Shown here piece after piece: positions 1-64,000 of a stretch of DNA of 64,000 bases. A program made the position numbers and the translations under genes. The DNA lies in assembly GCA_045636665.1 (NCBI GenBank), contig JAZTXY010000086.1, positions 72,031 to 136,030 of the forward strand. The letters run 5' to 3'. This DNA is from Eubacteriales bacterium. Its GTDB lineage: Bacteria; Bacillota; Clostridia; Oscillospirales; CAG-382. Positions within the stretch are counted from its first letter, which is position 1, and the number at the start of each line of letters is the position of its first letter. The notes beneath the pieces were generated by a model. That model made no database searches and had not been told where the DNA came from. It saw only the letters and a list, made by a program, of their open reading frames with translations.

Positions 1-1
1 T

Positions 2-1624
2 GCGGAAAATGTTGACGAGGCACAAAGCGTTATCGATGCAATGAAGAGCGCAAATCTTAAGGATGCAACCGTCATTTCGAAGGACGCAAAGGCTCTTTTA
101 AGAGTTCGCTCGGCAATCACCACCGTTCGTACCGGCTTGATTGTTGATATCGACGGTACTCTTACCGAAAAGGCCGCAAACGACCTCCGTATTCAGATTC
201 GTAAAGCGCCTGCAACGTTTTGCGTAATCAGCTCCGAGGATGCATCCCACACCAACGTTGACGAGCTTCAGGAAATGGCAGTTGCGGTTTGGGTAGACGT
301 TGCGGCTAAATCCGATTCGGCTGATTATACTATCGAAGCATTGCGCGCGGTAACCTCGGGCGCAAACGGCATCATTACCGAATCCTCCGCAAAGCTTACC
401 GAGGTTATCAATACCTACCTCGAAGAAAACGCCTTCACAAAAACTCCTATTATGATCGGTCACCGCGGTAATCCCGGTGTAGCTCCCGAAAACACTCTTT
501 CGGGCTTTATCAAAGCATTTGAAAACGGCGCAGACGTATTTGAAATCGACGTTGAAGTTACCAAGGACGGCGAAGTTATCGTAATGCACGATAATACCAT
601 CAACCGTACCACCACCTATTCGGGCACAAAGACCATCGGCCAAATGACTCTCGAAGAGATTAAGGCTGAATTTATTCTCGGCAAAAACGGTCAGGCTACA
701 ACGGAAAAGGTTCCCACTCTTAAGGAGGTTCTTGACGAGTTCAAGGATAAGGATTGCAAGATTTTCGTTGAATTCAAGGGCGGCAACGCGCAAAACATTG
801 CCAAGACCTGCGCACTCATCAAGGAATACGATATGGTGCACAAGGTTGACGTTATCTCGTTCAACACCAGCTTCTTAACTCAAACCGTTTATCAAAATAA
901 CATCCCCGGTATGTCTACCGGTTATCTCCATTCGGTTTCCGGCGGTTCCGCTACTGCAGAGGATGCGCTTGAATCGCTCTTCCCCTCGCTCAAGACCGCG
1001 CAAACCTTCAAGAGCTCTATCAACCCTGCAAATAATATCATAACAAGCACCTTCCTCCAAGCGGCTACCGACCGCGGTATGACCGTTTGGCCCTGGACAT
1101 ATAACGTATCCTCCAATAACAAAGGCTTCCTTTCGGGCTGCGACGGCGTTACCACCGACGATATGCAGTGGGTAACCAATATGGTTAAATATCTTAAGGT
1201 TGCAGATAATACTCAGGTAGGCATTAACGGCACCGCTGAGCACGGCGTTGTTGCAGTTGCTTACGGCGATAAGGAAACCGCTATTGCAGGCGATAAGCTT
1301 ATCGTTAAGGTTCTTTCGGGCGACGATGTCGTTAAGATCGAAAACGGCACTATTACCGGTCTTAAGGAAGGCGTTGCAACCGTAATGTACGGCTACACCG
1401 CAAAGACCACAAACGGCAGTCCCTACGTTGTATATACTCAACCCGTTACCGTCACCGTGGGCAACGCTTCGAGCGAAGGCGAAGCTTCTGTTGAAGAATC
1501 CTCCACCGACGTTACCGTAGATGAAGAAGGCGGCAACACCGTGATTATCGTCATCTCCATCGTAGCGGCTGTTGCTGTTATCGGCGTAATCGTAGCGTTC
1601 GTTGCTAAAAAGAAAAAGAAATAA
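2..1624 (+). CDS. Glycerophosphodiester phosphodiesterase (GDPD) domain surface protein with Ig-like domain and C-terminal TM/Lys-rich anchor; 5' end probably outside the window
   Basis: The frame is open from nt 2, with no stop before the M at 41. GDPD motifs IGHRGNPGVAPENTLSGF and EIDVEVTKDGEVIVMHDNTINRTT. C-terminal hydrophobic helix followed by KKKKK. No signal peptide follows M41, which suggests an upstream start. Confidence 0.8.
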   Translation, partial: AENVDEAQSVIDAMKSANLKDATVISKDAKALLRVRSAITTVRTGLIVDIDGTLTEKAANDLRIQIRKAPATFCVISSEDASHTNVDELQEMAVAVWVDVAAKSDSADYTIEALRAVTSGANGIITESSAKLTEVINTYLEENAFTKTPIMIGHRGNPGVAPENTLSGFIKAFENGADVFEIDVEVTKDGEVIVMHDNTINRTTTYSGTKTIGQMTLEEIKAEFILGKNGQATTEKVPTLKEVLDEFKDKDCKIFVEFKGGNAQNIAKTCALIKEYDMVHKVDVISFNTSFLTQTVYQNNIPGMSTGYLHSVSGGSATAEDALESLFPSLKTAQTFKSSINPANNIITSTFLQAATDRGMTVWPWTYNVSSNNKGFLSGCDGVTTDDMQWVTNMVKYLKVADNTQVGINGTAEHGVVAVAYGDKETAIAGDKLIVKVLSGDDVVKIENGTITGLKEGVATVMYGYTAKTTNGSPYVVYTQPVTVTVGNASSEGEASVEESSTDVTVDEEGGNTVIIVISIVAAVAVIGVIVAFVAKKKKK

Positions 1625-1638
1625 TCGGAGAGATTATA

Positions 1639-2367
1639 ATGAAAAACTGTAAAAGCTGCGGAAGATCTCTTTCCGACGACGCATTGTTTTGCTCGGGTTG
1701 CGGAGGAAGCGATTTTGTTGTCGGCCAAGCCGAGGATGCTTCGCAGGACAGACAATTTAATTTTACACCTACCGAAATAAAGGGAAAGGTCAAGGCGTGG
1801 CAGATTATCGTTATCGCACTCGGCTGTATCGCATTGATTGCGGCGGGAATATTTGCCGTAAAGAACGTACTTTCGGCAAAGAGCTATACAAGCGGCGAAA
1901 TCGTTGAAAACGTCTATACAAACGATTGGGCAGAGCTCAAATACGTTATCGGCGACGATTTCAAGGACCTTACCGCCGAAGAAGGCGCGTATTATCAAGA
2001 TGACGATTACGAGGTCGGATTCTTTGCAATGCGTGAAAGCGACGGCGCAACGGTCACAGTTTCGTTCCAATATCTCGGCAATACGAGAGGATACAGCGAG
2101 CGAGAGGGAATGGACGATTATCTTTTGGGTTACGATGAAGAAATTAAAAACGAAGTCGGAATAACCCCCACCATCTCGCAGTATTTTGATTATTCTATTG
2201 CGGAAAACGATTATACAACCGCAAAAATAGAGGTTATAGGCGTAGGCGCAGAATACCACTGCATTCGCTTCCAAGGTGAATATGCCATTATAATTACGGC
2301 ATTCGCAACGTCCGAGGAAGATGTCCAAACGCTTCTCTCGAGCTTCGAACAGTACGAAGCCGAATAA
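1639..2367 (+). CDS. Zinc-ribbon membrane protein, function unknown
   Basis: GGAGAG RBS upstream of the ATG. N-terminal CxxC...CxxC (KSCGRSLSDDALFCSGCGG), one TM helix, then a ~150-aa C-terminal domain. Confidence 0.75.
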   Translation: MKNCKSCGRSLSDDALFCSGCGGSDFVVGQAEDASQDRQFNFTPTEIKGKVKAWQIIVIALGCIALIAAGIFAVKNVLSAKSYTSGEIVENVYTNDWAELKYVIGDDFKDLTAEEGAYYQDDDYEVGFFAMRESDGATVTVSFQYLGNTRGYSEREGMDDYLLGYDEEIKNEVGITPTISQYFDYSIAENDYTTAKIEVIGVGAEYHCIRFQGEYAIIITAFATSEEDVQTLLSSFEQYEAE

Positions 2368-2387
2368 TCGTTTAAGAGATAATAAAA

Positions 2388-2421
2388 AAGCAAGGCGGTT
2401 TAATACGCCTTGCTTTTTGTT
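2388..2421 (+). terminator. Rho-independent terminator after the zinc-ribbon gene
   Basis: Stem AAGCAAGGCG/CGCCTTGCTT followed by a T-run. Confidence 0.7.
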
Positions 2422-2432
2422 TTGTTACCATT

Positions 2433-2512
2433 GCCCTTCAAGTCCCCTCAAAACAAAACCAAAAAGCACCCATAAAGGGTGCTTTTCGCTTTTGGTGCAG
2501 CTGATGGGACTT
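2433..2512. repeat. 80-bp direct repeat, copy 1: orphan copy of the last 20 nt of tRNA-Leu plus its downstream terminator
   Basis: 79/80 identical to 2614-2693. Contains TGGTGCAGCTGATGGGACTT (reverse complement of the tRNA-Leu 3' end) and the hairpin AAAGCACCC-ATAAA-GGGTGCTTT. Confidence 0.9.
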
Positions 2513-2613
2513 TTTGTTCGCTATCGCAACTTGCCGTGCGGTTCCACCGCACTCACGTTGCTTCGCTCACAAACCTGTGGCGGTCGAAACAGTTCCCCGA
2601 ACTGTTTCTCTCC

Positions 2614-2693
2614 GCCCTTCAAGTCCCTTCAAAACAAAACCAAAAAGCACCCATAAAGGGTGCTTTTCGCTTTTGGTGCAGCTGATGGGACTT
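2614..2693. repeat. 80-bp direct repeat, copy 2: overlaps the genuine 3' end of tRNA-Leu and its terminator
   Basis: Same 80 bp as 2433-2512. Identity ends inside the T-arm of the tRNA (..GGGACTT). Confidence 0.9.
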
Positions 2694-2756
2694 GAACCCA
2701 TACGGTTGCCCACACGCCCCTCAAACGTGCGCGTCTGCCAGTTCCGCCACAGCTGC
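2674..2756 (-). tRNA. tRNA-Leu (anticodon GAG), CCA encoded
   Basis: The reverse complement reads GCAGCTG-TG-...-CACGT-TTGAGGG-GCGTG-long variable arm-GGGTTCAAGTCCC-CAGCTGC-A-CCA. 83 nt, class II long-arm tRNA. Confidence 0.9.
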
Positions 2757-2810
2757 ATATCTAATTGTTTGCGTTTGCTCTAAGAGGGATTTCCCAAACG
2801 CGCAAGAACT

Positions 2811-2838
2811 ATTATACACGAATATTTGTATTTGTCAA
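2811..2838 (-). promoter_or_regulatory. Sigma-A type promoter for tRNA-Leu
   Basis: The minus strand reads TTGACA-N16-TATAAT about 50 nt upstream of the tRNA 5' end. Confidence 0.6.
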
Positions 2839-2875
2839 TACCTTTTTTGCAAAAAACGAAAAAAATGTTATTGCG

Positions 2876-3085
2876 TCAAATTTCAAAAAATACTGTGTCG
2901 TCGTCAGGCAGTTTTTTCGGCATCGGCGACAATTTAAGGAGGTCAAATTTGAATTTTCTGCAGGTCGAGGTTTGCGCGACTGCGCCGTTGATTTTGCAAA
3001 TGCAGATATCCGATTCGCGGATAATTACCGCATTTTCGCAATACGCGCAGATTTGTTCAATATCATCGTTGCGTTTTTTCATCAA
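2876..3085 (-). CDS. Small Cys-rich protein (69 aa), function unknown
   Basis: AAAGGAG RBS 9 nt upstream of the ATG. Cys pattern CAYC...CIC...C. Lies downstream of and co-oriented with the ylbJ-like gene. Confidence 0.6.
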   Translation of the reverse strand: MMKKRNDDIEQICAYCENAVIIRESDICICKINGAVAQTSTCRKFKFDLLKLSPMPKKLPDDDTVFFEI

Positions 3086-3138
3086 TTTTCGCTCCTTTCG
3101 GCTATTTTATATTAATATAACCCAAAAACTTCTTTTTG

Positions 3139-4014
3139 TCAACCGAAAATAAGTGCCAATAAGGTCATCACCGCGCAAGAGATTGTTTTTCCGAGCAAAT
3201 AAGGCTTTATCGAAAGCTTGCCCGACAAAACGTTTTTCACCTGCATCGCTACCGATGCTCCGCAATGCCCCAATGCGAATGCGGTTACGGGTATAGCGAA
3301 GCTGTCAAGCGTTGCTGCCTCGGCACAGCCCGAGGAAAATTCAAGCAGCGATTTGAAAATGGCAAAGGCGCTTTTTGAAAGTTTTATCGCGTGTGAAAGC
3401 GCATCGCTTACGACGATAAAAAACAACGCGCTCGACGCGATATTTATCATTGTCATTGCGCTGTCGGTAATCGCTTCCGAAAGCGTTGCTTTTCTTGTAA
3501 GCGTTGCGCAGGCATTCGGTAATTTTTCTTTGCCATAGATGATTTTTTTCATTACCGTTGCGGTTACGACCGACGAAATAAGCTGATAAACAAGCAACCT
3601 CGCACCGATAAAAACGTCGCCGAAAAGCTCGTTGCCCACGAACCCCAAAACGAACGAGGTGCTCGCGTTGTTCGTAAACGAGCAAAGAAATTCGGCGAAT
3701 CTTTTGTCTATCTGTCGGTTTTCGTAAAGAGAAAGCGAAATTTTCGCGCCTATCGGGCATCCGCAAAGCGTACCGATGATAAGAGTTATCGGCACAAGCC
3801 CTATTTTTATCGAAAGCCTTTGAACCAAGGCGGTTGAAATTACGGTTTTTGCAAGGACTGCATAGATAAAAAGCGAGGGGATGAGCGTTTTCGCGCAGAA
3901 GCCGAGCGCAAAGCGTGTCGGCTCGGATGCATATTGCGGAAAAGCAAGTAAATAGATGAACAGACCGATAAAAACGCAGTCCGAAATATGGGATAATATA
4001 TTTTTCGGTTTCAT
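3139..4014 (-). CDS. Polytopic membrane protein, YlbJ-like sporulation integral membrane / nucleoside-recognition (Gate) family
   Basis: Multi-TM protein. I chose the internal ATG at 4014, which has a GGAGTG RBS, over the track start at 4149, which would overlap yqfC. FTNNASTSFVLGFVG resembles the YlbJ family. Shorter than B. subtilis YlbJ. Confidence 0.55.
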   Translation of the reverse strand: MKPKNILSHISDCVFIGLFIYLLAFPQYASEPTRFALGFCAKTLIPSLFIYAVLAKTVISTALVQRLSIKIGLVPITLIIGTLCGCPIGAKISLSLYENRQIDKRFAEFLCSFTNNASTSFVLGFVGNELFGDVFIGARLLVYQLISSVVTATVMKKIIYGKEKLPNACATLTRKATLSEAITDSAMTMINIASSALFFIVVSDALSHAIKLSKSAFAIFKSLLEFSSGCAEAATLDSFAIPVTAFALGHCGASVAMQVKNVLSGKLSIKPYLLGKTISCAVMTLLALIFG

Positions 4015-4057
4015 AAAATCACTCCAAGACGAGTATATTGAAGCGGTGAGAGTTTTT

Positions 4058-4294
4058 ATGAAATGGTTGCTTGATTTATTCAAAACGGCAACGCCGATAT
4101 TTGTTGAGATAAGAGGCAGGGAAACGGTGCTGGCAGAGGGATATTGCAAAATAGTGCTTTATTCCCCCACTCAAATAGTCCTTGCCAATGCCGACTATTC
4201 AATATCGGTCGGCGGAAGCGAGCTTGAGCTTCGGCATTTAAGCGAATCGGCAATAGCGATCGACGGGAGGATAGATAGGGTTGAATTTATATAG
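4058..4294 (+). CDS. yqfC: YabP/YqfC-family sporulation protein
   Basis: EIRGRETVLAEGYCKIVLYSPTQIVL...LELRHLSESAIAIDGRIDRVEF is typical of YqfC. Overlaps yqfD by 14 nt. I chose the ATG at 4058 instead of the track start at 3956. Confidence 0.75.
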   Translation: MKWLLDLFKTATPIFVEIRGRETVLAEGYCKIVLYSPTQIVLANADYSISVGGSELELRHLSESAIAIDGRIDRVEFI

Positions 4295-5504
4295 ACCTTT
4301 GCATTACGTCTTCGGTGAATATGTTTTTTCGGCAGATTCACGCTCCTTTCCGCGTTTGACAACTTTGATGCAAAAAAACGGATTTAATTTTTGGGGCACC
4401 CGTTATGAGGACGAAAGAATTTCCTTTTGCGTTACCCTGCAATCGGCAGAGCGTGTCGTGAATCTCGCAAGGGAAGCGTCGATTCCGATTGAACTGTCTG
4501 CGAAAAGGGGGATTCCCTTTATCTTTTCGCGATACCGCAGAAGATACGGAATGCTTTTGGGGCTTATCATTGGGCTGTTTTTAATGTTTTGGTCACAGCT
4601 TTTCGTTTGGAAGGTGACTGTAAGCGGAAACAGCGAAATAAAAATTGCCGAAATCGAGCAGGCGCTTAGTGAATGCGGAATCTCCGTCGGGAGCTTTATT
4701 CCCAACATCGATACCTTGGGGGATGCAAACCGATTGTTAATGTCCTGCCGCGGTCTTTCGTCTGCCGCGGTGAGTATAAACGGCACTCACGTGCATATTT
4801 CGGTGCTTGAACGAAAAAACGTGCCCGATATCGTCAACGCTAACGGATTTTTCAACGTAGTCGCATCGGCTGACGGAGTGATTCTCGACGTAAATGCGGC
4901 AAACGGCACACCCGAGGTGCGCGAGGGAGAGGTCGTTTATGAGGGAGAGCTTTTAATCAACTCTTTTATAACGGGTAAAAACGGAAGCTGTCGCCCAACT
5001 CACGCGCGCGGTACAGTCTTCGCCGCCGTAAGCAAGACCTTTAATATTGAAATACCGCTTTCCCGTGTGACGAAGAATTTTACGGGCAACCGCCAAACAC
5101 GTTACGTTTATACGATTTTGGGGAAGGAAATCCCGACTTTTTCGCAGGGGCAAAGCGATTACGAATATTTCGATGCAACGGTTAGCGAACGAACGGTCAA
5201 GCTTTTCGGATTTATCGAGCTTCCGATAAAGGAAAAACGTATTACTTACAGCGAGTACGTTCCGATACCGCGCGAAATCGATGAAGTCAAAGCCGAGGAA
5301 TACGCGTGTGATGAGCTTGATGCTTTTATCGCCGAAGCCGACCTCGAGCTGCTTTCCTGCGAAACCTTTTTTGCCGCAGACAAGGAAAAAGGCGTTTGCA
5401 AGCTGGTTGCAAACGCCGTATTCAAGCAGGATATTGCCAAAGAGGTTCCTTTTGAAATATTAAATTACAATATTTCCGAAAGGTTTGAAAGCGATCTTGA
5501 ATAA
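4281..5504 (+). CDS. yqfD: Sporulation protein YqfD
   Basis: TTG start with a GGGAGGA RBS 9 nt upstream. ~400 aa with a central TM helix (LLGLIIGLFLMFWSQLFVW). Conserved yqfC-yqfD gene order. Confidence 0.8.
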   Translation: MNLYRPLHYVFGEYVFSADSRSFPRLTTLMQKNGFNFWGTRYEDERISFCVTLQSAERVVNLAREASIPIELSAKRGIPFIFSRYRRRYGMLLGLIIGLFLMFWSQLFVWKVTVSGNSEIKIAEIEQALSECGISVGSFIPNIDTLGDANRLLMSCRGLSSAAVSINGTHVHISVLERKNVPDIVNANGFFNVVASADGVILDVNAANGTPEVREGEVVYEGELLINSFITGKNGSCRPTHARGTVFAAVSKTFNIEIPLSRVTKNFTGNRQTRYVYTILGKEIPTFSQGQSDYEYFDATVSERTVKLFGFIELPIKEKRITYSEYVPIPREIDEVKAEEYACDELDAFIAEADLELLSCETFFAADKEKGVCKLVANAVFKQDIAKEVPFEILNYNISERFESDLE

Positions 5505-6844
5505 ATTTCCATACCGCTGAAAAATTCCTTGACCGAAATATATTCGTCGCGTTGGTGCGCGCCTCCGCGCTCGTCACCGAGATACTTTCTTTCGCTTTCC
5601 ACACCCGAGCCGAAAGCAACGGTGTTGGGAAGCCAACGTGCATAAGTGCCGCCGCCCATCGTATAGGGCTTGCATTCGATTCCGAGCACGCTTTCACAAG
5701 CATCGGTGAGCGCTTTGATCTTCTTATCGTCTGCGGAAACAAAGTATCCGTCGGATTGGCTACCGATTCTGACCTTTCCGCCGAAGGGCTTAACTGCGTT
5801 TTCAATCGACGAAACGATTTCTGCGTAAGGTGTTTCGGGGAGATAACGGATGTTGTAGTGCATAACGGTTTTTTCGCTGTCGCCGTTTATCACACCGCCG
5901 ACGCAGGTGAGATAACCGAACGCTTCGTTTTCTGCCGCGATACCAAGCGTTTCGCCCTTGTATTCCGCGGTGGAATCGGCAATAAGACCGAACATTCCGT
6001 TTTTATCGCAAAGCTTGTTTTCGATAAGATAATTTACAAGCATATTGATTGCGCTGACACCCAATTCGGGTCTTGCCGCGTGACTCGCTTTGCCGGTTGC
6101 GGTTATCTTAACGCCGTTATCAAGCTTTTCAATAGCAATACCGTCGTTGCATTCAAGCGCTTTATCGGTTTCAACGATTGCATAAGCCGAGCCTGCAACC
6201 GCATTGGTAACGGTGCCGCCGCAAATAGTCTTAAAGCCATCGGGAACAGCGGGAAGGTCGACCTCTACCGAAAGGATGCCCTTTTCTCCGATACAAACGG
6301 GGAAGTCCGAATCGGGCGTAAAGGAAAACATCGGGGGCTTGCGAACGGTTACGAAATATTCAAGGTCACTGCTTCCGACCTCCTCATCGCTGCCGAGAAT
6401 AAGGCGAACGGCAAAGGGAAGCTTAACGTTATTTTCCTTGAAGAAGCGCAGGGTGTAAAGCGATTGAATGAACGGGCCCTTATCGTCGTGAGTGCCTCTG
6501 CCCATAAGAAGACCGTCTTTTTCGGTAAGCGCATAGGACGGAACGCTCCAACCGTCACCTGCAGGGACAACGTCAAGGTGACAAACGATTCCGATTTCCT
6601 GTTCACCCTCGCCGAAAAGAACGCTCATACAGTGATATTCGTGGTTTTCAACCTTAAAGCCGTATTTTTTAGCCAATTTTTCGGCAACGTCAAGCGCCTG
6701 CGCGCAGGTTTTGCCGTAAGGATAATCGCCTTCGCGCTCGCCTGCGACCGAGGGGATGCTTATAATTTCGGCAAGGTCGTCGATTGCTTGCTTGCGGATC
6801 TCTTCGTTTTCAAAATAATTCTTTATTGCTTCGTTGATATTCAT
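5465..6844 (-). CDS. pepV: M20-family dipeptidase PepV
   Basis: AGGAG RBS. HLDVVPAGDGW, GRGTHDDKGP and SDEEVGS metal-binding motifs. 459 aa. Confidence 0.85.
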   Translation of the reverse strand: MNINEAIKNYFENEEIRKQAIDDLAEIISIPSVAGEREGDYPYGKTCAQALDVAEKLAKKYGFKVENHEYHCMSVLFGEGEQEIGIVCHLDVVPAGDGWSVPSYALTEKDGLLMGRGTHDDKGPFIQSLYTLRFFKENNVKLPFAVRLILGSDEEVGSSDLEYFVTVRKPPMFSFTPDSDFPVCIGEKGILSVEVDLPAVPDGFKTICGGTVTNAVAGSAYAIVETDKALECNDGIAIEKLDNGVKITATGKASHAARPELGVSAINMLVNYLIENKLCDKNGMFGLIADSTAEYKGETLGIAAENEAFGYLTCVGGVINGDSEKTVMHYNIRYLPETPYAEIVSSIENAVKPFGGKVRIGSQSDGYFVSADDKKIKALTDACESVLGIECKPYTMGGGTYARWLPNTVAFGSGVESERKYLGDERGGAHQRDEYISVKEFFSGMEIYSRSLSNLSEIL

Positions 6845-6850
6845 AATTAA

Positions 6851-7438
6851 TTACTCCTGTCCTCCGATTCCGTCACGCAGGCGGTTAAGCGCCACCGTAA
6901 AACGGTTTTCGGTTTCTATCATCGATTTGCTCATTTCGTTTTGATATGCTCTGTATTCCTCTGCCGCAGCGATAACCGATTCACACTTTTTGCGTGTTTC
7001 TTCAACAAGACGGTTAGCATCCTCTTCCGCGCGTGAGCGAATGGCTTTGGCTTCGCTTTCTCCGCCCTTGCGAGCATCGGTAAGAATAAGGTTTGCCTCT
7101 TTTTCGGCGTTTTTAATTATTTCAGCGGCGCGTTTATCGGCAATAACCATTTTTTCGCCCACCTCGGCGCAAAGGGTATCGTATTCTCTTTGAATCTTGG
7201 CGATGTCGTTTCGATATTCCTTTTCGCGCTCCTCGTTGAGGGTATATATTTGGTTCAATTCATCGCGCAGACGCGCAATTTCCGATTCACCTGCGCGAAT
7301 ACGGTCATTAAGCTCTTTTTCGTTTTCACCGTATTTATCGCTCATTTCGATAATAAATTCATCTACTTGTGCGGTGTCGTATCCCTTGAATACTCTTTTA
7401 AAAACAGTTTCTGCCAAAATCGTCACCGTTCCTTTCAT
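6851..7438 (-). CDS. DivIVA domain-containing protein
   Basis: N-terminal FKRVFKGYDTAQVDEFI followed by a coiled-coil-rich sequence. The exact start is uncertain, since there is no clear RBS at 7438. Confidence 0.75.
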   Translation of the reverse strand: MKGTVTILAETVFKRVFKGYDTAQVDEFIIEMSDKYGENEKELNDRIRAGESEIARLRDELNQIYTLNEEREKEYRNDIAKIQREYDTLCAEVGEKMVIADKRAAEIIKNAEKEANLILTDARKGGESEAKAIRSRAEEDANRLVEETRKKCESVIAAAEEYRAYQNEMSKSMIETENRFTVALNRLRDGIGGQE

Positions 7439-7491
7439 ATATAAACATATACGTTATCAATATATCACAGTACATAAAAAATGTCAACACG

Positions 7492-8775
7492 TTGAAACGG
7501 GGTGTATTGTTGTTAAGTGCATTAAAGGAAGCGGTTTGGGGCATTCCGACACTTGTAATCCTTGCGTTTTTTTCGTTGTATTTCACCAAAAGGATTGCTT
7601 TTTACCGATTGCGCTCGCTTAAGGGCATACTGCGTGACACTGTATTTTCCTTGGGAAAGGGGAAGCATTCGGGCATTTCGCCGTTTGCGGCTGTTGCAAC
7701 GGCGCTTGGCGGCACCGTCGGCGTCGGAAGCATTGTCGGCGTCGGCTATGCAATCTCGGTCGGCGGCGCAGGCAGTATATTTTGGATGTGGGTATGCTCG
7801 TTTTTCGGAATGGGGCTTAAATATGCCGAGGTTTTCGTTGCGTTAAACGGCAGAAACTTAAAGAGCAAAGCGGTTTTCGGCGGCGCGCCGTACAGATTGC
7901 GCGAAATGGGATATCACAAGCTCGCAACCGTTTTTTGTATCCTTTGCATTGCCGCCTCCTTCGGTACGGGCAACCTTACTCAGGTTGGTGCGATAAGCGG
8001 TTTTTTGTCCGATATGGGCGCCTCCGCAATTTTCCGTACGGGCTTGTGCGTTTTTATCATCGCGGCAGCCGTATTTGGAGGGAAAAAGCGTATTGCGGGT
8101 ATAAACGCGGTAATAATTCCTCTTTCCTGCGCAATTTATATTATCGCTTGTATTGTAATACTCGTAATCAATTCCGCCTCGATAATTCCGTCGCTTGCGC
8201 TTATACTGCGGTCTGCGTTCGGCGTGTCTGCAATCGGAGGCGGTGTTTCGGGTGCAATGCTCACCCACGTTATCCGCGAGGGCTTTGCAAGAAGTCTGTT
8301 TTCAAACGAGGCAGGCATGGGCTCGTCGCCGCTTGCCCACGCGACAAGCTCGTTCGGTTTACCGCAAAGCCAAGCGAAATGGGGCATTTTTGAAATATTC
8401 TTCGACACCTTCATCGTTTCGACGCTTACCGCGCTTTGTCTGCTTTCAAGCGGCAACGAATCGCCTGATGATATGTTTTTCTCGGCTTTCGGAAACGTAG
8501 GGGGGTATGCTTTCGGCGCACTTGCGGCGGTGCTTGCATTTGCCTCGGTAATAAGCTGGTGCTATTACGCGGAATGCTGTATTTCGTTTATGCTCCCCGA
8601 TTCAAAATGGGCGTTTTTTATTTATCGCGCCGCCTTTTCGCTTGCGGCGGCTTTGGGCGTTTTTATGTCCGACGGCGCAATTTGGGATATTGCCGATATA
8701 TTAAACCCGCTTATGCTAATACCCAACCTGTTTTTACTGTTTAAATGCCGAAAAGAAATCGAAAGGATGGAATGA
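7492..8775 (+). CDS. Sodium:alanine symporter (AGCS) family transporter
   Basis: Polytopic protein. FWMWVCSFFGMGLKYAEV and SNEAGMGSSPLAHA motifs. The TTG start is uncertain. Confidence 0.8.
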   Translation: MKRGVLLLSALKEAVWGIPTLVILAFFSLYFTKRIAFYRLRSLKGILRDTVFSLGKGKHSGISPFAAVATALGGTVGVGSIVGVGYAISVGGAGSIFWMWVCSFFGMGLKYAEVFVALNGRNLKSKAVFGGAPYRLREMGYHKLATVFCILCIAASFGTGNLTQVGAISGFLSDMGASAIFRTGLCVFIIAAAVFGGKKRIAGINAVIIPLSCAIYIIACIVILVINSASIIPSLALILRSAFGVSAIGGGVSGAMLTHVIREGFARSLFSNEAGMGSSPLAHATSSFGLPQSQAKWGIFEIFFDTFIVSTLTALCLLSSGNESPDDMFFSAFGNVGGYAFGALAAVLAFASVISWCYYAECCISFMLPDSKWAFFIYRAAFSLAAALGVFMSDGAIWDIADILNPLMLIPNLFLLFKCRKEIERME

Positions 8776-8838
8776 CTTATCTGGTATCACGAAAACCTGA
8801 AGGAGCTATACGCCGAATTTGCATCGTGCGGAGAGGGC

Positions 8839-11256
8839 TTGGATTCGAAAAAAGCGTCCGAACGGCTTGCGCGTTACGGCAGAAACGAATTAAGCGCTAA
8901 GAAAAAGAAAAGCTTTTTGCAAAGGTTTTTCTTAGCTCTTTGCGACCGAATGACCGTTGTTTTGCTTATTGCGGCGGTGATTTCGTTCGCGACCTCTTAT
9001 ATTTCGGGCGAGGGCTTTGCCGACCCGATAATAATTTTGCTCATTGTGCTTATCAACGGTCTTATAGCCGTTGTTCAGGAAAGCCGCGCCGAGCGTTCAC
9101 TTGAGGCGCTTAGAAGGATGACATCGCCCGAAACGACGGTGCTACGCGACGGAAAAGCGGTCAGAATCCAAAGCGCGTTGCTCGTGCCGGGCGACGTGTT
9201 TTTGCTTGAAAAGGGCGATATCGTACCTGCCGACGCTCGGCTTATCGAAAGCAACGAGCTTTTAATCGACGAATCGGCGCTCACCGGCGAATCGGTCGGA
9301 GTTATGAAGGACCATAGGTCTGTTCCTCGCAAGGGCTGTCCGATTTCCGAGATGACAAACTCGGTTTTCACCTCGTCACACGTTATTTCGGGCAGAGGAA
9401 AAGCCATTGTGGTAAAAACCGGAATGTCCACCTGCGTCGGCGAAATCGCGGGGATGATAAGCGGCGAGTCGGAAAGAACACCCCTTCAAAAGCGCCTTGC
9501 AAAGCTCAGTGTTTTGCTTGGCAACGTAACTGTGGGGCTGTGTGCGGTCATATTCGTTTTTTCGCTTTTAAAGGGAATGGACGTCGGCGAAATGTTTATG
9601 ACCTCGGTTTCGCTTTCGGTTGCGGCAATTCCCGAGGGTTTGCCTGCAATTGTAACGGTTGTGCTTTCGGCAGGGGTGCAAACGATGGCAAACCGAAAAG
9701 CAATCGTAAAGCGCCTGCCTGCGGTTGAAACCTTGGGCTGTGCTCAAATAATCTGCTCGGATAAAACGGGTACTCTGACCTGCAACAAAATGACGGTCGA
9801 ATCGGTTTTCGGCGACCAACGGGAGTTGAAAAAGGCGTTTGCCTTGTGCAACAACGATTCCTCGCCGACCGAGCTTGCGCTTTCGGATTACTGCGACGGG
9901 GTCGAAAGCATCCGCGCACTCTATCCGCGTGAAGCCGAAATTCCCTTCGATTCGGTGAAAAAATATATGCTCACCGTCAATCGCAGTCAAACCGGATTTA
10001 CCGTTTACATCAAGGGCGCGCCCGACGTTGTTGCGAAATACTGCCCCGAAAAGGCGCAAGTTATCGAAAATACCACGCGTGAGATGACTAAAAACGCCTT
10101 GCGCGTTATCTGCTTTGCAAAGTATGAAACGAATCAAAAGCCGCAAAACCCGTTGTCGGGCAGATTCGAGCTTATCGGACTTTGCGGTATTTGCGATCCG
10201 CCGCGCGCCGAAGCCGCCGAGGCGGTAAAGCTGTGTAAAAAGGCAGGTATCCGCCCGATAATGATAACGGGCGATCATCCCGAAACGGCACGCGCGATTG
10301 CCGTAAAGATCGGTATGATACCCAAGGACGGTCGGGTTTGCACCGAAAGTGAGGTCGGAGCACTCGGCGACCGCGAATTTCAAAAAACGGTTGACAGCTG
10401 CAGCGTTTTCGCAAGGGTAACACCCTCGTTCAAGCTTCGTATCGTTTCGGCGCTGAAAGCAAAGGGCTACGTTGTGGCAATGACGGGCGACGGCGTCAAC
10501 GATGCGCCTGCGCTTAAAAAAGCCGATATCGGCTGTGCTATGGGAATAAGCGGAACCGAGGTCGCAAAGGAATCGGCGGATATGATACTCACCGACGATA
10601 ATTTTTCGACCGTAGTCGAGGCGGTAAAGGAGGGCAGGGGCATTTATGAAAACATCCGTCGCGCGGTGCATTTTCTGCTTTCCTGCAATATCGGTGAGCT
10701 TTTTACCGTGTTTTTCGCAATAATAACGTCGTTGCCGTCGCCGCTTTCGGCAATACAGCTGCTTTGGGTGAATTTAACCACCGATTCGCTTCCCGCAATT
10801 GCGCTGGGGCTTGAAAAAACACCCGATGACGTTATGGAACGCGAGCCGATAAAGGCAAATTCACCCTTGTTCGGCGGCGCGCGTGTTGCGAGAATTATCT
10901 TCGAGGGTATCCTTATCGGCACGCTTGCGATTTCCGCATTCGTCATCGGCAACAATACAAGCTGCATTGAAACGGGCAGAACGATGTGCTTTTTGGTTCT
11001 TGCCGTATCACAGCTTTTTCATTCGTTTAATATGCGAAGCGAAAAAAGCGTTTTCGCAAAAGGAAAACGAAAAAATCCCTTCGTGTGGGTTGCATTTTTC
11101 TTCTGTCTGCTCTTGCAAACGGCGGTTATTGTAATACCGCAAGCCGCAAAGCTTTTCGGCGCGGCATCGTTGTCGTTAAGCGAGTGGGCAATATCGCTCG
11201 CATTATCGTGCGTACCGTTGATCGTGTGTGAAATTTACAAAATGTTAAAACATTAA
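8839..11256 (+). CDS. P-type cation (Ca2+-type, P2) ATPase; the true N-terminus lies upstream of the track start
   Basis: ICSDKTGTLTCNKMTV, MITGDHPETA and MTGDGVNDAPALKKADIG motifs. Homologous N-terminal sequence (WYHENLKELYAEF..GLDSKKASERL) continues in-frame up to the stop codon at 8773-8775 (see finding). Confidence 0.85.
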   Translation: MDSKKASERLARYGRNELSAKKKKSFLQRFFLALCDRMTVVLLIAAVISFATSYISGEGFADPIIILLIVLINGLIAVVQESRAERSLEALRRMTSPETTVLRDGKAVRIQSALLVPGDVFLLEKGDIVPADARLIESNELLIDESALTGESVGVMKDHRSVPRKGCPISEMTNSVFTSSHVISGRGKAIVVKTGMSTCVGEIAGMISGESERTPLQKRLAKLSVLLGNVTVGLCAVIFVFSLLKGMDVGEMFMTSVSLSVAAIPEGLPAIVTVVLSAGVQTMANRKAIVKRLPAVETLGCAQIICSDKTGTLTCNKMTVESVFGDQRELKKAFALCNNDSSPTELALSDYCDGVESIRALYPREAEIPFDSVKKYMLTVNRSQTGFTVYIKGAPDVVAKYCPEKAQVIENTTREMTKNALRVICFAKYETNQKPQNPLSGRFELIGLCGICDPPRAEAAEAVKLCKKAGIRPIMITGDHPETARAIAVKIGMIPKDGRVCTESEVGALGDREFQKTVDSCSVFARVTPSFKLRIVSALKAKGYVVAMTGDGVNDAPALKKADIGCAMGISGTEVAKESADMILTDDNFSTVVEAVKEGRGIYENIRRAVHFLLSCNIGELFTVFFAIITSLPSPLSAIQLLWVNLTTDSLPAIALGLEKTPDDVMEREPIKANSPLFGGARVARIIFEGILIGTLAISAFVIGNNTSCIETGRTMCFLVLAVSQLFHSFNMRSEKSVFAKGKRKNPFVWVAFFFCLLLQTAVIVIPQAAKLFGAASLSLSEWAISLALSCVPLIVCEIYKMLKH

Positions 11257-11320
11257 CTCATTTTAGTTCACAAATATTGGTTATTATTTTCGTCGTAATA
11301 AAATATATTTGGAGCAAAAA

Positions 11321-12364
11321 ATGGATAAGTACACAGTAATAATAAATCAACCCATAAAGCTTGCGGGCAACGATAAGATTCGCATTCGCGGCAGACATAC
11401 CGAACAGGACGGAATGCTTGCTTTCGATTGGAGCGGAAGCGGCTTTGCCTTTAATTTCGTCGGCACGGGCTTTATCATCTCGCTCGGCGCTTATTCTCAC
11501 GATTGTCCCGCATACGTCAAAATTACGGTTGACGGCAATCACAGTCAGCGCTTTGCGGTGATAAACGGAAACGAAAAGCTTATTATCGAGGGCCTTTCGG
11601 ATAAACGCCACCGCGTAAGCGTGTTGAAGATAACCGAGGGTGAGCCCAAGCTTAAATTCGATACCGTAACGCTTCTCGGTAACGGCGCAGAGCTTCGCAA
11701 TCCCCCCTTCAACAGCCCGAGAAGAATTGAATTTATCGGCGACTCGATTACCTGCGGTTACGGTGTTCTCGGTCTTTCGACCGACCCGACCTATCTTACC
11801 TACCAACAGGACGTAACCCGTTCTTATGCAGGCGTTACGGCAGAGCGCTTCGGCGCAGACGCGCGTTTTATCGCGATTTCGGGCAAGGGTATCGTTTGTA
11901 ACTGCAACGGCGACAGAACCGATATTAAAACGGGTGAATATTATAACCTTCAATCGCGTACCGGCGGTGTTTGCGATGACGACTGGATTGCCGACGTTGT
12001 CGTTATCAACATCGGTACCAACGATTGCGGCGGACCTGCGCCCAACGATGAATTTGAAGAAGCGGCGCGTGACCTTGTTTCCAAGGTTCGTGCGCGTTAT
12101 CCCGAAGCGCATATCATTTGGCTTTACGGAATGATGAGCCAGCTTTATTCCGAGGTGCTGCGCGATACTCTGCGTGATATCTCCAAGAGGGATGAAAAGG
12201 TTCACTTTATGTTTGCCGACACCGTGTTCGGCAACGAATCCGAAATCGGCGCAAACGGACACCCCAACGTGCGCGCAAGCGTTCGTGTGAGCAATTTGCT
12301 TTACAAAAAGATTCGTTCACTCACCGGCTGGCGTAATAAAGTAACGCTTCCCGAAGAAGAATAA
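11321..12364 (+). CDS. SGNH/GDSL hydrolase, CE2-like carbohydrate esterase
   Basis: GGAG RBS then the ATG at 11321. IEFIGDSITCGYG (Ser block), GTNDCG and the GHPN block. N-terminal beta-sandwich-like region. Confidence 0.75.
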   Translation: MDKYTVIINQPIKLAGNDKIRIRGRHTEQDGMLAFDWSGSGFAFNFVGTGFIISLGAYSHDCPAYVKITVDGNHSQRFAVINGNEKLIIEGLSDKRHRVSVLKITEGEPKLKFDTVTLLGNGAELRNPPFNSPRRIEFIGDSITCGYGVLGLSTDPTYLTYQQDVTRSYAGVTAERFGADARFIAISGKGIVCNCNGDRTDIKTGEYYNLQSRTGGVCDDDWIADVVVINIGTNDCGGPAPNDEFEEAARDLVSKVRARYPEAHIIWLYGMMSQLYSEVLRDTLRDISKRDEKVHFMFADTVFGNESEIGANGHPNVRASVRVSNLLYKKIRSLTGWRNKVTLPEEE

Positions 12365-12396
12365 AAATAAAAGAAAGAAAAAACGGAGAAATTGAT

Positions 12397-13236
12397 ATGG
12401 CAAAAAAGAGCAATGCAAAACCTCTGTCGCTTATTGCCGCGATTATAATAGCACTTGTGGCTATATCGTTGGCGGTCACTTTCGTTTTATATCTGTTCGA
12501 TACGAATACGCAGGACGGCAATACCGAATCGACCGAAAATTCTTACGAGCAGAGCTTCGGCGAGGAAAGCAGTCTTGAACCGCCTCCCGAAGAGATTATA
12601 GTTAAAGAAACCATGGCTGACGCTTCCGTGGGCGATGCGGTGCTTTTCGGCACCTACGAGCAAAACGGAAACGAAGGTGACGGCAAAGAAAAAATCGAAT
12701 GGATCGTTCTTGAAAAGCAGGACGACAAGCTGTTGCTTATCAGCCGTCAATGTCTTGATGCAAAGCAGATAAATCAAACACGCGCAGACGTTGAATGGAA
12801 GGAAAGCACCCTTTTCAATTGGCTTAACGGTGAATTTTTGCAAACCGCTTTTTCCGAAACCGAGCTTCCCTCGATTATCGAAGCCGACGGTGTTAAGCTT
12901 ACCGTTCCCTCGGCAGAGGAAGCGAAGAAATATTACGAATACGATTCCTGGCGCACTGCGGAAGCAACCGAATTTGCAATTAAAAACGGCGCTCGCGTGC
13001 AAAACGGAAAGACGTGGTGGTGGTTGCTCGATAAGGGCGAAATAGCAAACACAAACAGTTACGTTTATTTCGACGGAACCATCCGCGCAGACGGTCTTTC
13101 GGTTGATTACCAAAGCGTTGCAATCCGTCCGATGATGTGGGTATCCTCGAATGCCGAAACCGAAACCGAGCATTTGAGCCAACCCGAAGTGAGTGAAGAC
13201 GTAAGCGCATCCGAAAGCGAAATAGCCGGAGAATAA
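12397..13236 (+). CDS. Membrane-anchored DUF6273-like protein
   Basis: N-terminal TM helix. FGTYEQNGNEGDGKEKIEWIVLEKQDDKLLLIS...LFNWLNGEFL pattern. Confidence 0.6.
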   Translation: MAKKSNAKPLSLIAAIIIALVAISLAVTFVLYLFDTNTQDGNTESTENSYEQSFGEESSLEPPPEEIIVKETMADASVGDAVLFGTYEQNGNEGDGKEKIEWIVLEKQDDKLLLISRQCLDAKQINQTRADVEWKESTLFNWLNGEFLQTAFSETELPSIIEADGVKLTVPSAEEAKKYYEYDSWRTAEATEFAIKNGARVQNGKTWWWLLDKGEIANTNSYVYFDGTIRADGLSVDYQSVAIRPMMWVSSNAETETEHLSQPEVSEDVSASESEIAGE

Positions 13237-13238
13237 TT

Positions 13239-15605
13239 ATGAATTTCAAAACGATTACAGCTGCATTTATATCGGTTTTGATGCTTCTTTCCTGTTTTAC
13301 GTTTGTTGTATCGGGTGAGGAAGCCGAAACGATAATGTATCACATTGATTCTCTCAACGGCACGCGTTGGGCAGATCTTATATGCGTTTATAAGGACGTT
13401 GCGACGACAAATCAAAACGAATGGGGCGAAAACGTCGTTGTTGACAGCAACGGCATCGTTATCAAAAAAATCCCCGGCGGTGAGATTGCGGGTGCGAACC
13501 TTGCGGTTCCCGACGGCGGCTGTGTCGTTTCGGGTACGGGCGACATCGGAAAAGCGATGTATGCCTCGGTTGAGATCGGTGATAAATGCTTTTTCGATGA
13601 ATATGCGATGCGCGTTTATTTTTCAAAGGGCGAGATAGACCTCTTTTACACAAAAACGATCCGCGTTACCGGTTATAACGAGACCCGTTGGTCAAACACC
13701 GTGATCATTTACGATAAATCCGGAGAAAAGACCGGAACGAATCCTTACGGATACGAGGCTTGTGTCGATAAGGACGGATATATTGTTTCGATGGGTGGGA
13801 ACGACAACGTCGTGCCCGAGGGCGGTTACGTTATTTCGGTTATCGAGCCTGCGGATATTTCCGCGATGAAGCTTTATTTTACGGTCGGTGCAAAATGCAT
13901 TCTCAAAAAGACCGACGTTACAGCGGTTTACAGCGAAAAAGAGCTTGGCAAGACCGTTGAAATGGAACTTGAAGCTTTAAAGGCCGATTTTGAAGAAGCG
14001 AAATCTCAATACCGCATTATCGATTATTCCGCCGCAAAATCGGCGATAGATTCTATTTCCGTCGGCGACGTTTCCTCTTTGGATGAACGCAACAGCATCA
14101 TCTTGCAGATACGCGAAGCCGAAAAACTTCTTATCGAGGACCGTAACGTCGAAACGAGAAGCGTTTGGTACACCGTTACCGAAACCACCTCGGCATCGGT
14201 TAAAAGAACCGTTGCGGCAATGAAGGAAGCGGGCATAAACGAGCTTGTTCTCTCTTCAACCTCTGCTCGCGGTACGATTATTCCGATCGATACCGACGAA
14301 ATACCCTTCCAGCGCGATCCTGCCGCAAGAAGGATCGATCTTCTTCAGGAATATATCGACGAATGCCATGCAAACGGAATAAGTCTTGTCGTTCTTGTTC
14401 CCATTATGGGCAACAACCTTGCGGAAAAGCATAAAGAATGGTATGACGTTACCAACACGGGCGAAAAGCGTGATGAGATATTCTATTCGCCCGCAAACGA
14501 AGAATACCGCAAGGCGATGATGGATTACATCCGCTATATACTTACCAATTACGACGTCGACGGATTTCAGCTCGACTATATCAGATATCCCCAATTACAC
14601 GATGGTGTAGACGGCGGATACGACGATGCGACCATCGCGCTTTTCAAGGAAAAGACGGGACTTGGTGAGGACGTTGTCAAGGCAATCGGCAAGCAATTGG
14701 AAAAGCACCCGAAATGGAGTGTATGGCACAGCTTCAAGGTTGAGCTTGTTAACAGTTGGGTCAAGGAAATTTACGGCATTGCAAGTGAATTGCGCCCCGA
14801 TGTTTTCGTTACCGCCGCGGTTGCCGCCAACAACGGAGTTAGCGCCTATTGTCAGGATCCTGCCGCTTGGATAAAAGACGGCTATATCGACGGTGTTTAC
14901 GTTATGTCCTACGACGAGGGCATCAATTTAACATCGGTAGGCAAGTTCATCGAGATAGGAAACGACAAGAGCTTTCTTGTAATGGGCTGCGGTGCTTATC
15001 TTTCGATCACCAACGATTCGCTTATTCAGCAAACGGTCGATTCGCGTAAGTACGGCTCGGACGGAACCGCTTATTTTGAATGGGGTGCGGTCGAAGATCA
15101 CGGCTATACGAAAATCTTGAACGGCATTCTGTTCAAGGAGGACGCAATACCCTTTACTTCAAACACCGACGAGGTAGTTAACCGCCTTGTTGCAAGTGCA
15201 AAGGAAAGAATCGCGCTTTACTGTCAAGACGCAGACGAAGAAACTGCAAAAAAGTTAAACGAAGCTATTTCCAAGCTATTAGCAGACAAGGATTCGATCA
15301 AGCTTGCGGTCGAATCAATCAATTCGTTGGCGGGTGACAAGGCAAAATATCTTGTAACCGATCTTGATGCCGCGCTCCGTGCGATAAATATGAAAAAGCC
15401 GGATTTTGAATTTAAAAAGCCGGTTGTCGAAAATACATCCTCCGACGTAAGCGAGGAGGCTTCACAGGAAAGCTCCGAAATCGTTTCGGAGGAAATTCCT
15501 TCCGAGCAGAGCAATTCGGGTAATTGGTGGATCTACGTCGTTATTGCGGTTGCGGTAGTAATCGTTGCGGCAATAGCCGTTATCGTTATAAAAAAGAAAA
15601 AATAA
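13239..15605 (+). CDS. Glycoside-hydrolase-like family 10 (GHL10/YngK-like) surface protein with C-terminal TM anchor
   Basis: Signal peptide. GFQLDYIRYP motif in a TIM-barrel-like region. C-terminal hydrophobic helix followed by KKKK. Confidence 0.7.
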   Translation: MNFKTITAAFISVLMLLSCFTFVVSGEEAETIMYHIDSLNGTRWADLICVYKDVATTNQNEWGENVVVDSNGIVIKKIPGGEIAGANLAVPDGGCVVSGTGDIGKAMYASVEIGDKCFFDEYAMRVYFSKGEIDLFYTKTIRVTGYNETRWSNTVIIYDKSGEKTGTNPYGYEACVDKDGYIVSMGGNDNVVPEGGYVISVIEPADISAMKLYFTVGAKCILKKTDVTAVYSEKELGKTVEMELEALKADFEEAKSQYRIIDYSAAKSAIDSISVGDVSSLDERNSIILQIREAEKLLIEDRNVETRSVWYTVTETTSASVKRTVAAMKEAGINELVLSSTSARGTIIPIDTDEIPFQRDPAARRIDLLQEYIDECHANGISLVVLVPIMGNNLAEKHKEWYDVTNTGEKRDEIFYSPANEEYRKAMMDYIRYILTNYDVDGFQLDYIRYPQLHDGVDGGYDDATIALFKEKTGLGEDVVKAIGKQLEKHPKWSVWHSFKVELVNSWVKEIYGIASELRPDVFVTAAVAANNGVSAYCQDPAAWIKDGYIDGVYVMSYDEGINLTSVGKFIEIGNDKSFLVMGCGAYLSITNDSLIQQTVDSRKYGSDGTAYFEWGAVEDHGYTKILNGILFKEDAIPFTSNTDEVVNRLVASAKERIALYCQDADEETAKKLNEAISKLLADKDSIKLAVESINSLAGDKAKYLVTDLDAALRAINMKKPDFEFKKPVVENTSSDVSEEASQESSEIVSEEIPSEQSNSGNWWIYVVIAVAVVIVAAIAVIVIKKKK

Positions 15606-15613
15606 ACAAAACA

Positions 15614-15653
15614 AAAGATCTTCGCGGACGTGATTCCTCGAAGATCTTTTTTG
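15614..15653. terminator. Bidirectional terminator between convergent genes
   Basis: Stem AAAGATCTTCG/CGAAGATCTTT flanked by A- and T-runs. Confidence 0.7.
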
Positions 15654-15668
15654 CTTTATTTTAAAGTG

Positions 15669-17753
15669 TTATCTTTTGTTCAATTCGTCAATGGCGCGCA
15701 GTGCGATTTCTTCTGCCGTTTCGGAATCGGTCGCCTCGGCGATTATTCGGAATCTGCCCGAGGCACTTGCATATACGTTTGCACGACCCTCACCGAATTC
15801 GAACCCTGCACAGCGAGTGCCGAAGCCGCATTCCTCGCGTAAGCGCGAAAGTGTCGAATTCATCCTTTTTCGGTCGGCAAAAACCGATCTTGTAACGACC
15901 GAAAAGGGCGGTATGCTTTTCGCAAGCTCGTAAAGTGAGGTCGAAAGCCGTTCGGTCAGCGCGCAAACGGTAAGAGCGAGCAGAGTGCCGTCGCGGTGAA
16001 GACTGTCGCATTCGGCAAGACGGCGCACGTCGGAATCGCTGTCGCCGTAAAACGCAACGTCGATACCGTTTCTACGAAGTATGCTTTCGACGGTATATGG
16101 CGTTTCATTCGGCAAAATTATGCCGTTCCTTTCGCCTGCGATACAGCATATCGCAAGTAGCTGCCAATAATTAATCCGCGTGCCGTCTTCAAGTATTGCG
16201 TGAACGCGCTCGCCGTCGTCGGTAAGGTAAAATTCGGGACCGCTTGACGATTCTTTGATTCCCAATTCATCGGCAATCTCACGCAAAAATTCACTTTCCT
16301 GCGATTTCGAAGCCCTGAAGCTTTTCGGAATTTCGGTTTGTTCCTTCAAAAATGCGATATATCGCTTAATAAGAGCGCCGTGCGGTAACAAATAAACGTT
16401 GCCCGCATTTTTTGATTTTTCGGGTGTTGATGACGAAATTTGCCGAAGCTCCTCGCGTGAGCAGGGCATTCCGCCCGATGAATAAAGCTTGACCTCGTAT
16501 CTTCCGTTTTTGAAATATATAAAAGCTGTTTTTGCGCGGTATTCCGCCGCCGCGAAAGCCGCCAAGGGCGCATTTCCGCCTGCGATAACGGTACAGTTGC
16601 TTCCCGTTTCCGCCGCCCCGCAAGCCAATTCACACGCTTGGGGAAGCGTCATGTTTTTGCCGTTTGCAAAGGAAATGACGTTTAAACCGTTTCCCAAAAG
16701 CCGTCCCAAGCGCACAAAATATCCGTCGTCTGATTCGTCGGCGATAACCGCGTCGTCGTCAAAGGACAAAAATTGCGTTTGCTTCGGAAACGATTCGACA
16801 AACGCCTCGCCGAGAACCGTGTCGCCGGTTTGAACGATACTGCCGGGCGCAAGAGCACAGCCGTCACGCAATTCCGAGCCCGGACCGATAACGCAACCGG
16901 GAGGGATAACGCAATCGTTGCCGATAGTTACGTTTTCGCCGATTATGCATCCGCGCAGGAAGCTGTTGCCAACGGTGCAGTTGTCCATAATAACGCTGTA
17001 TCGAATATTTGCGTGGGGATGAATCGAAACGTGCGAGCCGAAGCAGCTTTCGCCCCCCGATGCCCACATATTGCAACGGTGATATTCACCAAATGAACCG
17101 ATATCGAACCAATGTCCGACGGGCTCGATGCCTGCGACGGGCATATTTCTTTTCAGCAGAGTAGGGAACAGGTCGCGCCCGAAATCATATTGAACGTTTT
17201 CGGGGATGAGCTCGATAGCCGACCTTTTCAAAAAATAAATTCCGGTGTTTATAAGGTCGGTCATCGTATCGCGCGGCGACGGTTTTTCGCAAAAGCCGAT
17301 AATTTTGCCGTCCTTAACGCAAACCGAGCCGTATTCGCCCGAATCATAGCTTCGGCAAAGCAGCATTGCGGCATCGCAACCGCTTTTCAAAAATTTGTCC
17401 CTTGCTTTTGACAAATCGAAATCAAAAATCGCATCGCCCGATATAACGATAATAAAATCGCCGATTCTATCCTTCAGATTGCGTATCGCGCCTGCGCTTC
17501 CCAACGGCTTTTCTTCGCGGAGGTATTCAACCTCGCCGCGCTTTACCGCTTCTATCCTTTCGGGAAGATACATCGTCGTTACCGCCGTGGAAACAAATCC
17601 GTGCTTGCGTAAAATGTCAAGATTCCGTTCAAAAGCCGATTTCCCTGCGATTGGGAGCATCGGCTTAGGCATTGCGTCGGTAAGCGGATTCATCCGTTTT
17701 CCGAAACCGCCTGCCAATATCACCGAGTCGAATTTTCTTTTTTCGTGATACAT
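15669..17753 (-). CDS. Sugar-phosphate nucleotidyltransferase fused to a phosphomannomutase/phosphoglucomutase-like domain
   Basis: ILAGGFGKRMNPLTDAMPKPMLPIAGK (NTP-transferase), hexapeptide-repeat region and PGM-like C-terminal half. I chose the ATG at 17753 (MYHEKRKF..) instead of 17828. Confidence 0.75.
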   Translation of the reverse strand: MYHEKRKFDSVILAGGFGKRMNPLTDAMPKPMLPIAGKSAFERNLDILRKHGFVSTAVTTMYLPERIEAVKRGEVEYLREEKPLGSAGAIRNLKDRIGDFIIVISGDAIFDFDLSKARDKFLKSGCDAAMLLCRSYDSGEYGSVCVKDGKIIGFCEKPSPRDTMTDLINTGIYFLKRSAIELIPENVQYDFGRDLFPTLLKRNMPVAGIEPVGHWFDIGSFGEYHRCNMWASGGESCFGSHVSIHPHANIRYSVIMDNCTVGNSFLRGCIIGENVTIGNDCVIPPGCVIGPGSELRDGCALAPGSIVQTGDTVLGEAFVESFPKQTQFLSFDDDAVIADESDDGYFVRLGRLLGNGLNVISFANGKNMTLPQACELACGAAETGSNCTVIAGGNAPLAAFAAAEYRAKTAFIYFKNGRYEVKLYSSGGMPCSREELRQISSSTPEKSKNAGNVYLLPHGALIKRYIAFLKEQTEIPKSFRASKSQESEFLREIADELGIKESSSGPEFYLTDDGERVHAILEDGTRINYWQLLAICCIAGERNGIILPNETPYTVESILRRNGIDVAFYGDSDSDVRRLAECDSLHRDGTLLALTVCALTERLSTSLYELAKSIPPFSVVTRSVFADRKRMNSTLSRLREECGFGTRCAGFEFGEGRANVYASASGRFRIIAEATDSETAEEIALRAIDELNKR

Positions 17754-17821
17754 CAATAACACCCGTCCTTGTATTTGTAAAAATATTATTTGCGTAAGTT
17801 GTAAAAATATACCTTTGCAAG

Positions 17822-17850
17822 TTGACAAAGACGGGGAAAAAATGTATTAT
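17822..17850 (+). promoter_or_regulatory. Sigma-A type promoter for ribF
   Basis: TTGACA-N17-TATTAT. Confidence 0.55.
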
Positions 17851-17874
17851 AATATTATTATGGGAAATAAAGAG

Positions 17875-18798
17875 TTGAAAACTTTTAAGATAACGAAATT
17901 CCGCGACAGTGCGGACATAGAAAAAGGCTGTGCGGTTGCAGTCGGCGGATTCGACGGTGTGCATATCGGACATCGCGCAATGATCGTTTCGCTCGTAAGC
18001 GAGGCAAGGCGCAATTTGGTCCCTGCCGTTGTGTTTACGTTCGATGCCGACGATTCGCCGAAATCCGAATCGGCTCTTTTGGCTACCGATGAAAAGAAAA
18101 ATCGTCTTTTGTCCTCACTCGGTGTCGATGCTGTTGTTTCTGCGCCCTTCAGCAAAATCAGAAATATGTGTGCGACCGATTTTATAAATCGCGTTTTTGT
18201 TGACCTTTTAAAGGCGAAAAGCATCGTTTGCGGTTACGATTTCCGTTTCGGAAATAATCGCGAGGGTGACGTTTCGCTTATCGAATCGGTTCTTTCGGAA
18301 TCGGGCGTGAATATCACCACGCCGAATGCTGTCGTGCTCGACGGCGTGCCCGTAAGCTCAACTCTTATCCGCAACCATATAGCAAACGGCGATTTTCTTA
18401 AAGCGAATGCCTTGCTCGGCTATTCCTTTTCCATCAAGGGCGAGATTGTACACGGCAAAAAGCTCGGCAGAACGCTCGGCTTTCCGACAATCAACCAAAA
18501 ATATCCGAAAAATCTTGCAATACCGCGCTTCGGCGTTTATGCGGTAAGATGTAATATCGACGGAAAAACCTATGACGGTGTTGCAAACGTCGGTGTTAAG
18601 CCCACCGTGGGCGGCGAAGATATGCCGCTTTGCGAAACACACCTTTTCGATTATTCGGGCGATTGTTACGGAAGCATTGCCGAAACCGAATTCGTGGCTT
18701 TTATTCGCGGAGAAGAAAAATTTTCTTCGTTTGACGAATTGAGAGAGCGTGTCTTTTTGGATATGTCCGCCGCGAAAAACATTTTAAAGGAGTTTTGA
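17875..18798 (+). CDS. ribF: Bifunctional riboflavin kinase / FAD synthetase
   Basis: GGFDGVHIGH motif with a riboflavin kinase C-terminal half. I prefer the TTG at 17875 because (M)KTFKITKF parallels B. subtilis MKTIHITHP and lies downstream of the TTGACA/TATTAT promoter. The track start at 17815 would overlap that promoter. Confidence 0.8.
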   Translation: MKTFKITKFRDSADIEKGCAVAVGGFDGVHIGHRAMIVSLVSEARRNLVPAVVFTFDADDSPKSESALLATDEKKNRLLSSLGVDAVVSAPFSKIRNMCATDFINRVFVDLLKAKSIVCGYDFRFGNNREGDVSLIESVLSESGVNITTPNAVVLDGVPVSSTLIRNHIANGDFLKANALLGYSFSIKGEIVHGKKLGRTLGFPTINQKYPKNLAIPRFGVYAVRCNIDGKTYDGVANVGVKPTVGGEDMPLCETHLFDYSGDCYGSIAETEFVAFIRGEEKFSSFDELRERVFLDMSAAKNILKEF

Positions 18799-18799
18799 A

Positions 18800-20359
18800 A
18801 TGAAATATATCCGTAAAATATCATTAATGCTTCTTGCGTTTTTGATTACAGTGGTTTCGTTGTCGGGCATTGCTTCGGCAGAGGGAGAAGCTACGAATAA
18901 CCCCGGAATTAATTCGGGTAACGCTTTTGCGGCATACTGCATCGATGACGATCAGTTCCTTTATTCCAAGCGTCTTGACGAAAAGGTTGCGCCTACGGTT
19001 GCGACAAAGCTGGTTGCCTTAATGGTTGCGAGCGATATTCTTAAGGAGCGCGGACTCAACAGCGCCGAAACAGAGGTAACGGTTACCGCCGAGGCGATCG
19101 CAAATTCAGGCGATATTTCCGACGTGCGCGTGCCTGTAATGGGCTATTCCGAAGGCTCGGTGCGTACGGTAAGAGAGCTTTATTCGGCAACGCTGGTCGC
19201 CTGTGCAAACGATGCCATCGCCGCGATCGCATGTGATTTCGGTGAAAAGTATCTCGGCGGCGGGATTATGGAGTTCGTTGCCAGAATGAACAAAAAGGCA
19301 GAGCAGATAGGACTTCAGAATACAAGATTTGAAAATCCTACGGGACTCGATTCTCCGAATCAGTATACGACCGTACGCGAGGTCGTAAAGATAGCGGCGG
19401 CTTTTTATCAGTACGATGAGCTTGTAAAGCTTTCCGACGTTGAATCCTATTTCAACGGAAAAAGCACGGTGAGAAATAAAAACTATCTTAAAAGCAATTA
19501 TTACGTCGACGGCTTTCTTAACAAAAACGCAATAGGCCTTATCGCGGGACAGCTTAACAAGGCGGGCAATTACTGCCTTATCACCGCAAGCCAAAAAGAG
19601 GGAAGAACCTATATATACGTCGTTATGTGCGCAAGCGGTATGGTCGTAACGCGTGACGAGGAAAACCGAGTTTCCTATTCCTTCGGCGCGGGTAACGCCT
19701 ACGTTGATATGAACAAGCTTATAAGCTGGACACGAGAATCGTTTATTCTTGTTCCCATAGCGAAAACCGATGACATTGTCGGTGAGCTTCGCGTAAATTC
19801 GGGTGAAAGCGATCACGTTATGGTGGTTCCTGCCGAAAACGTCGAGAGATTGGTCAACGTTATCGGTGATACGGTCGCAATAGAAACCAAGCTTTTGCTC
19901 GATGAATCGATAGTATATAAAAAGGTGTTCAACGGCAAGGAATACGACACCATCGACGCCCCCTTGACCGCCGGACAGCGAGTCGGTACAATCGTATACA
20001 GCCACAACGGGAACGAATTGGCAAGAGTTGACGTTGTCGTAAGAGACGACATCGACGGCGACGGCTTGAAATCGGCAATGGACAGCGTTGAAAGCTTCCT
20101 TTTCGGCGACGTTATGATAACCATTCTTTATATAATCGGCGGATTGGTTGTAATTTGGCTGATAATTACTGTCGTGACTGCGGTTGTACGCGGCGTGCTT
20201 CGCGCACGCGAGTCGGGTAAGCTTAAGGGCGCCGACCATACCGAAACCGAAAAACAACCTAAGAAACAGAAAAATCAAAAGAAAAAGTCGGTCAAGAAGC
20301 CCAAAAAACCAAAGAATAACGACCTTGACGACAAAACCGCGACAAGAGAAATGCATTAA
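18800..20359 (+). CDS. S11 D-alanyl-D-alanine carboxypeptidase homologue with substituted catalytic motifs, C-terminal TM helix and Lys-rich tail
   Basis: AAGGAG RBS and a signal peptide. Collinear with DacA/DacF (ENPTGLD conserved), but SxxK is VATK, SxN is CAN and KTG is IAG. Confidence 0.7.
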   Translation: MKYIRKISLMLLAFLITVVSLSGIASAEGEATNNPGINSGNAFAAYCIDDDQFLYSKRLDEKVAPTVATKLVALMVASDILKERGLNSAETEVTVTAEAIANSGDISDVRVPVMGYSEGSVRTVRELYSATLVACANDAIAAIACDFGEKYLGGGIMEFVARMNKKAEQIGLQNTRFENPTGLDSPNQYTTVREVVKIAAAFYQYDELVKLSDVESYFNGKSTVRNKNYLKSNYYVDGFLNKNAIGLIAGQLNKAGNYCLITASQKEGRTYIYVVMCASGMVVTRDEENRVSYSFGAGNAYVDMNKLISWTRESFILVPIAKTDDIVGELRVNSGESDHVMVVPAENVERLVNVIGDTVAIETKLLLDESIVYKKVFNGKEYDTIDAPLTAGQRVGTIVYSHNGNELARVDVVVRDDIDGDGLKSAMDSVESFLFGDVMITILYIIGGLVVIWLIITVVTAVVRGVLRARESGKLKGADHTETEKQPKKQKNQKKKSVKKPKKPKNNDLDDKTATREMH

Positions 20360-20487
20360 TTGTGAACAAATTATTAAATTTTTGTATGAGTATTGCATTT
20401 ATGCTTTGTGTGTGGTAATATTTAGTTTAGCCGCGATTGGAAAGTGCCTATCGCTGCATATACATATTGAAAGGAATTTTAATTATT

Positions 20488-20868
20488 ATGTCTACTATCG
20501 AATACATTATTGGCGGCATCCTTCTCGTTCTTGCTATCGCTCTCGTTGCGCTTATCGGTATGCAACAGGGTAAACGCGGCGGTCTCGGCAATTCTATTGC
20601 CGGTCAAGGCGCAAGCGAATCCTACCTTGCAAAGAACAATATCGGCAACAAGGATAAATCGCGTCAAAAGCTTACCTTGGTAATCGCGATCCTCTTCGTT
20701 GTTCTCGTTCTCGTTCTTTTCATCATCGGTTCGATTGAAGAAACCTCCGAAGGCACCACCTCCACCACTTCCACCACTACTTCGGAATCCTCTGCGACCG
20801 AATCCTCGGTTGCTGAATCTTCCGTTGCTGACGCTTCTGCTGAAGCATCCGCTGAAGAATCCAAATAA
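20488..20868 (+). CDS. secG: Preprotein translocase subunit SecG with a Ser/Thr/Glu-rich C-terminal tail
   Basis: GAAAGGAA RBS. MSTIEYIIGGILLVLAIALVALIGMQQGKRGGLG..., a second TM helix, then a ~45-aa low-complexity tail. Confidence 0.8.
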   Translation: MSTIEYIIGGILLVLAIALVALIGMQQGKRGGLGNSIAGQGASESYLAKNNIGNKDKSRQKLTLVIAILFVVLVLVLFIIGSIEETSEGTTSTTSTTTSESSATESSVAESSVADASAEASAEESK

Positions 20869-20883
20869 AACCGTTAAAACAAA

Positions 20884-20911
20884 AGCCGCGGAGTATCTGC
20901 GGCTTTTTTTC
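20884..20911 (+). terminator. Rho-independent terminator after secG
   Basis: AGCCGC-loop-GCGGCT followed by T7. Confidence 0.75.
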
Positions 20912-21073
20912 TTTGTAAAAAAGAGTCAGCTTGTTTTGGCATTTTGCCTTTCGGCATTTGCCGTATCCTTGTAATCGCGGCGGTTGTCATTATCAAGAAA
21001 AAGCAATAAAGCGTGAAAATTTAAGGAGTGGCAAATCGCCGCTCCTTTTACTTTAAAAAGATAGTGCGAATTG

Positions 21074-21102
21074 TTGACAAAATCCGTCTTTGGGTGTATT
21101 AT
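21074..21102 (+). promoter_or_regulatory. Sigma-A type promoter for the gtrA-like operon
   Basis: TTGACA-N17-TATTAT, 30 nt upstream of the start codon. Confidence 0.6.
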
Positions 21103-21132
21103 AAATATAACTATATTTAACGGGATGCTGTT

Positions 21133-21606
21133 ATGGAAAACAAAAAGAAAAATTTAATTAAAGAAATACTTAGATATCTCGTTGCGGGCGGAAGCGCTTT
21201 CGTGTTCGACCTGCTTACAAAAACACTTTTCCATTCGTTTATCTTACCTGCCGATATGGGTACCTTTTCGGTGCTCGGCTTTGAAAACGAGGTTCGTGTT
21301 ACCCTTGCGACCGTTGCGGGCTTTATCGTCGGTCTTATTGTGAATTATCTTATTTCTATATTCTTTGTTTTTACTACCGAACAGCAAAAGGAACGCGGCA
21401 AGGGTGTAAAGGCCTTCCTTATCTATCTTGCCGTTTCGCTTGTCGGCTTGCTGGTCAACATCGGCGTTACCCAGCTCGGCTGCACGCTTCTTTCCGTCGG
21501 CAAGGAAAACACGGTTATGTTTATGCTCGTAAGCTGCGTTGCCGCAGGCGTAGCGCTTATTTGGAATTATATCGGACGTAAGATTTTCGTCTATAAAGGA
21601 GAATAA
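21133..21606 (+). CDS. GtrA-family membrane protein
   Basis: 4-TM protein. [17 protein letters not shown]-terminal motif. Confidence 0.75.
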
Positions 21607-21608
21607 AA

Positions 21609-23168
21609 ATGGCGAAGAAAGTGGTTGTTATCGGCGCAGGCCCCGCGGGACTTACCGCCGCTTATGAATTGGTTACAAAATCAAACGATTACGAGGTGAC
21701 CGTGCTTGAAGAGAGCAACGACCTCGGCGGTATATCAAAAACCGTAAATTACAAGGGCAACCGTATGGATATGGGCGGACACCGCTTCTTTTCCAAAATG
21801 CCCGAGGTAAATGAATGGTGGGAAAACCTTCTTCCTATGCAGGGCTCGCCCTCTTATGACGACCTTAAGCTTGAAAGAACGCCCACTCTTGCCGAAAACG
21901 GTCCCGACCCCGAAAAGGAAGACCACGTAATGCTTTACCGCGGCAGAGTTTCGCGTATATTCTTCAATCAAAAATTCTTCGATTACCCCATATCGCTTAA
22001 ATGGGAAACCTTTATGAATATGGGACTCTGGAACGACGTTGTCGTTGTTTTCAGCTATCTTAAATCTGCGATGTTTAAGCGCGAGGAAAAATCGCTTGAG
22101 GACTTTTATATCAACCGCTTCGGTAAAAAGCTTTATTCGATGTTCTTTGAGCATTATACCGCAAACCTTTGGGGCAGACACCCGAGCGAAATCGATGCTT
22201 CTTGGGGCGCACAGCGTGTTAAAGGCCTTTCTATCGTTGCAATAATCAAGGATATGTTCGGCAAGCTTCTCCCCGGCAAAAAGGACCGCAAGGGTGAAAC
22301 CTCGCTTATCGAGGAATTCAAATATCCCAAGCTCGGTCCCGGTCAGCTTTGGGAAATTGCCGCAGACGAGGTCGTAAAGCACGGCGGCAAAATTTTGAAG
22401 AACTGCAAGGTCACCAAAATACATAAAAATGCCGATAACAAGCTTACCGGCGTTACCTATGAATCTAACGGACAGGAAATTACGCTTGAAGCCGATATCG
22501 TTCTTTCCTCGATGCCCGTTAAGGACCTCGTTATGGGTATGAACGACGTGCCCGAAAAAGAGCTTGAAATTGCAAAGGGCTTGCCCTACAGAGATTATAT
22601 CACTCTCGGCGTGCTCGTTCCCAAGCTTGCGCTTAAAAACAAAACCAAGCGCAAGACAGTTTCGAACATCATCCCCGATAACTGGGTTTACGTTCACGAC
22701 AGAAGCGTAACGATGGGACGCTTCCAAATTTATAACAACTGGTCGCCTTATATGGTAAAGGACCTTGAAAACACCGTTTGGATAGGTCTTGAATATTTCG
22801 TTACCGAGGGCGATAATTATTGGAATATGACCGAAGCGGAATTTGCCGAAATCGCTATCAAGGAAATGGTAACCGTCGGACTTATCGAATCGACCGATTG
22901 CGTTATCGATTTCCACGAGGAAAAGGTTAAAAAGGCATATCCCGCATATTTCGATACCTATTCCGAAATGGATACCCTTGTTAAATATTTAAGCGGAATC
23001 GAAAACCTTTACTGTATCGGCAGAAACGGTCAGCACAGATATAACAACCTTGACCACTCGATGTGCACGTCCTTTGAAGCGGTCAAAAATATCCTTTCGG
23101 GCTCAACCGATAAATCCAACGTTTGGAGCGTAAACACCGAAAAGGAATATCACGAAACCAAGAAATAA
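21609..23168 (+). CDS. FAD/NAD(P)-dependent oxidoreductase (amine-oxidase / UDP-galactopyranose-mutase-like)
   Basis: [28 protein letters not shown] dinucleotide-binding motif. Coupled to the gtrA-like gene by a 2-nt gap. Confidence 0.7.
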
Positions 23169-23180
23169 AGGAGCAATGCT

Positions 23181-23765
23181 ATGAATTTTTTGGAAGAACG
23201 CATTGTTAAAGACGGCATAGTTAAAGAGGGCAACGTTTTAAAGGTCGACAGCTTTTTGAATCACCAAATGGACATATCGCTTATGGACCAAATCGGCGAG
23301 GAGTTTTATAAACGCTTTAAGGATAAAAAGGTTACTAAGGTCCTCACTATTGAGGCATCGGGTATCGCAATCGCCTGCTCGGTTGCAAGATGCTTCGGTG
23401 TGCCGATGGTCTTTGCGAAGAAATCGAAAAGCGTCAATATCGACGGCGACGTTTTCGTTGCTGAGGTTGAATCGTTTACCCATAAAAACAAAAATAACGT
23501 AATCGTTTCCAAACGCTTCCTTAATGCCGATGACAGCGTGCTTATCGTTGACGATTTCCTTGCAAACGGCTGTGCTCTGCAGGGCTTGATTTCGATAGTC
23601 GAAAGCGCAGGCGCAACGGTTGCAGGACTTGGTATCGCAATCGAAAAGGGCTTCCAAATCGGCGGCCGCGTTATCCGTAACCTCGGTTATCATCTTGAAT
23701 CGCTTGCAATAGTCGATTCTATGGATGCCGCAACGGGTACCGTTGAATTCAGAGAACAAAAATAA
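23181..23765 (+). CDS. xpt: Xanthine phosphoribosyltransferase
   Basis: MNFLEERIVKDGIVKEGNVLKVDSFLNHQMD and the PRPP motif VLIVDDFLANG. Confidence 0.85.
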   Translation: MNFLEERIVKDGIVKEGNVLKVDSFLNHQMDISLMDQIGEEFYKRFKDKKVTKVLTIEASGIAIACSVARCFGVPMVFAKKSKSVNIDGDVFVAEVESFTHKNKNNVIVSKRFLNADDSVLIVDDFLANGCALQGLISIVESAGATVAGLGIAIEKGFQIGGRVIRNLGYHLESLAIVDSMDAATGTVEFREQK

Positions 23766-23797
23766 AGAAAAAAGGACTCAAACGAGTCCTTTTTGTT
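23761..23797. repeat. Direct repeat L: xpt stop codon plus terminator hairpin
   Basis: AATAAAGAAAAAAGGACTCAAACGAGTCCTTTTTGTT. Repeated at 25321-25359 with only homopolymer-length differences. Confidence 0.9.
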
Positions 23798-23912
23798 TTT
23801 TATAAACAAGCGATAAGGATGATTTTTGTAGGTTTTTTTAATTGCGATTTTGGGATAGGGTATGTTAAAATATAGTTACGATAACGAAAGGCTTTGCAAA
23901 GGAGATGAAGCA

Positions 23913-24386
23913 ATGAAGCTGTTATTTAAGCAAAGATTCTTCTCGTGGTTTGACAGCTATGATATTTATGACGAAGCAGGAAATACGGTGTTCGTTGTAA
24001 AGGGTGCGCTTGCGTGGGGACATCTGCTCCGCATTTATGATGTCTTCGGCAACGAGTTGGGCTGTGTAAAAGAAAAAATACTTACCTGGCTTCCAAAGTT
24101 CGAAATGTATATCGGGGACCGCTACATAGGATGCATCAAGAAAGAGATGTCCTTATTTAAGCCGAAGTTCAACATCGACTATAACGGCTGGCATATCGAG
24201 GGCGATTGGTTGGAGTGGAATTATTCAATCCTGAACTCGCAAGGCTATGGCGTTGCGTACGTATCGAAGGCGATTTGGAATTGGACGGACACCTATGTGA
24301 TCGACGTACGCGATCAACGGGACACTTTGTGTGCATTGATGCTCGTTCTTGCAATCGATGCCGAAAAATGCTCAAGAAAAAATTAG
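23913..24386 (+). CDS. LURP-one-related (DUF567, tubby/scramblase-like fold) protein
   Basis: AAAGGAG RBS. MKLLFKQRFFSWFDSYDIYDEAGNTVFVVKG is typical of the family. AT-richer than the flanking genes. Confidence 0.7.
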   Translation: MKLLFKQRFFSWFDSYDIYDEAGNTVFVVKGALAWGHLLRIYDVFGNELGCVKEKILTWLPKFEMYIGDRYIGCIKKEMSLFKPKFNIDYNGWHIEGDWLEWNYSILNSQGYGVAYVSKAIWNWTDTYVIDVRDQRDTLCALMLVLAIDAEKCSRKN

Positions 24387-24437
24387 ACACGGCAAGAGTG
24401 TTTAATATTTATTTAAAAATATATAAGGAGAATGGAT

Positions 24438-25322
24438 ATGACAAGAGCTAAAGCGCGGTTAGGTTCAATGAAAAAGATGCGTATTATTTCTTTAATTTTG
24501 GTGGTTTGCTCGCTTGCTTTAACCCTTTCGGCTTGTAATAGCGATACAATTACGGTAAATTCGAAGATTTTCGAAGAGCTCGAAGCCAAGGAAGTTGATA
24601 TACAATGGTTGAAAAACCATTTTATTGCAGGTGATGTCGAAAATGCCTATAATGGCCCGACCTTTTCACTTAACGAACGCGACGGTGTTATATATCTCGA
24701 GGAGTGGGAAGAAGAATTTTCGCACGTATGCAATATGAACTACGGTTATCTTGTCGGCATCGACAGGGGAGAATTCGGCAGTTGGGTATCGTGGTGTACT
24801 GATGCGTTGAATGAAGATAAGACAGTTATCGTTTCAAACGTAGAACGCCTATTTGATGAAAATTGCGTTGGATTTCTTAACCCGAAGATAAAGGAAGAAG
24901 ACGAAGAGGGGATTTATTGGCTCGATAACATCAATGTAGCGTATATATTTACATACTGTGTCAACCCCGATGATAGCGAGATATTATACAAAGGAAAAAT
25001 TTATAAGCTTGAGGTTACCGAAGACGGCGGATATAAGTGCGAGCTGTTTGCAGAGTTTGACACTGCACCGATGGCAATGTTGATCGATGCGACCGTCGAA
25101 GAAGAAAATATCATAGTCGCAACGGAACAAGCATTGCTTTCCGTAGACCAAAGCGGTAAAGTTACCGAGCTTTTCACCTCTGATTACTGGGAGTATCTCT
25201 ATCCGACGTCTATCGTAAAGGTCGATAATGCGTATTATGTCGGCACATCGTCGGGTATATTGAAATACAATATTGATACCGATGATGCGGTTTGGTATCC
25301 TTATTACGATATCGAAGAATAA
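24438..25322 (+). CDS. Lipoprotein, function unknown
   Basis: AAGGAG RBS. Signal peptide with lipobox LTLSAC. An alternative start is at 24432. Confidence 0.65.
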   Translation: MTRAKARLGSMKKMRIISLILVVCSLALTLSACNSDTITVNSKIFEELEAKEVDIQWLKNHFIAGDVENAYNGPTFSLNERDGVIYLEEWEEEFSHVCNMNYGYLVGIDRGEFGSWVSWCTDALNEDKTVIVSNVERLFDENCVGFLNPKIKEEDEEGIYWLDNINVAYIFTYCVNPDDSEILYKGKIYKLEVTEDGGYKCELFAEFDTAPMAMLIDATVEEENIIVATEQALLSVDQSGKVTELFTSDYWEYLYPTSIVKVDNAYYVGTSSGILKYNIDTDDAVWYPYYDIEE

Positions 25323-25359
25323 TAAAGAAAAAAAGGACTCAAACGAGTCCTTTTTTGTT
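25321..25359. repeat. Direct repeat R: second copy of the stop/terminator module; bidirectional terminator
   Basis: AATAAAGAAAAAAAGGACTCAAACGAGTCCTTTTTTGTT. Confidence 0.9.
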
Positions 25360-25362
25360 GCT

Positions 25363-26664
25363 TTATTTACCCGAAACGGTTATGCCGTCAAACGCCATAT
25401 AGGGTGCGACGACTGTGCCGTCGACAAGCGTTTCCTTGCTTATTGCGACGAGGTTGTTAAGCATAGAAGCAAGGTTTCCGCTAATCATCGTTTCGCTTAT
25501 CGCACGGCCGAGCTTGCCGTTTTCAATAAAGAATCCGTTTTTCGCAACGCCCGAAAATTCTCCGTTCGTGCCGGGTTGACCGCCCGAAAAGCGACCGATG
25601 ATAATGCCCTTGTCAATGCTCTTTATGATGTCTTCAAGCGGTGTTTCGCCGTTTTTGATAACCATTGCAAACGAGCTGTTCTTTGCACGCTTGTTTCCCG
25701 TCTTGTTTGCAACGTATTGCGAAAGCATAAAGCTGTTCAGAACACCGTCCTTGATAAAATCATAGTCCTCGGACAAATAACCCTCGCCCGTGAACAGCTC
25801 GCCGTTGACGATTCGCTCGTCGCTCGGATTAAATGAAACGGTAATTCTTTCGTCGGCGACCTTTTGTCCTAACTTATCCTTCCAAAGCGAGGTGCCGTCC
25901 AAAAGCACGCCGTCGGAAGCAAAGCCTCCGCAAATATTTCCGAAAACCGTGCCTACCAAGCAACCGGGGGTGAAAACTACCGTGCCGGTGAATTTGCCCT
26001 CGGTAGACGCCGATTCTATTTGGTTTTCAATGTCGGTAAGCTCGCGCTCGATAAACGCGCAATCGATAAAAGGCTTGTCGAGGTCGGTAACCGTAACGTC
26101 GCTTCCGAAGAACGATGTCGATTTTTCACCCTCGTGCGCCGAATACATAAGCTCGGCAACGTATTTTCCGCTTTCGCTTTCATAACAGTTGCCCGTTGTG
26201 CTCATATAAACACCCTTCGAGCAAACGTGCTTGGTTATCATTTGCTCAAGAATAATTTTGGGATGGCGGTTTTTGATATCCTCGGCAAGCTCCTTCGTGC
26301 GGAAGAAAAGCTTTTCGGTGTCGGGTATCAGCGCCCCGCGTGAGAAACGTCTTTCGCCGTTGCCGCTTGCAAGCTCCCAAGCCGAATCGGGCGTTGCGCT
26401 GTTTGCGGCGGCGATGCAGTTGTCGATAGCTTCATCGACCGATTCATCGTCAAAACGGTTTATCGCAACCGAGCCCTTTTTACCGCCGATAAAAACGGTA
26501 ATACCGACGTAGCGGTTGAAAAGAGTGCGGAAAAGCGAAAATTCGTTTCCGTCGATGTTAAATTCGCGCATTTCGCTTTCGCGCACAGAGCAATGCGCCA
26601 TATCGGCGCCCTTTTCCTTGACCTTATCGATAATGCGTGATGCAATAATTCTGTACTTTTCCAT
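25363..26664 (-). CDS. pmbA: TldE/PmbA-family metalloprotease partner subunit
   Basis: GGAGG RBS. TldD/PmbA fold sequence without an HExxxH motif. A 2-nt gap separates it from tldD. Confidence 0.75.
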   Translation of the reverse strand: MEKYRIIASRIIDKVKEKGADMAHCSVRESEMREFNIDGNEFSLFRTLFNRYVGITVFIGGKKGSVAINRFDDESVDEAIDNCIAAANSATPDSAWELASGNGERRFSRGALIPDTEKLFFRTKELAEDIKNRHPKIILEQMITKHVCSKGVYMSTTGNCYESESGKYVAELMYSAHEGEKSTSFFGSDVTVTDLDKPFIDCAFIERELTDIENQIESASTEGKFTGTVVFTPGCLVGTVFGNICGGFASDGVLLDGTSLWKDKLGQKVADERITVSFNPSDERIVNGELFTGEGYLSEDYDFIKDGVLNSFMLSQYVANKTGNKRAKNSSFAMVIKNGETPLEDIIKSIDKGIIIGRFSGGQPGTNGEFSGVAKNGFFIENGKLGRAISETMISGNLASMLNNLVAISKETLVDGTVVAPYMAFDGITVSGK

Positions 26665-26666
26665 AA

Positions 26667-28052
26667 TCAGCGACCTCCGATCATAACCTTACAGCGCAAT
26701 GCGGGACCGCCCATACCGACAGGCATAGGTTGCTTTTTGCCGCAAAAGCCCGAGCTTGACCAAACGACCTCGTCGGACACCATATCGACGGTTTTGAGCA
26801 TATTAAAGGCAACGCCCGAAATCGTCGTATCGAGAAGCGCGCGTCCGAGCTTGCCGTTCTTTATTTCATAGCCCATCGAAACACCAAACATAAATTCACC
26901 CGTTGTGTCCGCTTGACCGTTGCTCGAATCGATAAGATAATAACCGTCGTCAACGCTTGCGATAATATCCTCAAGCTTGTCCTTGCCGGGAAGCACTGCG
27001 GTGTTACGCATACGGATAAGCGGCTCGTCCGAGAAGCCCCACGCTCTTGCGTTTCCGCAGGGCTCCATACCGAAGCGCTGTGCAGATTCGCGGTTGTTCA
27101 TATATCCGACAAGTATTCCGTTTTCGATTATCTTCGCATCCTTCGCCTCAACGCCCTCGTCATCAACGTAAACGGGAAGCGGCGCTTTTTCGCCAAACGC
27201 GGTGTGCGCGAAGTCGGTAAGATTAACGATTTCACTTGCAACCTGCTTATGGAGATTGGGACCTGCAACGCTTCCGCCAAGCACAAGGTCGGCTTCAACG
27301 GTGTGTCCGACCGCCTCATGCGCGAGCATACCCGTCATCATACCGCCCAAAACAACCGTCTTTTCGCCCGCATCGGCATAAACGCCCTCGCGCTTTTGCA
27401 TAAGACGCTCGTAAAGCGCATCGATTTCGGCATAAAGTGATTCGGGATTTTTGAAATTCGTTTCGAATCCGCCCTCACCGCCAAGCGCCTTGAAAAGCTC
27501 AACGGGAACACCGTTTGACGTTTCCGCGTTAAGAAAGACGTATATATACGAGCGCTGTAAGCAGGTGTGCGCATCGAATCCGTTGGAAACGCAAAGAAGC
27601 TTTTCTGTCGAATCCTCACGCGCGGCTACGGTTCGGCTTGTTAAATTCTTGTATTTTTCGGAAATATAAGCATCGATGCTTCTTGCGAAATCAACGTAAG
27701 CCTTTTGCTCGGTATCGTTGATGCCGTTTACCAAAAACTGTTTGCCGTTGCTTAATTGAGGGAGCATAGGTCTGCCCTTGTTTACGTTTTTATCCATAAA
27801 TTCGGCGTTTTCGTTCGCGGCGCGAAGCACCTCTTTAACCGCATCGGTCGAATATTCCGCCATCGAGGCAAAGCCATAGGTGCCGTTTTTGTAAACCCTT
27901 GCCGAAATGCCCGAAATATCCTGTCGGGCATTGCCCGTAAGGTTGCCCGAAACAATGGTTGCTCCGCGTGAGCGCGAAAGCTGACCGCGAAGCTCGGTGT
28001 GAGCGTTGGGTAAAAACAACGCCTTTTGGGGAGTTAATATATCCTTAAGCAA
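26667..28052 (-). CDS. tldD: TldD-family metalloprotease
   Basis: HEAVGHTVEAD zinc motif. I chose the TTG at 28052, preceded by AAGGAGG, over the track ATG at 28115. Confidence 0.8.
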   Translation of the reverse strand: MLKDILTPQKALFLPNAHTELRGQLSRSRGATIVSGNLTGNARQDISGISARVYKNGTYGFASMAEYSTDAVKEVLRAANENAEFMDKNVNKGRPMLPQLSNGKQFLVNGINDTEQKAYVDFARSIDAYISEKYKNLTSRTVAAREDSTEKLLCVSNGFDAHTCLQRSYIYVFLNAETSNGVPVELFKALGGEGGFETNFKNPESLYAEIDALYERLMQKREGVYADAGEKTVVLGGMMTGMLAHEAVGHTVEADLVLGGSVAGPNLHKQVASEIVNLTDFAHTAFGEKAPLPVYVDDEGVEAKDAKIIENGILVGYMNNRESAQRFGMEPCGNARAWGFSDEPLIRMRNTAVLPGKDKLEDIIASVDDGYYLIDSSNGQADTTGEFMFGVSMGYEIKNGKLGRALLDTTISGVAFNMLKTVDMVSDEVVWSSSGFCGKKQPMPVGMGGPALRCKVMIGGR

Positions 28053-28162
28053 AATAAAATACCTCCTTACTGTATCTTTATATAGTATAACACCGCTTGA
28101 TGCTTTTGTAAACATTTTTCGGTTATGCCGCAGGACTTTCGGTGTTTTCGTTGTGTTATATA

Positions 28163-28209
28163 TTTTTTTAAAAAATATGTGACAAAACGTATAATTTTTT
28201 CGTCTTAAC
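28163..28209 (+). promoter_or_regulatory. Promoter-like module, copy 1 (TGTGAC-N17-CGTCTTAAC preceded by an A/T tract)
   Basis: TTTTTTTAAAAAATATGTGACAAAACG-N10-CGTCTTAAC ends 30 nt before the GLUG lipoprotein start. Repeated at 29834-29880. Confidence 0.5.
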
Positions 28210-28238
28210 AGATGAAACCAAAAAAGGAGGTTGTTCCA

Positions 28239-29780
28239 ATGAAAAAAATATTGGCATTATCAATTGTATTCGTATTTATTTTCACTTTCCTTGTAGGATG
28301 CAACGAAACGGTAGATATCGAAAGCGGCGATGAAAGCGTCGCAGAGCAGAGCGCCGAATCGAAGGACTCGGCAGTTGATAGCGAAGACGAAGGCGGTGGC
28401 GCGGAAAGCGATGACGCTTCGGTTGAATCAGACCCTGAAGAGCTAAAAATATCCGATTATTTTGCCGAGGTATTCAACAGAAATGCCGAGTCGAAAATAT
28501 ATTGTATCGACAATATAGAGCAGCTTTATAATTTTGCAAGCCTTGTTAATGAAAAGGGAATTGATTTTGACGGCGACGTTGTTTTGTTGCGTAACGATAT
28601 CGAATTGAATCCCACCGACGATATCGACGATTGGGAAAACAACCCTCCCGAAAACGTATGGGAGCCGATCGGAACGACGATTCCGTTCAAGGGGCAATTC
28701 ATCGGCGGTAGCGCGGAGAAGGTCGGAGCTATTTACTCTTACAAGACCGAAATAAAGGAAATAAGCGGTATTTATTGCTCCGACGACAAAAAAACAATAG
28801 GCTTGTTCGCAAATATCGAGGGCGCACAAATATCAAATATTAAGCTCGGCAAGGGAAAGCTTGACGGCGAAAACGAAAAGTCTTTCATTTATGCGGCGGG
28901 CATCGCTGCTTTCGCCGTTGACTCGGAGATCATCGGTTGCATTAATTATGCCGACGTTACAAGCGCATTTGCCGCGGGCATTGTATTTGATGCGACAGAC
29001 TCTAAAGTTATTTGGAGCGGTAATTACGGCAGCATATCCTCGGAAAACGGAAGCTCCGCAGGCATCGCAAACCGAATAAAAGGCGGAGAAATTTTCGGGT
29101 GCAATAACTATGGAACGATCAACGGAACCGATGCCGCAGGTATTGCATGCAATCAGGGCGGAAGCGTTATAAGATGCTGCGTAAACAAAGGAAACGTGAC
29201 GGCGAAATGTTATGGCGGCGGTATACTCGGACACAGCTCGATCGATTCGGGAGCTTCGGTATTGGCTTCCTGCGCTAACTACGGAAAAATCGTAAGCAGA
29301 GAGACAGCGGGCGGTATAATCGGTTCCGTTTGGGAAGGACAAAGCTCGCTGTGGGTAATGGACGTGCTTAACGTCGGAAACGTAGTATATGAAGAATACG
29401 GTCAGACCGATGAGCATGGTCAGACCGATGAGCGCGACCGTTTTGCAGGAGGCATTGTGGGCAGTGTTGTGCTTTGCTCGGTCGACGGCTTGGGTGATTT
29501 TCGTCTTGACGGCGCACTCAATTTAGGGCAGGTGACCGCTTCGGGCAATCACGGTGCGATAATCGGCAACGAAGGTACTCATGACTATCTCGTCGATTTG
29601 TGTGACAATTGCTTTTATCTCGATACAACGGTCGAAAAAAGCGTTATCGGCAAAGCCGTCAGAAAATCCAAGCTGACTGACACCAAAACGCTTGACGGTC
29701 TTTTGGACGGTATGAATTGGGAAATGGACGAAGAGCTCGGACATCCGATTCTTGCGAGAGATCACGTTTCGGCAGAATGA
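28239..29780 (+). CDS. GLUG-motif repeat lipoprotein (putative surface protein)
   Basis: AAGGAGG RBS. Lipobox FLVGC and an acidic linker. Repeated AAGIA/GGGILG/AGGIIG/AGGIVG GLUG-like units. AT-richer codon usage. Confidence 0.7.
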   Translation: MKKILALSIVFVFIFTFLVGCNETVDIESGDESVAEQSAESKDSAVDSEDEGGGAESDDASVESDPEELKISDYFAEVFNRNAESKIYCIDNIEQLYNFASLVNEKGIDFDGDVVLLRNDIELNPTDDIDDWENNPPENVWEPIGTTIPFKGQFIGGSAEKVGAIYSYKTEIKEISGIYCSDDKKTIGLFANIEGAQISNIKLGKGKLDGENEKSFIYAAGIAAFAVDSEIIGCINYADVTSAFAAGIVFDATDSKVIWSGNYGSISSENGSSAGIANRIKGGEIFGCNNYGTINGTDAAGIACNQGGSVIRCCVNKGNVTAKCYGGGILGHSSIDSGASVLASCANYGKIVSRETAGGIIGSVWEGQSSLWVMDVLNVGNVVYEEYGQTDEHGQTDERDRFAGGIVGSVVLCSVDGLGDFRLDGALNLGQVTASGNHGAIIGNEGTHDYLVDLCDNCFYLDTTVEKSVIGKAVRKSKLTDTKTLDGLLDGMNWEMDEELGHPILARDHVSAE

Positions 29781-29806
29781 TATGCATATTTAAAAAGTCG
29801 GGATCT

Positions 29807-29840
29807 CTTTTAAGGGGTCCCGATTTTTTTAAAAAAATAT
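29807..29840 (+). terminator. Rho-independent terminator after the GLUG gene
   Basis: GTCGGGATC...GGTCCCGAT followed by T7. Confidence 0.65.
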
Positions 29841-29880
29841 GTGACAAAACGGCAAAAAATCCGTCTTAACCTATGGGAAG
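29834..29880 (+). promoter_or_regulatory. Promoter-like module, copy 2 (TGTGAC-N16-CGTCTTAAC)
   Basis: The 28-nt and 9-nt blocks are identical to copy 1. Lies 116 nt upstream of blaI. Confidence 0.5.
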
Positions 29881-29892
29881 CAAAAATAATCG

Positions 29893-29978
29893 AATGCGTT
29901 AGACTATTTTTCCGAAAAGCTATTGACAAACCCAATCTAATGTGATAGACTATACTCGTCAAATGCATTAGACTATTT
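29893..29978 (+). promoter_or_regulatory. blaI-operon sigma-A promoter flanked by two 17-nt direct repeats (candidate operators)
   Basis: TTGACA (29923)-N17-TAGACT (29946). AATGCGTTAGACTATTT at 29893 and AATGCATTAGACTATTT at 29962. TAGACTAT occurs three times. Confidence 0.5.
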
Positions 29979-29995
29979 AGTTTTGGAGAAATATT

Positions 29996-30358
29996 ATGGC
30001 AAACGTTCCGAAGATTTTCGAAAGCGAATACAGATTTTGTCTTATCCTTTGGGAGAATGAACCGATTGCGTCAAAGGAGCTTGTGCGTATATGCAAGGAA
30101 AAGCTTGAATGGTCGCGCACTACCACCTATACCGTAATAAAGCGTCTTGCCGAAAGGGGAGTTTTGGTTCATGACCATACTGCCGTTCGCTCGCTCGTTT
30201 CCAAGGATGACGTGCAGCTTGCCGATTTCGATGAATTTTTTGAAAAGCGGTTCGAGGGCTCGTTACCTGCATTCGTTGCGGCGTTTGCAAGACACCAAAA
30301 TCTTACCGAGGATGAGCTGAGCCTGATCCAAAGCATAATTCAACACGGAGATAAATGA
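29996..30358 (+). CDS. BlaI/MecI/CopY-family transcriptional repressor
   Basis: 120 aa. Winged-helix sequence EWSRTTTYTVIKRLAERGVL and a C-terminal dimerisation region. Immediately upstream of the M56 gene. Confidence 0.8.
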   Translation: MANVPKIFESEYRFCLILWENEPIASKELVRICKEKLEWSRTTTYTVIKRLAERGVLVHDHTAVRSLVSKDDVQLADFDEFFEKRFEGSLPAFVAAFARHQNLTEDELSLIQSIIQHGDK

Positions 30359-30359
30359 C

Positions 30360-33300
30360 ATGGCAAACTTTTTTCTTGAAATATTCAATTTGAGCTTGGC
30401 GGCTTGTTGGCTTATCGGAGCTATTGTAGCCGTGCGCGCAATTTTCGCAAAAAGTATGCCGAAGTGGCTTGTCTGCTGTCTTTGGGGCTTGGTTGCGGTA
30501 AGATTGCTTGTTCCCGTTACGCTTGAAAGCAATATATCGCTCGTTCCCAATCAACAGCTCGAGCTTTTAATCCCGAACGAAGGCATCGGCGAGGTTTCGG
30601 AATATGTTGAAGAATCGCTTCCTTCTTTTGAAGAAAATGGTATCGATTCAACTGTTTCGGCGCCTGTAACCGATGAAGCCGTGTCATCGCCCGTAACCGA
30701 CGAGGAATTTTCCGCGCCGATTGTCGATGAAACCGTTTCTTCGCCCGTAACCGACGAAGAAGTATCTTCCCCCGTAACCGACGAAGCCGTTTCTGCCCCG
30801 ATTATCGAGGAAAATGCTTCTGCGCCCGTGACCGATGAAAATATATCGGCTTCGGTTCAGGATACCGTTATCGGCGACCAAAATACCGAAGATGTCGGCA
30901 AAACCGACGTTGCAGTTAACGGCAATATCGTTCAATCGGAAAAAACGGAGCATTCAAAAAAGGTTTCGAGCAATTTTGCCACAATTGCGTTTGCGGTATG
31001 GGCAATCGGATTCTTTTTGATGCTTGAATATTCGGTCGTAAGCTATATTCTCCTCAAAAAACGCGTTGCAATGTCGTTCCCTTGCGGCGACAAGGTACGC
31101 AAAGGCGAGGGCGTGGATTCTCCGTTTATTTTCGGACTTTTCCGTCCGCGTATTTATATCCCTTTCGGATTAAGCCAAAGAACCGAAGAATGTGTTATTG
31201 CGCATGAAAGAGCGCATTTTAAACGCCGCGACTATCTTATAAAGCCCTTTGCGTTTTTCATTCTTTCGGTGCATTGGTTCAATCCCTTCGTATGGTTGGC
31301 TTATATCCTTCTTTGCCGCGATATCGAATATGCCTGCGACGAGAAGGTCGTTGACGGTCTTGACGCCGATTCGCGTAAAGCGTACGCCCTTGCGCTGCTC
31401 GAATGTGCAGTCGCGCACCGACGTATTACCGCTTGTCCCGTAGCTTTCGGCGAGACCGGAGTGAAAGAAAGAGTGAAAAATACAATGAAATACAAAAAAC
31501 CCGCATTCTGGATAGTTATTGTTTGCGTTATCGTTTGCATTGCCGTTGCCGTGCTGTTTTTAACAACGGGCGTGGGCGGAAGTGAGGATTCCGACACCTC
31601 GTCGGAGGCATCGGACACCTCGTCGGAGGCATCGGACCCCTCGTTGGAGGCATCGGGCGAAAATCAAGTTGAACAAGACGAGAAAAATTATATCGATGAC
31701 CTTTTCGCGGCTGAATTTGTCGAATACGAGGATCTCGGCAAATACCAAAACTGCGTAAGGTTTGAATCGAGCGTTGAATACAACGTAATGAGCGTGCTCA
31801 TTACACCCAAGACAACGATATACGATTTTAAAATATATTCGTTGGAAGACAATATCGATACCGTAACACTTGAAAACATTCTTTTTGAAGCAAAAAGCAT
31901 TTCCGCCGATAAGCCGCTTCTTGCGGATATTGAGTTTGGCGATATACTTGCCGAAAACGGAATATCGTTTACCGACGAAAACGGTAATGAGTATCTTTAT
32001 AAACTTGTCGATAGTGCGTACGACGGAAAATTGATAGTTTCCGACGTGACGACGGAAGCGTCCGAGGAGAGCGATGGCACCCTTATAGTAAACGGTATCG
32101 ACATTACCAAAGGAAGCGGCGTGAAAATCTATGACGACCGTGCTGAGTTGCCTTTTGTCGCTATAATGGAAGCGTTGGGAATATCGTTTGAATGGAAAAC
32201 AGACAGCACTGCCATAATGACGTACGGTTCGATTAAACCGTATCTTTTAGACGTAAAAAAAGGAGAATTGACCGACTATGTCGGAGGTGACGGCAGAAAT
32301 CACTTTACGGCATACAGCGATTCACCTCTCGGTTTTGTTTCTCTTGAAAAAGAAATATTGATTGACGATGTCAATGCTGCTGCGTTTTTCTCCGAAATGG
32401 GTTTTGTGTTCAGAATTTCTTACTTTGATATAAATTTCAAAGATAAGATTATCAGTATCGGCAGAGATACAAATGATTATAAATGCACGCTCATTGTAAA
32501 CGGAAATGATATTACCGACAGCACTCATGTAGTTATGAAAAGCGATGATGGCAATTATACGCTTTTGCCGTTCGTTGAGATTATGGAGGTGCTTGGAGCC
32601 GAATTTGAATGGGAAAGTGACTATGTTGCAAAAATAGAATTTCTCGAAATGCGGTTTGCGTTGAATGTAAAAGAATGCAAATTAATCGCCGAAGAAAATG
32701 ACGTTAATCTTATTAGTCCGCCGTTGGGAGGAACAAGAAAATTCTCTGCCGACAAGAAGGAATTAATAGTCGACAATGTTACATTAAAACAATTTTTTGA
32801 TGCCGCGGGAATTAACGCGCTATATGACTATAACAAAAAAATTGTTACGATCAGCACAAAATCTTCGGGGAACGAAGCAAGCAACAACGAACCCCACGTT
32901 CACGTTTACGGGGAATGGAAAACGGTTACTGCCGCGACCTGTCAAAGTACGGGTGTGGTCGAGCGTGTTTGCTCTTGCGGTGACAAGCAGCTTCAAAGCG
33001 TGAATATAACTCAGCATAAATACGTCAACGGCGTTTGCTCTTGCGGTGCGATCGAAAGCGCAAGCGACATCGAGGACGGAACGTTGACGTTCAGTATGAC
33101 AAACGGCGGATATAAGGTTTCGGGAAAGGGTTTTAACGGCAGCGTGGTCGTTATCCCGAGCACCTTTATGGGAAAGCCGGTTGTTGAGATTGCTCAGGAT
33201 GCATTTGGCGGAAACCGCAATATCGAAAGAGTCGTGATTCCCAAAACCGTTAAAACGATTGGTAGTCATGCGTTTTTGCATTGCTTTTTCCTTAGAGAGG

Positions 33301-34340
33301 TTATTTTTGAAGAGGGAAGCGAGCTTATAAGCATCGGCGACAGCGCGTTCAATAACACCGCGATCGTTTCGATAACACTGCCCGAGGGCTTAAAAACCAT
33401 CGGTGAGGGTGCGTTCAATTCCTGCGACGATATGAAGGAAATAACTCTGCCCTCTACGCTTAAATCAATCGGCAGTAACGCCTTCAGATACTCTACCGTT
33501 AGCAAGGTTACTGTCAAAGACATAGGCAAATGGTGCACTGTTTCGTTTGGTAACGAATATGCTAACCCTGCATATATTTCGCAAAGCCTTTATGCTCCCG
33601 ACGGCTCTTTGGTTACAAGAGTAAACGTTTCCAACGGAGCGTCCGAGATATCGGCGTATGCCTTTTGCGGAGTGAAAACCATCGAAAGCGTAAGCATTCC
33701 GTCGACCGTTAAGAAAATCGGAGTCGATGCGTTTGCAGATTGCAAGACTCTTGACGTTTATATTACCGACCTCACAAAATGGGCACAGGTTTCTGTTGCG
33801 AGTGCAGATTCTCTGCCCGGCAAGCGACTGTTTCTTAACGGTGTCGAGATAAAGGACGTCGTTATTCCCTCGGGTGTCACCTCGATAGGAAGCTATGCCT
33901 TCAGCTTTGCATCGCTTACCTCGGTCACCGTGCCCGATACCGTGAAAACCATCGGAGAGGGTGCTTTTCACTATTGCACAAATCTTCAAAGCATAAAGCT
34001 TTCAAAGAACCTTACCGAAATACCGAAGAATATGCTTTACGGTGCATCGTCGTTGAAGACGGTTGTTATTCCCAATACGGTAAAAACTATTGGTGAATCG
34101 GCATTTGAGGGTTGTATCTCGCTTGAATCGATGTTCATACCCGCAAGCGTTACCTATATCGGAAAGCACGCGTTTGAAAATTGCGGTAGCTTGAAGGAAT
34201 TTGAATTCGAGGTCAAGGACGGCTGGGTATGCGCCGCAACCGGTGGCGACTATACGGTCCATGCAAGCGATCTTTCAACATCGTATAAAACGATAGCAAA
34301 GATAAAGGATTACAATTTTGCACCGTGGGTGCGAAGATAG
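30360..34340 (+). CDS. M56 (BlaR1/MecR1-type) membrane metalloprotease fused to a ~900-aa extracellular region (Cu-amine-oxidase-N-like x2, Cys cluster, ~12 BspA-type LRRs)
   Basis: IAHERAHFKRRDYLIKPF (HExxH) sits between TM helices. LIVNGxDIT..LPFVxIMExLGxxFEW occurs twice. Repeated IPxTVKxIGxxAFxxC units run to the C-terminus. Confidence 0.8.
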   Translation: MANFFLEIFNLSLAACWLIGAIVAVRAIFAKSMPKWLVCCLWGLVAVRLLVPVTLESNISLVPNQQLELLIPNEGIGEVSEYVEESLPSFEENGIDSTVSAPVTDEAVSSPVTDEEFSAPIVDETVSSPVTDEEVSSPVTDEAVSAPIIEENASAPVTDENISASVQDTVIGDQNTEDVGKTDVAVNGNIVQSEKTEHSKKVSSNFATIAFAVWAIGFFLMLEYSVVSYILLKKRVAMSFPCGDKVRKGEGVDSPFIFGLFRPRIYIPFGLSQRTEECVIAHERAHFKRRDYLIKPFAFFILSVHWFNPFVWLAYILLCRDIEYACDEKVVDGLDADSRKAYALALLECAVAHRRITACPVAFGETGVKERVKNTMKYKKPAFWIVIVCVIVCIAVAVLFLTTGVGGSEDSDTSSEASDTSSEASDPSLEASGENQVEQDEKNYIDDLFAAEFVEYEDLGKYQNCVRFESSVEYNVMSVLITPKTTIYDFKIYSLEDNIDTVTLENILFEAKSISADKPLLADIEFGDILAENGISFTDENGNEYLYKLVDSAYDGKLIVSDVTTEASEESDGTLIVNGIDITKGSGVKIYDDRAELPFVAIMEALGISFEWKTDSTAIMTYGSIKPYLLDVKKGELTDYVGGDGRNHFTAYSDSPLGFVSLEKEILIDDVNAAAFFSEMGFVFRISYFDINFKDKIISIGRDTNDYKCTLIVNGNDITDSTHVVMKSDDGNYTLLPFVEIMEVLGAEFEWESDYVAKIEFLEMRFALNVKECKLIAEENDVNLISPPLGGTRKFSADKKELIVDNVTLKQFFDAAGINALYDYNKKIVTISTKSSGNEASNNEPHVHVYGEWKTVTAATCQSTGVVERVCSCGDKQLQSVNITQHKYVNGVCSCGAIESASDIEDGTLTFSMTNGGYKVSGKGFNGSVVVIPSTFMGKPVVEIAQDAFGGNRNIERVVIPKTVKTIGSHAFLHCFFLREVIFEEGSELISIGDSAFNNTAIVSITLPEGLKTIGEGAFNSCDDMKEITLPSTLKSIGSNAFRYSTVSKVTVKDIGKWCTVSFGNEYANPAYISQSLYAPDGSLVTRVNVSNGASEISAYAFCGVKTIESVSIPSTVKKIGVDAFADCKTLDVYITDLTKWAQVSVASADSLPGKRLFLNGVEIKDVVIPSGVTSIGSYAFSFASLTSVTVPDTVKTIGEGAFHYCTNLQSIKLSKNLTEIPKNMLYGASSLKTVVIPNTVKTIGESAFEGCISLESMFIPASVTYIGKHAFENCGSLKEFEFEVKDGWVCAATGGDYTVHASDLSTSYKTIAKIKDYNFAPWVRR
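30654..30869 (+). repeat. 27-nt (9-aa) tandem repeat x8 inside the M56 gene
   Basis: VSAPVTDEA / VSSPVTDEE / FSAPIVDET ... The copies diverge at synonymous sites. Confidence 0.85.
31593..31655 (+). repeat. 21-nt tandem repeat x3 (DTSSEAS linker) inside the M56 gene
   Basis: GACACCTCGTCGGAGGCATCG occurs twice, followed by one diverged copy. Confidence 0.85.
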
Positions 34341-34368
34341 TTTCGTGATTTCTCCTTTTAAAAGTGTA

Positions 34369-34405
34369 AGGCAGACGGGTCAACTCCGTCTGCTTTGCTT
34401 TTTTC
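34369..34405 (+). terminator. Rho-independent terminator after the M56 gene
   Basis: GCAGACGG...CCGTCTGC followed by a T-rich tract. Confidence 0.7.
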
Positions 34406-34492
34406 GGCAAAGAAACGGTAAAGAAAAGAAATAAAGCCTGTTTTGTGTTGAAAATAAAGGGAAAACGCGAAAACAAAAAAATCAAAAAAATA

Positions 34493-34521
34493 TTGATTTG
34501 CGGATAATTGTATGATAAAAT
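34493..34521 (+). promoter_or_regulatory. Sigma-A type promoter for the decarboxylase beta-subunit gene
   Basis: TTGATT-N17-TAAAAT. Confidence 0.5.
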
Positions 34522-34564
34522 CCTTGTGTATGTTTAAATTTCCCTAAAGAAAGGAAAAATCAAA

Positions 34565-35671
34565 ATGAATGCACTTCTCGAAGTATTCGGCAACGTGATC
34601 GAGCTCGATTGGAAGATGTGCGTAATGTGGCTCATCGGCGGTATTCTTATCTATCTTGCTATCAAGAAGGATATGGAACCCACACTTCTTCTCCCCATCG
34701 GCTTCGGCGCGATTCTCGTTAACCTTCCGCTTTCGGGCGCAGTTGGCGAGCACGGCCCTCTTACCACGCTTTACAATGCAGGTATCGCTAACGAACTGTT
34801 CCCCTTGATACTCTTCATCGGTATCGGTGCCATGATCGACTTCGGTCCTCTGCTCTCCAACCCCAAGCTTATGCTTTTCGGTGCGGCGGCTCAGTTCGGT
34901 ATCTTCTTTACACTTTCAATGGCGTCTATCTTCTTTGTAGATAAGGACGCGGCTTCTATCGCTATTATCGGTGCGGCAGACGGTCCTACCTCGATCGTTG
35001 TTGCTCAGGCGCTCGATTCTAATTACATCGGCGCAATAATGGTTGCGGCATATTCATATATGGCGCTCGTTCCCATTATTCAGCCCCCCGTTATCAAGCT
35101 CCTCACCACCAAGAAGGAACGTATGATAAGAATGCCTTACGTTCAACGTGAGGTTTCTCAAACCACCAAGATTCTTTTTCCGATAATCCTTACCGTTATC
35201 GCAGGTCTTATCGCACCCGATTCGGTTGCTCTTATCGGCTTCCTTATGTTCGGTAACCTTATCCGTGAATGCGGCGTTTTGGCATCGCTTTCCGAAACCG
35301 CACAAAAGGTTCTTGCAAATCTCGTTACCATCTTCCTCGGTATCACCATCGCTTGTCAGATGCAGGCAGAACAGTTCCTTTCTCCCGCAACCCTCCTTAT
35401 TATGGGCTTGGGTCTTGTTGCGTTCATCGTCGACACCGCGGGCGGCGTTCTCTTTGCAAAGTTCCTGAACATCTTCTTGAAGACCAAGATGAACCCCATG
35501 ATCGGTGCGGCAGGTATTTCAGCATTCCCCATGGCAGGCCGTGTCGTTCACAAAATGGCGCTTAAGGAAGATCCTCAAAACTTCTTGCTTATGCAGGCAA
35601 CCGGTGTTAACGTTTCGGGTCAGATCGCTTCCGTTATCGCAGGCGGTATGATTCTTAACTTCTTCGGTTAA
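34565..35671 (+). CDS. Sodium ion-translocating decarboxylase beta subunit (OadB/GcdB/MmdB family)
   Basis: 368-aa polytopic protein. IGFGAILVNLP, GIANELFPLILFIGIGAMIDFGPLL and GAADGPTSI family motifs. Confidence 0.8.
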   Translation: MNALLEVFGNVIELDWKMCVMWLIGGILIYLAIKKDMEPTLLLPIGFGAILVNLPLSGAVGEHGPLTTLYNAGIANELFPLILFIGIGAMIDFGPLLSNPKLMLFGAAAQFGIFFTLSMASIFFVDKDAASIAIIGAADGPTSIVVAQALDSNYIGAIMVAAYSYMALVPIIQPPVIKLLTTKKERMIRMPYVQREVSQTTKILFPIILTVIAGLIAPDSVALIGFLMFGNLIRECGVLASLSETAQKVLANLVTIFLGITIACQMQAEQFLSPATLLIMGLGLVAFIVDTAGGVLFAKFLNIFLKTKMNPMIGAAGISAFPMAGRVVHKMALKEDPQNFLLMQATGVNVSGQIASVIAGGMILNFFG

Positions 35672-35693
35672 TAGGGAAAGGAGAGTAAAATCA

Positions 35694-36218
35694 ATGAAAA
35701 AATTTGTTCTTGTTCTTCTTACCGTTATCCTTGTTTCCTGCACACTTGCATTTAACGTTTCTGCCGCAAGCACCTTAGCAGACATTTCTTATGAAATCGG
35801 AAAGCTTGAAGGCTTTGATAATTTCTACGTTACTTCGATAATTCTTGTTCCCGATGAAACCAACGCAATGGTTATCAACGGTACGACAGTGGTTGACGGA
35901 AAAGACGTTGATTGGACCGAAAAGTATGACCTTACCACCGAACAGTATCTTGCGCTTTTCAAGGTCAACAACTCCAATCTCGTTTATGATGCGGCTACGG
36001 CACAGGTAATTCCCGAATCGGCGGCAGATATTATCGTTTCCGCTATTCAGCCCACCGCTTTGGACGTTGAGCTTGAATATAACGGCTTCGGCAACGACGG
36101 ATTTTTGAGAAACATTAAGTATATGGGTCTCGGTATGCTCGGTATTTTCGTAGTAATCGGTCTTGTAATGCTTATCACCTATCTTCTCAACACCGTTACC
36201 GGCAAGAAAAAAGCGTAA
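35694..36218 (+). CDS. Secreted/lipoprotein-like protein with an OadG-like C-terminal TM segment
   Basis: GGAGAG RBS and a signal peptide (LVSC). The C-terminus MGLGMLGIFVVIGLVMLITYLL resembles the OadG gamma-subunit helix. Confidence 0.5.
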   Translation: MKKFVLVLLTVILVSCTLAFNVSAASTLADISYEIGKLEGFDNFYVTSIILVPDETNAMVINGTTVVDGKDVDWTEKYDLTTEQYLALFKVNNSNLVYDAATAQVIPESAADIIVSAIQPTALDVELEYNGFGNDGFLRNIKYMGLGMLGIFVVIGLVMLITYLLNTVTGKKKA

Positions 36219-36334
36219 ATATTAATAAGGAGCTGTTGAAAAACGGCTCCTTTTTCTTTGTGACAAACTATTGCGAATTTTAATATTTGGGTGTATACTG
36301 TAAAAAACAACTTTCCGAAGAGAAGGTGAATGTA

Positions 36335-37831
36335 TTGTCTGAAAAAAGAAGCAGCGGTGTGCTGATGAGCATTTCTGCGATACCCTCGCGTTACGGCGTG
36401 GGCACGTTTGGTAAGGAATGCGTCGATTTTGCAAAGAAAATATCCGAAATGGGCTTTTCCTATTGGCAGGTGCTCCCCTTCACTCCGCTTGATTATGCAA
36501 ATTCCCCCTATGGCTCGGACAGCGCTTTTGCGGGTAACGAGCTTTATATTTCGCCCGATATGATGGTGAACGACGGATTTGTGACGAAGGAAGAAGCCGT
36601 TTCCAACGAATATTCGGGCAGTCCTTATATCGCAAATTACGAGTTTGCGCGTGAAAAGCGCGAGGAGCTTTTAAGATTGGCTTTTTCGCGACTTGACGAG
36701 GAAACGAAAAGAACCGTCGATGCTTTTATAAATGAAAACGAGCTTTTACCGCATTGCCTTTTCCGTTCAATGAAAAAGGAAAACCAAAACAAAAAGTTTT
36801 GGGAATGGGAAAAGGGAAGAAGCTATGACGAAGCTTTGCAATGCATTGGAGAGCTTGGCGACGAAATAAGATATCACGGCTTTGTTCAGTATCTTTTTGA
36901 CACTCAATGGCAAAAAACCAAAAATCAAATTAACGCGCTCGGAATAAGCATTATCGGCGATATGCCGATATACGTTTCGCGTGACAGCGCCGACGTTTGG
37001 GCAAATCCCAGCCTTTTCGACGTTGATAAGATAACCTATAAGCCTTGTATGGTCGCAGGCTGTCCGCCCGATTATTTTTCGGAGGACGGTCAGCTTTGGG
37101 GCAATCCTTTATATAATTGGAAGTACCATAAAGAGCAGGGCTATTCTTGGTGGGTAAAGCGCGTCAGACGTCAGTTCGAGCTTTACGATATGCTTCGTAT
37201 CGACCATTTCCGCGCGTTTGCATCCTATTGGGCTATCGATGGCGATGCGAAAACCGCGCGCGACGGCGTTTGGAAGAAGGGACCGGGTATGTCGCTCTTC
37301 CGCGCGGTTAAGGAGGCGTTGGGCGACGTTCCGATAATTGCCGAGGATTTGGGCGTTTTCGGTGACGACGTTGTAAAGCTTCTCGAAAAAAGCGGTTTCC
37401 CCGGTATGAGGATAATTCAATTCGGTTTCGTGCCGAATGACGATTCAACTCATCTGCCGCACAACTATCCCGAAAATTGCATTGCCTACACAGGCACGCA
37501 CGATAACAACACTCTTCTCGGCTGGCTTTGGGAGGCAAGTGAGGAGGAACGCGCCTTTGCGCTTGATTATTGCGGCTTTGACCACGGCGATTGGGGTAAG
37601 GGCGGTTACGATGCGCCTGCCTGCAAGAAGATAATCGAAGCGGTTTGGCGTTCGCACGCGCGACTTGCGATCATTCCTTTTCAGGATATGTGCGGATTCG
37701 GAAGCGACGCAAGAATGAACGTTCCCGGTGACGACAGCGGCAAGTGGTGCTTCCGCACGACGAATGAAACGATAGACGGGATAGACGCCGATTATTTCAA
37801 AAAAATAAATAGCGTTTTCCGCAGAAAATAA
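36335..37831 (+). CDS. malQ: 4-alpha-glucanotransferase (GH77 amylomaltase)
   Basis: SGVLMSISAIPSRYGVGTFG, RIDHFRAF, IAEDLG and YTGTHDN motifs. I prefer the TTG at 36335, after a GAAGGTG RBS. Confidence 0.85.
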   Translation: MSEKRSSGVLMSISAIPSRYGVGTFGKECVDFAKKISEMGFSYWQVLPFTPLDYANSPYGSDSAFAGNELYISPDMMVNDGFVTKEEAVSNEYSGSPYIANYEFAREKREELLRLAFSRLDEETKRTVDAFINENELLPHCLFRSMKKENQNKKFWEWEKGRSYDEALQCIGELGDEIRYHGFVQYLFDTQWQKTKNQINALGISIIGDMPIYVSRDSADVWANPSLFDVDKITYKPCMVAGCPPDYFSEDGQLWGNPLYNWKYHKEQGYSWWVKRVRRQFELYDMLRIDHFRAFASYWAIDGDAKTARDGVWKKGPGMSLFRAVKEALGDVPIIAEDLGVFGDDVVKLLEKSGFPGMRIIQFGFVPNDDSTHLPHNYPENCIAYTGTHDNNTLLGWLWEASEEERAFALDYCGFDHGDWGKGGYDAPACKKIIEAVWRSHARLAIIPFQDMCGFGSDARMNVPGDDSGKWCFRTTNETIDGIDADYFKKINSVFRRK

Positions 37832-37917
37832 TTGACACAAATATTTAAAAAGTATTGAAATTCTTGATATTTGTGGTATAATTCCATTGGTATCACTTAT
37901 GAATTCAGAGGTTTATT

Positions 37918-38946
37918 ATGAAAAAGTTTAAGGCGGCCGTCATTGGTTGCGGCAATATCTTTCCCATGCACGCAGTTAGTATCGTAAGATGCCCCAACGC
38001 AGAGCTTGTTGCTGTTTGCGACGTTAAGAAGGACAGAGCAGACGCTAAAGCCGAAGAATTTGGCGTAAAGGCATATTACGACTATATCGAAATGCTCGAA
38101 AAAGAAGAAATCGACGTAGTTCATATCTGCTTGCCTCACTATTTGCACCCCGTTGTTTCTATGGAATGCAACAAGCGCGGCAAACACGTGCTTACCGAAA
38201 AGCCTATGTCCATTAATATCGAAGACGCGCGCGCTATGATCGACACCGCAAACGAAAACGGCGTTGTTCTCGGCTGTATCTTCCAAAACCGCTATAATGC
38301 AGGTACCGTTCTTGCTAAGCAATTACTCGCTGACGGCACTCTCGGCGCTATCAAATCCGCTAAGTGCTACGTTACTTGGGACCGTTCCGACGCTTATTAC
38401 GGAAGCAGCGACTGGAAGGGCACTTGGGATAAAGAAGGCGGCGGCGTTATTATCGACCAAGCAATCCATACTCTCGATATGATGCGCTATATTATCGACC
38501 GTCCCATTGAATCGGTTTATGCAACCATCGCAAACCGCGGTCACGCTAAGATCGACGTTGAAGATACCGCAGAAGGCGTTATCCGTTTCGATAACGGTAT
38601 GCTCGCAAACTTCCACGCTATCAACTACTACACCTATGACGCAGAGGTATTCATTGAATTCCACTGCGAAAACGGTGTTGCAACCCTCCTTGCCGACAGA
38701 GCTGACGTTAAGCTTTACGACGGCAGAGAATTCCATGCAGTTCAACCCGATGAAGATTTCGGCTACGGCAACGTTAAATCCTATTGGGGCGTAAACCACT
38801 GCAAGCAAATCAACAACTTCTACGAATGCCTTGAATCGGGCGAGGATATGTTTATCCCCGTTGAAAGCGCATACGAAACTATGGAAATGGTTTGCGCTAT
38901 TTATAAGAGCGGCAAAACCGGCGAACGCGTTTACATCAATAAATAA
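37918..38946 (+). CDS. Gfo/Idh/MocA-family oxidoreductase
   Basis: KAAVIGCGNI Rossmann motif and the EKPMS motif. Confidence 0.8.
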   Translation: MKKFKAAVIGCGNIFPMHAVSIVRCPNAELVAVCDVKKDRADAKAEEFGVKAYYDYIEMLEKEEIDVVHICLPHYLHPVVSMECNKRGKHVLTEKPMSINIEDARAMIDTANENGVVLGCIFQNRYNAGTVLAKQLLADGTLGAIKSAKCYVTWDRSDAYYGSSDWKGTWDKEGGGVIIDQAIHTLDMMRYIIDRPIESVYATIANRGHAKIDVEDTAEGVIRFDNGMLANFHAINYYTYDAEVFIEFHCENGVATLLADRADVKLYDGREFHAVQPDEDFGYGNVKSYWGVNHCKQINNFYECLESGEDMFIPVESAYETMEMVCAIYKSGKTGERVYINK

Positions 38947-38957
38947 ACCTAAAAAAA

Positions 38958-38985
38958 GAGGGAGGTCGCCGACCTCCCTTATTTT
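38958..38985 (+). terminator. Rho-independent terminator
   Basis: GGGAGGTC-loop-GACCTCCC followed by TTATTTT. Confidence 0.7.
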
Positions 38986-39003
38986 GAATTTTCGGAGTAA
39001 TTT

Positions 39004-39555
39004 ATGCTCGATATTTTAGAAACCGAGAAAAGCTTTATATTAAAGCATATCAAAGAGGGCGACACCGTTGCCGATTTCACAATGGGCAACGGATACGATA
39101 CGCTTTTCTTTTCGAAAGCCGTTGGGGAAAGCGGCCGTGTTTACGCTTTCGATATTCAACCTGCGGCATTGGAAAGCACGAAAAAGCGTCTTGTCGAAAA
39201 CAACGCGCCGCAGAATTATACTTTAATTTGCGATTCGCACCACAATTCCGATAAATATATCGACGGAAGGATAAAGGCGGGAATGTTCAATCTCGGCTAC
39301 CTGCCGGGCGGTGACAAAAGCATTACAACCAAAAGAGAAACGACAATGGTTGCGATTCAAAAGGCAATCGAGCTTTTGGACAGAGATGCGATACTGCTTA
39401 TTGCGGTATATCCCGGACACGAGGAAGGCGAAATCGAAGGCGAGTTAATAAACGAAATGCTTTCAACTCTCGACCGCAAAAGGTATTGCTGTGCGAAATT
39501 CCGCATAATCAATTCGCCCACAAGCTCTTATTTTTATATAGTTGAAAGCAAATAA
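39004..39555 (+). CDS. Class I SAM-dependent methyltransferase, YtqB/MnmM-like
   Basis: VADFTMGNGYDTLFFS, MFNLGYLPGGDKSITT and VYPGHEEG motifs. Confidence 0.7.
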   Translation: MLDILETEKSFILKHIKEGDTVADFTMGNGYDTLFFSKAVGESGRVYAFDIQPAALESTKKRLVENNAPQNYTLICDSHHNSDKYIDGRIKAGMFNLGYLPGGDKSITTKRETTMVAIQKAIELLDRDAILLIAVYPGHEEGEIEGELINEMLSTLDRKRYCCAKFRIINSPTSSYFYIVESK

Positions 39556-39729
39556 ACATCCCCCAAAAATCCAAGAATTTTCGGGGACTCCAAACAAATC
39601 ATATACGTTGTAATTACGGGATTTCGACGTATGTGAGTTCCGTTCGTTCGCACAGAATTTGTTGCGACGCTTCGCGTCTTATCCGAATTCTCGGAACTTG
39701 GAGGTATATTTTATCAAAAAGGAGAAGTT

Positions 39730-40440
39730 ATGATTTTATTTGTAATTCGTCACGGCGATCCGATTTATGATCCCGATACTCTTACACCCAAAGGAAAACG
39801 TCAGGCGGAAGCGCTCGGAAAGCGTTTTGCGGTTAACGGGCTTGACAGAATTTATTCTTCTCCCAACGGCAGAGCGCAGGAAACGGCTCGACCCACCTGT
39901 GAGCTTTTGGGCAAGGAAGCGGTTATTCTCGATTGGACGAGCGAAAATCTCGCAGGTAAAGATTTTATGTTCCATAATCCCGAGGACGGCGGACGTTATT
40001 GCTGGTCCTTCGGTATGAATCCTTACCGTTTCCGTGAGGAGGGTGTTGCGCTTGGTGATAAATGGTACGAAACCTTCCCGTTTACCCATTGCAACGCAAA
40101 AGAGGGCTTTGAACGAATCGGACGTGAATCGGATGCTTTTATGGAATCTCTGGGCTATAAGCACGAGGGTATGCATTACCGCATTATCAATCCGAACGAG
40201 GAACGCGTTGCGGTGTTCTGCCATTACGGCTTCGGTACGACTTGGCTTGCTCATTTGCTCGATATACCGCCCGTGCTTTTCTGGTCGACGTTTTCGTTAA
40301 CTCATACAGGAGTAACAACGATAAAATTCCACAACCATTCAAACGGCTTCACCACTCCGCAGGTGTTCACCCATTCCGACGTTTCGCATATCTACGCCGA
40401 CAGATTGCCGTTTGAATATTCGGATTTCACTAAGCTTTAA
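39730..40440 (+). CDS. Histidine phosphatase (phosphoglycerate-mutase-like) family protein
   Basis: MILFVIRHGDP catalytic RHG motif. Confidence 0.75.
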   Translation: MILFVIRHGDPIYDPDTLTPKGKRQAEALGKRFAVNGLDRIYSSPNGRAQETARPTCELLGKEAVILDWTSENLAGKDFMFHNPEDGGRYCWSFGMNPYRFREEGVALGDKWYETFPFTHCNAKEGFERIGRESDAFMESLGYKHEGMHYRIINPNEERVAVFCHYGFGTTWLAHLLDIPPVLFWSTFSLTHTGVTTIKFHNHSNGFTTPQVFTHSDVSHIYADRLPFEYSDFTKL

Positions 40441-40445
40441 AATGC

Positions 40446-40476
40446 AAAAAGACCGCCTCTTTCGGCGGTCTTTGTT
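40446..40476. terminator. Bidirectional terminator
   Basis: GACCGCC-loop-GGCGGTC with flanking A- and T-runs. Confidence 0.7.
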
Positions 40477-40722
40477 TTAAGAATTGGCGTATTTTTGCTT
40501 TGTTTGTTGAATTTGCTGTTGGGGTGCCTGAGTCGAAGGATACCAACCCTTTTGCGACATTTTGGCATAGATTTCGTTTTGGATGCAAAGGGTTTCGTTA
40601 AGCGCCTGCTTGAACGCGTTGTTTACGTTGGGGGTAGAAGCCTCGATTGTGCCGTGCATAAAAATATCGCACGCATTTTTAACACTCGTCAGAATGTTGT
40701 CCATAATAACCTTATCCTGCAT
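40477..40722 (-). CDS. Spore coat protein, CotF-like
   Basis: AAGGAGG RBS. VIMDNILTSVKNACDIFMHGTIEASTPNVNNAFKQALNETLCIQNEIYAKMSQKGWY. Confidence 0.75.
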   Translation of the reverse strand: MQDKVIMDNILTSVKNACDIFMHGTIEASTPNVNNAFKQALNETLCIQNEIYAKMSQKGWYPSTQAPQQQIQQTKQKYANS

Positions 40723-40732
40723 ATTATCCTCC

Positions 40733-40906
40733 TTAAAGCAAATTGTAAATGCTGTCAAAAACCTTTTGTTGCTTTTGCGCTATCTGCGAAACGAAGTTGG
40801 ACAACTCGGTATCGCCGAGTCGATTCGAAAAATCGGTGCATACGGTTTTGATCTGTTGCGTGTGGGAAAGCGCGTCTTCAACGTAAAGAAGCTCTTTGGG
40901 TGACAT
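40733..40906 (-). CDS. Small helical protein (57 aa), putative spore-coat-associated partner of the CotF-like gene; not in the ORF track
   Basis: GGAGG RBS 8 nt upstream of the ATG. MSPKELLYVEDALSHTQQIKTVCTDFSNRLGDTELSNFVSQIAQKQQKVFDSIYNLL. The stop lies 10 nt before the cotF-like start. Confidence 0.6.
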   Translation of the reverse strand: MSPKELLYVEDALSHTQQIKTVCTDFSNRLGDTELSNFVSQIAQKQQKVFDSIYNLL

Positions 40907-41044
40907 TTGTTTTACCTCCGAAAAAATAGTTTGTATTTCTATTGTTGGCGGTCAAACGGTTTTATATGCACAAAAAATCAAAATCTTATTGAATTTAGGG
41001 AATCAATATGTTATTATGAAAGCATCAAACAACGGAGGTAAGTT

Positions 41045-42370
41045 ATGGCAGGCGAATGTGAATTAAGAGAGCTTTTAAAGGTTGAGCTTTATCAGCTAAA
41101 GGAAGAGGGAAAGGAAATCGACATTGATTATTGGCTTGGAGAAATCAATGCGTGCAATAACGAAAAGTCAAAGCTTATGGACGTTTATGCCAAGCTTTGC
41201 GCTTTGCCGACAAAAAACGGTTATCCTTATATCGAGCCGAGTGAGCTTGACGAAATATATGCCGAAAGCGATATAGATAAGCTTCCGAACGATAAATATT
41301 CGGAAATCGATGCCGATTATTTCCGCGGCGCTTGGCTTGGACGTTGCATCGGATGCGCGTTCGGTCAACCTGTCGAGGGCTGGGCATCCGCAAACGTAAT
41401 TAAATGGTACAAGGAGGCAGGAAAATATCCTATTTCGTATTTTGTGCCTACCGTTTCGGGTGAGAACCGCAGTAAGCATCCGTCGTCTGACGAGAATTTG
41501 TGCGGTATGCCGCTTGACGACGATACCCGTTTTACGGTTGTAAATTATCTTCTTCTCGGCAAAAAGGGTATTGAAATCGATTCCTGGGACGTTGCTGAGC
41601 ATTGGATACGCACTCTGCCTTACCGTTACGTTTTCACTGCTGAAACGCAAAGCTATCTTAACTTTATAAATCTTGACGAGTGTACTCATTGGACCAAGCC
41701 CGAAAACGCAGTTGACGTTATGCGCAGAGAAAAGGTAAGCAGTTATCTTAATCCCTACCGCGAATGGATAGGCGCGCAGATACGGTGCGATGCGTTTGCT
41801 TACGTTGCGGCAGGTATGCCGAAGCTTGCTTCAAAGCTCGCGCATACCGATGCGTTTTTCACTCACGTTAAAAACGGAATTTACGGCGAAATGTTCTTTG
41901 CTGCGCTTATTTCTGCCGCATTTACCGAAAAAGACGTCGATAAATGCTTTGAAACCGCGCTTGCGGTAATCCCCAAAAAGAGTCGCTTTTACGAAGAAGC
42001 GGTCAGAGCAAGAAGCCTTGCCGAAAGCGATATGCCGCGCGACGAGCTTATAAAAACCTTGCTTGACAACACATATAACTGGGTTCATACAATCAACAAC
42101 GCGACGTTCTGTATCGCCGCAATAATGAGATATAAAAACGATTTCCGCGAAGCGGTCGCTTTTGCAATAGAATGCGGATGCGATACCGACTGCAACGGCG
42201 CAACCGTCGGCTCGTTTATGGGCGCGTTGCTTGGCGAAAAGGGTATACCCAACGATCTGTCGACCGCTATGCGCGATACATTCAGCATCGGCATTTCGCC
42301 TTACGATAATTATTCTATCCGCAAATTTGCCGACGAAGTAAAGGCAATGCATCAAAAGCTAAACGGTTAA
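41045..42370 (+). CDS. ADP-ribosylglycohydrolase family protein with a ~90-aa N-terminal extension
   Basis: GGAGG RBS. GAWLGRCIGCAFGQPVEGW and CGCDTDCNGATVGSFMGALLG motifs. Confidence 0.75.
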   Translation: MAGECELRELLKVELYQLKEEGKEIDIDYWLGEINACNNEKSKLMDVYAKLCALPTKNGYPYIEPSELDEIYAESDIDKLPNDKYSEIDADYFRGAWLGRCIGCAFGQPVEGWASANVIKWYKEAGKYPISYFVPTVSGENRSKHPSSDENLCGMPLDDDTRFTVVNYLLLGKKGIEIDSWDVAEHWIRTLPYRYVFTAETQSYLNFINLDECTHWTKPENAVDVMRREKVSSYLNPYREWIGAQIRCDAFAYVAAGMPKLASKLAHTDAFFTHVKNGIYGEMFFAALISAAFTEKDVDKCFETALAVIPKKSRFYEEAVRARSLAESDMPRDELIKTLLDNTYNWVHTINNATFCIAAIMRYKNDFREAVAFAIECGCDTDCNGATVGSFMGALLGEKGIPNDLSTAMRDTFSIGISPYDNYSIRKFADEVKAMHQKLNG

Positions 42371-42442
42371 TAACAAATCGCATAATAAATTCAAAAAGCA
42401 GGGGGGCAAACCACCTGCTTTTTGAATTCTCGCATTGTTCTG

Positions 42443-43075
42443 TTATAAAAGCTTGGAAATCAATTTGTCCGCAAAAGCGTCGTTGGGAAGGAAAAAGGTC
42501 AGTTCATCCTCAACGCCGTTGCGCATAACCTTAAGGGTGCATTTTCTGCTGTTGCCGGGAAATTCGATAATTTCTTTGGAAAATTCAATGCTGTCTGCGC
42601 CTTTTGTGGTAATGAAAGCATCGTTGGGAGCTTCTTCGGAAAAGAGGTCGTAATGCGCGGTAAAGACCGAAATATCCTTTCCCTCGGCATTGACTGCGGT
42701 GACGTAATATTTGCTCGTTCTGAGCTTTCCGTCGGCACCCGATTTAAAGCGTGTTTCGCCGTCCTCGCGCAAAAATCCTTGGAAAACCGAAAAGTTGCGC
42801 ACGTCGGTCACGCCCTTACCTATCGGTCTGCCGTCGATGCTTTTTTTGAAATCCTCGACGGTTTTTTGAATATGCTCGTCTACGTCTTTGTCGGAAACCT
42901 GAATCCCGTAGCAAATAAAGAATCCGATAACGCCGATGACAACAAACGGCGACGCATAATACCACCAATAAAGGTAACCGATTGCCATACCTATTGCAAT
43001 AAGCGCAAGGCAGGCAAGATAGATTTTTCTTGCGACGTTAAAGCCAAAATACCTTGTGAACCTCGATTTCATCAT
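42443..43075 (-). CDS. Membrane protein (2 TM helices plus a soluble domain), function unknown
   Basis: GGAGG RBS and two N-terminal TM helices. Confidence 0.6.
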   Translation of the reverse strand: MMKSRFTRYFGFNVARKIYLACLALIAIGMAIGYLYWWYYASPFVVIGVIGFFICYGIQVSDKDVDEHIQKTVEDFKKSIDGRPIGKGVTDVRNFSVFQGFLREDGETRFKSGADGKLRTSKYYVTAVNAEGKDISVFTAHYDLFSEEAPNDAFITTKGADSIEFSKEIIEFPGNSRKCTLKVMRNGVEDELTFFLPNDAFADKLISKLL

Positions 43076-43270
43076 TTCCTCCGTGTTATTAATTTGTTTT
43101 TATTATAATTCTTATTTGTATGTATGTCAATATACTGTTGGTTGATATGATTCTACCGTGCTTCGATTTTGCTCCTCACCTATATAGTCACAAAAGAGGG
43201 TGAAAAGGTTTGCGGCTTTTTGAAAAAAGTTAAAATTTTTTTGAAAATACCGCTATTGTTCGTGTTTTTC

Positions 43271-43299
43271 TTGACATTTAAGCCCTTATCGATTATGAT
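43271..43299 (+). promoter_or_regulatory. Sigma-A type promoter for the glutamine synthetase gene
   Basis: TTGACA-N17-TATGAT. Confidence 0.55.
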
Positions 43300-43353
43300 G
43301 TATAAAAATGGGATATTTTGTCCCGAAGATTTTCTCCTACGGAGGACAACGCG

Positions 43354-45438
43354 ATGAATAACGTACCCGAAATTTTCGGTTCTATGGTCTTTAACCGCGA
43401 GGTTATGAAGGAACGCCTTCCCGAAGACGTTTATAAATCCTTAAAGCATACGATACAGCGCGGCGATGACCTTGATATTACCGTGGCAAACGTCGTTGCC
43501 GAGGCAATGAAAAATTGGGCTATCGAAAAGGGCGCAACCCACTATACCCACTGGTTCCAACCCATGACGGGTATCACTGCCGAAAAGCACGACAGCTTTG
43601 TTACACCGACTTCCGACGGTAAGGTTATTATGTCCTTTTCGGGTAAAGAGCTCATCAAGGGCGAACCCGATGCTTCGAGCTTCCCCTCGGGCGGACTTCG
43701 CGCAACCTTCGAAGCGCGCGGCTATACCGCGTGGGACCCCACCTCTTACGCGTTTGTAAAGGATGGCTCGCTTTGTATCCCCAGCGTTTTCTGCTCCTAC
43801 GGCGGCGAAGCGCTTGATAAAAAAACACCGCTTTTGCGTTCTACCGAAGCGTTGAACGAACAAGCAATGCGTATTTTAAAGCTGTTTGGCACCGATGCGA
43901 CTCACGTTAACCCCAACTGCGGTCCCGAACAGGAATATTTCCTTGTTGATAAAGCGCTTTTTAATAAAAGAGAAGACCTTGTCGTTTGCGGCAGAACGCT
44001 TTTCGGCGCAAAGCCTCCCAAGGGACAAGAGCTTGAAGACCACTATTTCGGCGCTATCAAGCCGAGAATTTCGGCATTTATGAAGGAGCTTGACGAGGAG
44101 CTTTGGAAGCTTGGCGTTCTTTCGAAAACCAAGCATAACGAAGCCGCACCCTGTCAGCACGAGCTTGCGCCTATTTACGGCACCGCGAATGCGGCGACCG
44201 ACCACAATCAGCTTACGATGGAAACCATGAAGAAGGTTGCCGAGCGTCACGGTTTGGTTTGCATTCTTCAGGAAAAGCCCTTTGAAGGCATCAACGGCAG
44301 CGGTAAACACGATAACTGGTCGCTCGCAACCGACAAGGGCGCAAATCTTCTTGCTCCCGGCAAAAACCCTTATGAAAATGCACAGTTCTTGCTTTTCCTT
44401 TGCGCGGTTATCAAGGCGGTCGACGAGCATCAGGACCTTTTGAGAATCTCGGTCGCAACCGCAGGCAACGACCACCGTCTTGGTGCGAACGAAGCGCCTC
44501 CCGCAATCGTTTCGATGTTCTTGGGCGATGAGCTTACCGCAATACTTGAGGCTATTGACGAGGGCAAGCCCTATTACGGCACCGAAAAGCTGCAAATGGA
44601 AATCGGCGTTCACGTTCTTCCCACCTTCCCGAAGGACACCACCGACCGTAACCGTACAAGCCCGTTTGCATTTACCGGTAATAAGTTTGAATTTCGTATG
44701 CCCGGCTCGGCGATGTCGGTTGCAGAGCCGAACGTGGTTATAAATACAATAGTTGCAGAAAGCTTGATGCAGTTTGCCGATGAGCTTGAGCGTGCGGACG
44801 ATTTTAAAACCGCGCTTAATAAGCTTATACGCCGCACGATTAAAGAACACAAGCGCATTATATTCAACGGCGACGGATATTCAAACGAATGGAAGAACGA
44901 AGCGGCGCGCCGCGGACTTTTGAACCTTCCGACAACCGCCGATGCTTTGCCTCATTTCGTAAACGAGGAAAATATCGCGCTGTTTACCCGTCACCGCGTT
45001 TATACCGAAAAGGAATTGCGCTCCCGTCACGATATTCTTCTTGAATCCTATTGCAAGATAATCGCTATCGAAGCGCTTACAATGTGCGATATGGCAGGCA
45101 GAGATATTCTCCCTGCGGTCGGCTCGTATATTCTCAAGCTTGCGAAGACGGTTAACGAGTTAAAGAGCGCAAGCGCTCCCATTCCTCACCACACGACAAG
45201 CACACTCAAGCGCCTTGTCGAGCTTTCGGATGAAATGTCGGCGTCGCTTACGCGTCTTCGCGCCAATGCCGAGTACGCTCAGCGTAATTTAAGCAGTGAA
45301 AAATGCGGATTCTTCTGCCGTGACGAGGTGCTTCCCATTATGGACGAGCTCCGCCGTGCCGCCGATGAAGCCGAAACCCTCACCGAGCGCTCCTATTGGC
45401 CGTTCCCAACCTACGGCGATTTGCTTTATTACATTTAA
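43354..45438 (+). CDS. glnN: Type III glutamine synthetase
   Basis: ~694 aa. GGAGGA RBS before the ATG at 43354. [14 protein letters not shown]..., [11 protein letters not shown] and [10 protein letters not shown] motifs. Confidence 0.8.
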
Positions 45439-45448
45439 TAAAATACAG

Positions 45449-45485
45449 CCGAGAGTAGCCGTTTCGCCACTCTCGGTATTTTTTG
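45449..45485 (+). terminator. Rho-independent terminator after glnN
   Basis: CCGAGAGT...ACTCTCGG followed by TATTTTTT. Confidence 0.7.
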
Positions 45486-45596
45486 TGGACAAAACGAAAA
45501 AATATGTTATTATATTTTCAGAAAAAACGTTAACCAAATCATTTTTCTTTCACTATAAGGGCAGAAGCTTCTAAAAACACACAAGGAGGTGAGCAG

Positions 45597-47150
45597 ATGA
45601 ACAGAAAAGAACTTCACGATAAGATTGCAGAGGTATCGAAAACGATTTTTTCGTACTGTATGGCGAAAACACCCACACGGGAAGAAGCCGAGGATTTATC
45701 GCAGGATATTTTGTGCGAGCTGTTGAAATCGGCGGAAAACATCCGTGATGACAGGGCGTTTTACTCTTTTATGTGGGGCGTTGCAGGAAACGTCTATAAG
45801 CAATGGTACAGGAAGAAACTAAAAAATACTGCAAGCGAATTGACAACCGAAATTCCAACGGAAGATGCTTTCATTGAAGACGAAAACAATGATATATATC
45901 TTTTGCGTCGCGAATTGACTTTGCTGTCGGAAAAACACCGTAAAGCAACGATTATGTACTATGTCGACGGACGTTCTTGCTCGGAAATTTCATCTGCGCT
46001 CTCCGTTACGGAAAATACGGTGAAATATCTGCTTTTTAAATCGAGAAAAATATTGAAAGAAGGAATGAATATGGAAAGAAATCTTGGCGAATTAAGCTAT
46101 AATCCGAAAACATTAATCCCGATGTATAGCGGTCATGGCCCTAACCAATTTTGGGAGTTTATGCAGAGTAAAATAAGACAGAATATCGTTAGCGCTTGCT
46201 ATAACGATGCGCTTACAGTTCAGCAAATCAGCCTCGAAACAGGTATCCCGCTTCCGTATCTTGACGATGAAATTAAAGAACTTGAAGACAAACAAATCAT
46301 AATTAGAGAAGGAAAACACTACAAAGCAAATGTGATTATTATAACATCCGAGTGTGCCGACGAAATTGAACGTGCTGTTGCAAAAAATCATGAACAGATT
46401 GCTGATAAAATGACGACTTTTATTAGCGACAAGTTAAATGAATATAAAAATCTTAACTTTGTAGGTCACGATTTTTCGGATAACACATTGCGATGGCAGC
46501 TTGCTACCATTCTTTTTAGAATGATCTGCGTGGTGGATTGCAGTGATACCATAGATGCACCTAAAACAGGATGGGGCGAATCTGCTTATCTTTGGTGTGT
46601 GGAGAAGTTAAACGAGAAACATATATTCTCTTATTGCGGTGTGGATGATAAACACGGAAACAGTTTATACTTTTTTGACTATTGGAAAGACCGCAAGGGA
46701 AAGGGCGATCATCACGATTTTTACGGAAAAGAACGTTATATCAATATTTTCTGTGACATCTGTCGCGAGAACCATGCTTCTTTCAGCGAATATGATCTTG
46801 AAGCAATTGCAGAAATGATAAAAAAAGGATATGTTATCAAGGAGAACGAAACTTACAAAGCCACCGTTCCTGTTTACTCTTTGGAACAATATCTAACCAT
46901 TATCAATATTGCAAAGGAATTTATATCCGCCGAACTTGTATCGATTGTTCGAGAAATGGATAAAACCGCCGCACAAATTTTAAGTGCACATACGCCAAAG
47001 CATTTGCAGAGTCAGGTGGCAGGAATTGCCTCTATGGATAAGTTTGTTAATGCCGTTTGCATTCCCGCAACCATTCTTATCGAAAGACAATTTTTGAGCA
47101 CCGCATGGCATCCTCTTGAAATGCCTGCCACATACGTTGTTTTGAAGTAA
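45597..47150 (+). CDS. Sigma-70 family (ECF-like) sigma factor fused to a ~330-aa C-terminal domain of unknown function
   Basis: AAGGAGG RBS. Region 2 (EEAEDLSQDILCELL) and region 4 (YYVDGRSCSEISSALSVTENTVKYLLFKSRKIL). No TM helix. AT-richer codon usage. Confidence 0.7.
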   Translation: MNRKELHDKIAEVSKTIFSYCMAKTPTREEAEDLSQDILCELLKSAENIRDDRAFYSFMWGVAGNVYKQWYRKKLKNTASELTTEIPTEDAFIEDENNDIYLLRRELTLLSEKHRKATIMYYVDGRSCSEISSALSVTENTVKYLLFKSRKILKEGMNMERNLGELSYNPKTLIPMYSGHGPNQFWEFMQSKIRQNIVSACYNDALTVQQISLETGIPLPYLDDEIKELEDKQIIIREGKHYKANVIIITSECADEIERAVAKNHEQIADKMTTFISDKLNEYKNLNFVGHDFSDNTLRWQLATILFRMICVVDCSDTIDAPKTGWGESAYLWCVEKLNEKHIFSYCGVDDKHGNSLYFFDYWKDRKGKGDHHDFYGKERYINIFCDICRENHASFSEYDLEAIAEMIKKGYVIKENETYKATVPVYSLEQYLTIINIAKEFISAELVSIVREMDKTAAQILSAHTPKHLQSQVAGIASMDKFVNAVCIPATILIERQFLSTAWHPLEMPATYVVLK

Positions 47151-47269
47151 TGATAGATGAACAACACCGCCGAGAATTCCTCGGCGGTTTCTTATACAAA
47201 AAAGAACGGACAGCGAAAGCCGTCCGTTTATCGTTATGGATATTTACGGGTTCAAATAATGAAACGCTT

Positions 47270-47761
47270 TTATTTTGTTACGTCTACACTCTTTGCAAAT
47301 TCAAGGATTTGGATTTTGAAGCCTTCATATTCCGAGAGGGGGGTTGCGAACTGTACGGTCCAAAAAGCGTCGTCGCCCTTGTACATTGCGGTGAGGTATT
47401 TATACGAAGTGCCTTCCTTGTTGAAAAAGCTGTATTCAAAATAGGTAACTCCGTCCGTTTCGGTAACGTCGGAGGGGGTGATGGTATCCTTGGTGCAGTT
47501 GAGCTTCATAAGGTCTGCATAACGGCCGAGAGTGTAATCTTCAAGACCTTCAAGCGCCGAAAAGGGTTCCTTGATAACCGCGACCAAAATGTTTTTTGAA
47601 TCGTAGCTTACAAAATAATTTTCGTATTCCTTTTCAAGAAACTCCGAGGTCAGGGTTATTGAAAATCCGTCCTTTTCAAAAACCTCTTGGGTAATGTTGT
47701 TACAAGATGCAAGGGAAACGAGTATTAGCGCGCACATAAAAAGCGCTATGATCTTCTTCAT
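47270..47761 (-). CDS. Lipoprotein, function unknown
   Basis: Signal peptide with lipobox LASC. I chose the ATG at 47761, which has an AAGGGTG RBS. Confidence 0.65.
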   Translation of the reverse strand: MKKIIALFMCALILVSLASCNNITQEVFEKDGFSITLTSEFLEKEYENYFVSYDSKNILVAVIKEPFSALEGLEDYTLGRYADLMKLNCTKDTITPSDVTETDGVTYFEYSFFNKEGTSYKYLTAMYKGDDAFWTVQFATPLSEYEGFKIQILEFAKSVDVTK

Positions 47762-47787
47762 AAAATACACCCTTTTTGTTTTTTTAT

Positions 47788-47816
47788 ATTATAACAATTT
47801 TTGTGTTGAGTGTCAA
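47788..47816 (-). promoter_or_regulatory. Sigma-A type promoter for the lipoprotein gene
   Basis: The minus strand reads TTGACA-N17-TATAAT. Confidence 0.6.
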
Positions 47817-47886
47817 GATGAAGTGAGAGGGAAGGGGCAAAAAGAAAAAGCACTTTCGAAAGCAGGAATATAATTCGGTGATACAT

Positions 47887-47995
47887 TTGCACGAAGTGCA
47901 ACATCGTTTTGTGTCCGCAAGCTGAATGATGTTTTCGCTTTGCGAAAAATGATGTTGACCCTACGGTCAAACGATGTTGTGTCCTTACGGACACA
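47887..47995. repeat. Array of short stem-loops separated by (A/C)(T/G)GATGT spacers
   Basis: TTGCAC-GAA-GTGCAA; TTTTCGC-TTT-GCGAAAA; TGACC-CTAC-GGTCA; TGTGTCC-TTAC-GGACACA. See finding. Confidence 0.7.
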
Positions 47996-48002
47996 AACAC
48001 AA

Positions 48003-48038
48003 AAAGAAAGACACAATGAACATTGTGTCTTTCTTTTT
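48003..48038 (-). terminator. Rho-independent terminator of the tRNA cluster
   Basis: 14-bp stem AGAAAGACACAATG/CATTGTGTCTTTCT followed by a T-run on the minus strand. Confidence 0.8.
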
Positions 48039-48116
48039 TGGGGTGGCTGACCGGGTTCGAACCGGCGACCCCCAGGGCCACAACCTGGTACTCTAACCAG
48101 CTGAGCTACAGCCACC
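48039..48116 (-). tRNA. tRNA-His (anticodon GUG) with encoded G-1 and CCA
   Basis: G-GTGGCTG-TA-GCTC...CCAGG-TTGTGGC-CCTGG...GGTTCGAACCC...CAGCCAC-C-CCA. Confidence 0.9.
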
Positions 48117-48119
48117 ATA

Positions 48120-48196
48120 TGGCGTGCCTTGAGGGACTCGAACCCCCGACCTACTGCTTAGAAGGCAGTTGCTCTATCCGGCTGAGCTAAAGGCAC
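48120..48196 (-). tRNA. tRNA-Arg (anticodon UCU), CCA encoded
   Basis: GTGCCTT-TA-GCTCAGCCGGATAGAGC-A-ACTGC-CTTCTAA-GCAGT...GGGGGTTCGAGTCCCTC-AAGGCAC-G-CCA. Confidence 0.9.
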
Positions 48197-48245
48197 ATTT
48201 AATTAACCGAGCCGAGGGGTTTCCTCTCTCTGTGTGATCGTAAAA

Positions 48246-48319
48246 TGGAGCGGGTGACGGGAATCGGACCCGCGCGACCAGCTTGGAAGGCTGGGATTCT
48301 ACCATTGAACTACACCCGC
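48246..48319 (-). tRNA. tRNA-Gly (anticodon UCC), CCA encoded
   Basis: GCGGGTG-TA-GTTCAATGGTAGAA...CCAGC-CTTCCAA-GCTGG...CACCCGC-T-CCA. Confidence 0.9.
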
Positions 48320-48366
48320 GTGATTATTTAAGGCGACGGCGATCATCCGCCGCCTTAAACTATTAC

Positions 48367-48630
48367 TTAGGCAATACCGTTGAGGAGTTTGGTGTACTGG
48401 CTCTTCTTACGAGCGGCATTGTTCTTGTGGATAATGCCCTTAGAAACAGCTCTGTCAACCATGCCGACAGCTTCAAGATAAGTCTTTTCAGCAAGCTCTT
48501 TATTACCTTCAGCAATTGCTGCCTTGTACTTCTTAACAGAAGTCTTCATTGCGGACTTGAACATCTTGTTCTGAAGCGTCTTTGTTTCGGTAACCTTAAC
48601 ACGCTTTTTTGCAGATTTAATGTTAGGCAT
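48367..48630 (-). CDS. rpsT: 30S ribosomal protein S20
   Basis: GGAGG RBS. MPNIKSAKKRVKVTETKTLQNK... Confidence 0.9.
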   Translation of the reverse strand: MPNIKSAKKRVKVTETKTLQNKMFKSAMKTSVKKYKAAIAEGNKELAEKTYLEAVGMVDRAVSKGIIHKNNAARKKSQYTKLLNGIA

Positions 48631-48775
48631 GTACTCTCTATACCTCCATTCGAATTTTGGAACCATTCAACTATAACATAAAAATTTCGGTTTTGCAATA
48701 GGTTATGCAAAAAAAGTTATAAAAATTTTCTTTTAGGGAAAAATCTATAAAAAAGTTGTTGTTTGGGAGTATTTT

Positions 48776-49678
48776 ATGTTCGAAAAGCGTACGGATCTCG
48801 CCCTTGAGGTGCATGAATTGCACGGAAAAGACTCGGGCATAAGCGTAAATGAAGTAACCGTCGGTGAAATTACCGTAACCTATGCCGATATAAAGGATGG
48901 AGAAGGTGCGCTTCTTTCGGGCAAGCCCGCAGGGAGATATATCACCTTCGACGTCGGTGAGCTTCACAAAAAGGGAAGCGACGAGTTTGTTGCCGCCGCA
49001 ACGCTGATAGCCGATGAGATGAAGGGGTTGTTTCCCGATAATTGCAAAAGCTTTCTTGTTGTCGGATTGGGAAACGAATCGATAACGCCCGATTCGGTCG
49101 GGCCCAAAGCCGTGAAAAAATTACTCGTCACACGCCACATCGAATTTATCGACAAAACGCTTTATAACGACGCAGGCTTTGGCAACCTCGCCGCAATAAG
49201 CCCCGGCGTTTTGGGACAGACGGGAATTGAAAGCAGGGATATTATATCGGGCGTGGTGCAAAAAGTCAACCCCGATTGCGTAATTATTATCGATTCTCTC
49301 GCGTCGCGCCGTCTTGCCCGTCTTGCAACCACGGTTCAGCTTTCAAACACCGGCATTTCACCCGGCTCGGGAGTTGACAACAGACGCGTTGAATTGAGCA
49401 GAGATACGCTTGGTGTTGCCGTGATATCGATTGGAATCCCAACCGTTGTCGACGCCGCAACGCTTGCTTGTGACCTGCTCGAGGAGGCGATAGGGGAGGA
49501 AAACGAAGCGCTTAACCAAATTATCGAAAAGGTGTTTTCGACCGACCGAAAAGGTATGTTCGTAACGCCGAAGGAAAATGACGTTATCGCAAAAAACTCG
49601 GCGAAGCTTATCGCAACGGTGATAAATATGGCGGTTCACAATATGTCCGTTTCGGAAATTAACGGCTTTTTGTCATAA
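48776..49678 (+). CDS. gpr: Germination protease (GPR endopeptidase)
   Basis: MFEKRTDLALEVHE..., GLGNESITPDSVGP and IIIDSLASR motifs. Confidence 0.85.
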   Translation: MFEKRTDLALEVHELHGKDSGISVNEVTVGEITVTYADIKDGEGALLSGKPAGRYITFDVGELHKKGSDEFVAAATLIADEMKGLFPDNCKSFLVVGLGNESITPDSVGPKAVKKLLVTRHIEFIDKTLYNDAGFGNLAAISPGVLGQTGIESRDIISGVVQKVNPDCVIIIDSLASRRLARLATTVQLSNTGISPGSGVDNRRVELSRDTLGVAVISIGIPTVVDAATLACDLLEEAIGEENEALNQIIEKVFSTDRKGMFVTPKENDVIAKNSAKLIATVINMAVHNMSVSEINGFLS

Positions 49679-49720
49679 AGCTTGTCCCTTGTGAATATAA
49701 TTACACGAGGAAGTGATAAA

Positions 49721-50812
49721 ATGAAAAGAAGATTGACACTTAACCAAAGACAAGCGCTTCTTAAATGGGGCTGCTTGGTGCTGTCGGCGCTGATGCTTGT
49801 CGGAGTATTTACGGCGATACCGTATATTGTAAACGCACTGCCGAAAATGGATAGCGAAACGGTGCGCGACGTATTAAACGGAAACGAGGCGATGGGAGGG
49901 GCAATTCCGCAATATCCGCTTGGCGGAGGAAGCTTTGAAACGTCAAACGAAACGTCTGTCCCCGATGAAAACGAGGGAGAATTCGAACCCGAGGAGCCCA
50001 TCCCCATACCCGAACAGGGGGAATACGACCTATCGGTAACTCCGAGCAATCTTGCTTGGTATGATGCGACCGAAACGCCGATGCTTAATATAATCAACCG
50101 CACTAAGTACTCGGTGAACCTTAATTCCTTTCTGACAAGACCTTTCCCGATAAACACCGAAATAAACGATTCGCCGTTGGTGCTTATCGTACATACTCAC
50201 GGAAGCGAAAGCTATCTTGAAAGCGGATACGATTTTTATTCGCCCGACGAAACATTTCGCTCGCAGGAGGTCGAAAAAACAGTGGTTCACATCGGAGAGG
50301 TGCTGTGCGAAAAGCTTAATTCGTTGGGGATAGGAACGGTTCACGATACAACGATGTACGACCTTACCGATTTCAACAAATCCTATAATTACTCGCGCGA
50401 GGGGATAAAAGCCGCCCTTTCGAAATATCCCACAGTTCGGTTCGTTATCGACCTTCACCGCGATTCGGTTTTCGATTCGGACGGCAACAACATTAAACCG
50501 CTGACAACGCTTAACGGCAAAAAATGCGCTCAGCTTATGCTTGTGGTCGGCACCGACGAGGGCGGCTCGGCTCATCCCGATTGGCGCGATAATTTAACCT
50601 TTGCAACGCATCTTCAACAAAAAATGAACGATTACTATCCAACCCTCGCAAGACCGATAAATCTGCGCACCGCTGCATTTAACCAAGCGCTCACAAAGGG
50701 CAGTGTTCTTTTGGAGGTGGGCTCTTGCGGTAACACTGTCGAGGAGGCCGAAAACGCAGTTTTGCTTTTTGCTCAAGCGTATGCAAGTATGCTGAAGGAA
50801 AATTTAAAATAA
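49721..50812 (+). CDS. spoIIP: Stage II sporulation protein P
   Basis: GAGGAAGTG RBS. N-terminal TM helix. IVHTHGSESY and VIDLHRDS motifs. Confidence 0.8.
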   Translation: MKRRLTLNQRQALLKWGCLVLSALMLVGVFTAIPYIVNALPKMDSETVRDVLNGNEAMGGAIPQYPLGGGSFETSNETSVPDENEGEFEPEEPIPIPEQGEYDLSVTPSNLAWYDATETPMLNIINRTKYSVNLNSFLTRPFPINTEINDSPLVLIVHTHGSESYLESGYDFYSPDETFRSQEVEKTVVHIGEVLCEKLNSLGIGTVHDTTMYDLTDFNKSYNYSREGIKAALSKYPTVRFVIDLHRDSVFDSDGNNIKPLTTLNGKKCAQLMLVVGTDEGGSAHPDWRDNLTFATHLQQKMNDYYPTLARPINLRTAAFNQALTKGSVLLEVGSCGNTVEEAENAVLLFAQAYASMLKENLK

Positions 50813-50821
50813 TAAAGCAAC

Positions 50822-50849
50822 AAAAAAGGACTTGTGCAAGTCCTTTTTC
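50822..50849. terminator. Bidirectional terminator
   Basis: AAGGACTTG-loop-CAAGTCCTT with flanking A- and T-runs. Confidence 0.7.
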
Positions 50850-50851
50850 GT

Positions 50852-51118
50852 TTATTTCGTATTTATTTCATATCTGACGAGAATCGTATCCTTGCCGATG
50901 CGTTCGATGTCACGCCAAGGAATAACCGTTCGGTTTTTGGTCGAAAGCGAAGCGAGCAACCCGTTGCCGGGGATGATTAGCGCGGTTATTTCGCCCGTGC
51001 AGGTGTTTACTTCGAGGTCGCCGATGCAGCCGAGCAGACTGCCGTCGCAAAGATTGATTACCTCTTTGTTTTTAAGCTCGGAAAAGCAGGATATGACGGG
51101 TATCAAAGCAGTATGCAT
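50852..51118 (-). CDS. ymxH: YlmC/YmxH-family (PRC-barrel) sporulation protein
   Basis: SELKNKEVINLCDGSLLGCIGDLEVNTCTGEITALIIPG. Overlaps the spoIVA stop by 16 nt. The exact start is uncertain. Confidence 0.75.
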   Translation of the reverse strand: MHTALIPVISCFSELKNKEVINLCDGSLLGCIGDLEVNTCTGEITALIIPGNGLLASLSTKNRTVIPWRDIERIGKDTILVRYEINTK

Positions 51119-52578
51119 ATCAAACCGCCGCTGCCCTCGTTGATGATGCGCTGAATCGTACCCGCAATCTTTGCCCGTGCATCGTCGGGCATATGGGCGA
51201 GCTTGCTGTTAAGCCCCTCGCTTACAAGCTCGTGGAGTGTTTTGCCGAACATATTCGATTCCCAAATGCTTTTCGGGTCTTCCTCGAACTCCTTTAAAAG
51301 GAAGCTCACAAGCTCCTCCGATTGGCTTTCGGTTCCGACAATCGGATTTACCTCGGTTTCGATGTCGGCCTTCATCATGTGGATAGAGGGCGCGCTTGCC
51401 TTTAATTTCACGCCGTAACCGCCCGGCTGCTTTACGATTTCGGGCTCTTCAAGCGTAAGGTCGTCAATCGAGGGCATAACGATACCGTAACCGTCGTTCA
51501 TAGCATCGTCGATAGCGCCTGCGACCTTGTCGTATTTCTTTTTAACTTCGGCAAGCTCGGTCATAATGGTAAGCAACGCGCGTTCGTTTTCGATTTCAAA
51601 TCCGCTCTTTTCACCGAGTATGCCGTAAAAGATTCTGTCGGGGATGCGAACGTCGATTGCCGCGCTTCCTTTGCCGAGGTCAAGACGGTCGAGCTTTGCC
51701 GTCATATCGCCGCCTTGGGCAAATGCTTCCGCCGCATCGCGTATTTCACCGACACGTCTTAAGCCGTTTACCGTTTCGGTAACCGCGGAAAACAAATTGG
51801 CTCTCAGCTCATCGTTTTCGTCAAGCACGTCGATCCAGCTCGGAAGCGAAAAAGCAACCTCGCGTACGGGAAATTCATAAAGCAAGCCGCGAAGGATGTC
51901 CTTGATGTCCGAATCGTCCATATTTAAGCAGTTTATCGGGATAACGGGCACGTCGTATTCCTCTTCGAGCTTGTTTGCCAAAGCTGTCGATGACTGTGCG
52001 TTCGGGTGCGCGCAGTTCAAAACCACAACGAACGGCTTGCGCAACGCCTTTAATTCCGAAACGACACGAGCCTCGGCTTCCTCGTATGCCTCTCTCGGCA
52101 ATTCACCGACAGTGCCGTCGGTCGTAACAACAATACCGACGGTCGAATGCTCCTCGATAACCTTTCGCGTTCCCGTTTCTGCGGCGGCTTCGAAGGGAAG
52201 CGGCGATTCCGACCAAGGCGTCATAACCATTCTCGGATGACCGTCCTCGATAAGACCCATTGCGCCGGGTACGATGTATCCGACACAGTCGATAAGCTTG
52301 ACTCGGCATTCGGTTTCTTCGTCAAGCGGAATGCTGACCGCCGATTCGGGGATGAATTTCGGCTCGGTGGTCATAACCGTCTTTCCCGATGCCGATTGCG
52401 GCATTTCGTCCTTTGCTCTTTCCCGTGCAGACTCGGTTTCGATGTTAGGTAAAATAAGGTTTTCGGTAAACCTCTTGATAAGAGTCGATTTTCCCGTTCT
52501 TACGGGTCCGACGACCCCAATGTAAATGTCACCGCCCGTGCGGTTCGCTATGTCACTGTATATTCCCATATCGGTCAT
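51103..52578 (-). CDS. spoIVA: Stage IV sporulation protein A
   Basis: AAGGAGG RBS. DIYIGVVGPVRTGKSTLIKRF Walker A motif. 491 aa. Confidence 0.9.
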   Translation of the reverse strand: MTDMGIYSDIANRTGGDIYIGVVGPVRTGKSTLIKRFTENLILPNIETESARERAKDEMPQSASGKTVMTTEPKFIPESAVSIPLDEETECRVKLIDCVGYIVPGAMGLIEDGHPRMVMTPWSESPLPFEAAAETGTRKVIEEHSTVGIVVTTDGTVGELPREAYEEAEARVVSELKALRKPFVVVLNCAHPNAQSSTALANKLEEEYDVPVIPINCLNMDDSDIKDILRGLLYEFPVREVAFSLPSWIDVLDENDELRANLFSAVTETVNGLRRVGEIRDAAEAFAQGGDMTAKLDRLDLGKGSAAIDVRIPDRIFYGILGEKSGFEIENERALLTIMTELAEVKKKYDKVAGAIDDAMNDGYGIVMPSIDDLTLEEPEIVKQPGGYGVKLKASAPSIHMMKADIETEVNPIVGTESQSEELVSFLLKEFEEDPKSIWESNMFGKTLHELVSEGLNSKLAHMPDDARAKIAGTIQRIINEGSGGLICILL

Positions 52579-52710
52579 AAGTGTGTCCTCCTTGCGGTTT
52601 TTGTTACAAATGTATTCACAAGGAATTTTGTATAGAACCGATTGACATTGAATGTTTTTTGTGCTATCCTAAATTTTAGTAAAAAACTCTCGTTTTTGGA
52701 GGCGAATGTA

Positions 52711-53775
52711 ATGAAGGAAATAAAGAGAATAGGCGTACTTACCAGCGGCGGCGACGCTCCGGGTATGAACGCGGCGGTTCGTGCGGTAACGCGTCTTGCC
52801 TTGTATAAAGGTATCGAGGTTATGGGTATTTATAACGGATACCAAGGCCTTATCGAGGATAATATTAAGCCGCTTCACGAACGTGACGTTTCTTTTATTA
52901 TAAACCGCGGCGGAACGATGCTTTATTCTGCAAGAAGCAACGATTTCCGCACCAAAGAGGGCAGAGCAAAGGCGGTTGAAAACTGCAAAAAGCACGGTAT
53001 CGACGGCATCGTTACCATTGGCGGCGACGGCACCTTCCGCGGCGCTGTTGAGCTTACCAACGACGGTGTGCCCTGCATCGGTATCCCTGCTACCATTGAT
53101 AACGATATCGCATCGACCGAAGCTACCATCGGCTTCGATACTGCGATGAACACCGTTGTCGACCTTGTCGATAAGCTCCGCGATACGAGTGAAAGCCATT
53201 CGCGCTGTACCGTAGTTGAGGTTATGGGCAGAGAAGCAGGCGATATCGCGCTTCAAACCTCGATCGCACTTGGTGCGGTTACTGCGGTAATCCGTGAAAT
53301 CCCCACCGATTTTGACCACGTTATCGAAAAAATGGTTGCGGCACGAAAGGGCGGCAAGCGTAATTTCATTATCATCACCTGTGAAGGCATGGGCAAGGAG
53401 TACGGTGAAGAATTAAGCGCTATGATCGAAGCAAGAAGCGGTATCGAAAGCCGTTTTGCACGTCTTGCTCACATTCAACGCGGCGGCGCACCCACGCTTC
53501 GCGACCGTGTGCTTGCGACTCAAATGGGCTGTGCGGCTGTCGAAAACCTTATTGCAGGACAGATGAAGCAGGTTATGTGTCTGCGCGGTAACAATATCGT
53601 ATCGATGGATATTTTCGATGCGCTTACCGTTGATAAGCTTATGAAGGGCAAGCTTAAGCTCGAGGAGGAAGAACGCATCCCCCCCAACAAGCTCTATGAA
53701 ATGAAGCGCATAGTTGCCGATAAACAAGCTTATAAGAAGTATCTTAACTATATTATCGACCACATAACGCTTTAA
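52711..53775 (+). CDS. pfkA: ATP-dependent 6-phosphofructokinase with a ~35-aa C-terminal extension
   Basis: GGAGG RBS. IGVLTSGGDAPGMNAA, GGDGTFRGA and PATIDNDI motifs. Confidence 0.85.
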   Translation: MKEIKRIGVLTSGGDAPGMNAAVRAVTRLALYKGIEVMGIYNGYQGLIEDNIKPLHERDVSFIINRGGTMLYSARSNDFRTKEGRAKAVENCKKHGIDGIVTIGGDGTFRGAVELTNDGVPCIGIPATIDNDIASTEATIGFDTAMNTVVDLVDKLRDTSESHSRCTVVEVMGREAGDIALQTSIALGAVTAVIREIPTDFDHVIEKMVAARKGGKRNFIIITCEGMGKEYGEELSAMIEARSGIESRFARLAHIQRGGAPTLRDRVLATQMGCAAVENLIAGQMKQVMCLRGNNIVSMDIFDALTVDKLMKGKLKLEEEERIPPNKLYEMKRIVADKQAYKKYLNYIIDHITL

Positions 53776-53860
53776 GTATAAACGTAAAAACGCTGTGCGA
53801 TCGAGACGTGCTCTAAAGGACAGCCGCAAATCAAACAGAATATGTTACCTACCGACAGGA

Positions 53861-53897
53861 GAAGGACGAAGAATTGTTAGAATTCCTCGTCCTTTTT
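53861..53897 (+). terminator. Rho-independent terminator after pfkA
   Basis: AAGGACGAAGAATT-loop-AATTCCTCGTCCTT followed by TTTT. Confidence 0.7.
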
Positions 53898-53939
53898 GCT
53901 TGACAAGCACTGCTTCTGTGACCGCAGAAGCTATTTTCG

Positions 53940-54120
53940 GTTATGAGTTATGAGGTTCGCTTACGCTCACCGTTATGAGTTCGCTCCGCAAACGTTATGA
54001 TGTGATCGCCTTGTTACTTCAAGCTGTGCCATAGGCACATCATAACTTGGCGTAGCCAATCATAACTATAAACTCGCCGTAGGCGATCATAGCTGCGTAG
54101 TGTCCTTAAGGGCACTACGC
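53940..54120. repeat. Heptamer/hairpin module array (GTTATGA x4, then TCATAAC-type x3 interleaved with perfect stem-loops)
   Basis: See finding. TGTGCC-ATA-GGCACA; TTGGC-GTA-GCCAA; TCGCC-GTA-GGCGA; GCGTAGTGTCC-TTAA-GGGCACTACGC. Confidence 0.75.
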
Positions 54121-54232
54121 TATTGCACGGCGTTTTTTGTCGCTTGGTGAAAGGGATTAGCCTTTGTTGAGAATGACATATAAAGCCGACAAAACGGTAT
54201 GCAAATTCTTTAAAACGAAATCGTCAATTCGA

Positions 54233-54261
54233 TTGACACCCGATAATAATTGTGATATAAT
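54233..54261 (+). promoter_or_regulatory. Sigma-A type promoter for rlmB
   Basis: TTGACA-N17-TATAAT. Confidence 0.65.
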
Positions 54262-54292
54262 ACTTAAGATTATATAAATAAGGAAACGCCTG

Positions 54293-55075
54293 ATGAAAGA
54301 TAACAAAAAATTCACGAAAAAATTTAATGACGAACAACCGCAGGAAGGCCTTTTCGTCGGACGTAACGCCGTTATGGAGCTGCTTCGCAGCGGCAGAACG
54401 GTTGACCGCATATATATTCGCAACGAGCAATCCGAAGGTGTGCTCGGCGCGATTCGTGCGCGTGCGTCGGAAAACCGCATCCCGTTGGTTGAAACCGACC
54501 AACGTAAGCTTGATAAGCTTGCCGACGGTTTGGTTCATCAGGGTGTTATTGCCGTTGCGGCGGAAACCGATTATTTAACGGTGGAAGAGCTTTTGGCAAT
54601 CGCCGATAAAAAGGGAGAAAAGCCGTTTTTCCTTATTTGCGATTCGATAAACGATCCTCACAACCTCGGCGCGCTTATCCGCAGTGCCAACTGTGCGGGC
54701 GTCAACGGCGTTATCATTCCGAAAAGACGCGCCGTCGGCGTTAACGGAACGGTTGCCAAATCAAGCGCAGGCGCCGTTTTTGCAATGCCCATCGCAAGAG
54801 TGTCCAACCTTGCAAGCGCGGTGAAAACGCTTAAAGAATGCGGCGTTTGGATTTGGGCGGTCGAGGCAGGCGGAAGACCTTATTACGAACAGGATTTCAA
54901 AGGAGCCTGCGCGCTCATTCTCGGAAGTGAGGGCGAAGGAGTATCCGATATACTCAAAAAGGAAAGCGATTTTATTGCAGGTATCCCGATGTACGGCACC
55001 GTAAATTCGCTTAACGTGTCCAATGCCGGCGCAATAGTTATGTTTGAAGCCGCAAAACAACGAAATTCCAAATAA
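54293..55075 (+). CDS. rlmB: 23S rRNA (guanosine-2'-O)-methyltransferase RlmB (SpoU/TrmH family)
   Basis: GRNAVMELL substrate-binding N-terminal domain. DSINDPHNLGALIRSA, LILGSEGEG and SLNVSNA motifs. Confidence 0.85.
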   Translation: MKDNKKFTKKFNDEQPQEGLFVGRNAVMELLRSGRTVDRIYIRNEQSEGVLGAIRARASENRIPLVETDQRKLDKLADGLVHQGVIAVAAETDYLTVEELLAIADKKGEKPFFLICDSINDPHNLGALIRSANCAGVNGVIIPKRRAVGVNGTVAKSSAGAVFAMPIARVSNLASAVKTLKECGVWIWAVEAGGRPYYEQDFKGACALILGSEGEGVSDILKKESDFIAGIPMYGTVNSLNVSNAGAIVMFEAAKQRNSK

Positions 55076-55099
55076 TTACCTAAAAAGCAGGTGAATAAA

Positions 55100-57628
55100 A
55101 TGCCAAGCTCCAAGAACGGCAAACAAAATTTGGATATACTCGAGTTGCTTCGTCAAGCGGAGGAAAAAAACCACTCCGATATGAACGCAGGGACTGCCGA
55201 ACGCAAACCAGAATTGGAAAAGACGCTTGTTGCAGATTCGGAAACACCTCCCCAAAAGCGCACAAAGGTAACCAAACGCATTAATGCCGAAACAGCCGAG
55301 CTTATAGATCGGTACAGCACCAGAAAAGAAAATAAATCTTTAAGCGATACCCAAAAATTAAGAATGAAGCTTGCTGAGCAAAATGAAAATTCCGAGCTTT
55401 TGGGTTATCTTGCCGAAGAAAAACAACCCGCCAAAAGCGAGCGTGTCGACAAGCTTTATGAAATGATTAACGACGCGCGCACACGCACGCTTTCGGATCT
55501 CGAGAAAAAGCCGCCCGTGGGAATTAAATCCACGCGCTTTTCCGATGAACCCATTCCCGAAAAGCAGGAATATACTCAGGAGCAAATGTTCCCTCTCGGC
55601 GATACGATTCATTTTGATGACGATATCAATGAAACCGAGGTTGCAAGCTTTGACTCCGATTACGAGCAACTGACCGAAAAGCTCGAAAAGCGCGAAATCG
55701 ATTTTGACAACGAAAACGAAAACGAAGGTCAGGTGCGTTTCGTTGCCGATGACGATAAGCTTGAGGTTTTGGGCGAAGAGCTTGACGAAACCGATATAAA
55801 CCTTCGTCTTGCATTCGAAATGATGGAGGACGAGGAAGGCACGCTTAAAAAGATCGCGGAACGAAACCGCGAAAAGAGCAGAGCCGAAAAAGAAGGACGC
55901 GACGGTGAAAACCGCGTTAAATATACCTCGCGTGAGCAAAATTCCGAAATCGCTTCGCATTTCCGCAAGCGTATGCGTAAGTCGCTTATCCGCATTATCA
56001 TCGTCGGTATCCTTGCGCTCGGAATACTGTTTTTGGAAATTGCTTCCAAGGACAGCGGTATGCACGGCGATTTTGCAAAGCAGGGAAGATACGGAATAAT
56101 TTATATCCTTATCGATCTTCAGCTTTTGTTCTTTATCGCAATTGCGATGCTCGGCTCTATCCGCAACGGCTTATCGGGGATTTTCAAGCTCCGCTTGAAT
56201 ACCGACAGTCTGCTTGTCGTTTCAATCTTTTTTGCGGCGGCATATTCGTTGGTAACTCTGTTCGGAAACCCCTATGCGGCAGATCTTAAGCTTTATAATC
56301 TGCCTGCGGCGTTTGCGGCGTTCTGCGCGGCGGTTTCGGGCTATATGTGCGCCAAAAAGGATTACCGATGCTTCAGAATCGTTGCGTCGAAGCGTCCGAA
56401 ATATACCGCTTGCGAGCTGACCGGCGGCACGAAAGAGGCTGACGAATTTTACAAGTATCTTTTTGAAGACAGCGATATTTATACCGTTAAACGCGCTCAC
56501 TTTATCGACGGCTTCGTTGAAAGAACCGAAAAGCGCACCAAGTTTGAAGACGTTCTTAACTTTATAATTCCGCTTATCTTTTTTGCGGGCGCAGCTCTTT
56601 TTATCACAATGAGCGTGCTCGGAAGCGAAATTTACGATGCATATACCGCATTTTCGGTATTGCTCGCGGCGAGCGTTCCCGCGACCGCGTTTTTCGTGTT
56701 TACTTTGCCTACCGTTTCGGCAAACCGCGTCGGCGTGAAGCATTCAACCGCTTTCATCGGTAATGCGATAGCCGAAGAATATGCGACCGCATCGGTGCTT
56801 TCTTTTGCCGATACCGAGGTATATCCCGCAAGTCTTGTTAAGATAACCAACATCCGTATGTACGGCGACTTCCGTATCGATGAAGTGCTTACCGATATGG
56901 CGAAGGTGTTCAAATACGTCGGCGGCCCGCTTTCGAAGGTGCTTTCCGCAACCCTTAGCGAGCAGGTCGAAAACCCCAACGCGATAAGAGTTATCGAAAG
57001 CGCAAACGACGGACTTTGCGTTGCTATGGACGGTCACAACTATTTCCTCGGCAAGCGTTCTTATATGCGCCGTTACCGTTTCGAAACGATTGTTGACGAG
57101 GGTGACGATTCTTATGACCGCAACGGCGGCTCGGTTATGTACGTCGTCGTTGACGAAAAGCTTGCAGCAAAGCTTTACATTAAATATACCCTCAACCCCT
57201 TGTTCGATTCTCTCCTTCGCGATATGTACAAGGCGGGCTTGTGTCTTGGTGTAAAAACGCTCGACCCGAACATCAACAACGAAATGATCGCTTCACAGGT
57301 CAAGTTCAAAAAGTGCCCCATTTCGGTGCTTCGCGGAACCGACCCAGAGGAGGTTATGGGAGAGGTTGAAAACGCAACGAGCGGTATCGTTTGCAACTCG
57401 ACGCTTCACAATTTCCTTAAGATGTTTTCACTTTGCGATAAAGCGCGTCACGCTACCAAAAGCAATATCATCATCAGCGTGGTCAGTGTTGTGCTGTCGT
57501 TTGCCGCTGTCGCGTTCCTTTCGGTTACGGGCGCGATAGGAGCAATCACGTCGGTTCACGCGGTTGCATTCCAACTGTTTTGGCTTCTTCCGATATGGTT
57601 GATATCGTTTTTGATGTTAAGAAAGTGA
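55100..57628 (+). CDS. Degenerate P1B-type ATPase homologue (no phosphorylation, CPC, TGES or GDGxND motifs) with a ~300-aa acidic N-terminal extension
   Basis: AGGTG RBS before the ATG at 55100. Collinear with CopA-type pumps: FKLRLNTDSLLVVSIFFAAAYSL; AASVPATAF in place of ACPCALG; SFADTEVYPAS in place of DKTGTxT; KTLDPN in place of TGDN. Confidence 0.65.
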   Translation: MPSSKNGKQNLDILELLRQAEEKNHSDMNAGTAERKPELEKTLVADSETPPQKRTKVTKRINAETAELIDRYSTRKENKSLSDTQKLRMKLAEQNENSELLGYLAEEKQPAKSERVDKLYEMINDARTRTLSDLEKKPPVGIKSTRFSDEPIPEKQEYTQEQMFPLGDTIHFDDDINETEVASFDSDYEQLTEKLEKREIDFDNENENEGQVRFVADDDKLEVLGEELDETDINLRLAFEMMEDEEGTLKKIAERNREKSRAEKEGRDGENRVKYTSREQNSEIASHFRKRMRKSLIRIIIVGILALGILFLEIASKDSGMHGDFAKQGRYGIIYILIDLQLLFFIAIAMLGSIRNGLSGIFKLRLNTDSLLVVSIFFAAAYSLVTLFGNPYAADLKLYNLPAAFAAFCAAVSGYMCAKKDYRCFRIVASKRPKYTACELTGGTKEADEFYKYLFEDSDIYTVKRAHFIDGFVERTEKRTKFEDVLNFIIPLIFFAGAALFITMSVLGSEIYDAYTAFSVLLAASVPATAFFVFTLPTVSANRVGVKHSTAFIGNAIAEEYATASVLSFADTEVYPASLVKITNIRMYGDFRIDEVLTDMAKVFKYVGGPLSKVLSATLSEQVENPNAIRVIESANDGLCVAMDGHNYFLGKRSYMRRYRFETIVDEGDDSYDRNGGSVMYVVVDEKLAAKLYIKYTLNPLFDSLLRDMYKAGLCLGVKTLDPNINNEMIASQVKFKKCPISVLRGTDPEEVMGEVENATSGIVCNSTLHNFLKMFSLCDKARHATKSNIIISVVSVVLSFAAVAFLSVTGAIGAITSVHAVAFQLFWLLPIWLISFLMLRK

Positions 57629-57676
57629 ATAAATTGAAAAATTTGTCAATTTGCGATAAAAATATAAAATTTCCTC

Positions 57677-57705
57677 TTGATTAATTTGACTTTTTGATAT
57701 ATAAT
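57677..57705 (+). promoter_or_regulatory. Sigma-A type promoter for the EF-G-like gene
   Basis: TTGATT-N17-TATAAT. Confidence 0.6.
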
Positions 57706-57756
57706 GTGTACCGTATATAAATGTATGCATCAATAATTTACGGAGGAATTATAACA

Positions 57757-59787
57757 ATGGCGAAATTTACATCTTCTCAAATCAGAAATATATGTCTTGT
57801 AGGTCACTCCGGTGACGGTAAAACTTCCTTTGCAGAAGCTATGCTTTACCTTGCAAAGGTTACCGACCGTTTGGGTAAGCCCTCGGAAGGTAACACCGTT
57901 TGTGATTTCGATCCCGAAGAAATTAAAAGAGGATACTCTATCTCCGCTTCTCTTGCCAGCCTTGAATGGAACGGCACGAAGATAAATATTCTTGATGCAC
58001 CCGGTATGTTCGGTTTTGCAGGCGAATCGAAGGCGGCTGCTTTCATCGCGGCAAGTACCGTTATCGTTGTAGACGCAAAGAGCGGCTGCAAGGTTGGTAC
58101 CGAGCTTGCATGGGAATTCTCTGCGGGTAAGCCCAAGGCATTCTTTGTAAACAAGGTTGACGATGAAAACTCCAACTTTGAAGGCACATTTGCCGGTCTT
58201 CGTGAACAGTTCGGCGCATCCGTATGTCCTCTCCTTATCCCCTTCAACGAAGGCAGCGGTCAGGTAGGATTTTACAACCTCATCACCGATGAAGTTTTCT
58301 ATTGCGAAAAGAACGGCAACCGTGTTGAAACCACCGTTCCCGCAAACTTTACCGATAAGATCGAAGAATATAAGCTCGCTCTTAACGAATCCTTGGCGAT
58401 CACAAGCGAAGAGCTTATGGAAAAATTCCTTATGGAAGAGCCCTTCACCTCTGAAGAAAAGCTTCACGCACTTAATTCGGGTCTTCTCAGCGGCGATATC
58501 GCTCCCGTATTCTGTGGCTCTGCAACCGCTCTTGCGGGTATCCGCTTCTTCCTTGATACTGCTGCGGCTTCCTTTGTATCTCCTCTTGAAGCGATGAAGG
58601 ATGCAGACGAAAACGGCGAAACAAAGCTCTTCGTATTCAAGACCCTTTCCGATAACTTCGGTAAGAAGGTATTCTTTAAGGTTATGAACGGTACCTTGAC
58701 AAAGGATCAGGTTCTTAACAACATTTCTACCGGTCAGCAGGAAAAATTCGCAAAGATTTGTACCGCTATCGGTAAGAAGGAAATCGAATGCAACGAATTT
58801 GTTACCGGTGATATCGGTTATGCGGTAAAACTCAACAATACCAACGTTAACAATACTCTCGTAGCAGGCGCAACGGGCGAAGAATTCAAAAAGATCGATT
58901 TCCCGACTCCCTACTACACCATGGCTATCAAGCCCCTTTCGAAGAACGACGAAGACAAGATCTCTACCGGCATTACCAAGCTTCTCGAAGAAGATCCCAC
59001 CCTTCGCTACTTCAACAATGCGGAAACCAAGCAAATGACCGTTTCCGGTATGGGCGATATCCACCTCGACGTTGTCTGCGCTAAGCTCAAATCGAGATTC
59101 GGCACAGGCGTTGAACTTATCGAACCGAAGATTGCATACCGCGAAGCAATCAAGAAGACCGTTCAGGTTGAAGGTAAGCACAAGAAGCAGTCCGGCGGCT
59201 CTGGTCAGTACGGTCACGTTAAGATTACCTTTGGTCCCGGTCAGGAAGACGGCCTTACCTTTACTCAAAGCGTTGTAGGCGGTAACGTTCCGAAGAACTT
59301 CTATCCCGCAGTTGAAAAGGGTCTTCAGGAAGCAATGCTCAAGGGCGTTCTTGCAGGCTTCCCCATGGCAAACCTTGCCGCTGACCTCTTCGACGGCTCT
59401 TACCACCCCGTTGACTCCAATGAAATTTCCTTTAAGCTTGCTGCTAAGCTCGCGTTTAAGGAAGGTCTTCCCAAGGCAAGCCCCGTTATTCTCGAACCTG
59501 TCGGATATCTTAAGTGCACCATCCCGACATCCTACTCGGGCGATATTATGGGTGACGTAAGTAAGCGCCGCGGCAGAATTATGGGTATGAGCGAAAGCAC
59601 ACGCAAGGGCTATACTGTTATCGAAGCGGAAATTCCTTCTGCGGAAATGACCGTTTACGCCGTACAGCTCCGCGCTATGACTCAGGGCAGAGGTACTTAC
59701 ACATTTGACTTCGTAAGATACGAAGAAGCTCCTGCTGAAGTTGCTCAAAAGGTTATCGCAGAAGCAAAGAAAGACGCTGAAGAATAA
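57757..59787 (+). CDS. Elongation factor G paralogue (divergent G domain, PGH changed to PGM)
   Basis: GGAGGA RBS. GHSGDGKTS (G1), DAPGMFGF (G3) and NKVD (G4). Domains II-V are collinear with EF-G. 676 aa. Confidence 0.8.
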   Translation: MAKFTSSQIRNICLVGHSGDGKTSFAEAMLYLAKVTDRLGKPSEGNTVCDFDPEEIKRGYSISASLASLEWNGTKINILDAPGMFGFAGESKAAAFIAASTVIVVDAKSGCKVGTELAWEFSAGKPKAFFVNKVDDENSNFEGTFAGLREQFGASVCPLLIPFNEGSGQVGFYNLITDEVFYCEKNGNRVETTVPANFTDKIEEYKLALNESLAITSEELMEKFLMEEPFTSEEKLHALNSGLLSGDIAPVFCGSATALAGIRFFLDTAAASFVSPLEAMKDADENGETKLFVFKTLSDNFGKKVFFKVMNGTLTKDQVLNNISTGQQEKFAKICTAIGKKEIECNEFVTGDIGYAVKLNNTNVNNTLVAGATGEEFKKIDFPTPYYTMAIKPLSKNDEDKISTGITKLLEEDPTLRYFNNAETKQMTVSGMGDIHLDVVCAKLKSRFGTGVELIEPKIAYREAIKKTVQVEGKHKKQSGGSGQYGHVKITFGPGQEDGLTFTQSVVGGNVPKNFYPAVEKGLQEAMLKGVLAGFPMANLAADLFDGSYHPVDSNEISFKLAAKLAFKEGLPKASPVILEPVGYLKCTIPTSYSGDIMGDVSKRRGRIMGMSESTRKGYTVIEAEIPSAEMTVYAVQLRAMTQGRGTYTFDFVRYEEAPAEVAQKVIAEAKKDAEE

Positions 59788-59886
59788 TTTACAGTTAATA
59801 ATTATCTTGCCGTTGCTTAATACGTAACGGCAAGATATAACAGTTTGGAAACAATAATAATCACTAACAGAAGTGAGGCAAAAACA

Positions 59887-61347
59887 ATGAATTTGAACTT
59901 TAAAAAATCCCGCAAGGTTGCAATTTTACTTGGCCTTGTAATGATGCTGTCGGTAGTACTCGCATCTTGTGTTGACTTGACCGAGGTTCCCGACTTTTAC
60001 AACGATCCTTCGTTTAATCTCGAAGAATCCGAAGGCGGCAACGTTGAAAACAGCGACGAAGAAATTTCGGTTGACGAAAATACCACCGCTGTTCCTACCG
60101 TTTCCGGCGTAGTAAACATCAAACCCACCACTGTTGCTATTTACGGTACTTGCGAAGAAAACGCAACCATTTCCGTTGAAGGCGGCGTTGAAACTGCTAC
60201 CACCAAGGCACACGGTACTTATTACATTATCGAGGTTAATATCCACAACCGCGATACTCTTCTTCGTATCACCGCAAAGGCGGATGATAAAGAAAACGCT
60301 TCTCCCGAAAGAGAACTCATCGCTCGTAAGGACGCTACCGCCGACACCCTTCTTGACGGCAACAGCGTTTCGGTCGGTGTTGATTCGAGACTTTATTTCG
60401 ATAAGTTCGTTGAAGACGCAAGTGGTGTAAATCTTTATACCGCTTCCGAGCTCAGCGCTATCCGTGAATATGTTTCCGATACCGTAACCAGCTACTATAA
60501 CGACAGAGCAGGTTCTCAAGCGGTTGAGCTTATTTACGTTCTCGTTCCCAACTCCACCACCTTGGATTCTTCGGTATTCCCCGAAGGAGTTGTTGGCGAA
60601 ACTAACAGCACCATCTATTCTCAGGTGCTTACCGCTCTCAATCAAACCAGAGCTACCGTTGTAGATTTGCTTTCCGTATTCAAGGAAGCAAACGCAGATA
60701 GCGAAGCTATCGCAAAATACGGCAACATCTATCGTGAAACCGATAGCGCACTTTCCGATTACGGCGCATATCTTGCATACGCTGAAATTATGAACGTTAT
60801 CGCAAAGCGTTTCCCCGATGCTGCACCCAAGACTCTTGACGACTTTACTTGGACCCCCACCAACATCATGGGCGGTAACCTCGTTAAATACCGTGAACTC
60901 GACAAGACCGTTATCACCGAAGATACCGTTCTTGCTACCCCCAAATTCTCGCTTGATATCGGTACAAACGGCGCGGGCTCTTCCAAGATTTCCTCGCTCA
61001 CCAAGTACGTCGATATGAAGGATGGAGATTATAACTTCTTCACCGACATCAAGACCGATGACAACCTCAATGGTATCGCGGAACGTTGGCTTATCGAAGA
61101 CACCACCCGTACCGACGTTGATCTTCCCAGCGCACTTATCTACCGTGATTATTCTGCGCTTCCGTTCTCCGATATCCTTTCCGAAAGATTCGGCAAGGTG
61201 CTTTTGGGCAAATCCGGCGAACTCGCAATCAACCTTTCCGCAACTGCACAGTACGCACAAGGTGATGACAAGGTTGTTGACTACATCATCGTTATCGTTT
61301 CCGAAGAAAATCTCGACACCGCATTTAGCCTCGCGGTTAAAGATTAA
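59887..61347 (+). CDS. Lipoprotein with a DHHW/AlgX-like C-terminal region lacking the DHHW motif
   Basis: Lipobox LASC. IYRETDSALSDYGAYLAY aligns with the family motif YYRTDHHWTxxGAYxAY. Confidence 0.55.
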   Translation: MNLNFKKSRKVAILLGLVMMLSVVLASCVDLTEVPDFYNDPSFNLEESEGGNVENSDEEISVDENTTAVPTVSGVVNIKPTTVAIYGTCEENATISVEGGVETATTKAHGTYYIIEVNIHNRDTLLRITAKADDKENASPERELIARKDATADTLLDGNSVSVGVDSRLYFDKFVEDASGVNLYTASELSAIREYVSDTVTSYYNDRAGSQAVELIYVLVPNSTTLDSSVFPEGVVGETNSTIYSQVLTALNQTRATVVDLLSVFKEANADSEAIAKYGNIYRETDSALSDYGAYLAYAEIMNVIAKRFPDAAPKTLDDFTWTPTNIMGGNLVKYRELDKTVITEDTVLATPKFSLDIGTNGAGSSKISSLTKYVDMKDGDYNFFTDIKTDDNLNGIAERWLIEDTTRTDVDLPSALIYRDYSALPFSDILSERFGKVLLGKSGELAINLSATAQYAQGDDKVVDYIIVIVSEENLDTAFSLAVKD

Positions 61348-61373
61348 TCCGAACTGTTAAAATATTAAGTGTC

Positions 61374-61405
61374 AAAAAAGGCGGCATAATTTTGCCGCCT
61401 TTTTG
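61374..61405 (+). terminator. Rho-independent terminator
   Basis: AAGGCGGCA-loop-TGCCGCCTT followed by TTT. Confidence 0.75.
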
Positions 61406-61473
61406 AAATTTAAATCTGCTTTGTCCTTTTTATTGTACAGCGAATCGGATATAATAGGCACGAGGTGATAAAA

Positions 61474-62364
61474 ATGGTATTTTTAAAGCAAATCGAACTG
61501 CCCGATCAATTCAAAGAAGAAAATATTTTAAATGCCGAACGGCGCACCTGCTTTAACGGTGTTTATCCGTTTCGCATATTTCCGCAAAAAAGGTTAAGCT
61601 TTATCGATTTTGCGCCGATAACACTGCTTTACGGCGGAAACGGGTCGGGCAAAACTACCCTTCTTAACGTAATTGCCGAGAAGGTAAATGCGATAAGGCA
61701 TTCGGAATACAGCAAAAGCGCGTTTTTTGACCGTTATATTGCGCCTTGCAAAATTTACGGCGACGAAATTCCCGAAATAAATCAAATGCTTTCGAGCGAT
61801 GACGTTTTTGATTACGTATTGAATATCCGTTATCTCAACAACGGAATCGATGAGCACCGCGAACAGCTTTTTAAAGGATACACTACAATGAAGCGCGGTA
61901 TTCAATCGGGTAACAGCGAGCTTTTGCGGCTTCACGGATTGGACGATTATGACCGTTGGAAGGAGCATTACGATGCGATATCGAAAACGCAGTCGCAGTT
62001 TGTGAAGGAACGCCTTGCGCGTAATATCGATATGAATTCGAACGGCGAAACGGCGATGCGATATTTCACCGACCATATCGACAGCAATGCGATTTATCTT
62101 ATCGACGAGCCCGAAAACAGCTTGTCGGTGCAGTTTCAAATCGAGCTTGCGAAATATATCGAGGATTCCGCAAGATTTTTCAACTGTCAGTTTATTATTT
62201 CAACCCATTCGCCGATATTTCTTGCAATGAAGGACGCGAAAATTTACGACCTCGATTCCTGCCCTGCGCGGACTAAAAAATGGACCGAGCTTACGAACGT
62301 GCGTAAATATTTTGAATTTTTCGAATCGCACCGCGACGAATTTTTGTTGACAAACGGCGATTAA
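61474..62364 (+). CDS. Stand-alone AAA/ABC-like ATPase (Walker A, Walker B, no partner gene)
   Basis: GAGGTG RBS. LLYGGNGSGKTTLLNVI and IYLIDEPENSLS motifs, and THSP (H-loop). Confidence 0.7.
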   Translation: MVFLKQIELPDQFKEENILNAERRTCFNGVYPFRIFPQKRLSFIDFAPITLLYGGNGSGKTTLLNVIAEKVNAIRHSEYSKSAFFDRYIAPCKIYGDEIPEINQMLSSDDVFDYVLNIRYLNNGIDEHREQLFKGYTTMKRGIQSGNSELLRLHGLDDYDRWKEHYDAISKTQSQFVKERLARNIDMNSNGETAMRYFTDHIDSNAIYLIDEPENSLSVQFQIELAKYIEDSARFFNCQFIISTHSPIFLAMKDAKIYDLDSCPARTKKWTELTNVRKYFEFFESHRDEFLLTNGD

Positions 62365-62405
62365 AACCGCATAATATAACCAAAAGGAAGTCGGTTGGAG
62401 GTTTT

Positions 62406-62999
62406 ATGAAAATATACGATATTTCCCAAGAGGTCTTCTCTTGTGAGGTTTTTTCGGGCGACCCTGCTCCAGAAAAGCAAGTGATTTGCTCGATGAAAAA
62501 CGGCGACCTTTATAACCTGACCGCGTTTTCGATGTGCGCGCACAACGGCACGCATATAGATGCGCCGTACAATTTCATAAACGACGGCGCAACCGTTGAA
62601 GATATTAATCTTAACAAACCCGTTGGGCTTGCTTACGTTGTAAGCCATAAAGGGGAAGTGACCGCAAACGATGCGAGAGCAATTCTTGCAAACGCAACGA
62701 AGCTTAACCCCGAAGCGGCAAAAAAGATACTTATAAAGGGCGATGCGACAGTGACTGCCGAAGCTGCAGAAGTTTTCGCCGATGCGAAAATCGACCTTAT
62801 CGGCAACGAATCGCAAACCGTCGGGCCAATCGACGCGCCGATGCAGGTGCATTTGAAGCTTCTCGGGAATAACGTCGTGCTGCTTGAGGGTATACGGCTT
62901 TCAAGTGTTTCCGACGGCGTTTATTTTCTTAATGCCGCACCGCTTAACTTGGGTTCTGTCGACGGCGCGCCTGTGCGTGCAATACTTATTGAATTTTAA
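62406..62999 (+). CDS. Cyclase-family protein (kynurenine formamidase-like)
   Basis: GGAGG RBS. CAHNGTHIDAPYNF motif. Confidence 0.75.
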   Translation: MKIYDISQEVFSCEVFSGDPAPEKQVICSMKNGDLYNLTAFSMCAHNGTHIDAPYNFINDGATVEDINLNKPVGLAYVVSHKGEVTANDARAILANATKLNPEAAKKILIKGDATVTAEAAEVFADAKIDLIGNESQTVGPIDAPMQVHLKLLGNNVVLLEGIRLSSVSDGVYFLNAAPLNLGSVDGAPVRAILIEF

Positions 63000-63011
63000 A
63001 GGAGTTAAAAA

Positions 63012-63464
63012 ATGATTGAAGTTGGAATGAAAGCCCCCGATTTTACACTTTTTGATAAGGACGGAAACGAAATTTCGCTTTCGAGCTTTTTGGGCAAAAA
63101 GGTTGTGCTTTATTTCTATCCGAAGGACAACACGCCCGGATGTACGCGCCAAGCGTGTGCGTTTGCCGATGCATATAAGGGCTTTACCGAAAAGAACGTC
63201 GAGGTTATCGGCATAAGCAAGGACAGCGTTGCCTCCCACAAAAAGTTTGCCGAAAAGTTCAATCTTCCGTTTATCCTTCTGTCCGACCCCGAGCTTTTGG
63301 CAATCAACGCTTACGGTGTTTGGCAGGAAAAGAAGATGTGCGGAAAGGTTTCGATGGGTGTCGTGCGTACAACCTTTATCATCGATGAAAACGGCAATAT
63401 CGCAGAAATTATGCCCAAGGTTAAGCCCGACACAAACGCCGCCGAAATACTCGCAAAAATATAA
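63012..63464 (+). CDS. bcp: Thioredoxin-dependent thiol peroxidase (Bcp-type peroxiredoxin)
   Basis: AAAGGAG RBS. VVLYFYPKDNTPGCTRQAC motif. Confidence 0.85.
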   Translation: MIEVGMKAPDFTLFDKDGNEISLSSFLGKKVVLYFYPKDNTPGCTRQACAFADAYKGFTEKNVEVIGISKDSVASHKKFAEKFNLPFILLSDPELLAINAYGVWQEKKMCGKVSMGVVRTTFIIDENGNIAEIMPKVKPDTNAAEILAKI

Positions 63465-63484
63465 AATACCTTTCGATATAAAAA

Positions 63485-63513
63485 CAGTGGAGTGATTTCA
63501 CTCCGGTGTTTTT
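63485..63513 (+). terminator. Rho-independent terminator after bcp
   Basis: GGAGTG-ATTT-CACTCC followed by GGTGTTTTT. Confidence 0.65.
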
Positions 63514-63679
63514 ACGATTTGGGGGGCGTTGTTATACCAAAAGAAATCCGTCGAGTTATGAGGATTCGTGAGGGCGACCCCTCGCATACCACATTGATAC
63601 CTTTCGACAGGTTTTGTTTGGCAATACATAGTGTGGTTAATAGGTATAAAGCAACAGCGAGGTGAATTTCACCTCGCTT

Positions 63680-64000
63680 CTATGCTTGATTTTTATCTGA
63701 TAATTCTTTAAATAAATTTGTTTTATATATTCTATTATACATTGCAAATTCAATCTTGGTCGCTTTTTTGAAATTCTTATAATCTTCTGCAAGAAAGATA
63801 GGTATATTATGTAATGCGTCTGCGAGGTCTTCAAGTTGTTTATAATCTTCTGTTACTGAACATTCAAGTAATTTTCGAAATGCTTTTTCGAGGAAGAAAT
63901 AACAAAATTCATTGTGAATAACCTTCAAACCATACGTGTATATATTATCAACATATGCCCACCAAAAACAATCTTTATCGATGGTTTCTATTGTTCGCAA
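63680..64000 (-). CDS. Hypothetical protein, 3' part only (the gene continues past the window edge); strongly AT-rich
   Basis: The frame is open to nt 64000 and stops at 63680-63682, followed by the hairpin AGCGAGGTG-AATTT-CACCTCGCT. No family recognised. Confidence 0.5.
   Translation of the reverse strand: MRTIETIDKDCFWWAYVDNIYTYGLKVIHNEFCYFFLEKAFRKLLECSVTEDYKQLEDLADALHNIPIFLAEDYKNFKKATKIEFAMYNRIYKTNLFKELSDKNQA

Follow-up and report, generated by a model that had tools for sequence, protein, structure and literature searches.

A promoter-like module of 47 nt occurs twice in the stretch of DNA that was analyzed (64,000 nt, hereafter the window), once directly before a gene for a GLUG-like lipoprotein and once between that gene and the blaI-M56 operon. 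The module is most likely a non-housekeeping promoter of the ECF type, of which copy 1 is ancestral and copy 2 is a duplicate produced by unequal recombination, a reading to which we assign a probability of roughly 0.7. The repeat, its conservation and distribution, and the duplicated and deleted states in other genomes are observed; the sigma class, the start site and any activity of copy 2 are predictions from the nucleotide sequence.

The position given for copy 1 in the initial annotation (28163-28209, TTTTTTTAAAAAATATGTGACAAAACGTATAATTTTTTCGTCTTAAC) is exact, and the copy ends 29 nt short of the start codon of the GLUG-like gene. The true start is the ATG at 28239, preceded by the RBS AAGGAGG at 28225-28231; the longer open reading frame from 28212 merely begins at an upstream in-frame ATG. 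Copy 2 is also real, but it lies at 29824-29870, 10 nt to the left of the claimed 29834-29880, and is therefore 125 nt from the blaI ATG (29996) rather than 116 nt. The described pattern of identity was borne out, with two matching blocks surrounding a center of 10/11 nt that differs (repeat families D2 and D3). The T7-A6/7-TATGTGACAAAACG block is the same in both copies except for one additional A, and the CGTCTTAAC block is identical. As claimed, both copies read TGTGAC-N17/16-CGTC (N17 in copy 1, N16 in copy 2) and, as direct repeats, bracket the GLUG gene exactly. The pattern TGTGAC-N15-18-CGTC was observed twice in the window versus 0.23 times expected, and none of 100 shuffles gave two occurrences. 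A 41-nt palindrome at ~28149-28189 (I2) was rejected as a functional element, its left arm being unconserved already in the related locus L001. No structured RNA was found by Rfam between 27900 and 30100, where the one sub-threshold miRNA match reached 21 bits, the gathering score being 211. Coordinates of the features are collected in Table 1.

Table 1. Features of the GLUG-blaI region, in positions of the window.
Feature	Position	Strand	Basis or remark
A/T tract T7A6, UP-element-like (predicted function)	28163..28175	+	upstream of the -35 box
Copy 1 -35-type box TGTGACAAAAC	28178..28188	+	ATGTGACAAA invariant in six lineages; common to unrelated lipoprotein promoters
Copy 1 spacer remainder GTATAATTTTTT	28189..28200	+	variable part and T-tract
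Copy 1 -10-type box CGTCTTAA	28201..28208	+	CGTC is the ECF-type -10; CGTCT invariant in six lineages
Predicted 25-nt leader	28214..28238	+	predicted start G28214; RBS AAGGAGG 28225-28231
GLUG-like lipoprotein gene, 513 aa	28239..29780	+	translation
Intrinsic terminator of the GLUG gene	29797..29830	+	hairpin 29797-29823, T7 29824-29830
Copy 2	29824..29870	+	A/T tract 29824-29837; TGTGACAAAAC 29840-29850; CGTCTTAA 29862-29869; spacer N16
Degenerate leader remnant CTATGGGAAGCAAAAATAA	29871..29889	+	repeat family D3, alignment A1
Control region of the blaI operon	29890..29995	+	three TAGACTAT-type repeats and a sigma-A promoter
blaI (Penicillinase_R, 120 aa) and M56/BlaR1-type sensor with BspA-type LRR domains (1326 aa)	29996..34340	+	Pfam, NCBIfam

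Relatives were reached via protein homologues, and the tldD-GLUG intergenic region was aligned for six lineages found in this way, at 91% to 41% protein identity (alignment A2). Apart from the RBS, ATGTGACAAA and CGTCT are the sole invariant sequences in this alignment; the distance from TGTGAC to CGTC is constant at 16-17 nt, and the sequence of the spacer and the upstream part diverge. The same N16-17 spacing is present in all 23 distinct module instances, and the spacers at 8 independent sites are all different. The L003 and L004 versions have a spacing of 16 nt and carry TATA after CGTC. The promoter would be composed of an A/T tract, the -35 box TGTGACAAAAC, a spacer with a T-tract at its end, and the -10 box CGTCTTAA. 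Transcription is predicted to begin at the conserved G located 10 nt after CGTC (28214), a position obtained by setting CGTC to -13 to -10 (PMC3397946), followed by the 25-nt leader to the start codon. A conserved tAGrTG is found at the predicted start in independent sites.

A total of 185,579 species genomes (596 Gb) were scanned for exact occurrences of TGTGACAAAAC-N11/12-CGTCTTAA, which gave 16 matching stretches, all in gut Clostridia/Eubacteriales MAGs, five of which carry the module on two contigs. Outside the GLUG locus, 11 of 12 matches lie in the correct orientation 24-33 nt upstream of the start codons of lipoprotein genes; these genes represent 6 families that are unrelated to one another, and their spacers, leaders and signal peptides differ. 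That the boxes are perfectly conserved among the matches is in part imposed by the exact-match search, which also makes regulon members with weaker sites invisible to the scan. Several shared features are absent from the search pattern, including the T-run and A-run 5' of the independent copies, the T-tract before CGTC, the tAGrTG motif, and a constant distance of 57-63 nt between TGTGAC and the start codon. The same DNA pattern had two matches in JGI metagenomes, one clearly unrelated and the other 90 nt upstream of a lipoprotein gene of an apparently GC-rich organism, which adds nothing firm. A position weight matrix (PWM) scan of ~300 kb of sequence did not reveal any weaker site or any site in front of a sigma gene, and searches of the literature for the motif string turned up no mention of it. 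The shared alternative-sigma promoter proposed in the initial annotation is supported for copy 1 and extends more widely than proposed, to at least six unrelated lipoprotein families elsewhere; the parts of that proposal that involve the sigma gene at 45597, the malQ box and blaI-M56 are unsupported. In an uncultured lineage of gut Clostridia, the same promoter would drive lipoprotein genes whose products all have an acidic Ser/Glu/Asp-rich linker but are otherwise unrelated, and it would therefore define a lipoprotein regulon.

Copy 1 is probably the ancestral promoter of the GLUG-like gene, and copy 2 a duplicate of that promoter with part of its leader, situated after the GLUG terminator and before the control region of blaI. 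Leader homology between the two copies stops at the A-run before the RBS, and the T-run (U-tail) of the terminator is also the 5' end of copy 2. Sister genomes show both the complete duplicated unit and its further truncation. L006 and L023 contain three modules and an extra lipoprotein gene (291/300 aa) that reuses the 5' and 3' ends of GLUG, in the order module, GLUG, terminator, module, leader, signal peptide, new lipoprotein, GLUG 3' end, terminator, truncated module, and blaI. In L002, a YD/RHS-repeat lipoprotein gene with the same signal peptide follows copy 2. Only TGTGACAAA(A) is left in L007, L008 and L009 after a 36-nt deletion that removed the -10 box, which is deleted from the module before blaI in L006 as well, and copy 2 is absent from L003 and L004, which are more distant. 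Copy 2 would mark a site of unequal recombination at which sister genomes gain and lose extra lipoprotein genes, and recombination between the duplicated promoter/leader/signal-peptide segments and the 3'-end/terminator segments would add or remove such genes.

Alternatively, copy 2 may be a functional second promoter maintained by selection, with blaI-M56 truly co-regulated with the lipoprotein genes, an explanation that is somewhat unlikely. In the window as in L001, copy 2 has kept both boxes. Identity between these two genomes is 98% over copy 2 and 100% over the terminator, against 86% over the control region of blaI and 63% over other intergenic DNA. No terminator separates copy 2 from blaI, and the 16-nt spacing is shared with the functional-looking orthologous promoters of L003 and L004. 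However, copy 2 does not precede blaI in those two genomes, its -10 box is gone from L006 to L009, and what the full copy drives in L002, L006 and L023 is another lipoprotein gene, not blaI. The PWM built from 10 independent sites gives copy 2 a score of 28.8 versus 48.8 for copy 1 and 43-53 for full copies directly before a lipoprotein gene in the close clade; the low score results from the 16-nt spacing, the missing T-tract and a start region that diverges from the consensus. In addition, blaI has its own conserved sigma-A promoter (TTGACA-N17-TAGACT, 29923-29951) and operators, the TAGACTAT-type repeats (D1) lying at 29890-29909, 29936-29955 and 29959-29978, and this control region is conserved in L001, L003, L004, L006 and L007. 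Co-regulation of blaI-M56 through a shared sigma factor is doubtful given the absence of copy 2 from L003 and L004 and the -10 deletions in L006-L009. If copy 2 still fires, transcripts would run from near 29875 through the BlaI operators into blaI-M56. For annotation, the locus advises caution: a promoter that looks intact before blaI-M56 may be a relic rather than a sign of co-regulation.

The footprint, the distribution and the likeness to the Tt-RpoE1 promoter support the assignment of the module to a dedicated alternative-sigma promoter class. Both copies have a CGT(C)-type -10 with a -35 box 16-17 nt upstream, and in orthologous as well as independent promoters the boxes are conserved and the spacer is free. 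The housekeeping promoters in the window are canonical TTGACA-N17-TATAAT types, which sets the module apart as a separate class. Other features depart from the ECF pattern: the -35 reads GTGAC at the correct spacing, with GAC where most ECF groups have AAC, and the AAAAC that follows GTGAC is only 12 nt from CGTC. Among the ~300 kb of sequence scanned, no sigma gene was preceded by the module, as would be usual for ECF autoregulation. The consensus motifs of sporulation sigma factors were also considered and rejected, as they do not fit the boxes.

It is improbable that the module is instead a sigma-A promoter combined with a conserved transcription-factor operator, the boxes being putative protein-binding sites. 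A sigma-70 scan does find TTTAAA-N17-TATAAT in copy 1 (score 10/12, with the TATAAT in the spacer at 28190-28195), and this perfect TATAAT with TTTAAA 17 nt upstream means that a sigma-A promoter may overlap the module in this window. GTGACA is similar to TTGACA, the start-region motif is conserved, and tAGrTG and CGTCT form a weak inverted repeat (CGTCT-TAAT-AGATG) that could be a regulator binding site instead. The TATAAT is nevertheless specific to copy 1 of the window, reading CATAAT in close relatives and missing from the independent spacers and from copy 2, and no copy has a TAnnnT hexamer 16-18 nt from GTGACA. The boxes show no symmetry and do not repeat one another, and a 16-17 nt spacing with a free spacer is a promoter signature.

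The sigma gene at 45597, suggested initially as the source of the cognate factor, is preceded by an extended -10 sigma-A-type promoter and not by the module, and its upstream box TGTGGACAAAACG is not conserved in relatives. The window encodes no other ECF-type sigma, and this one carries Q at the position of the DXXR aspartate, the D that CGT-reading ECF sigmas have (PMC3397946). The strings at 45484 and 36259 that had been listed as related boxes do exist, but they have no CGTC partner, are unconserved in relatives, and were rejected as chance resemblances; malQ, the gene before which the 36259 box lies, has the conserved promoter TTGCGA-N17-TATACT.

The GLUG-like protein has a signal peptide that ends at the lipobox LVGC (Cys21) and is followed by an acidic Ser/Glu/Asp-rich linker. 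Contrary to its initial label, no GLUG domain is called by Pfam in the window protein at E<=0.01, PF07581 being present only in distant homologues, and neither Pfam nor NCBIfam gives any match for it. Exact-sequence look-ups of the window GLUG-like and BlaI proteins and of the 100%-identical match P0001 returned no record, and a search with the 52-aa signal peptide and linker for proteins sharing this N-terminus returned one fragment. A consensus terminator scan missed the GLUG terminator, which RNA folding reveals (-19.5 kcal/mol, z -5.3). The gene was originally thought to be compositionally atypical, yet its GC content (0.475, z +0.17) and GC3 (z -0.36) are typical. Orthologues are syntenic in L001-L010 (10/10 related loci), including the single-module L003 and L004. 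Even at 41% protein identity the order tldD-GLUG-blaI-M56 is kept, and the distant genomes have one module. The proposal that a mobile single-gene cassette carrying GLUG left the copies as recombination scars or attachment-site-like repeats is largely refuted and very improbable: direct repeats do flank GLUG exactly and the genes adjoining module copies vary in presence among related genomes, but GLUG itself has this old synteny and typical composition, the variable genes are other lipoprotein genes downstream of it, the Pfam-scanned neighbors (tldD/pmbA, blaI, M56, oadB) include no recombinase, and the repeats keep a fixed promoter distance to start codons at unrelated loci. What stands of the scar reading is that the repeated module marks a recombination site that gains and loses other lipoprotein genes.

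Beyond the ECF-type promoter and its duplication, a more speculative extension, which we regard as rather unlikely, is that one dedicated sigma factor controls a set of surface lipoproteins and that the near-invariant promoter of ~45 nt also serves as a portable homology block for recombination of lipoprotein genes. At some loci this block would include the shared leader and signal peptide, and recombination would add, swap and delete genes. If this is true, regulation of the surface lipoproteome would be coupled to its diversification. The locus itself illustrates how duplicated promoter/leader/signal-peptide units drive the gain and loss of surface protein genes. The string TGTGACAAAAC-N12-CGTCTTAA offers a sequence handle for co-regulated, uncharacterized surface lipoproteins in uncultured Clostridia of the ruminant and human gut, which can be used for listing regulons from MAGs, for seeking the cognate sigma via a gene with the same promoter, and for interpreting metatranscriptomes.

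The closest known system is Tt-RpoE1, an ECF sigma factor of Thermoanaerobacter tengcongensis, whose mapped promoter reads tGTTAC-N16-CGTC, with CGTC at -13 to -10 as the mapped determinant and TATA after it; a CGTC-type -10 is common to SigX, SigW and SigM promoters (PMC3397946). The module resembles this promoter in its host class (also Clostridia), its bipartite form, G-T-x-A-C at the -35, 16-17 nt spacing, the CGTC -10, the T-rich tract before CGTC and, in the L003 and L004 versions, the TATA after it. It differs in having TGTGAC rather than TGTTAC, extended to the 11-nt TGTGACAAAAC, in the extension of the -10 to CGTCTTAA, and in its targets, which are lipoprotein genes, no autoregulated sigma/anti-sigma operon having been seen in the ~300 kb scanned. 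Bacillus subtilis ECF promoters of the SigM/SigX/SigW/SigV class (TGnAAC-N16-17-CGTn), whose regulons concern the cell envelope, have the same architecture, spacing and CGT-type -10 box; the module has GAC in place of the AAC core, much longer and nearly invariant boxes, and a regulon whose members seen here are all lipoproteins of unknown function. In the variable lipoproteins of Mycoplasma, multigene families of surface lipoproteins share a 5' expression region, and at the tldD-blaI site, likewise, the lipoprotein bodies differ, the promoter, leader, signal peptide and first ~25 mature residues are identical, and the number of lipoproteins varies between genomes. Unlike the Mycoplasma families, this site bears no sign of a phase-variable switch, whether an invertible element, a homopolymer switch or a recombinase. 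The leaders and signal peptides that accompany module copies at other loci are unrelated, and the variation is seen between genomes and not within a population.

Two copies of a 47-nt promoter-like module bracket the gene for the GLUG-like lipoprotein (513 aa), the first upstream of that gene and the second between it and blaI of the downstream blaI-M56 regulator and sensor operon. The initial annotation placed copy 1 exactly; copy 2 exists, but it was assigned to 29834-29880 and lies 10 nt further left, ending 125 nt from blaI. As had been described, both copies share T7-A6/7-TATGTGACAAAACG (one A apart) and CGTCTTAAC around a 10/11-nt centre that differs, and the reading TGTGAC-N17/16-CGTC holds in both. 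The TGTGAC/CGTC pattern occurs twice in the window versus 0.23 occurrences expected, a count reached in none of 100 shuffles. The GLUG gene starts at ATG 28239, downstream of the RBS AAGGAGG, and encodes MKKILALSIVFVFIFTFLVGC; the T-run of copy 2 doubles as the tail of the intrinsic terminator of this gene (-19.5 kcal/mol, z -5.3). A 41-nt near-palindrome (28149-28189; 20-nt arms, 85% complementary) that has the copy 1 T-run/A-run at its centre is probably incidental because its left arm is not kept in the related loci L001, L002 or L007.

Positions of the module copies and associated features in the window
Feature	Position	Remarks
Module copy 1	28163-28209	
Module copy 2	29824-29870	
Three direct repeats, 20-nt TCnAATGCnTTAGACTATTT-type box	29890-29978	Overlap blaI sigma-A promoter; kept in all related loci
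ECF-type sigma gene	45597-47150	TIGR02937, 64 bits; 517 aa, 350-aa cytoplasmic C-terminal extension

Ten related loci were reached via homologues of the GLUG protein, and the tldD-GLUG intergenic region was aligned across six lineages. Apart from ATGTGACAAA, CGTCT and the RBS, no block is invariant: the spacer sequence varies and the upstream part is unalignable; the module reads TGTGACAAATTGTATTTTTCTACGTCTATA in locus L003 and TGTGACAAAATCATGATTTATACGTCTATA in L004, both with N16 spacing. This comparative signature speaks for the module being a promoter. The spacer of copy 1 also contains TATAAT (28190-28195), which together with TTTAAA 17 nt away gives a 10/12 sigma-A match. This is not the conserved function of the module, since all close relatives carry CATAAT (the C-to-T difference makes the perfect sigma-A -10 box) and the element is absent elsewhere; in the window strain, the lipoprotein gene could gain some expression by the housekeeping sigma through it.

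Matches beyond this locus support extending the ECF-like promoter reading to a putative lineage-specific lipoprotein regulon. An exact scan for TGTGACAAAAC-N11/12-CGTCTTAA (19 specified bases) in one genome per species (185,579 species, 596 Gb; by our own estimate fewer than ~10 chance matches expected) yielded 16 stretches, all from Clostridia/Eubacteriales MAGs with buffalo, sheep, roe deer and human gut as sources. Four are the tldD-GLUG locus, and in 11 of the remaining 12 the module is correctly oriented and lies 24-33 nt ahead of a lipoprotein gene's start codon. These genes represent six families with almost no Pfam content and no mutual similarity detected beyond the signal peptide, and in all of the lipoproteins an acidic linker rich in Ser, Glu and Asp comes after the lipobox cysteine. 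The module is present on two different contigs in five of the MAGs. Box identity among the stretches is imposed by the exact search, but several features outside the search pattern are also shared (a T-run/A-run preceding the -35 box, a T-tract ahead of CGTC, a constant distance of 57-63 nt between TGTGAC and the start codon, and tAGrTG at the expected start position). The longer tAGrTGwAA directly downstream of CGTCTTAA (28209-28216 in the window; same place in the module-bearing stretches L012-L025) is kept among independent promoters and is partly complementary to CGTCT, forming a weak inverted repeat (CGTCT-N4-AGAyG); it could belong to the context of the start site or be bound by a regulator. 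As it lacks the flanking A/T tract and the T-tract, the sole stretch away from lipoprotein genes (L017 1457-1487; human-gut Eubacteriales MAG, rpoB 156 nt downstream) probably matches by chance. Since the module is absent from the other lipoprotein genes of the window (24468; 47770, minus strand; 59887), it marks a subset, and a scan of ~300 kb of sequence with a PWM built from 10 independent sites found no weaker sites. A second locus with a module copy between two tandem paralogous lipoprotein genes was observed (L014 1790-5412, minus strand). In addition, a JGI metagenome contig whose host looks GC-richer (L028, Ga0074195_1002192) has an exact match at 10622-10652, ~90 nt ahead of a gene for a lipoprotein-like product (…LLTVGC) that includes a Pro/Thr-rich region. 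This match may be a coincidence or a distant instance of the module.

The states of copy 2, read from an alignment of its region (A1) and the raw locus sequences, differ among relatives. Copy 2 is absent from L003 and L004, while in the window and L001 the terminator is followed by the full module, ~20 nt of degenerate leader, and the blaI operators. In L002, copy 2 and the leader precede a YD/RHS-repeat lipoprotein (at least 607 aa) that has the same signal peptide and first mature residues as the GLUG protein. In L006 and L023, a 291/300-aa lipoprotein is preceded by a second full unit, with module, leader and RBS as well as an identical signal peptide and N-terminus; downstream come a duplicate of the GLUG 3' end with the terminator and a third module, which is truncated. 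From the blaI-adjacent copy in L006, L007, L008 and L009, a 36-nt stretch between two A-runs has been lost, and with it the -10 box. Such a series is the pattern expected of unequal recombination between repeated promoter/terminator units, with the tldD-blaI site as a hot spot of lipoprotein gene gain and loss. Copy 2 may also be active as a promoter in this genome, given its intact boxes, its 98% identity to L001 (flanking intergenic DNA, 63-86%) and the lack of a terminator before blaI; however, its N16 spacing comes without the T-tract, its start region is divergent, its PWM score is 28.8 versus 48.8 for copy 1, and sister lineages have lost its -10 box. The blaI gene has its own promoter (TTGACA-N17-TAGACT) plus three TAGACTAT-type repeats, which are probable BlaI operators. 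The suggestion that the GLUG gene is a compositionally atypical single-gene cassette finds no support, as its composition (GC 0.475, z +0.17; GC3 z -0.36) is ordinary for the window and the related loci retain the order tldD/pmbA (minus strand), GLUG-like lipoprotein, blaI, M56 sensor, oadB, on to malQ even where protein identity falls to 60% (L003) and 41% (L004). Pfam calls no GLUG domain in the window's GLUG protein, and PF07581 is present only in distant homologues. The gene contains an 18-nt tandem duplication (29391-29426) encoding GQTDEH/GQTDER.

The sigma gene at 45597 had been proposed as the cognate factor, and boxes upstream of it (TGTGGACAAAACG) and of malQ (TGTGACAAAC) as related sites. 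Neither box is conserved: relatives L029 and L030 keep an extended -10 box (TGaTATAAT) and leader upstream of the sigma gene and not the TGTGGACAAAACG box, which is followed by no CGTC, and the conserved malQ promoter is TTGCGA-N17-TATACT. Aligned to SigW, SigL and SigE, the protein has glutamine in place of the DXXR aspartate, the residue that reads -12G in Tt-RpoE1 (PMC3397946). Without a conserved box, CGTC or this aspartate, its role as cognate factor is unsupported. The protein is highly conserved in this bacterial group (hundreds of homologues, 65-87% identity), and its gene is the window's outlier in composition (GC 0.391, z -2.9; GC3 z -3.2). The ~60-nt 5' leader (region 45520-45596; TTAACCAAATCATTTTTCTTTCACTAT(A/T)AAGGCAGAAGCTTCT) hardly changes in L029 and L030, a conservation that suggests a regulatory leader. 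The presence of gpr, spoIIP and spoIVA (48776-52578) indicates that the host is probably a spore-forming member of the Clostridia.

The housekeeping promoters of this organism follow the canonical form, whereas the ECF-like reading of the module is supported by its resemblance to a mapped promoter. The promoter of Tt-RpoE1, an ECF sigma factor of Thermoanaerobacter tengcongensis, is tGTTAC-N16-CGTC, with CGTC at -13 to -10 as the specificity determinant, and B. subtilis SigX, SigW and SigM use the same kind of -10 box (PMC3397946). By Tt-RpoE1 numbering, transcription would start at the conserved G 28214 for copy 1, and at 29875 for copy 2. An alternative-sigma promoter with its regulon is a known kind of element, of which the module would be a new example; TGTGAC-N17/16-CGTC matches the Tt-RpoE1 promoter, whereas most ECF promoters carry AAC in the -35 box where the module has GAC.

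Follow-up and report, generated by a model that had tools for sequence, protein, structure and literature searches.

A non-canonical BlaI/BlaR1-family operon with a mosaic ectodomain in place of the penicillin-binding sensor

A BlaI-type repressor gene, followed after a gap of 1 nt by a gene for a giant M56 (BlaR1-like) protease with an unusual extracellular part, was noticed in a sequence-only reading of a 64-kb stretch of DNA (the window) from a gut-dwelling member of the Clostridia. This locus raises the question of whether the two genes form a regulated-proteolysis switch, and if so, what kind of signal the extracellular part receives. The coordinates given for the pair are exact. The first ORF (29996-30358) encodes 120 aa and ends with TGA, a single base (30359) follows, and the second ORF (30360-34340, 1,326 aa) starts with ATG at 30360 and is open over 3,981 nt. 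All features of the locus described here lie on the forward strand. The M56 gene is probably translationally coupled to the blaI-like gene. A hairpin followed by a T-run (29789-29832, inverted repeat I1 with 21-nt arms that are 81% complementary) is located 3' of a lipoprotein gene and probably ends the transcript of that gene, setting the blaI operon apart. An intrinsic terminator (34366-34398, a 14-bp stem with 7 GC pairs followed by TTTTTT), which is kept in the related locus L006 as well, closes the operon. The best promoter match in the region (29923-29951) is of sigma-70 type, with TTGACA, a spacer of 17 nt and TAGACT preceded by an extended -10 TG (10/12), and its -35 element is unchanged across orthologues. 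The blaI-like gene and the M56 gene are a self-contained two-gene operon with its own promoter and with terminators on both sides. A D-Ala-D-Ala carboxypeptidase gene is located about 10 kb upstream of the pair (18800-20359).

The repressor belongs to the Penicillinase_R (BlaI) family (Pfam, 6.9e-19). An N-terminal winged-helix domain is followed by a C-terminal dimerisation domain, and the protein aligns with MecI (1okr) and BlaI (1sd4) and scores under the cut-off of the NCBIfam BlaI, MecI and CopY models. Its putative cleavage site, the Ala-Phe bond of FVAA-FARH, is located in the dimerisation domain. Of 88 BlaI-like proteins encoded at the surveyed M56 loci, 87 have Phe where S. aureus BlaI has F102, and 75 have Ala at the P1 position. 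Three operator-like dyads surround the promoter. O1 (ATCGAATGCGTTAGACTAT, 29889-29907) is located 5' of the -35 element, O2 (ATCTAATGTGATAGACTAT, 29935-29953) overlaps the spacer and the -10 element, and O3 (GTCAAATGCATTAGACTAT, 29958-29976), the best palindrome with one mismatch against a perfect 16-bp palindrome, is located immediately 3' of the -10 element. This motif occurs three times in the 64-kb window against 0.57 expected, always in the promoter of this operon and nowhere else in the window. It is invariant in four orthologous promoters, as compared with a mean column identity of 79% for the region: the TAGACT core of O1 and CGTCAAATGCATTAGAC of O3 are unchanged in all four, and O2 is nearly invariant in L001, L002 and L003. 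Two BlaI-family repressors of C. thermocellum, which have small, self-regulating regulons, have been shown by DAP-seq and EMSA to use GACTAT/GTCTAT half-sites (PMC8457756), and the GACTAT half-site of O1 matches these experimentally defined motifs. The conservation and the experiments on homologues suggest that a repressor dimer would bind the three dyads, which flank or overlap the promoter, and that the operon would be self-repressed. No target gene besides the operon itself is visible in the 64-kb window, to which the search was confined.

The membrane and protease core of the second protein lies within 30360-31562. Peptidase_M56 matches it at aa 174-373 (Pfam, 1.3e-42), and the zinc motif noticed earlier is that of M56, because H282-E283-x-x-H286 (31203-31217) aligns with H201ExxH of S. 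aureus BlaR1. D291, E323xxxD327 (31326-31340) and Y342 align with BlaR1 D210, E242xxxD246 and Y261 when the structures 8exp/8exs are used for alignment, with residue roles and motif definitions taken from PMC9834060. These residues are invariant or nearly so among 16 aligned homologues, and HExxH....D and ExxxD are each found in 94 of the 95 surveyed M56 ORFs. The M56 partner retains every catalytic residue of a gluzincin, and protease activity is predicted. Kyte-Doolittle hydropathy places TM1 (aa 11-29) and TM2 (aa 37-55), which are separated by a short K/R-rich loop, at 30390-30524, TM3 at aa 206-228, TM4 at aa 383-401 and a hydrophobic re-entrant segment at aa 300-318. In the alignment to BlaR1 8exp/8exs, the gluzincin domain, which is predicted to be cytoplasmic, occupies 30975-31562 together with TM3 and TM4. 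The equivalent of the extracellular loop EL1 of BlaR1 (aa 56-205, 30525-30974), between TM2 and TM3, is expanded. The acidic 9-aa repeat that had been reported between early TM helices is present in this loop, with a 27-nt period and 6.9 copies (30654-30839) that give seven to eight nonapeptides of type VSxPVTDEx. HExxH is located at aa 282, whereas its median position among 94 relatives is aa 201. A conserved PVA-FGE loop (31443-31454) is located at the position of the autocleavage loop, and (L/V/I)AFGE is found in 64 of 95 M56 partners. By homology to BlaR1, the protease domain would be on the cytoplasmic side and, when activated, would cut the repressor at the conserved Ala-Phe bond in the dimerisation domain, and its own autocleavage-loop position appears to carry the same P1-P1' pair. 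Once the repressor is cut, the operon would be derepressed, together with any distal genes that have the operator.

The ectodomain (925 aa, 31563-34340) consists of the modules that had been proposed to replace the sensor, and neither a transpeptidase/penicillin-binding domain nor an SxxK sensor is detected in the M56 protein by the Pfam search. It begins with an S/D/E-rich linker (31563-31679) that contains a 21-nt repeat in three copies (31593-31656, DTSSEAS). Close relatives have an additional module of YD/RHS repeats here, about 360 aa in length. The linker is followed by a juxtamembrane beta-sandwich, the stalk (aa 441-566, 31680-32057), which is modelled by AF2 with a pLDDT of 80-97, has no Pfam family and no match in the PDB at E<0.001, and has 82 representatives among 1.84 billion proteins. 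It is present in all close alleles with identities of 63-99%. Two Cu_amine_oxidN1-like copies follow (aa 574-706 and 710-838, 32079-32873), which are 30% identical to each other and in which the LIVNGxDIT...LPFVxIMExLG..FEW motifs begin at aa 575 and 711, respectively. The Pfam match is on copy 2 (aa 713-788, 1.1e-7), where the score of 32.1 bits exceeds the cut-off of 24.2 and no stretch is significant by itself, and the AF2 model of this region is of low confidence. Among the alleles compared, only L006 and P0005 share the pair. The Cys/His cluster (aa 845-897, 32892-33050, HVHVYGEW..ATC..C.CG..C.CG), with C861, C871, C873, C893 and C895, is 94-96% identical in L006 and P0002-4, has a similar motif 5' of LRR_5 in other homologues, such as P0024, P0035 and P0081, and has no confident AF2 structure. 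The LRR_5 (BspA-type) head (33057-34337) contains 12 xxIGxxAF units within aa 941-1275 and a C-terminal cap (Pfam LRR_5, 1.7e-73, three stretches; AF2 pLDDT 85-95). Its Foldseek matches are the gut-bacterial LRR surface proteins 4gt6, 4fs7 and 4h09, PcpA (4cp6) and TpLRR (6mlx). The AF2 model of the full protein has a pTM of 0.46, with no confident inter-domain contacts. LRR_5 is fused to Ser/Thr kinases elsewhere (P0283, P0284), and its use as a sensing module in other proteins may, by analogy, support a sensing role here. The distal two-thirds of the gene had also been described as visibly AT-richer, and its GC content is 0.442, against 0.479 in the N-terminal third and 0.465 in the window (sd 0.020 for 2.7-kb windows). 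This drop is only about 1 sd, however, and is explained by the amino-acid composition (GC3 0.481 against 0.486), and a foreign origin is not supported.

Comparison with related MAGs in which the upstream flank is conserved shows that the repressor, protease core and stalk are kept but that the outer modules differ, being LRR, CuAO-like only, bMG/CarboxypepD-like or DUF5050, and that some alleles have the YD-repeat while others lack it. At this one locus, the ectodomain varies among related genomes as an allelic mosaic, and the allele of the window is a recombinant whose crossover is located near 31,300. The M56-LRR_5 architecture is found in 37 of the 120 best homologue clusters, and a Penicillinase_R gene adjoins the fusion in 7/7 cases examined, including 4/4 distant ones. 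Such pairs recur in gut and rumen Clostridia. More generally, a BlaI gene is directly upstream of 85 of the 95 M56 ORFs. Because M56-LRR_5 and BlaI pairs recur and the class was published in 2026, the two-gene system is not categorically new. The proposal of a candidate undescribed proteolytic switch is therefore retained for its anatomy, its family and the lack of a beta-lactam-binding domain, but the word undescribed was too strong (PMC13492132). What is new here is the variability and shuffling of the extracellular arm, and this arm has not been studied before.

These results are best explained by a regulated-proteolysis switch of the BlaI/BlaR1 family (BlaIR) that is non-canonical and is not a sensor of beta-lactams, and the probability of this reading as a whole, including gating by exchangeable heads, is roughly 0.6. 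Its least certain part is the activation, in which the long ectodomain and the expanded, acidic EL1 loop may together gate the protease from outside. The transducer would consist of the conserved TM core, EL1 and stalk, and the two CuAO-N-like copies, the Cys cluster and LRR_5 would be an exchangeable binding head. Its ligand would be a macromolecule (a protein or the surface of a glycan) and not a small molecule. The heads may be swapped by recombination between related strains. If they are, the same output would be coupled to different cues in different strains. Ectodomain-gated activation is unproven for the whole class, because CenIR, the only well-studied non-canonical system, has no known inducer.

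An unlikely alternative is that the arm serves mainly in surface binding or adhesion, as in other surface proteins of gut Clostridia of the LRR_5, YD, DUF5050 and bMG types, and that M56 and BlaI monitor the arm (for example its tension, its engagement, or its loss by shedding or foreign proteases) and cause its re-synthesis. Re-synthesis would be the main output, since no target other than the operon itself is recognisable, and the variation of the head would stem from diversifying selection (by phage, immunity or niche) on a protein exposed at the surface, not from a change of signal. The confinement of the operator sites within 64 kb to the operon's own promoter is consistent with this alternative, and three distant M56-LRR_5 pairs also stand alone as two-gene units with unrelated surroundings. 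However, the search spanned 64 kb of the genome, so that distal regulon members are possible, and autoregulation is equally normal in the canonical bla and mec systems. The solved structures nearest in fold belong to surface proteins or adhesins, PcpA among them, and in sequence the head is closest to free-standing surface proteins that carry dockerin, FIVAR or Flg_new modules. Allelic mosaicism with repeat copy-number variation is typical of exposed surface proteins. Shedding of the sensor by signal peptidase controls the turnover of S. aureus BlaR1 (PMC9834060), which also fits. Nevertheless, the adhesin role is putative here, with no supporting sign of adhesion, and the machinery is the same as in the preferred reading, the difference being mainly in the meaning of signal and output.

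It is less probable still that the head is irrelevant and that a membrane or cell-wall cue is received through the TM core, EL1 or stalk, as proposed for CenIR-type systems, or that the protease has a low constitutive activity and the outer modules are passengers that only localise or shield it. Extracellular conservation across alleles is limited to EL1 and the stalk, the heads being wholly different, allele P0013 stops directly after the stalk, and other alleles have short tails. In most M56 proteins the C-terminus is short or unstructured, and CenIR governs cell-envelope genes. However, in-frame heads of 300-900 aa are maintained across many lineages (LRR 83-87% identical between alleles), which argues that heads matter, M56-LRR_5 fusions are recurrent and independent, and P0013 and P0007, both on short contigs, may be truncated or carry a frameshift.

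An assembly chimera across repetitive linkers, or a decaying non-functional gene, is very improbable. The source is evidently a metagenome-assembled genome, as are the relatives, the gene contains low-complexity repeats, and the linker-to-stalk junction of the window, which lacks the YD module, is not shared by any close relative. All other module junctions are reproduced in independent assemblies: the stalk-CuAO, CuAO-Cys and Cys-LRR junctions are also found in L006 (about 91% nt identity) and P0002-P0005. Repeat collapse is unlikely because the sequences that flank the YD module in relatives are not alike, and the M56-to-stalk order without YD is found in the more distant P0015, P0016, P0023 and P0026. 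The ORF is open throughout, and the catalytic residues are intact. Finally, a system responsive to beta-lactam (BlaR1/MecR1) or copper (CopY) can be practically dismissed despite the family-level homology of both proteins and the carboxypeptidase gene upstream, since the absence of the sensor domain refutes canonical beta-lactam sensing, the M56 protein scores 70 bits with blaR1_generic (NCBIfam cut-off 400) and 18 and 38 bits with BlaR1 and MecR1 (1,200), no beta-lactamase or PBP2a gene is in the operon or divergent from it, and the repressor lacks the C-terminal Cys motif of CopY (CopY_TcrY, 40 bits against 122).

The switch proposed here is a member of a large class. A transpeptidase sensor is present in only about 6% of about 15,000 M56 proteins, for which 254 C-terminal architectures were counted and one non-canonical system, CenIR, was characterised (Kurtz et al. 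2026, PMC13492132). A second atypical system, PvmSR, has been reported (2026 preprint). The P1 residue of the repressor is Ala at a site placed by alignment alone, whereas it is Asn in S. aureus BlaI. EL1 is about 150 aa long (aa 56-205), whereas that of S. aureus BlaR1 comprises residues 56-96 (PMC9834060) and docks into the active site of the sensor, an arrangement with no demonstrable counterpart here. In contrast, the topology of four TM helices and a re-entrant segment is consistent with that of BlaR1, and the presence of a BlaI gene within 5 kb of 91 of the 95 M56 ORFs agrees with the published finding of a BlaI homologue within five genes for 96% of M56 proteins (Kurtz et al. 2026, PMC13492132).

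The pair formed by the repressor gene (29996-30358) and the M56 protease gene (30360-34340), both on the (+) strand, is best read as a non-canonical BlaIR regulated-proteolysis switch. The sequence-only reading had assigned it to a BlaI-type repressor and an M56 protease, and this assignment is correct, with matches to Penicillinase_R at 6.9e-19 and to Peptidase_M56 at 1.3e-42. Its description of both ORFs and of the ectodomain is likewise accurate, the coordinates, the Pfam matches, the Tandem Repeats Finder output and the motif positions all being confirmed. The repressor, of 120 aa, matches Penicillinase_R (PF03965) with 68.7 bits (cut-off 22.6) over profile positions 4-114 of 115, and thus belongs to a family built from a winged-helix DNA-binding domain and a C-terminal dimerisation domain. 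Its residues 7-116 are alignable to MecI (1okr) and BlaI (1sd4). The A-F bond in FVAA-FARH aligns with the scissile N101-F102 of S. aureus BlaI/MecI, and by homology this bond is the candidate cleavage site. Among the BlaI-like proteins encoded at the surveyed M56 loci, Phe is conserved at P1' in 87 of 88 and Ala at P1 in 75 of 88. The same A-F pair is present in the conserved segment PVA-FGE of the protease, which is located close to where BlaR1 has its autocleavage loop. The repressor ORF ends with TGA one base before the ATG of the second ORF, and GGAG boxes are located 8-9 nt 5' of the start codon in both ORFs, so that the two ORFs are probably translationally coupled.

The M56 ORF encodes 1,326 aa, and its match to Peptidase_M56 reaches 146.5 bits against a cut-off of 31. 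When the protein is aligned by phmmer with BlaR1 (8exp/8exs), H282ExxH286, D291, E323xxxD327 and Y342 are equated with the catalytic and support residues. In the cryo-EM structure of S. aureus BlaR1, the active site is cytoplasmic and consists of H201ExxH and E242xxxD, supported by D210 and Y261 (PMC9834060); by homology, the active site of the window protein would face the cytoplasm as well. The catalytic and support residues are invariant or nearly so in 16 homologues, and the catalytic residues are present in 94 of the 95 M56 ORFs surveyed in other Clostridia. Hydropathy analysis places TM1 at aa 11-29, TM2 at aa 37-55, TM3 at aa 206-228 and TM4 at aa 383-401, with 925 extracytoplasmic residues C-terminal to TM4. 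The TM1-TM2 loop is short and K/R-rich, the TM2-TM3 loop is acidic and 150 aa long, and a basic region of about 155 aa that includes a hydrophobic segment (aa 300-318) follows TM3. This charge distribution is consistent with BlaR1 topology, and the predicted TM arrangement is the BlaR1 layout. The acidic repeat (30654-30839; period 27 nt, 6.9 copies) is located between TM2 and TM3 in this layout, and is therefore an expansion of the extracellular loop EL1. HExxH starts at residue 282 in the window protein, compared with a median of 201 in its relatives, and EL1 is also enlarged in about a quarter of the surveyed M56 proteins.

A hairpin with a T-run (29789-29832, (+)) is located 3' of the upstream gene and a strong terminator (34366-34398, (+)) 3' of the M56 gene, indicating that the repressor/M56 unit is a two-gene operon. 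The best match of a promoter search is TTGACA-17-TGnTAGACT at 29923-29951 (+). The motif ATGYRWTAGACTAT is present in three direct copies at 29894, 29940 and 29963, with spacings of 46 and 23 nt. Each copy forms the right arm of an imperfect RTC-N10-GAC dyad, and the third copy (29963) is one mismatch short of a perfect 16-bp palindrome. Promoters at three orthologous loci have fully conserved motif cores and -35 elements, while the neighbouring bases vary. Within the 64-kb window, the motif is confined to these three copies, compared with a chance expectation of 0.57 matches. When metagenomes were scanned with the invariant 16-mer, all of the 120 matches listed are chance matches, except for that in the orthologous promoter of a related locus (L135). 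For two BlaI-family repressors of C. thermocellum, DAP-seq and EMSA identified the half-sites GTCTAT and GACTAT, which occur as paired dyads in the promoters of the repressors themselves and define very small regulons (PMC8457756). The window sites fit this pattern, and we infer autorepression from this fit: binding of the repressor to the three operator-like dyads would repress its own operon, which is well supported by comparison with the homologues.

The extracytoplasmic region consists of an S/D/E linker (aa 402-440), a juxtamembrane stalk (aa 441-566; 31680-32057, (+)), two Cu_amine_oxidN1-like copies (aa 574-706 and 710-838), a His/Cys cluster (aa 845-897, with C861/871/873/893/895) and an LRR_5 solenoid (aa 900-1326). 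In Pfam searches Peptidase_M56, Cu_amine_oxidN1 and LRR_5 are all matched by the protein, and no transpeptidase domain is. The stalk is a confident beta-sandwich in the AF2 prediction (pLDDT 80-97), but it matches no Pfam family and no PDB fold at E<0.001. A search of 1.84 billion proteins yields only 82 representatives, in which the stalk is mostly C-terminal in small proteins whose consensus N-terminus resembles a lipoprotein signal, and 71 of the 73 newly found stalk proteins scanned are without an M56 domain. The stalk seems to represent a family of extracellular domains that has no annotation so far. The LIVNGxDIT motif occurs twice, starting at aa 575 and aa 711. The match to Cu_amine_oxidN1 (PF07833) is 1.1e-7 for copy 2, with 32.1 bits against a cut-off of 24.2, and no single stretch is significant alone; PDB sequence relatives of this region were not found. 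The Cu_amine_oxidN1-like and Cys regions are modelled at low confidence (pLDDT below 50), because a single other sequence covers them in the alignment.

The LRR solenoid is modelled with pLDDT 85-95 and matches LRR_5 (PF13306) at 1.7e-73 (245 bits, cut-off 27.7), with tandem repeats of about 23 aa, 12 units of which are located directly. Its structural matches with a Foldseek probability of 1.00 are 4gt6, 4fs7, 4h09 and pneumococcal PcpA (4cp6), and T. pallidum TpLRR is also among the best; Foldseek E-values for these five range from 1e-15 to 1e-8. 4gt6, 4fs7 and 4h09 are gut-bacterial LRR surface proteins, and none of these five structures offers a defined ligand that is transferable to the window protein. 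Sequence relatives of the head include thousands of stand-alone LRR_5 surface proteins, some of which contain dockerin, FIVAR or Flg_new. In two homologues of 33075-34337 (P0283 and P0284), an LRR_5 ectodomain is fused to Pkinase, a Ser/Thr kinase, indicating that LRR_5 serves as an extracellular module in bacterial signalling proteins of different kinds. That the distal two-thirds of the gene is visibly AT-richer, as had been claimed from the sequence, is a weak observation. Its GC content is 0.442, while the first third has 0.479 and the window as a whole 0.465 +/- 0.020; the argument from base composition for a foreign origin of the distal part is rejected, as the deviation is about 1 sd and GC3 does not differ.

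The window represents the core chromosome of a spore-former, with YqfD, SpoIVA, EF-G and GSIII. It also contains a gene at 45597-47150 (+) for a 517-aa protein, in which ECF-type sigma-70 regions 2 and 4 are located within the first 155 residues and followed by an extension of about 360 aa without a Pfam match. A 149-aa ORF (47150-47599, (+)) abuts this gene, and 45597-47599 may encode a sigma factor together with an unusual anti-sigma or sensor part, either as a fusion or as a pair. Between the EF-G gene and a 260-aa ORF, an 845-aa ORF with a GTG start (55091-57628, (+)) matches no Pfam family at E<=1e-5.

The relatives of the window are 'Clostridia/Eubacteriales bacterium' MAGs, one of which was sampled from water-buffalo rectum. 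Four related assemblies are syntenic at the locus, with flank nucleotide identities of 78-95%. The common order is a TldD/PmbA pair, a lipoprotein gene (absent in the related locus L002), blaI (120 aa), the M56 gene, OAD_beta, a gene for about 175 aa, GH77 and a GFO/IDH/MocA gene. The predicted lipoprotein (28212-29780, (+); 522 aa, signal ...FLVGC) adjoins the operon on its 5' side, contains repeated AAGI/GGI-type motifs and has no Pfam, NCBIfam or PADLOC match; the operator motif is not found 5' of its gene. This gene is kept in the related loci L001, L003 and L006 but missing from the closest relative, L002, indicating that the upstream flank is variable too. L006, the GTDB representative closest to the window in ectodomain architecture, matches the window on the upstream side only, at 91.6% nucleotide identity. 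Similarity stops just past the operon terminator (L006 12930-14008), where unrelated sequence replaces OAD_beta, indicating that the locus also varies at its downstream junction.

Across the alleles, amino acid identity is 76-98% for the repressor, 79-95% for the TM/protease core, 50-98% for EL1, in which the copy number of the nonapeptide differs, and 63-99% for the stalk. The outer region differs in kind. It consists of the Cys cluster and LRR head in P0002-4, of the Cu_amine_oxidN1-like pair followed by the Cys cluster and LRR head in L006, and of the Cu_amine_oxidN1-like pair only in P0005. It is bMG3/CarboxypepD_reg-like in P0006 and P0012, DUF5050 in P0011 and P0015, a double Cys motif with a different LRR-like tail in P0008, P0023 and P0026, and a small domain of no named family in P0009 and P0010, and P0013 has no residues beyond the stalk. 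In all close relatives, linker and stalk are separated by a YD/RHS-repeat module of about 360 aa, which the window protein lacks. A 21-nt x3 tandem repeat in the linker (31593-31656; DTSSEAS x3, 95% matches) marks the exact site at which this extra module of about 1.1 kb is present in the close relatives, and module gain and loss seems to occur at low-complexity linkers such as this one.

The window allele itself is recombinant, as determined from sliding-window nucleotide identity. Between 29950 and about 31300, it shares 97-99% identity with L002, of which the head is bMG-like, and only 58-92% with L006; the identity to L002 falls to 61-87% over the acidic repeat array at about 30550-30850. 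Between about 31300 and 32056, its identity amounts to 98-100% with L006 and to 81-99% with L002. It stays L006-like further 3', with amino acid identities of 93%, 84%, 96% and 87% for the four modules. The conservation pattern across the alleles suggests a division of labour between core and outer modules, in which the TM core, EL1 and the stalk would constitute the transducer and the outer modules would be exchangeable input or binding heads.

To survey the pairing, GTDB species representatives were scanned with the M56 part alone, and 547 relatives were confirmed. A BlaI-family gene is located directly 5' in 85 of the 95 M56 ORFs surveyed and within 5 kb in 91 (86 loci). The surveyed proteins range from 310 to 2,063 aa, and four of them match the LRR head of the window in a single-sequence search, of which the sensitivity is limited. 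When the full-length protein is the query, the M56+LRR_5 architecture accounts for 37 of the 120 best clusters. Four distant M56-LRR_5 examples, which are 36-45% identical to the window protein in the best local alignment, all have an adjacent Penicillinase_R gene, and three of these pairs are isolated two-gene units in unrelated neighbourhoods. At one distant M56-LRR_5 locus (P0014; L209 1934-8220, JGI Ga0307249_10002598), the BlaI-family gene is located 3' of the M56 gene, and a 671-aa LRR_5-dockerin protein is encoded immediately 5' on the same strand; this protein might be a cellulosome-associated partner under common regulation. Kurtz et al. (2026, PMC13492132) analysed roughly 15,000 M56 proteins with 254 architectures, about 6% of which have a transpeptidase sensor and 96% of which are encoded within five genes of a BlaI homologue, and conclude that BlaIR systems sense diverse cues. 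Our survey agrees with these figures. The claim that the pair is an undescribed kind of switch has therefore been overtaken, both by this work and by the abundance of similar fusions. The literature search found no paper on an M56-LRR fusion. What remains of interest is an uncharacterised variant in which the binding modules are folded and EL1 is expanded, and above all the natural series of head-swapped, recombinant alleles that related genomes carry at a single locus.

We tentatively propose, with a probability of roughly 0.3, that the repressor, protease core, EL1 and stalk form a fixed chassis, on which gut Clostridia recombine LRR_5, CuAO-N-like, YD-repeat, DUF5050 and bMG-CarboxypepD-like heads, such that related strains wire the same output to different macromolecular cues. 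The least certain parts of the reading as a BlaIR switch are that the ectodomain would gate the protease and that the LRR head would bind a macromolecular ligand. With the same machinery, the arm may instead be primarily an adhesin that the circuit maintains. This alternative, which is doubtful, fits the finding that no other operator target is visible within the window. It is distinctly improbable that the heads are irrelevant passengers on a sensor of envelope state, again with unchanged machinery, as would fit the alleles that end after the stalk. Beta-lactam or copper sensing is unlikely, and in its canonical form is rejected on domain content. The M56 protein has no PF00905 or beta-lactamase match at E<=0.01, and its NCBIfam scores, all from matches within the M56 part only, are 70.4 for blaR1_generic (cut-off 400), 38.1 for MecR1 (1,200) and 18 for BlaR1 (1,200). 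A linked blaZ- or mecA-type gene is absent from the two-gene operon and its lipoprotein, TldD/PmbA and OAD_beta neighbours. The repressor scores far under the cut-offs of the NCBIfam BlaI, MecI and CopY models, and a CopY/TcrY copper repressor is rejected at 40.3 bits for TIGR02698 (cut-off 121.95); the CopY metal motif CxCx4CxC is absent, and the C-terminal half of the repressor contains no Cys. The repressor, the M56 protein and the upstream lipoprotein match no PADLOC-DB defence model. An assembly artefact is unlikely.

BlaR1-type signalling is understood for beta-lactams only, and about 94% of M56 proteins are without that sensor. To our knowledge, a ligand is known for none of them. If the chassis proposal is true, cues from host, diet, phage or neighbouring cells would lead to the same output, including positive feedback on the receptor, and the locus would be a naturally modular, allelically diversified receptor system, so far undescribed for the BlaIR family. 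The folded binding modules and the head-swapped series on a nearly constant transducer together provide a ready-made domain-swap experiment, which could reveal if an M56 protease is controlled from the extracellular side, and by what mechanism. Should the heads set specificity, the two genes would provide a compact scaffold on which Gram-positive sensors of macromolecular cues could be engineered; otherwise, the pair is one more uncharacterised member of a common gut-Clostridia family.

As in BlaI/BlaR1 and MecI/MecR1 of S. aureus and B. licheniformis, the repressor gene adjoins the M56 gene in the same orientation, but the order is blaI-blaR in the window and blaR1-blaI in S. aureus. The repressor resembles BlaI/MecI in its winged helix, its C-terminal dimerisation domain and the conserved Phe at the putative scissile P1' position, whereas the predicted P1 residue is Ala instead of the Asn of S. 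aureus. The protease shares with BlaR1/MecR1 a gluzincin domain with HExxH...ExxxD, a predicted four-TM layout, the Asp/Tyr support residues, an equivalent of the autocleavage loop, a TM2-TM3 extracellular loop and a C-terminal ectodomain past TM4. It differs from them in the lack of a penicillin-binding sensor and of a beta-lactamase or PBP2a target gene, in an EL1 of 150 aa with acidic tandem repeats compared with 41 aa in BlaR1, and in a multi-modular ectodomain of 925 aa. As in the canonical bla/mec systems, the putative operator dyads overlap the promoter, which would give autoregulation. The half-site of the S. aureus bla/mec operators is of the TACA/TGTA type, whereas that of the window is of the GAC/GTC type.

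The window pair consists of a transpeptidase-less M56 protein and a BlaI-family gene at a spacing of 1 nt, and is thus a non-canonical BlaIR system as defined by Kurtz et al., in which the BlaI-family gene is located within five genes (PMC13492132). In CenIR of C. difficile (PMC13492132), mycobacterial BlaIR and P. aeruginosa PvmSR (2026 preprint), a BlaI-like repressor is likewise the partner of an M56 protease that has no transpeptidase domain, and these systems and the window pair all fall within the class of about 15,000 M56 proteins. The C-terminal region of CenR is short and mostly disordered (PMC13492132), and the short disordered tails of CenR-like proteins contrast with the 925 aa of folded, recognisable binding modules in the window. 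LRR_5 is outside the nine common M56 architectures listed in PMC13492132, and allelic head exchange, present among the alleles of the window locus, is not reported for CenIR, mycobacterial BlaIR or PvmSR. The RsgI anti-sigma factors of C. (Acetivibrio) thermocellum are a functional analogy only. They are described as single- or multi-pass membrane sensors of Clostridia, whose interchangeable extracellular modules (CBMs and others) signal the presence of insoluble or macromolecular extracellular substrates, via proteolysis, to a transcription switch in the cytoplasm. Their machinery of anti-sigma factor, SigI and RseP is unrelated to M56 and BlaI, and no homology is claimed. The head shares its repeat family and fold with the BspA-type LRR_5 surface proteins (4gt6, 4fs7, 4h09, PcpA 4cp6 and TpLRR 6mlx); these are stand-alone proteins, secreted or anchored and without a signalling domain, whereas the LRR of the window forms the distal end of a membrane protease.

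Follow-up and report, generated by a model that had tools for sequence, protein, structure and literature searches.

The block described here lies between the genes for 6-phosphofructokinase (pfkA) and RlmB, with SpoIVA encoded upstream, in a stretch of 64 kb of DNA that is referred to as the window in the following. It is built of the heptamer GTTATGA and its complement TCATAAC, interleaved with small hairpins, and a preliminary description presented it as an orphan between a pfkA terminator (53861-53897) and an rlmB promoter (54233-54261). A consensus promoter is indeed found at 54233-54261, about 100 nt outside the element delimited below. Past its profile matches, the phosphofructokinase frame (52642-53775) extends by about 20-35 residues at the C terminus, an extension common to the relatives that match over all 354 residues. 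The features of the locus, together with an array found elsewhere in the window, are the following.

53786 to 53801, plus strand: 5' half of the split stem of the pfkA terminator, an A-tract followed by ACGCTGTGCGAT, pairing with 54122-54133
53802 to 54121, plus strand: inserted modular repeat element of about 320 bp, delimited by homology to its copies, with ends approximate to within a few bases
53808 to 53823, plus strand: left subterminal inverted repeat GTGCTCTAAAGGACAG, 13 of 15 positions complementary to 54101-54115
53862 to 53897, plus strand: internal hairpin and T-run resembling a Rho-independent terminator, a 14-nt inverted repeat with 93% complementarity
53912 to 53931, plus strand: second conserved hairpin GCTTCTGTGACCGCAGAAGC with a stem of 8 pairs, preceded by the conserved CTTGACAAGCAYTGC
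53940 to 54000, plus strand: left arm, with four GTTATGA, a conserved non-hairpin spacer (53954-53971) and a hairpin (53979-53993)
54001 to 54024, plus strand: centre, TGTGATCGCC and a variable tract, with 54001-54010 complementary to 54082-54091
54025 to 54093, plus strand: right arm, comprising in order hairpin 54025-54039, TCATAAC 54040-54046, hairpin 54047-54059, TCATAAC 54060-54066, degenerate TATAAAC 54067-54073, hairpin 54074-54086 and TCATAGC 54087-54093
54095 to 54120, plus strand: terminal 11-bp hairpin GCGTAGTGTCC-TTAA-GGGCACTACGC, which holds the right inverted repeat (54101-54115)
54122 to 54139, plus strand: 3' half of the split stem of the pfkA terminator, ATTGCACGGCGT followed by TTTTTTG
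47887 to 47995: sister array after the tRNA-His terminator, with variable hairpins separated by the linker ATGATG or ACGATG (CATCGT on the other arm)

The four GTTATGA (starting at 53940, 53947, 53972 and 53994) and the two TCATAAC (starting at 54040 and 54060) lie where they had been placed in the preliminary description, and TCATAGC is present as well, at 54087-54093, one base away from the position given there (54088). On both strands of the whole window GTTATGA occurs 19 times, against 6.94 ± 2.67 expected from dinucleotide shuffles, none of 100 shuffles reaching 19, and 6 of the 19 matches are packed into 127 nt. Three of the four hairpins that had been called perfect are so (54025-54039, 54047-54059 and 54074-54086), while the one at 54095-54120 has a T.G among its 11 pairs and is near-perfect. 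The long-range complementarity reported between GTTATGATGTG (53994-54004) and CACATCATAAC (54036-54046) is exact, and the 3' end of the block is GGCGTTTTTTG (54129-54139), as described. The region is predicted to fold better than shuffled sequence on either strand (z = -4.9 and -4.1), the former value belonging to the plus strand, whose MFE structure joins the left heptamers to the right heptamers.

The flanks of the element, ACGCTGTGCGAT (53790-53801) and ATTGCACGGCGT (54122-54133), form a 12-bp stem in which two pairs are G.U and which is framed by the A-tract and the T-tract. Joined together, they give a hairpin of -22 kcal/mol, and in the MFE structure of the full region this helix is the closing one; a simple terminator scan also marks 54117-54133. 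Because the flanks form such a stem with A and T tracts, we conclude that the window copy is inserted in a terminator, and the most economical interpretation places the element within the loop of the original pfkA terminator, which is the split stem 53790-53801/54122-54133. The hairpin at 53862-53897, previously taken for the pfkA terminator, does exist, but it is common to copies of the repeat unit that are not behind pfkA and thus belongs to the element. Neither is the block an orphan, as it makes up most of a repeat element of about 320 bp that has many relatives and lies inside the loop of a terminator.

The subterminal inverted repeats of the window element (53808-53822 and 54101-54115, complementary at 13 of 15 positions) have the core TGTCCTTAAGGACA. 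The end motif CTCTWAAGGACAG is also present at the left end of locus L221 and of the copies represented by L217, and the motif pair ends the L217-type copies too. The sole open frame in the unit is an ORF of 52 codons (53795-53953) with no family match, and the array itself contains no ORF. A possible AT/TA target duplication is seen at the window junctions (GCGAT-element-ATTGC) and in the L217-type copies; L262 differs, its flanks being a 30-nt direct repeat of the 3' half of a terminator. In L285 and L265 the flanks are complementary and followed by a T tract, as in the window copy.

A scan of metagenome contigs with a single pattern, consisting of two right-arm modules and a third heptamer, returns 103 loci, and the same architecture is seen in dozens of metagenome loci. 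At least two perfect heptamer-hairpin-heptamer modules are found in 74 of these loci and modules on both strands in 35, with 288 modules in 469 kb, and about 45 loci show the full two-armed layout. A two-module pattern, which gave nine chance matches, guided the choice of the final one. In viral contigs the same pattern has only two matches, one (L337) with surroundings that contain no array and the other (L212) resembling, in an earlier scan, a chance match; the three-heptamer pattern is too unspecific there, chance matches being among the matches listed. No match to the family is found in plasmid and phage collections. Many of the family loci, like many of the RAYT homologues discussed below, are on contigs of 1-2 kb, and stop-to-stop ORF calls are too noisy to relate the orientation of the elements to the flanking genes.

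The copies of the window type (L221, L262, L273, L281, L283, L289 and L297) share homology with it only from about 53808 to 54120-54122, a segment that takes in the hairpins 53862-53897 and 53912-53931; none of them lies behind pfkA, and their flanks are unrelated. Over about 330 bp the copies of the L217 type are near-identical; their ends are inverted repeats, and the sequence on both sides is again unrelated. Between the conserved ends and centre, the number of modules varies from 2 to 5 in the left arm and from 2 to 10 in the right arm. Some loci consist of near-identical tandem runs of an 18-bp unit, TCATAACTTGCGMAGCAA, of which L261 has ten copies. In L261 and L317 the arms stand on both sides of the promoter of the next gene and do not make a bounded unit, which shows that both arms need not be transcribed as one. 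The 64-kb window has one full copy, the 14-kb contig L317 carries two elements, and the 1.26 Mb around pfkA in relatives contain just two other GTTATGA clusters, the third cluster (L194) being in a different context. In L228 (60-540) two L217-type elements follow each other head to tail. The leading one breaks off after the first module of its right arm, a sign of a nested insertion or a partial tandem duplication. The family is large and is found in uncultured ruminant-gut Clostridia, and the organism of the window itself falls among uncultured Clostridia/Oscillospiraceae of the ruminant hindgut; searches of the literature by sequence words and by concept return no description of it or of its grammar.

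The modules follow a simple rule, in which the heptamer is constant and the hairpin is not. Of 248 unique inter-heptamer spacers, 171 are hairpins with stems of 4-8 bp, whose sequences differ both within and between arrays; the spacers measure 11-20 nt and show no helical phasing. On the TCATAAC strand, 101 of the 171 hairpins have G...A loops (GAA 34, GCA 18, GCAA 15, GTAA 11, GTCA 9, GGA 8, GTA 6), and the exact words GCGAAGC and CCGAAGG are frequent. In both arms, when the strand of the module itself is read, C-G is the usual closing pair of the GNA and GNNA loops. Since the two arms lie on opposite strands, this asymmetry is a property of the module rather than of a single transcript. The loops, among them GTCA and GTTA, which are not RNA GNRA loops, would lean towards a role as single-stranded or extruded DNA.

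An alignment of nine close copies across the whole array shows that the stems are maintained by compensatory change. Both sides have changed in 13 of the 54 hairpin pairs, a number reached in none of 500 shuffles, and the changes are concentrated in the hairpin 54025-54039 (4 of 6 pairs) and the terminal hairpin (7 of 11), with 1 of 5 in the hairpin 54047-54059. The hairpin 53979-53993 has a C.A mismatch in the window and is a perfect GTTTGC-TYC-GCAAAC in other copies. The hairpin 53862-53897 is likewise kept in other copies through compensatory changes, and the stem 53912-53931 is formed by different sequences in L273, L281 and L289. The centre sequence TATGAT[C/T]GCC is matched, in 23 of 25 members, by an exact 8-nt complement further along, at a distance of 69-75 nt in 21 members and of 34 and 42 nt in the remaining two. 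This complementarity comes in three covarying forms, ATCGCC/GGCGAT, ATTGCC/GGCAAT and ATTCGC/GCGAAT. The long-range pairs between heptamers are invariant in the copies compared, and because they never vary, covariation neither supports nor refutes them. Strict heptamer conservation and the covariation of the stems would be just as compatible with a functional RNA or with protein binding.

The closest relative, L127, whose PfkA is 97% identical, has no such block behind pfkA, and the block is likewise absent upstream of rlmB in L001, L002 and L006, whose RlmB proteins are 85-92% identical. Among the other close relatives the pfkA terminators are all different, and no empty-site allele of the window's terminator is found among them. 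As close relatives conserve the block neither next to rlmB nor behind pfkA, the idea of a syntenic, conserved ncRNA is rejected. The same architecture is found directly behind pfkA in L201, whose PfkA is 54% identical, with five GTTATGA/GTTATAA modules and their hairpins, the centre, four TCATAAC/TCATAGY modules and their hairpins, and a long terminal hairpin. In the relative with the closest rlmB (L001, 92%), the start of the contig (1-30) coincides with a terminator located some 130 nt before rlmB, which corresponds to the right flank of the element in the window; this start may be an assembly break at the repeat.

Words of the block had also been reported from three other places in the window, and these turn out to be of different kinds. 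The one at 47887-47995 is a true sister array, which includes GTGTCCTTACGGACAC, a sequence close to the core of the terminal hairpin of the main element. At the orthologous tRNA-His terminator site, arrays are present in L127, L128, L131 and L134, with different numbers of modules and with a reversed order of the arms in L127, while L129, L132, L133 and L136 have the site without an array. Such a quick turnover at an orthologous site marks unstable repeat DNA rather than a conserved RNA gene. At 63555-63585, right after a terminator, there is one GTTATGA with a 7-bp hairpin (GTGAGGG-CGAC-CCCTCGC), which may be a solo or truncated module. The third place, 2516-2570, has loose words only; blastn of this segment and of 63553-63585 against the family loci gives no matches.

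Two further observations in the window concern repeats of other types. An 80-nt direct repeat (2433-2512 and 2614-2693, 99% identical), which comprises a terminator and the 3' end of a tRNA-Leu, brackets a hairpin-rich insert of 101 nt (2513-2613) that has no blastn match among the family loci; the arrangement resembles an att-type duplication or the result of insertion at the 3' end of a tRNA gene. At 31597-31650, three tandem copies of CCTCGTCGGAGG + CATCGGACA lie in an ORF of 1326 codons (30360-34340) and constitute a coding repeat that mimics a hairpin chain.

On the basis of these results, we consider it probable, at roughly 0.72, that the block is the array part of a non-coding modular repeat of about 320 bp, similar to MITE, BOX and BIME elements, that has inserted into the pfkA terminator at its apical loop. 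Such an element would be composed, in this order, of inverted repeats, a terminator-like hairpin, a left arm of GTTATGA and hairpins, a centre, an inverted right arm and a long terminal hairpin. The reading follows from the recurrence of the architecture, the copies with unrelated flanks, the variation in module number and the interruption of the terminator. Among the three options offered in the preliminary description, it is thus the miniature repeat family that is supported, while nothing found here favours the sRNA or the protein-binding array. Most of the characteristics of a MITE are displayed by the window element, namely a small non-coding unit, subterminal inverted repeats and multiple copies with unrelated flanks across metagenome contigs. 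The AT/TA duplication is a possible one, and no cognate autonomous IS with the same inverted repeats is found in the family loci.

In form, the closest known elements are the BOX elements of Streptococcus pneumoniae, with the REP/BIME mosaics also close. The BOX elements have the composition boxA-boxBn-boxC (PMC3049150). Like the window element they are non-coding, intergenic, MITE-like composites (67-637 bp; PMC3049150), with fixed end modules, a variable number of tandem internal modules (here 2-5 on the left and 2-10 on the right), inverted-repeat ends and a tightly folded predicted structure. In contrast to the 45-nt constant boxB, the module here is a 7-nt constant word with a hairpin of variable sequence, the arrays form two inverted arms, and the host clade is different. 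REPs are 20-40 bp long, constant in sequence within a family, and bear an unpaired GTAG or CGTC tag (PMC3733652, PMC2817692). The REP/BIME mosaics share with the window family the short GC-rich extragenic palindromes, the clustering in mosaic arrays, the location near gene 3' ends and terminators and the lineage specificity, and a RAYT gene lies beside arrays twice here. However, in the present family the palindromes vary and the heptamer is constant, the constant flank being TCATAAC/GTTATGA instead of a GTAG or CGTC tag, and the link to RAYT is not reproduced in homologues.

Insertion into the apical loop of an extragenic palindrome also has a counterpart, since IS1397 and ISKpn1 are autonomous elements of the IS3 family that target the loops of REPs. 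The palindrome entered here is a Rho-independent terminator (in the window, L285 and L265), and the inserted unit is non-coding, unlike IS1397 and ISKpn1. The Correia or NEMIS-type elements of Neisseria are non-coding, about 100-300 bp long, and have inverted-repeat ends and a possible TA/AT duplication. They resemble the window element in inserting near genes and in carrying terminator- or promoter-like signals, but have no internal array of linker-plus-hairpin modules, and for the window element the target duplication is only possible. MITEs in general are covered by a review (PMC10969869). At the level of the single module, the DNA mini-hairpins d(GCGNAGC) and d(GCGNNAGC) are very stable and are known from individual sites, including phage origins, ssiA and N4 promoters (PMC13037366). 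The module hairpins follow the same C-GNA-G or C-GNNA-G pattern, which is dominant here; they differ in forming arrays, and a function as single-stranded DNA would be suggested by their loops.

Other repetitive systems can be set aside on their architecture. The constant part is just 7 nt and the variable parts are palindromic, against the 24-48-nt repeats and non-palindromic spacers of a CRISPR array. Integron attC sites follow the consensus RYYYAAC ... GTTRRRY, which brackets an imperfect palindrome beside gene cassettes. Here the order is reversed (GTTATGA ... TCATAAC), the consensus fits only at GTT/AAC, and there are no cassettes. ToxI-type antitoxin arrays and Fur-family 7-1-7 boxes are rejected on the same grounds.

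One alternative is a structured ncRNA on the plus strand, either an sRNA or a pfkA 3'UTR element, in which the heptamers would pair into a multi-way junction ladder or would be displayed unpaired between the hairpins as sites for an RNA-binding protein. This is unlikely. It would explain why the plus-strand fold beats shuffles and joins the heptamers of the two arms, why the stems covary and why a 10-nt complement to the centre is conserved further downstream, with three covarying versions; 26 loops are of the GNRA type (GCAA, GUAA), and the T.G of the terminal hairpin is a wobble pair on the plus strand only. However, the loop asymmetry tracks the orientation of the module, with GNA on the plus strand in the right arm and on the minus strand in the left arm, non-GNRA loops (GTCA, GTTA, GCCA) are common, and the heptamer pairs are beyond the reach of covariation. 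A strong terminator stands between pfkA and the array, and no sigma-70-type promoter is found upstream, the TTGACA at 53900 having no usable -10. The numbers of modules and the order of the arms vary widely, L261 and L317 straddle a promoter, and the closest relative has no element. With Rfam 15, the window, the block and 22 family loci give nothing at the gathering score, the block shows only noise at E up to 10 and 20 family loci only noise at E up to 0.1, so that no known RNA family is matched at any threshold. It could also be argued that TCATAGC and TCATAGT, through G.U pairs with GUUAUGA, indicate an RNA of the plus strand; this argument is dropped because the mirrored variants GCTATGA and ACTATGA occur in left arms.

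Mobilisation by a RAYT, that is, a REP/BIME-type repeat moved by a Y1 HUH enzyme acting on single-stranded DNA hairpins, is quite improbable. It is attractive for the clustered extragenic palindromes with inverted arms, for the GNA/GNNA loops, which suit single-stranded DNA, and for two RAYT-like Y1 transposase genes located within about 100 nt of arrays, in L291 (1199-1702, minus strand) and L296 (390-884, plus strand). These genes are recognised by NCBIfam REP_Tyr_transpos (E = 8e-18) and by Pfam Y1_Tnp above the cut-off, and in L291 the RAYT cassette stands between two copies of a TCATAAC array. The link does not hold in seven distinct homologue loci (from L319-L336), which have GTAG hairpins or none and no heptamer array. 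The GTAG-tagged hairpins of the homologues are canonical and constant in sequence, and they are present in L291 and L296 as well, whereas the array hairpins are not constant and have no GTAG or CGTC tag. In addition, no RAYT gene is found in the window or in the 1.26 Mb of the relatives' pfkA loci. These Clostridia thus also have a classical REP/RAYT system of their own; in L291, L296 and L319-L322 its hairpins have a bulged base, as in GTAGGGGCGAGCATTGCTCGTCCCC, and this GTAG repeat is separate from the heptamer arrays.

Finally, an array of double-stranded binding sites, at which a regulator or nucleoid protein would recognise GTTATGA and control pfkA or rlmB, is highly improbable: the heptamer is strictly conserved in very distant genomes such as L201 while the intervening sequence varies, the inverted arms would suit dimeric binding and some arrays flank a promoter, but the spacing of the heptamers is loose and unphased, the spacers are constrained to be palindromes, which such binding does not need, the arrays occur in many unrelated gene contexts, and the rlmB promoter is about 100 nt outside the element.

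Returning to the modular repeat, its movement would require an enzyme acting in trans that recognises the heptamer and the shape of the hairpin. That both word and shape would be read is suggested by the strict conservation of the heptamer while the stems vary, and by the change of the linker word between lineages. Recognition would probably take place on single-stranded or extruded DNA, considering that GNA/GNNA loops closed by C-G lie on the module's strand in both arms. Regarding a candidate enzyme, no transposase with matching inverted repeats is found, and no gene in the family loci is bracketed by the inverted repeats of the element (GTRCTCTWAAGGACAG), the end motif being confined to element ends. 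The arrays may lengthen and shorten through replication slippage. The palindromes would stay perfect either via selection for pairing or through template-switch correction, a process established for quasi-palindromes in E. coli. The effect on the host may be passive, with additional terminator or insulator hairpins between pfkA and rlmB.

The change of the linker word is documented by scanning 1.26 Mb of relatives for perfect hairpins in chains, whatever the linker, which returns the constant linkers ATGATG/CATCAT, CATCGT, GCGATAT, GTGATAT, ATATCG, TATGGAAT and TATATCAT. In a distant relative, L202, four arrays (9116-9244 and 11188-11630) of up to seven variable hairpins, with the octamers TATGGAAT or TATATCAT between them, flank pfkA on both sides in a single orientation. 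A broader and more tentative proposal is that these arrays form a new superfamily of prokaryotic repeats with an "inverse-CRISPR" grammar, in which lineage-specific words of 6-8 nt (GTTATGA, ATGATG, GCGATAT, GTGATAT, TATGGAAT and TATATCAT) punctuate variable palindromes, characterised as DNA mini-hairpins by their C-GNA-G / C-GNNA-G loops, and which could be made and maintained by an enzyme that recognises linker word and hairpin shape on single-stranded DNA and prefers the loops of terminators.

The finding matters for the annotation of MAGs of rumen and hindgut Clostridia, where such blocks would otherwise be taken for sRNAs or terminators, or be lost at contig breaks. Since the arrays change between relatives whose PfkA proteins are 90-97% identical, they could serve as strain markers. 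The element brings a terminator hairpin of its own and splits that of the host, and it would thereby rewire 3' ends and the insulation between genes. The combination of a constant heptamer with freely covarying mini-hairpins implies that a shape and a short word are recognised together, which is a tractable question for the study of single-stranded-DNA enzymes and of the maintenance of palindromes.
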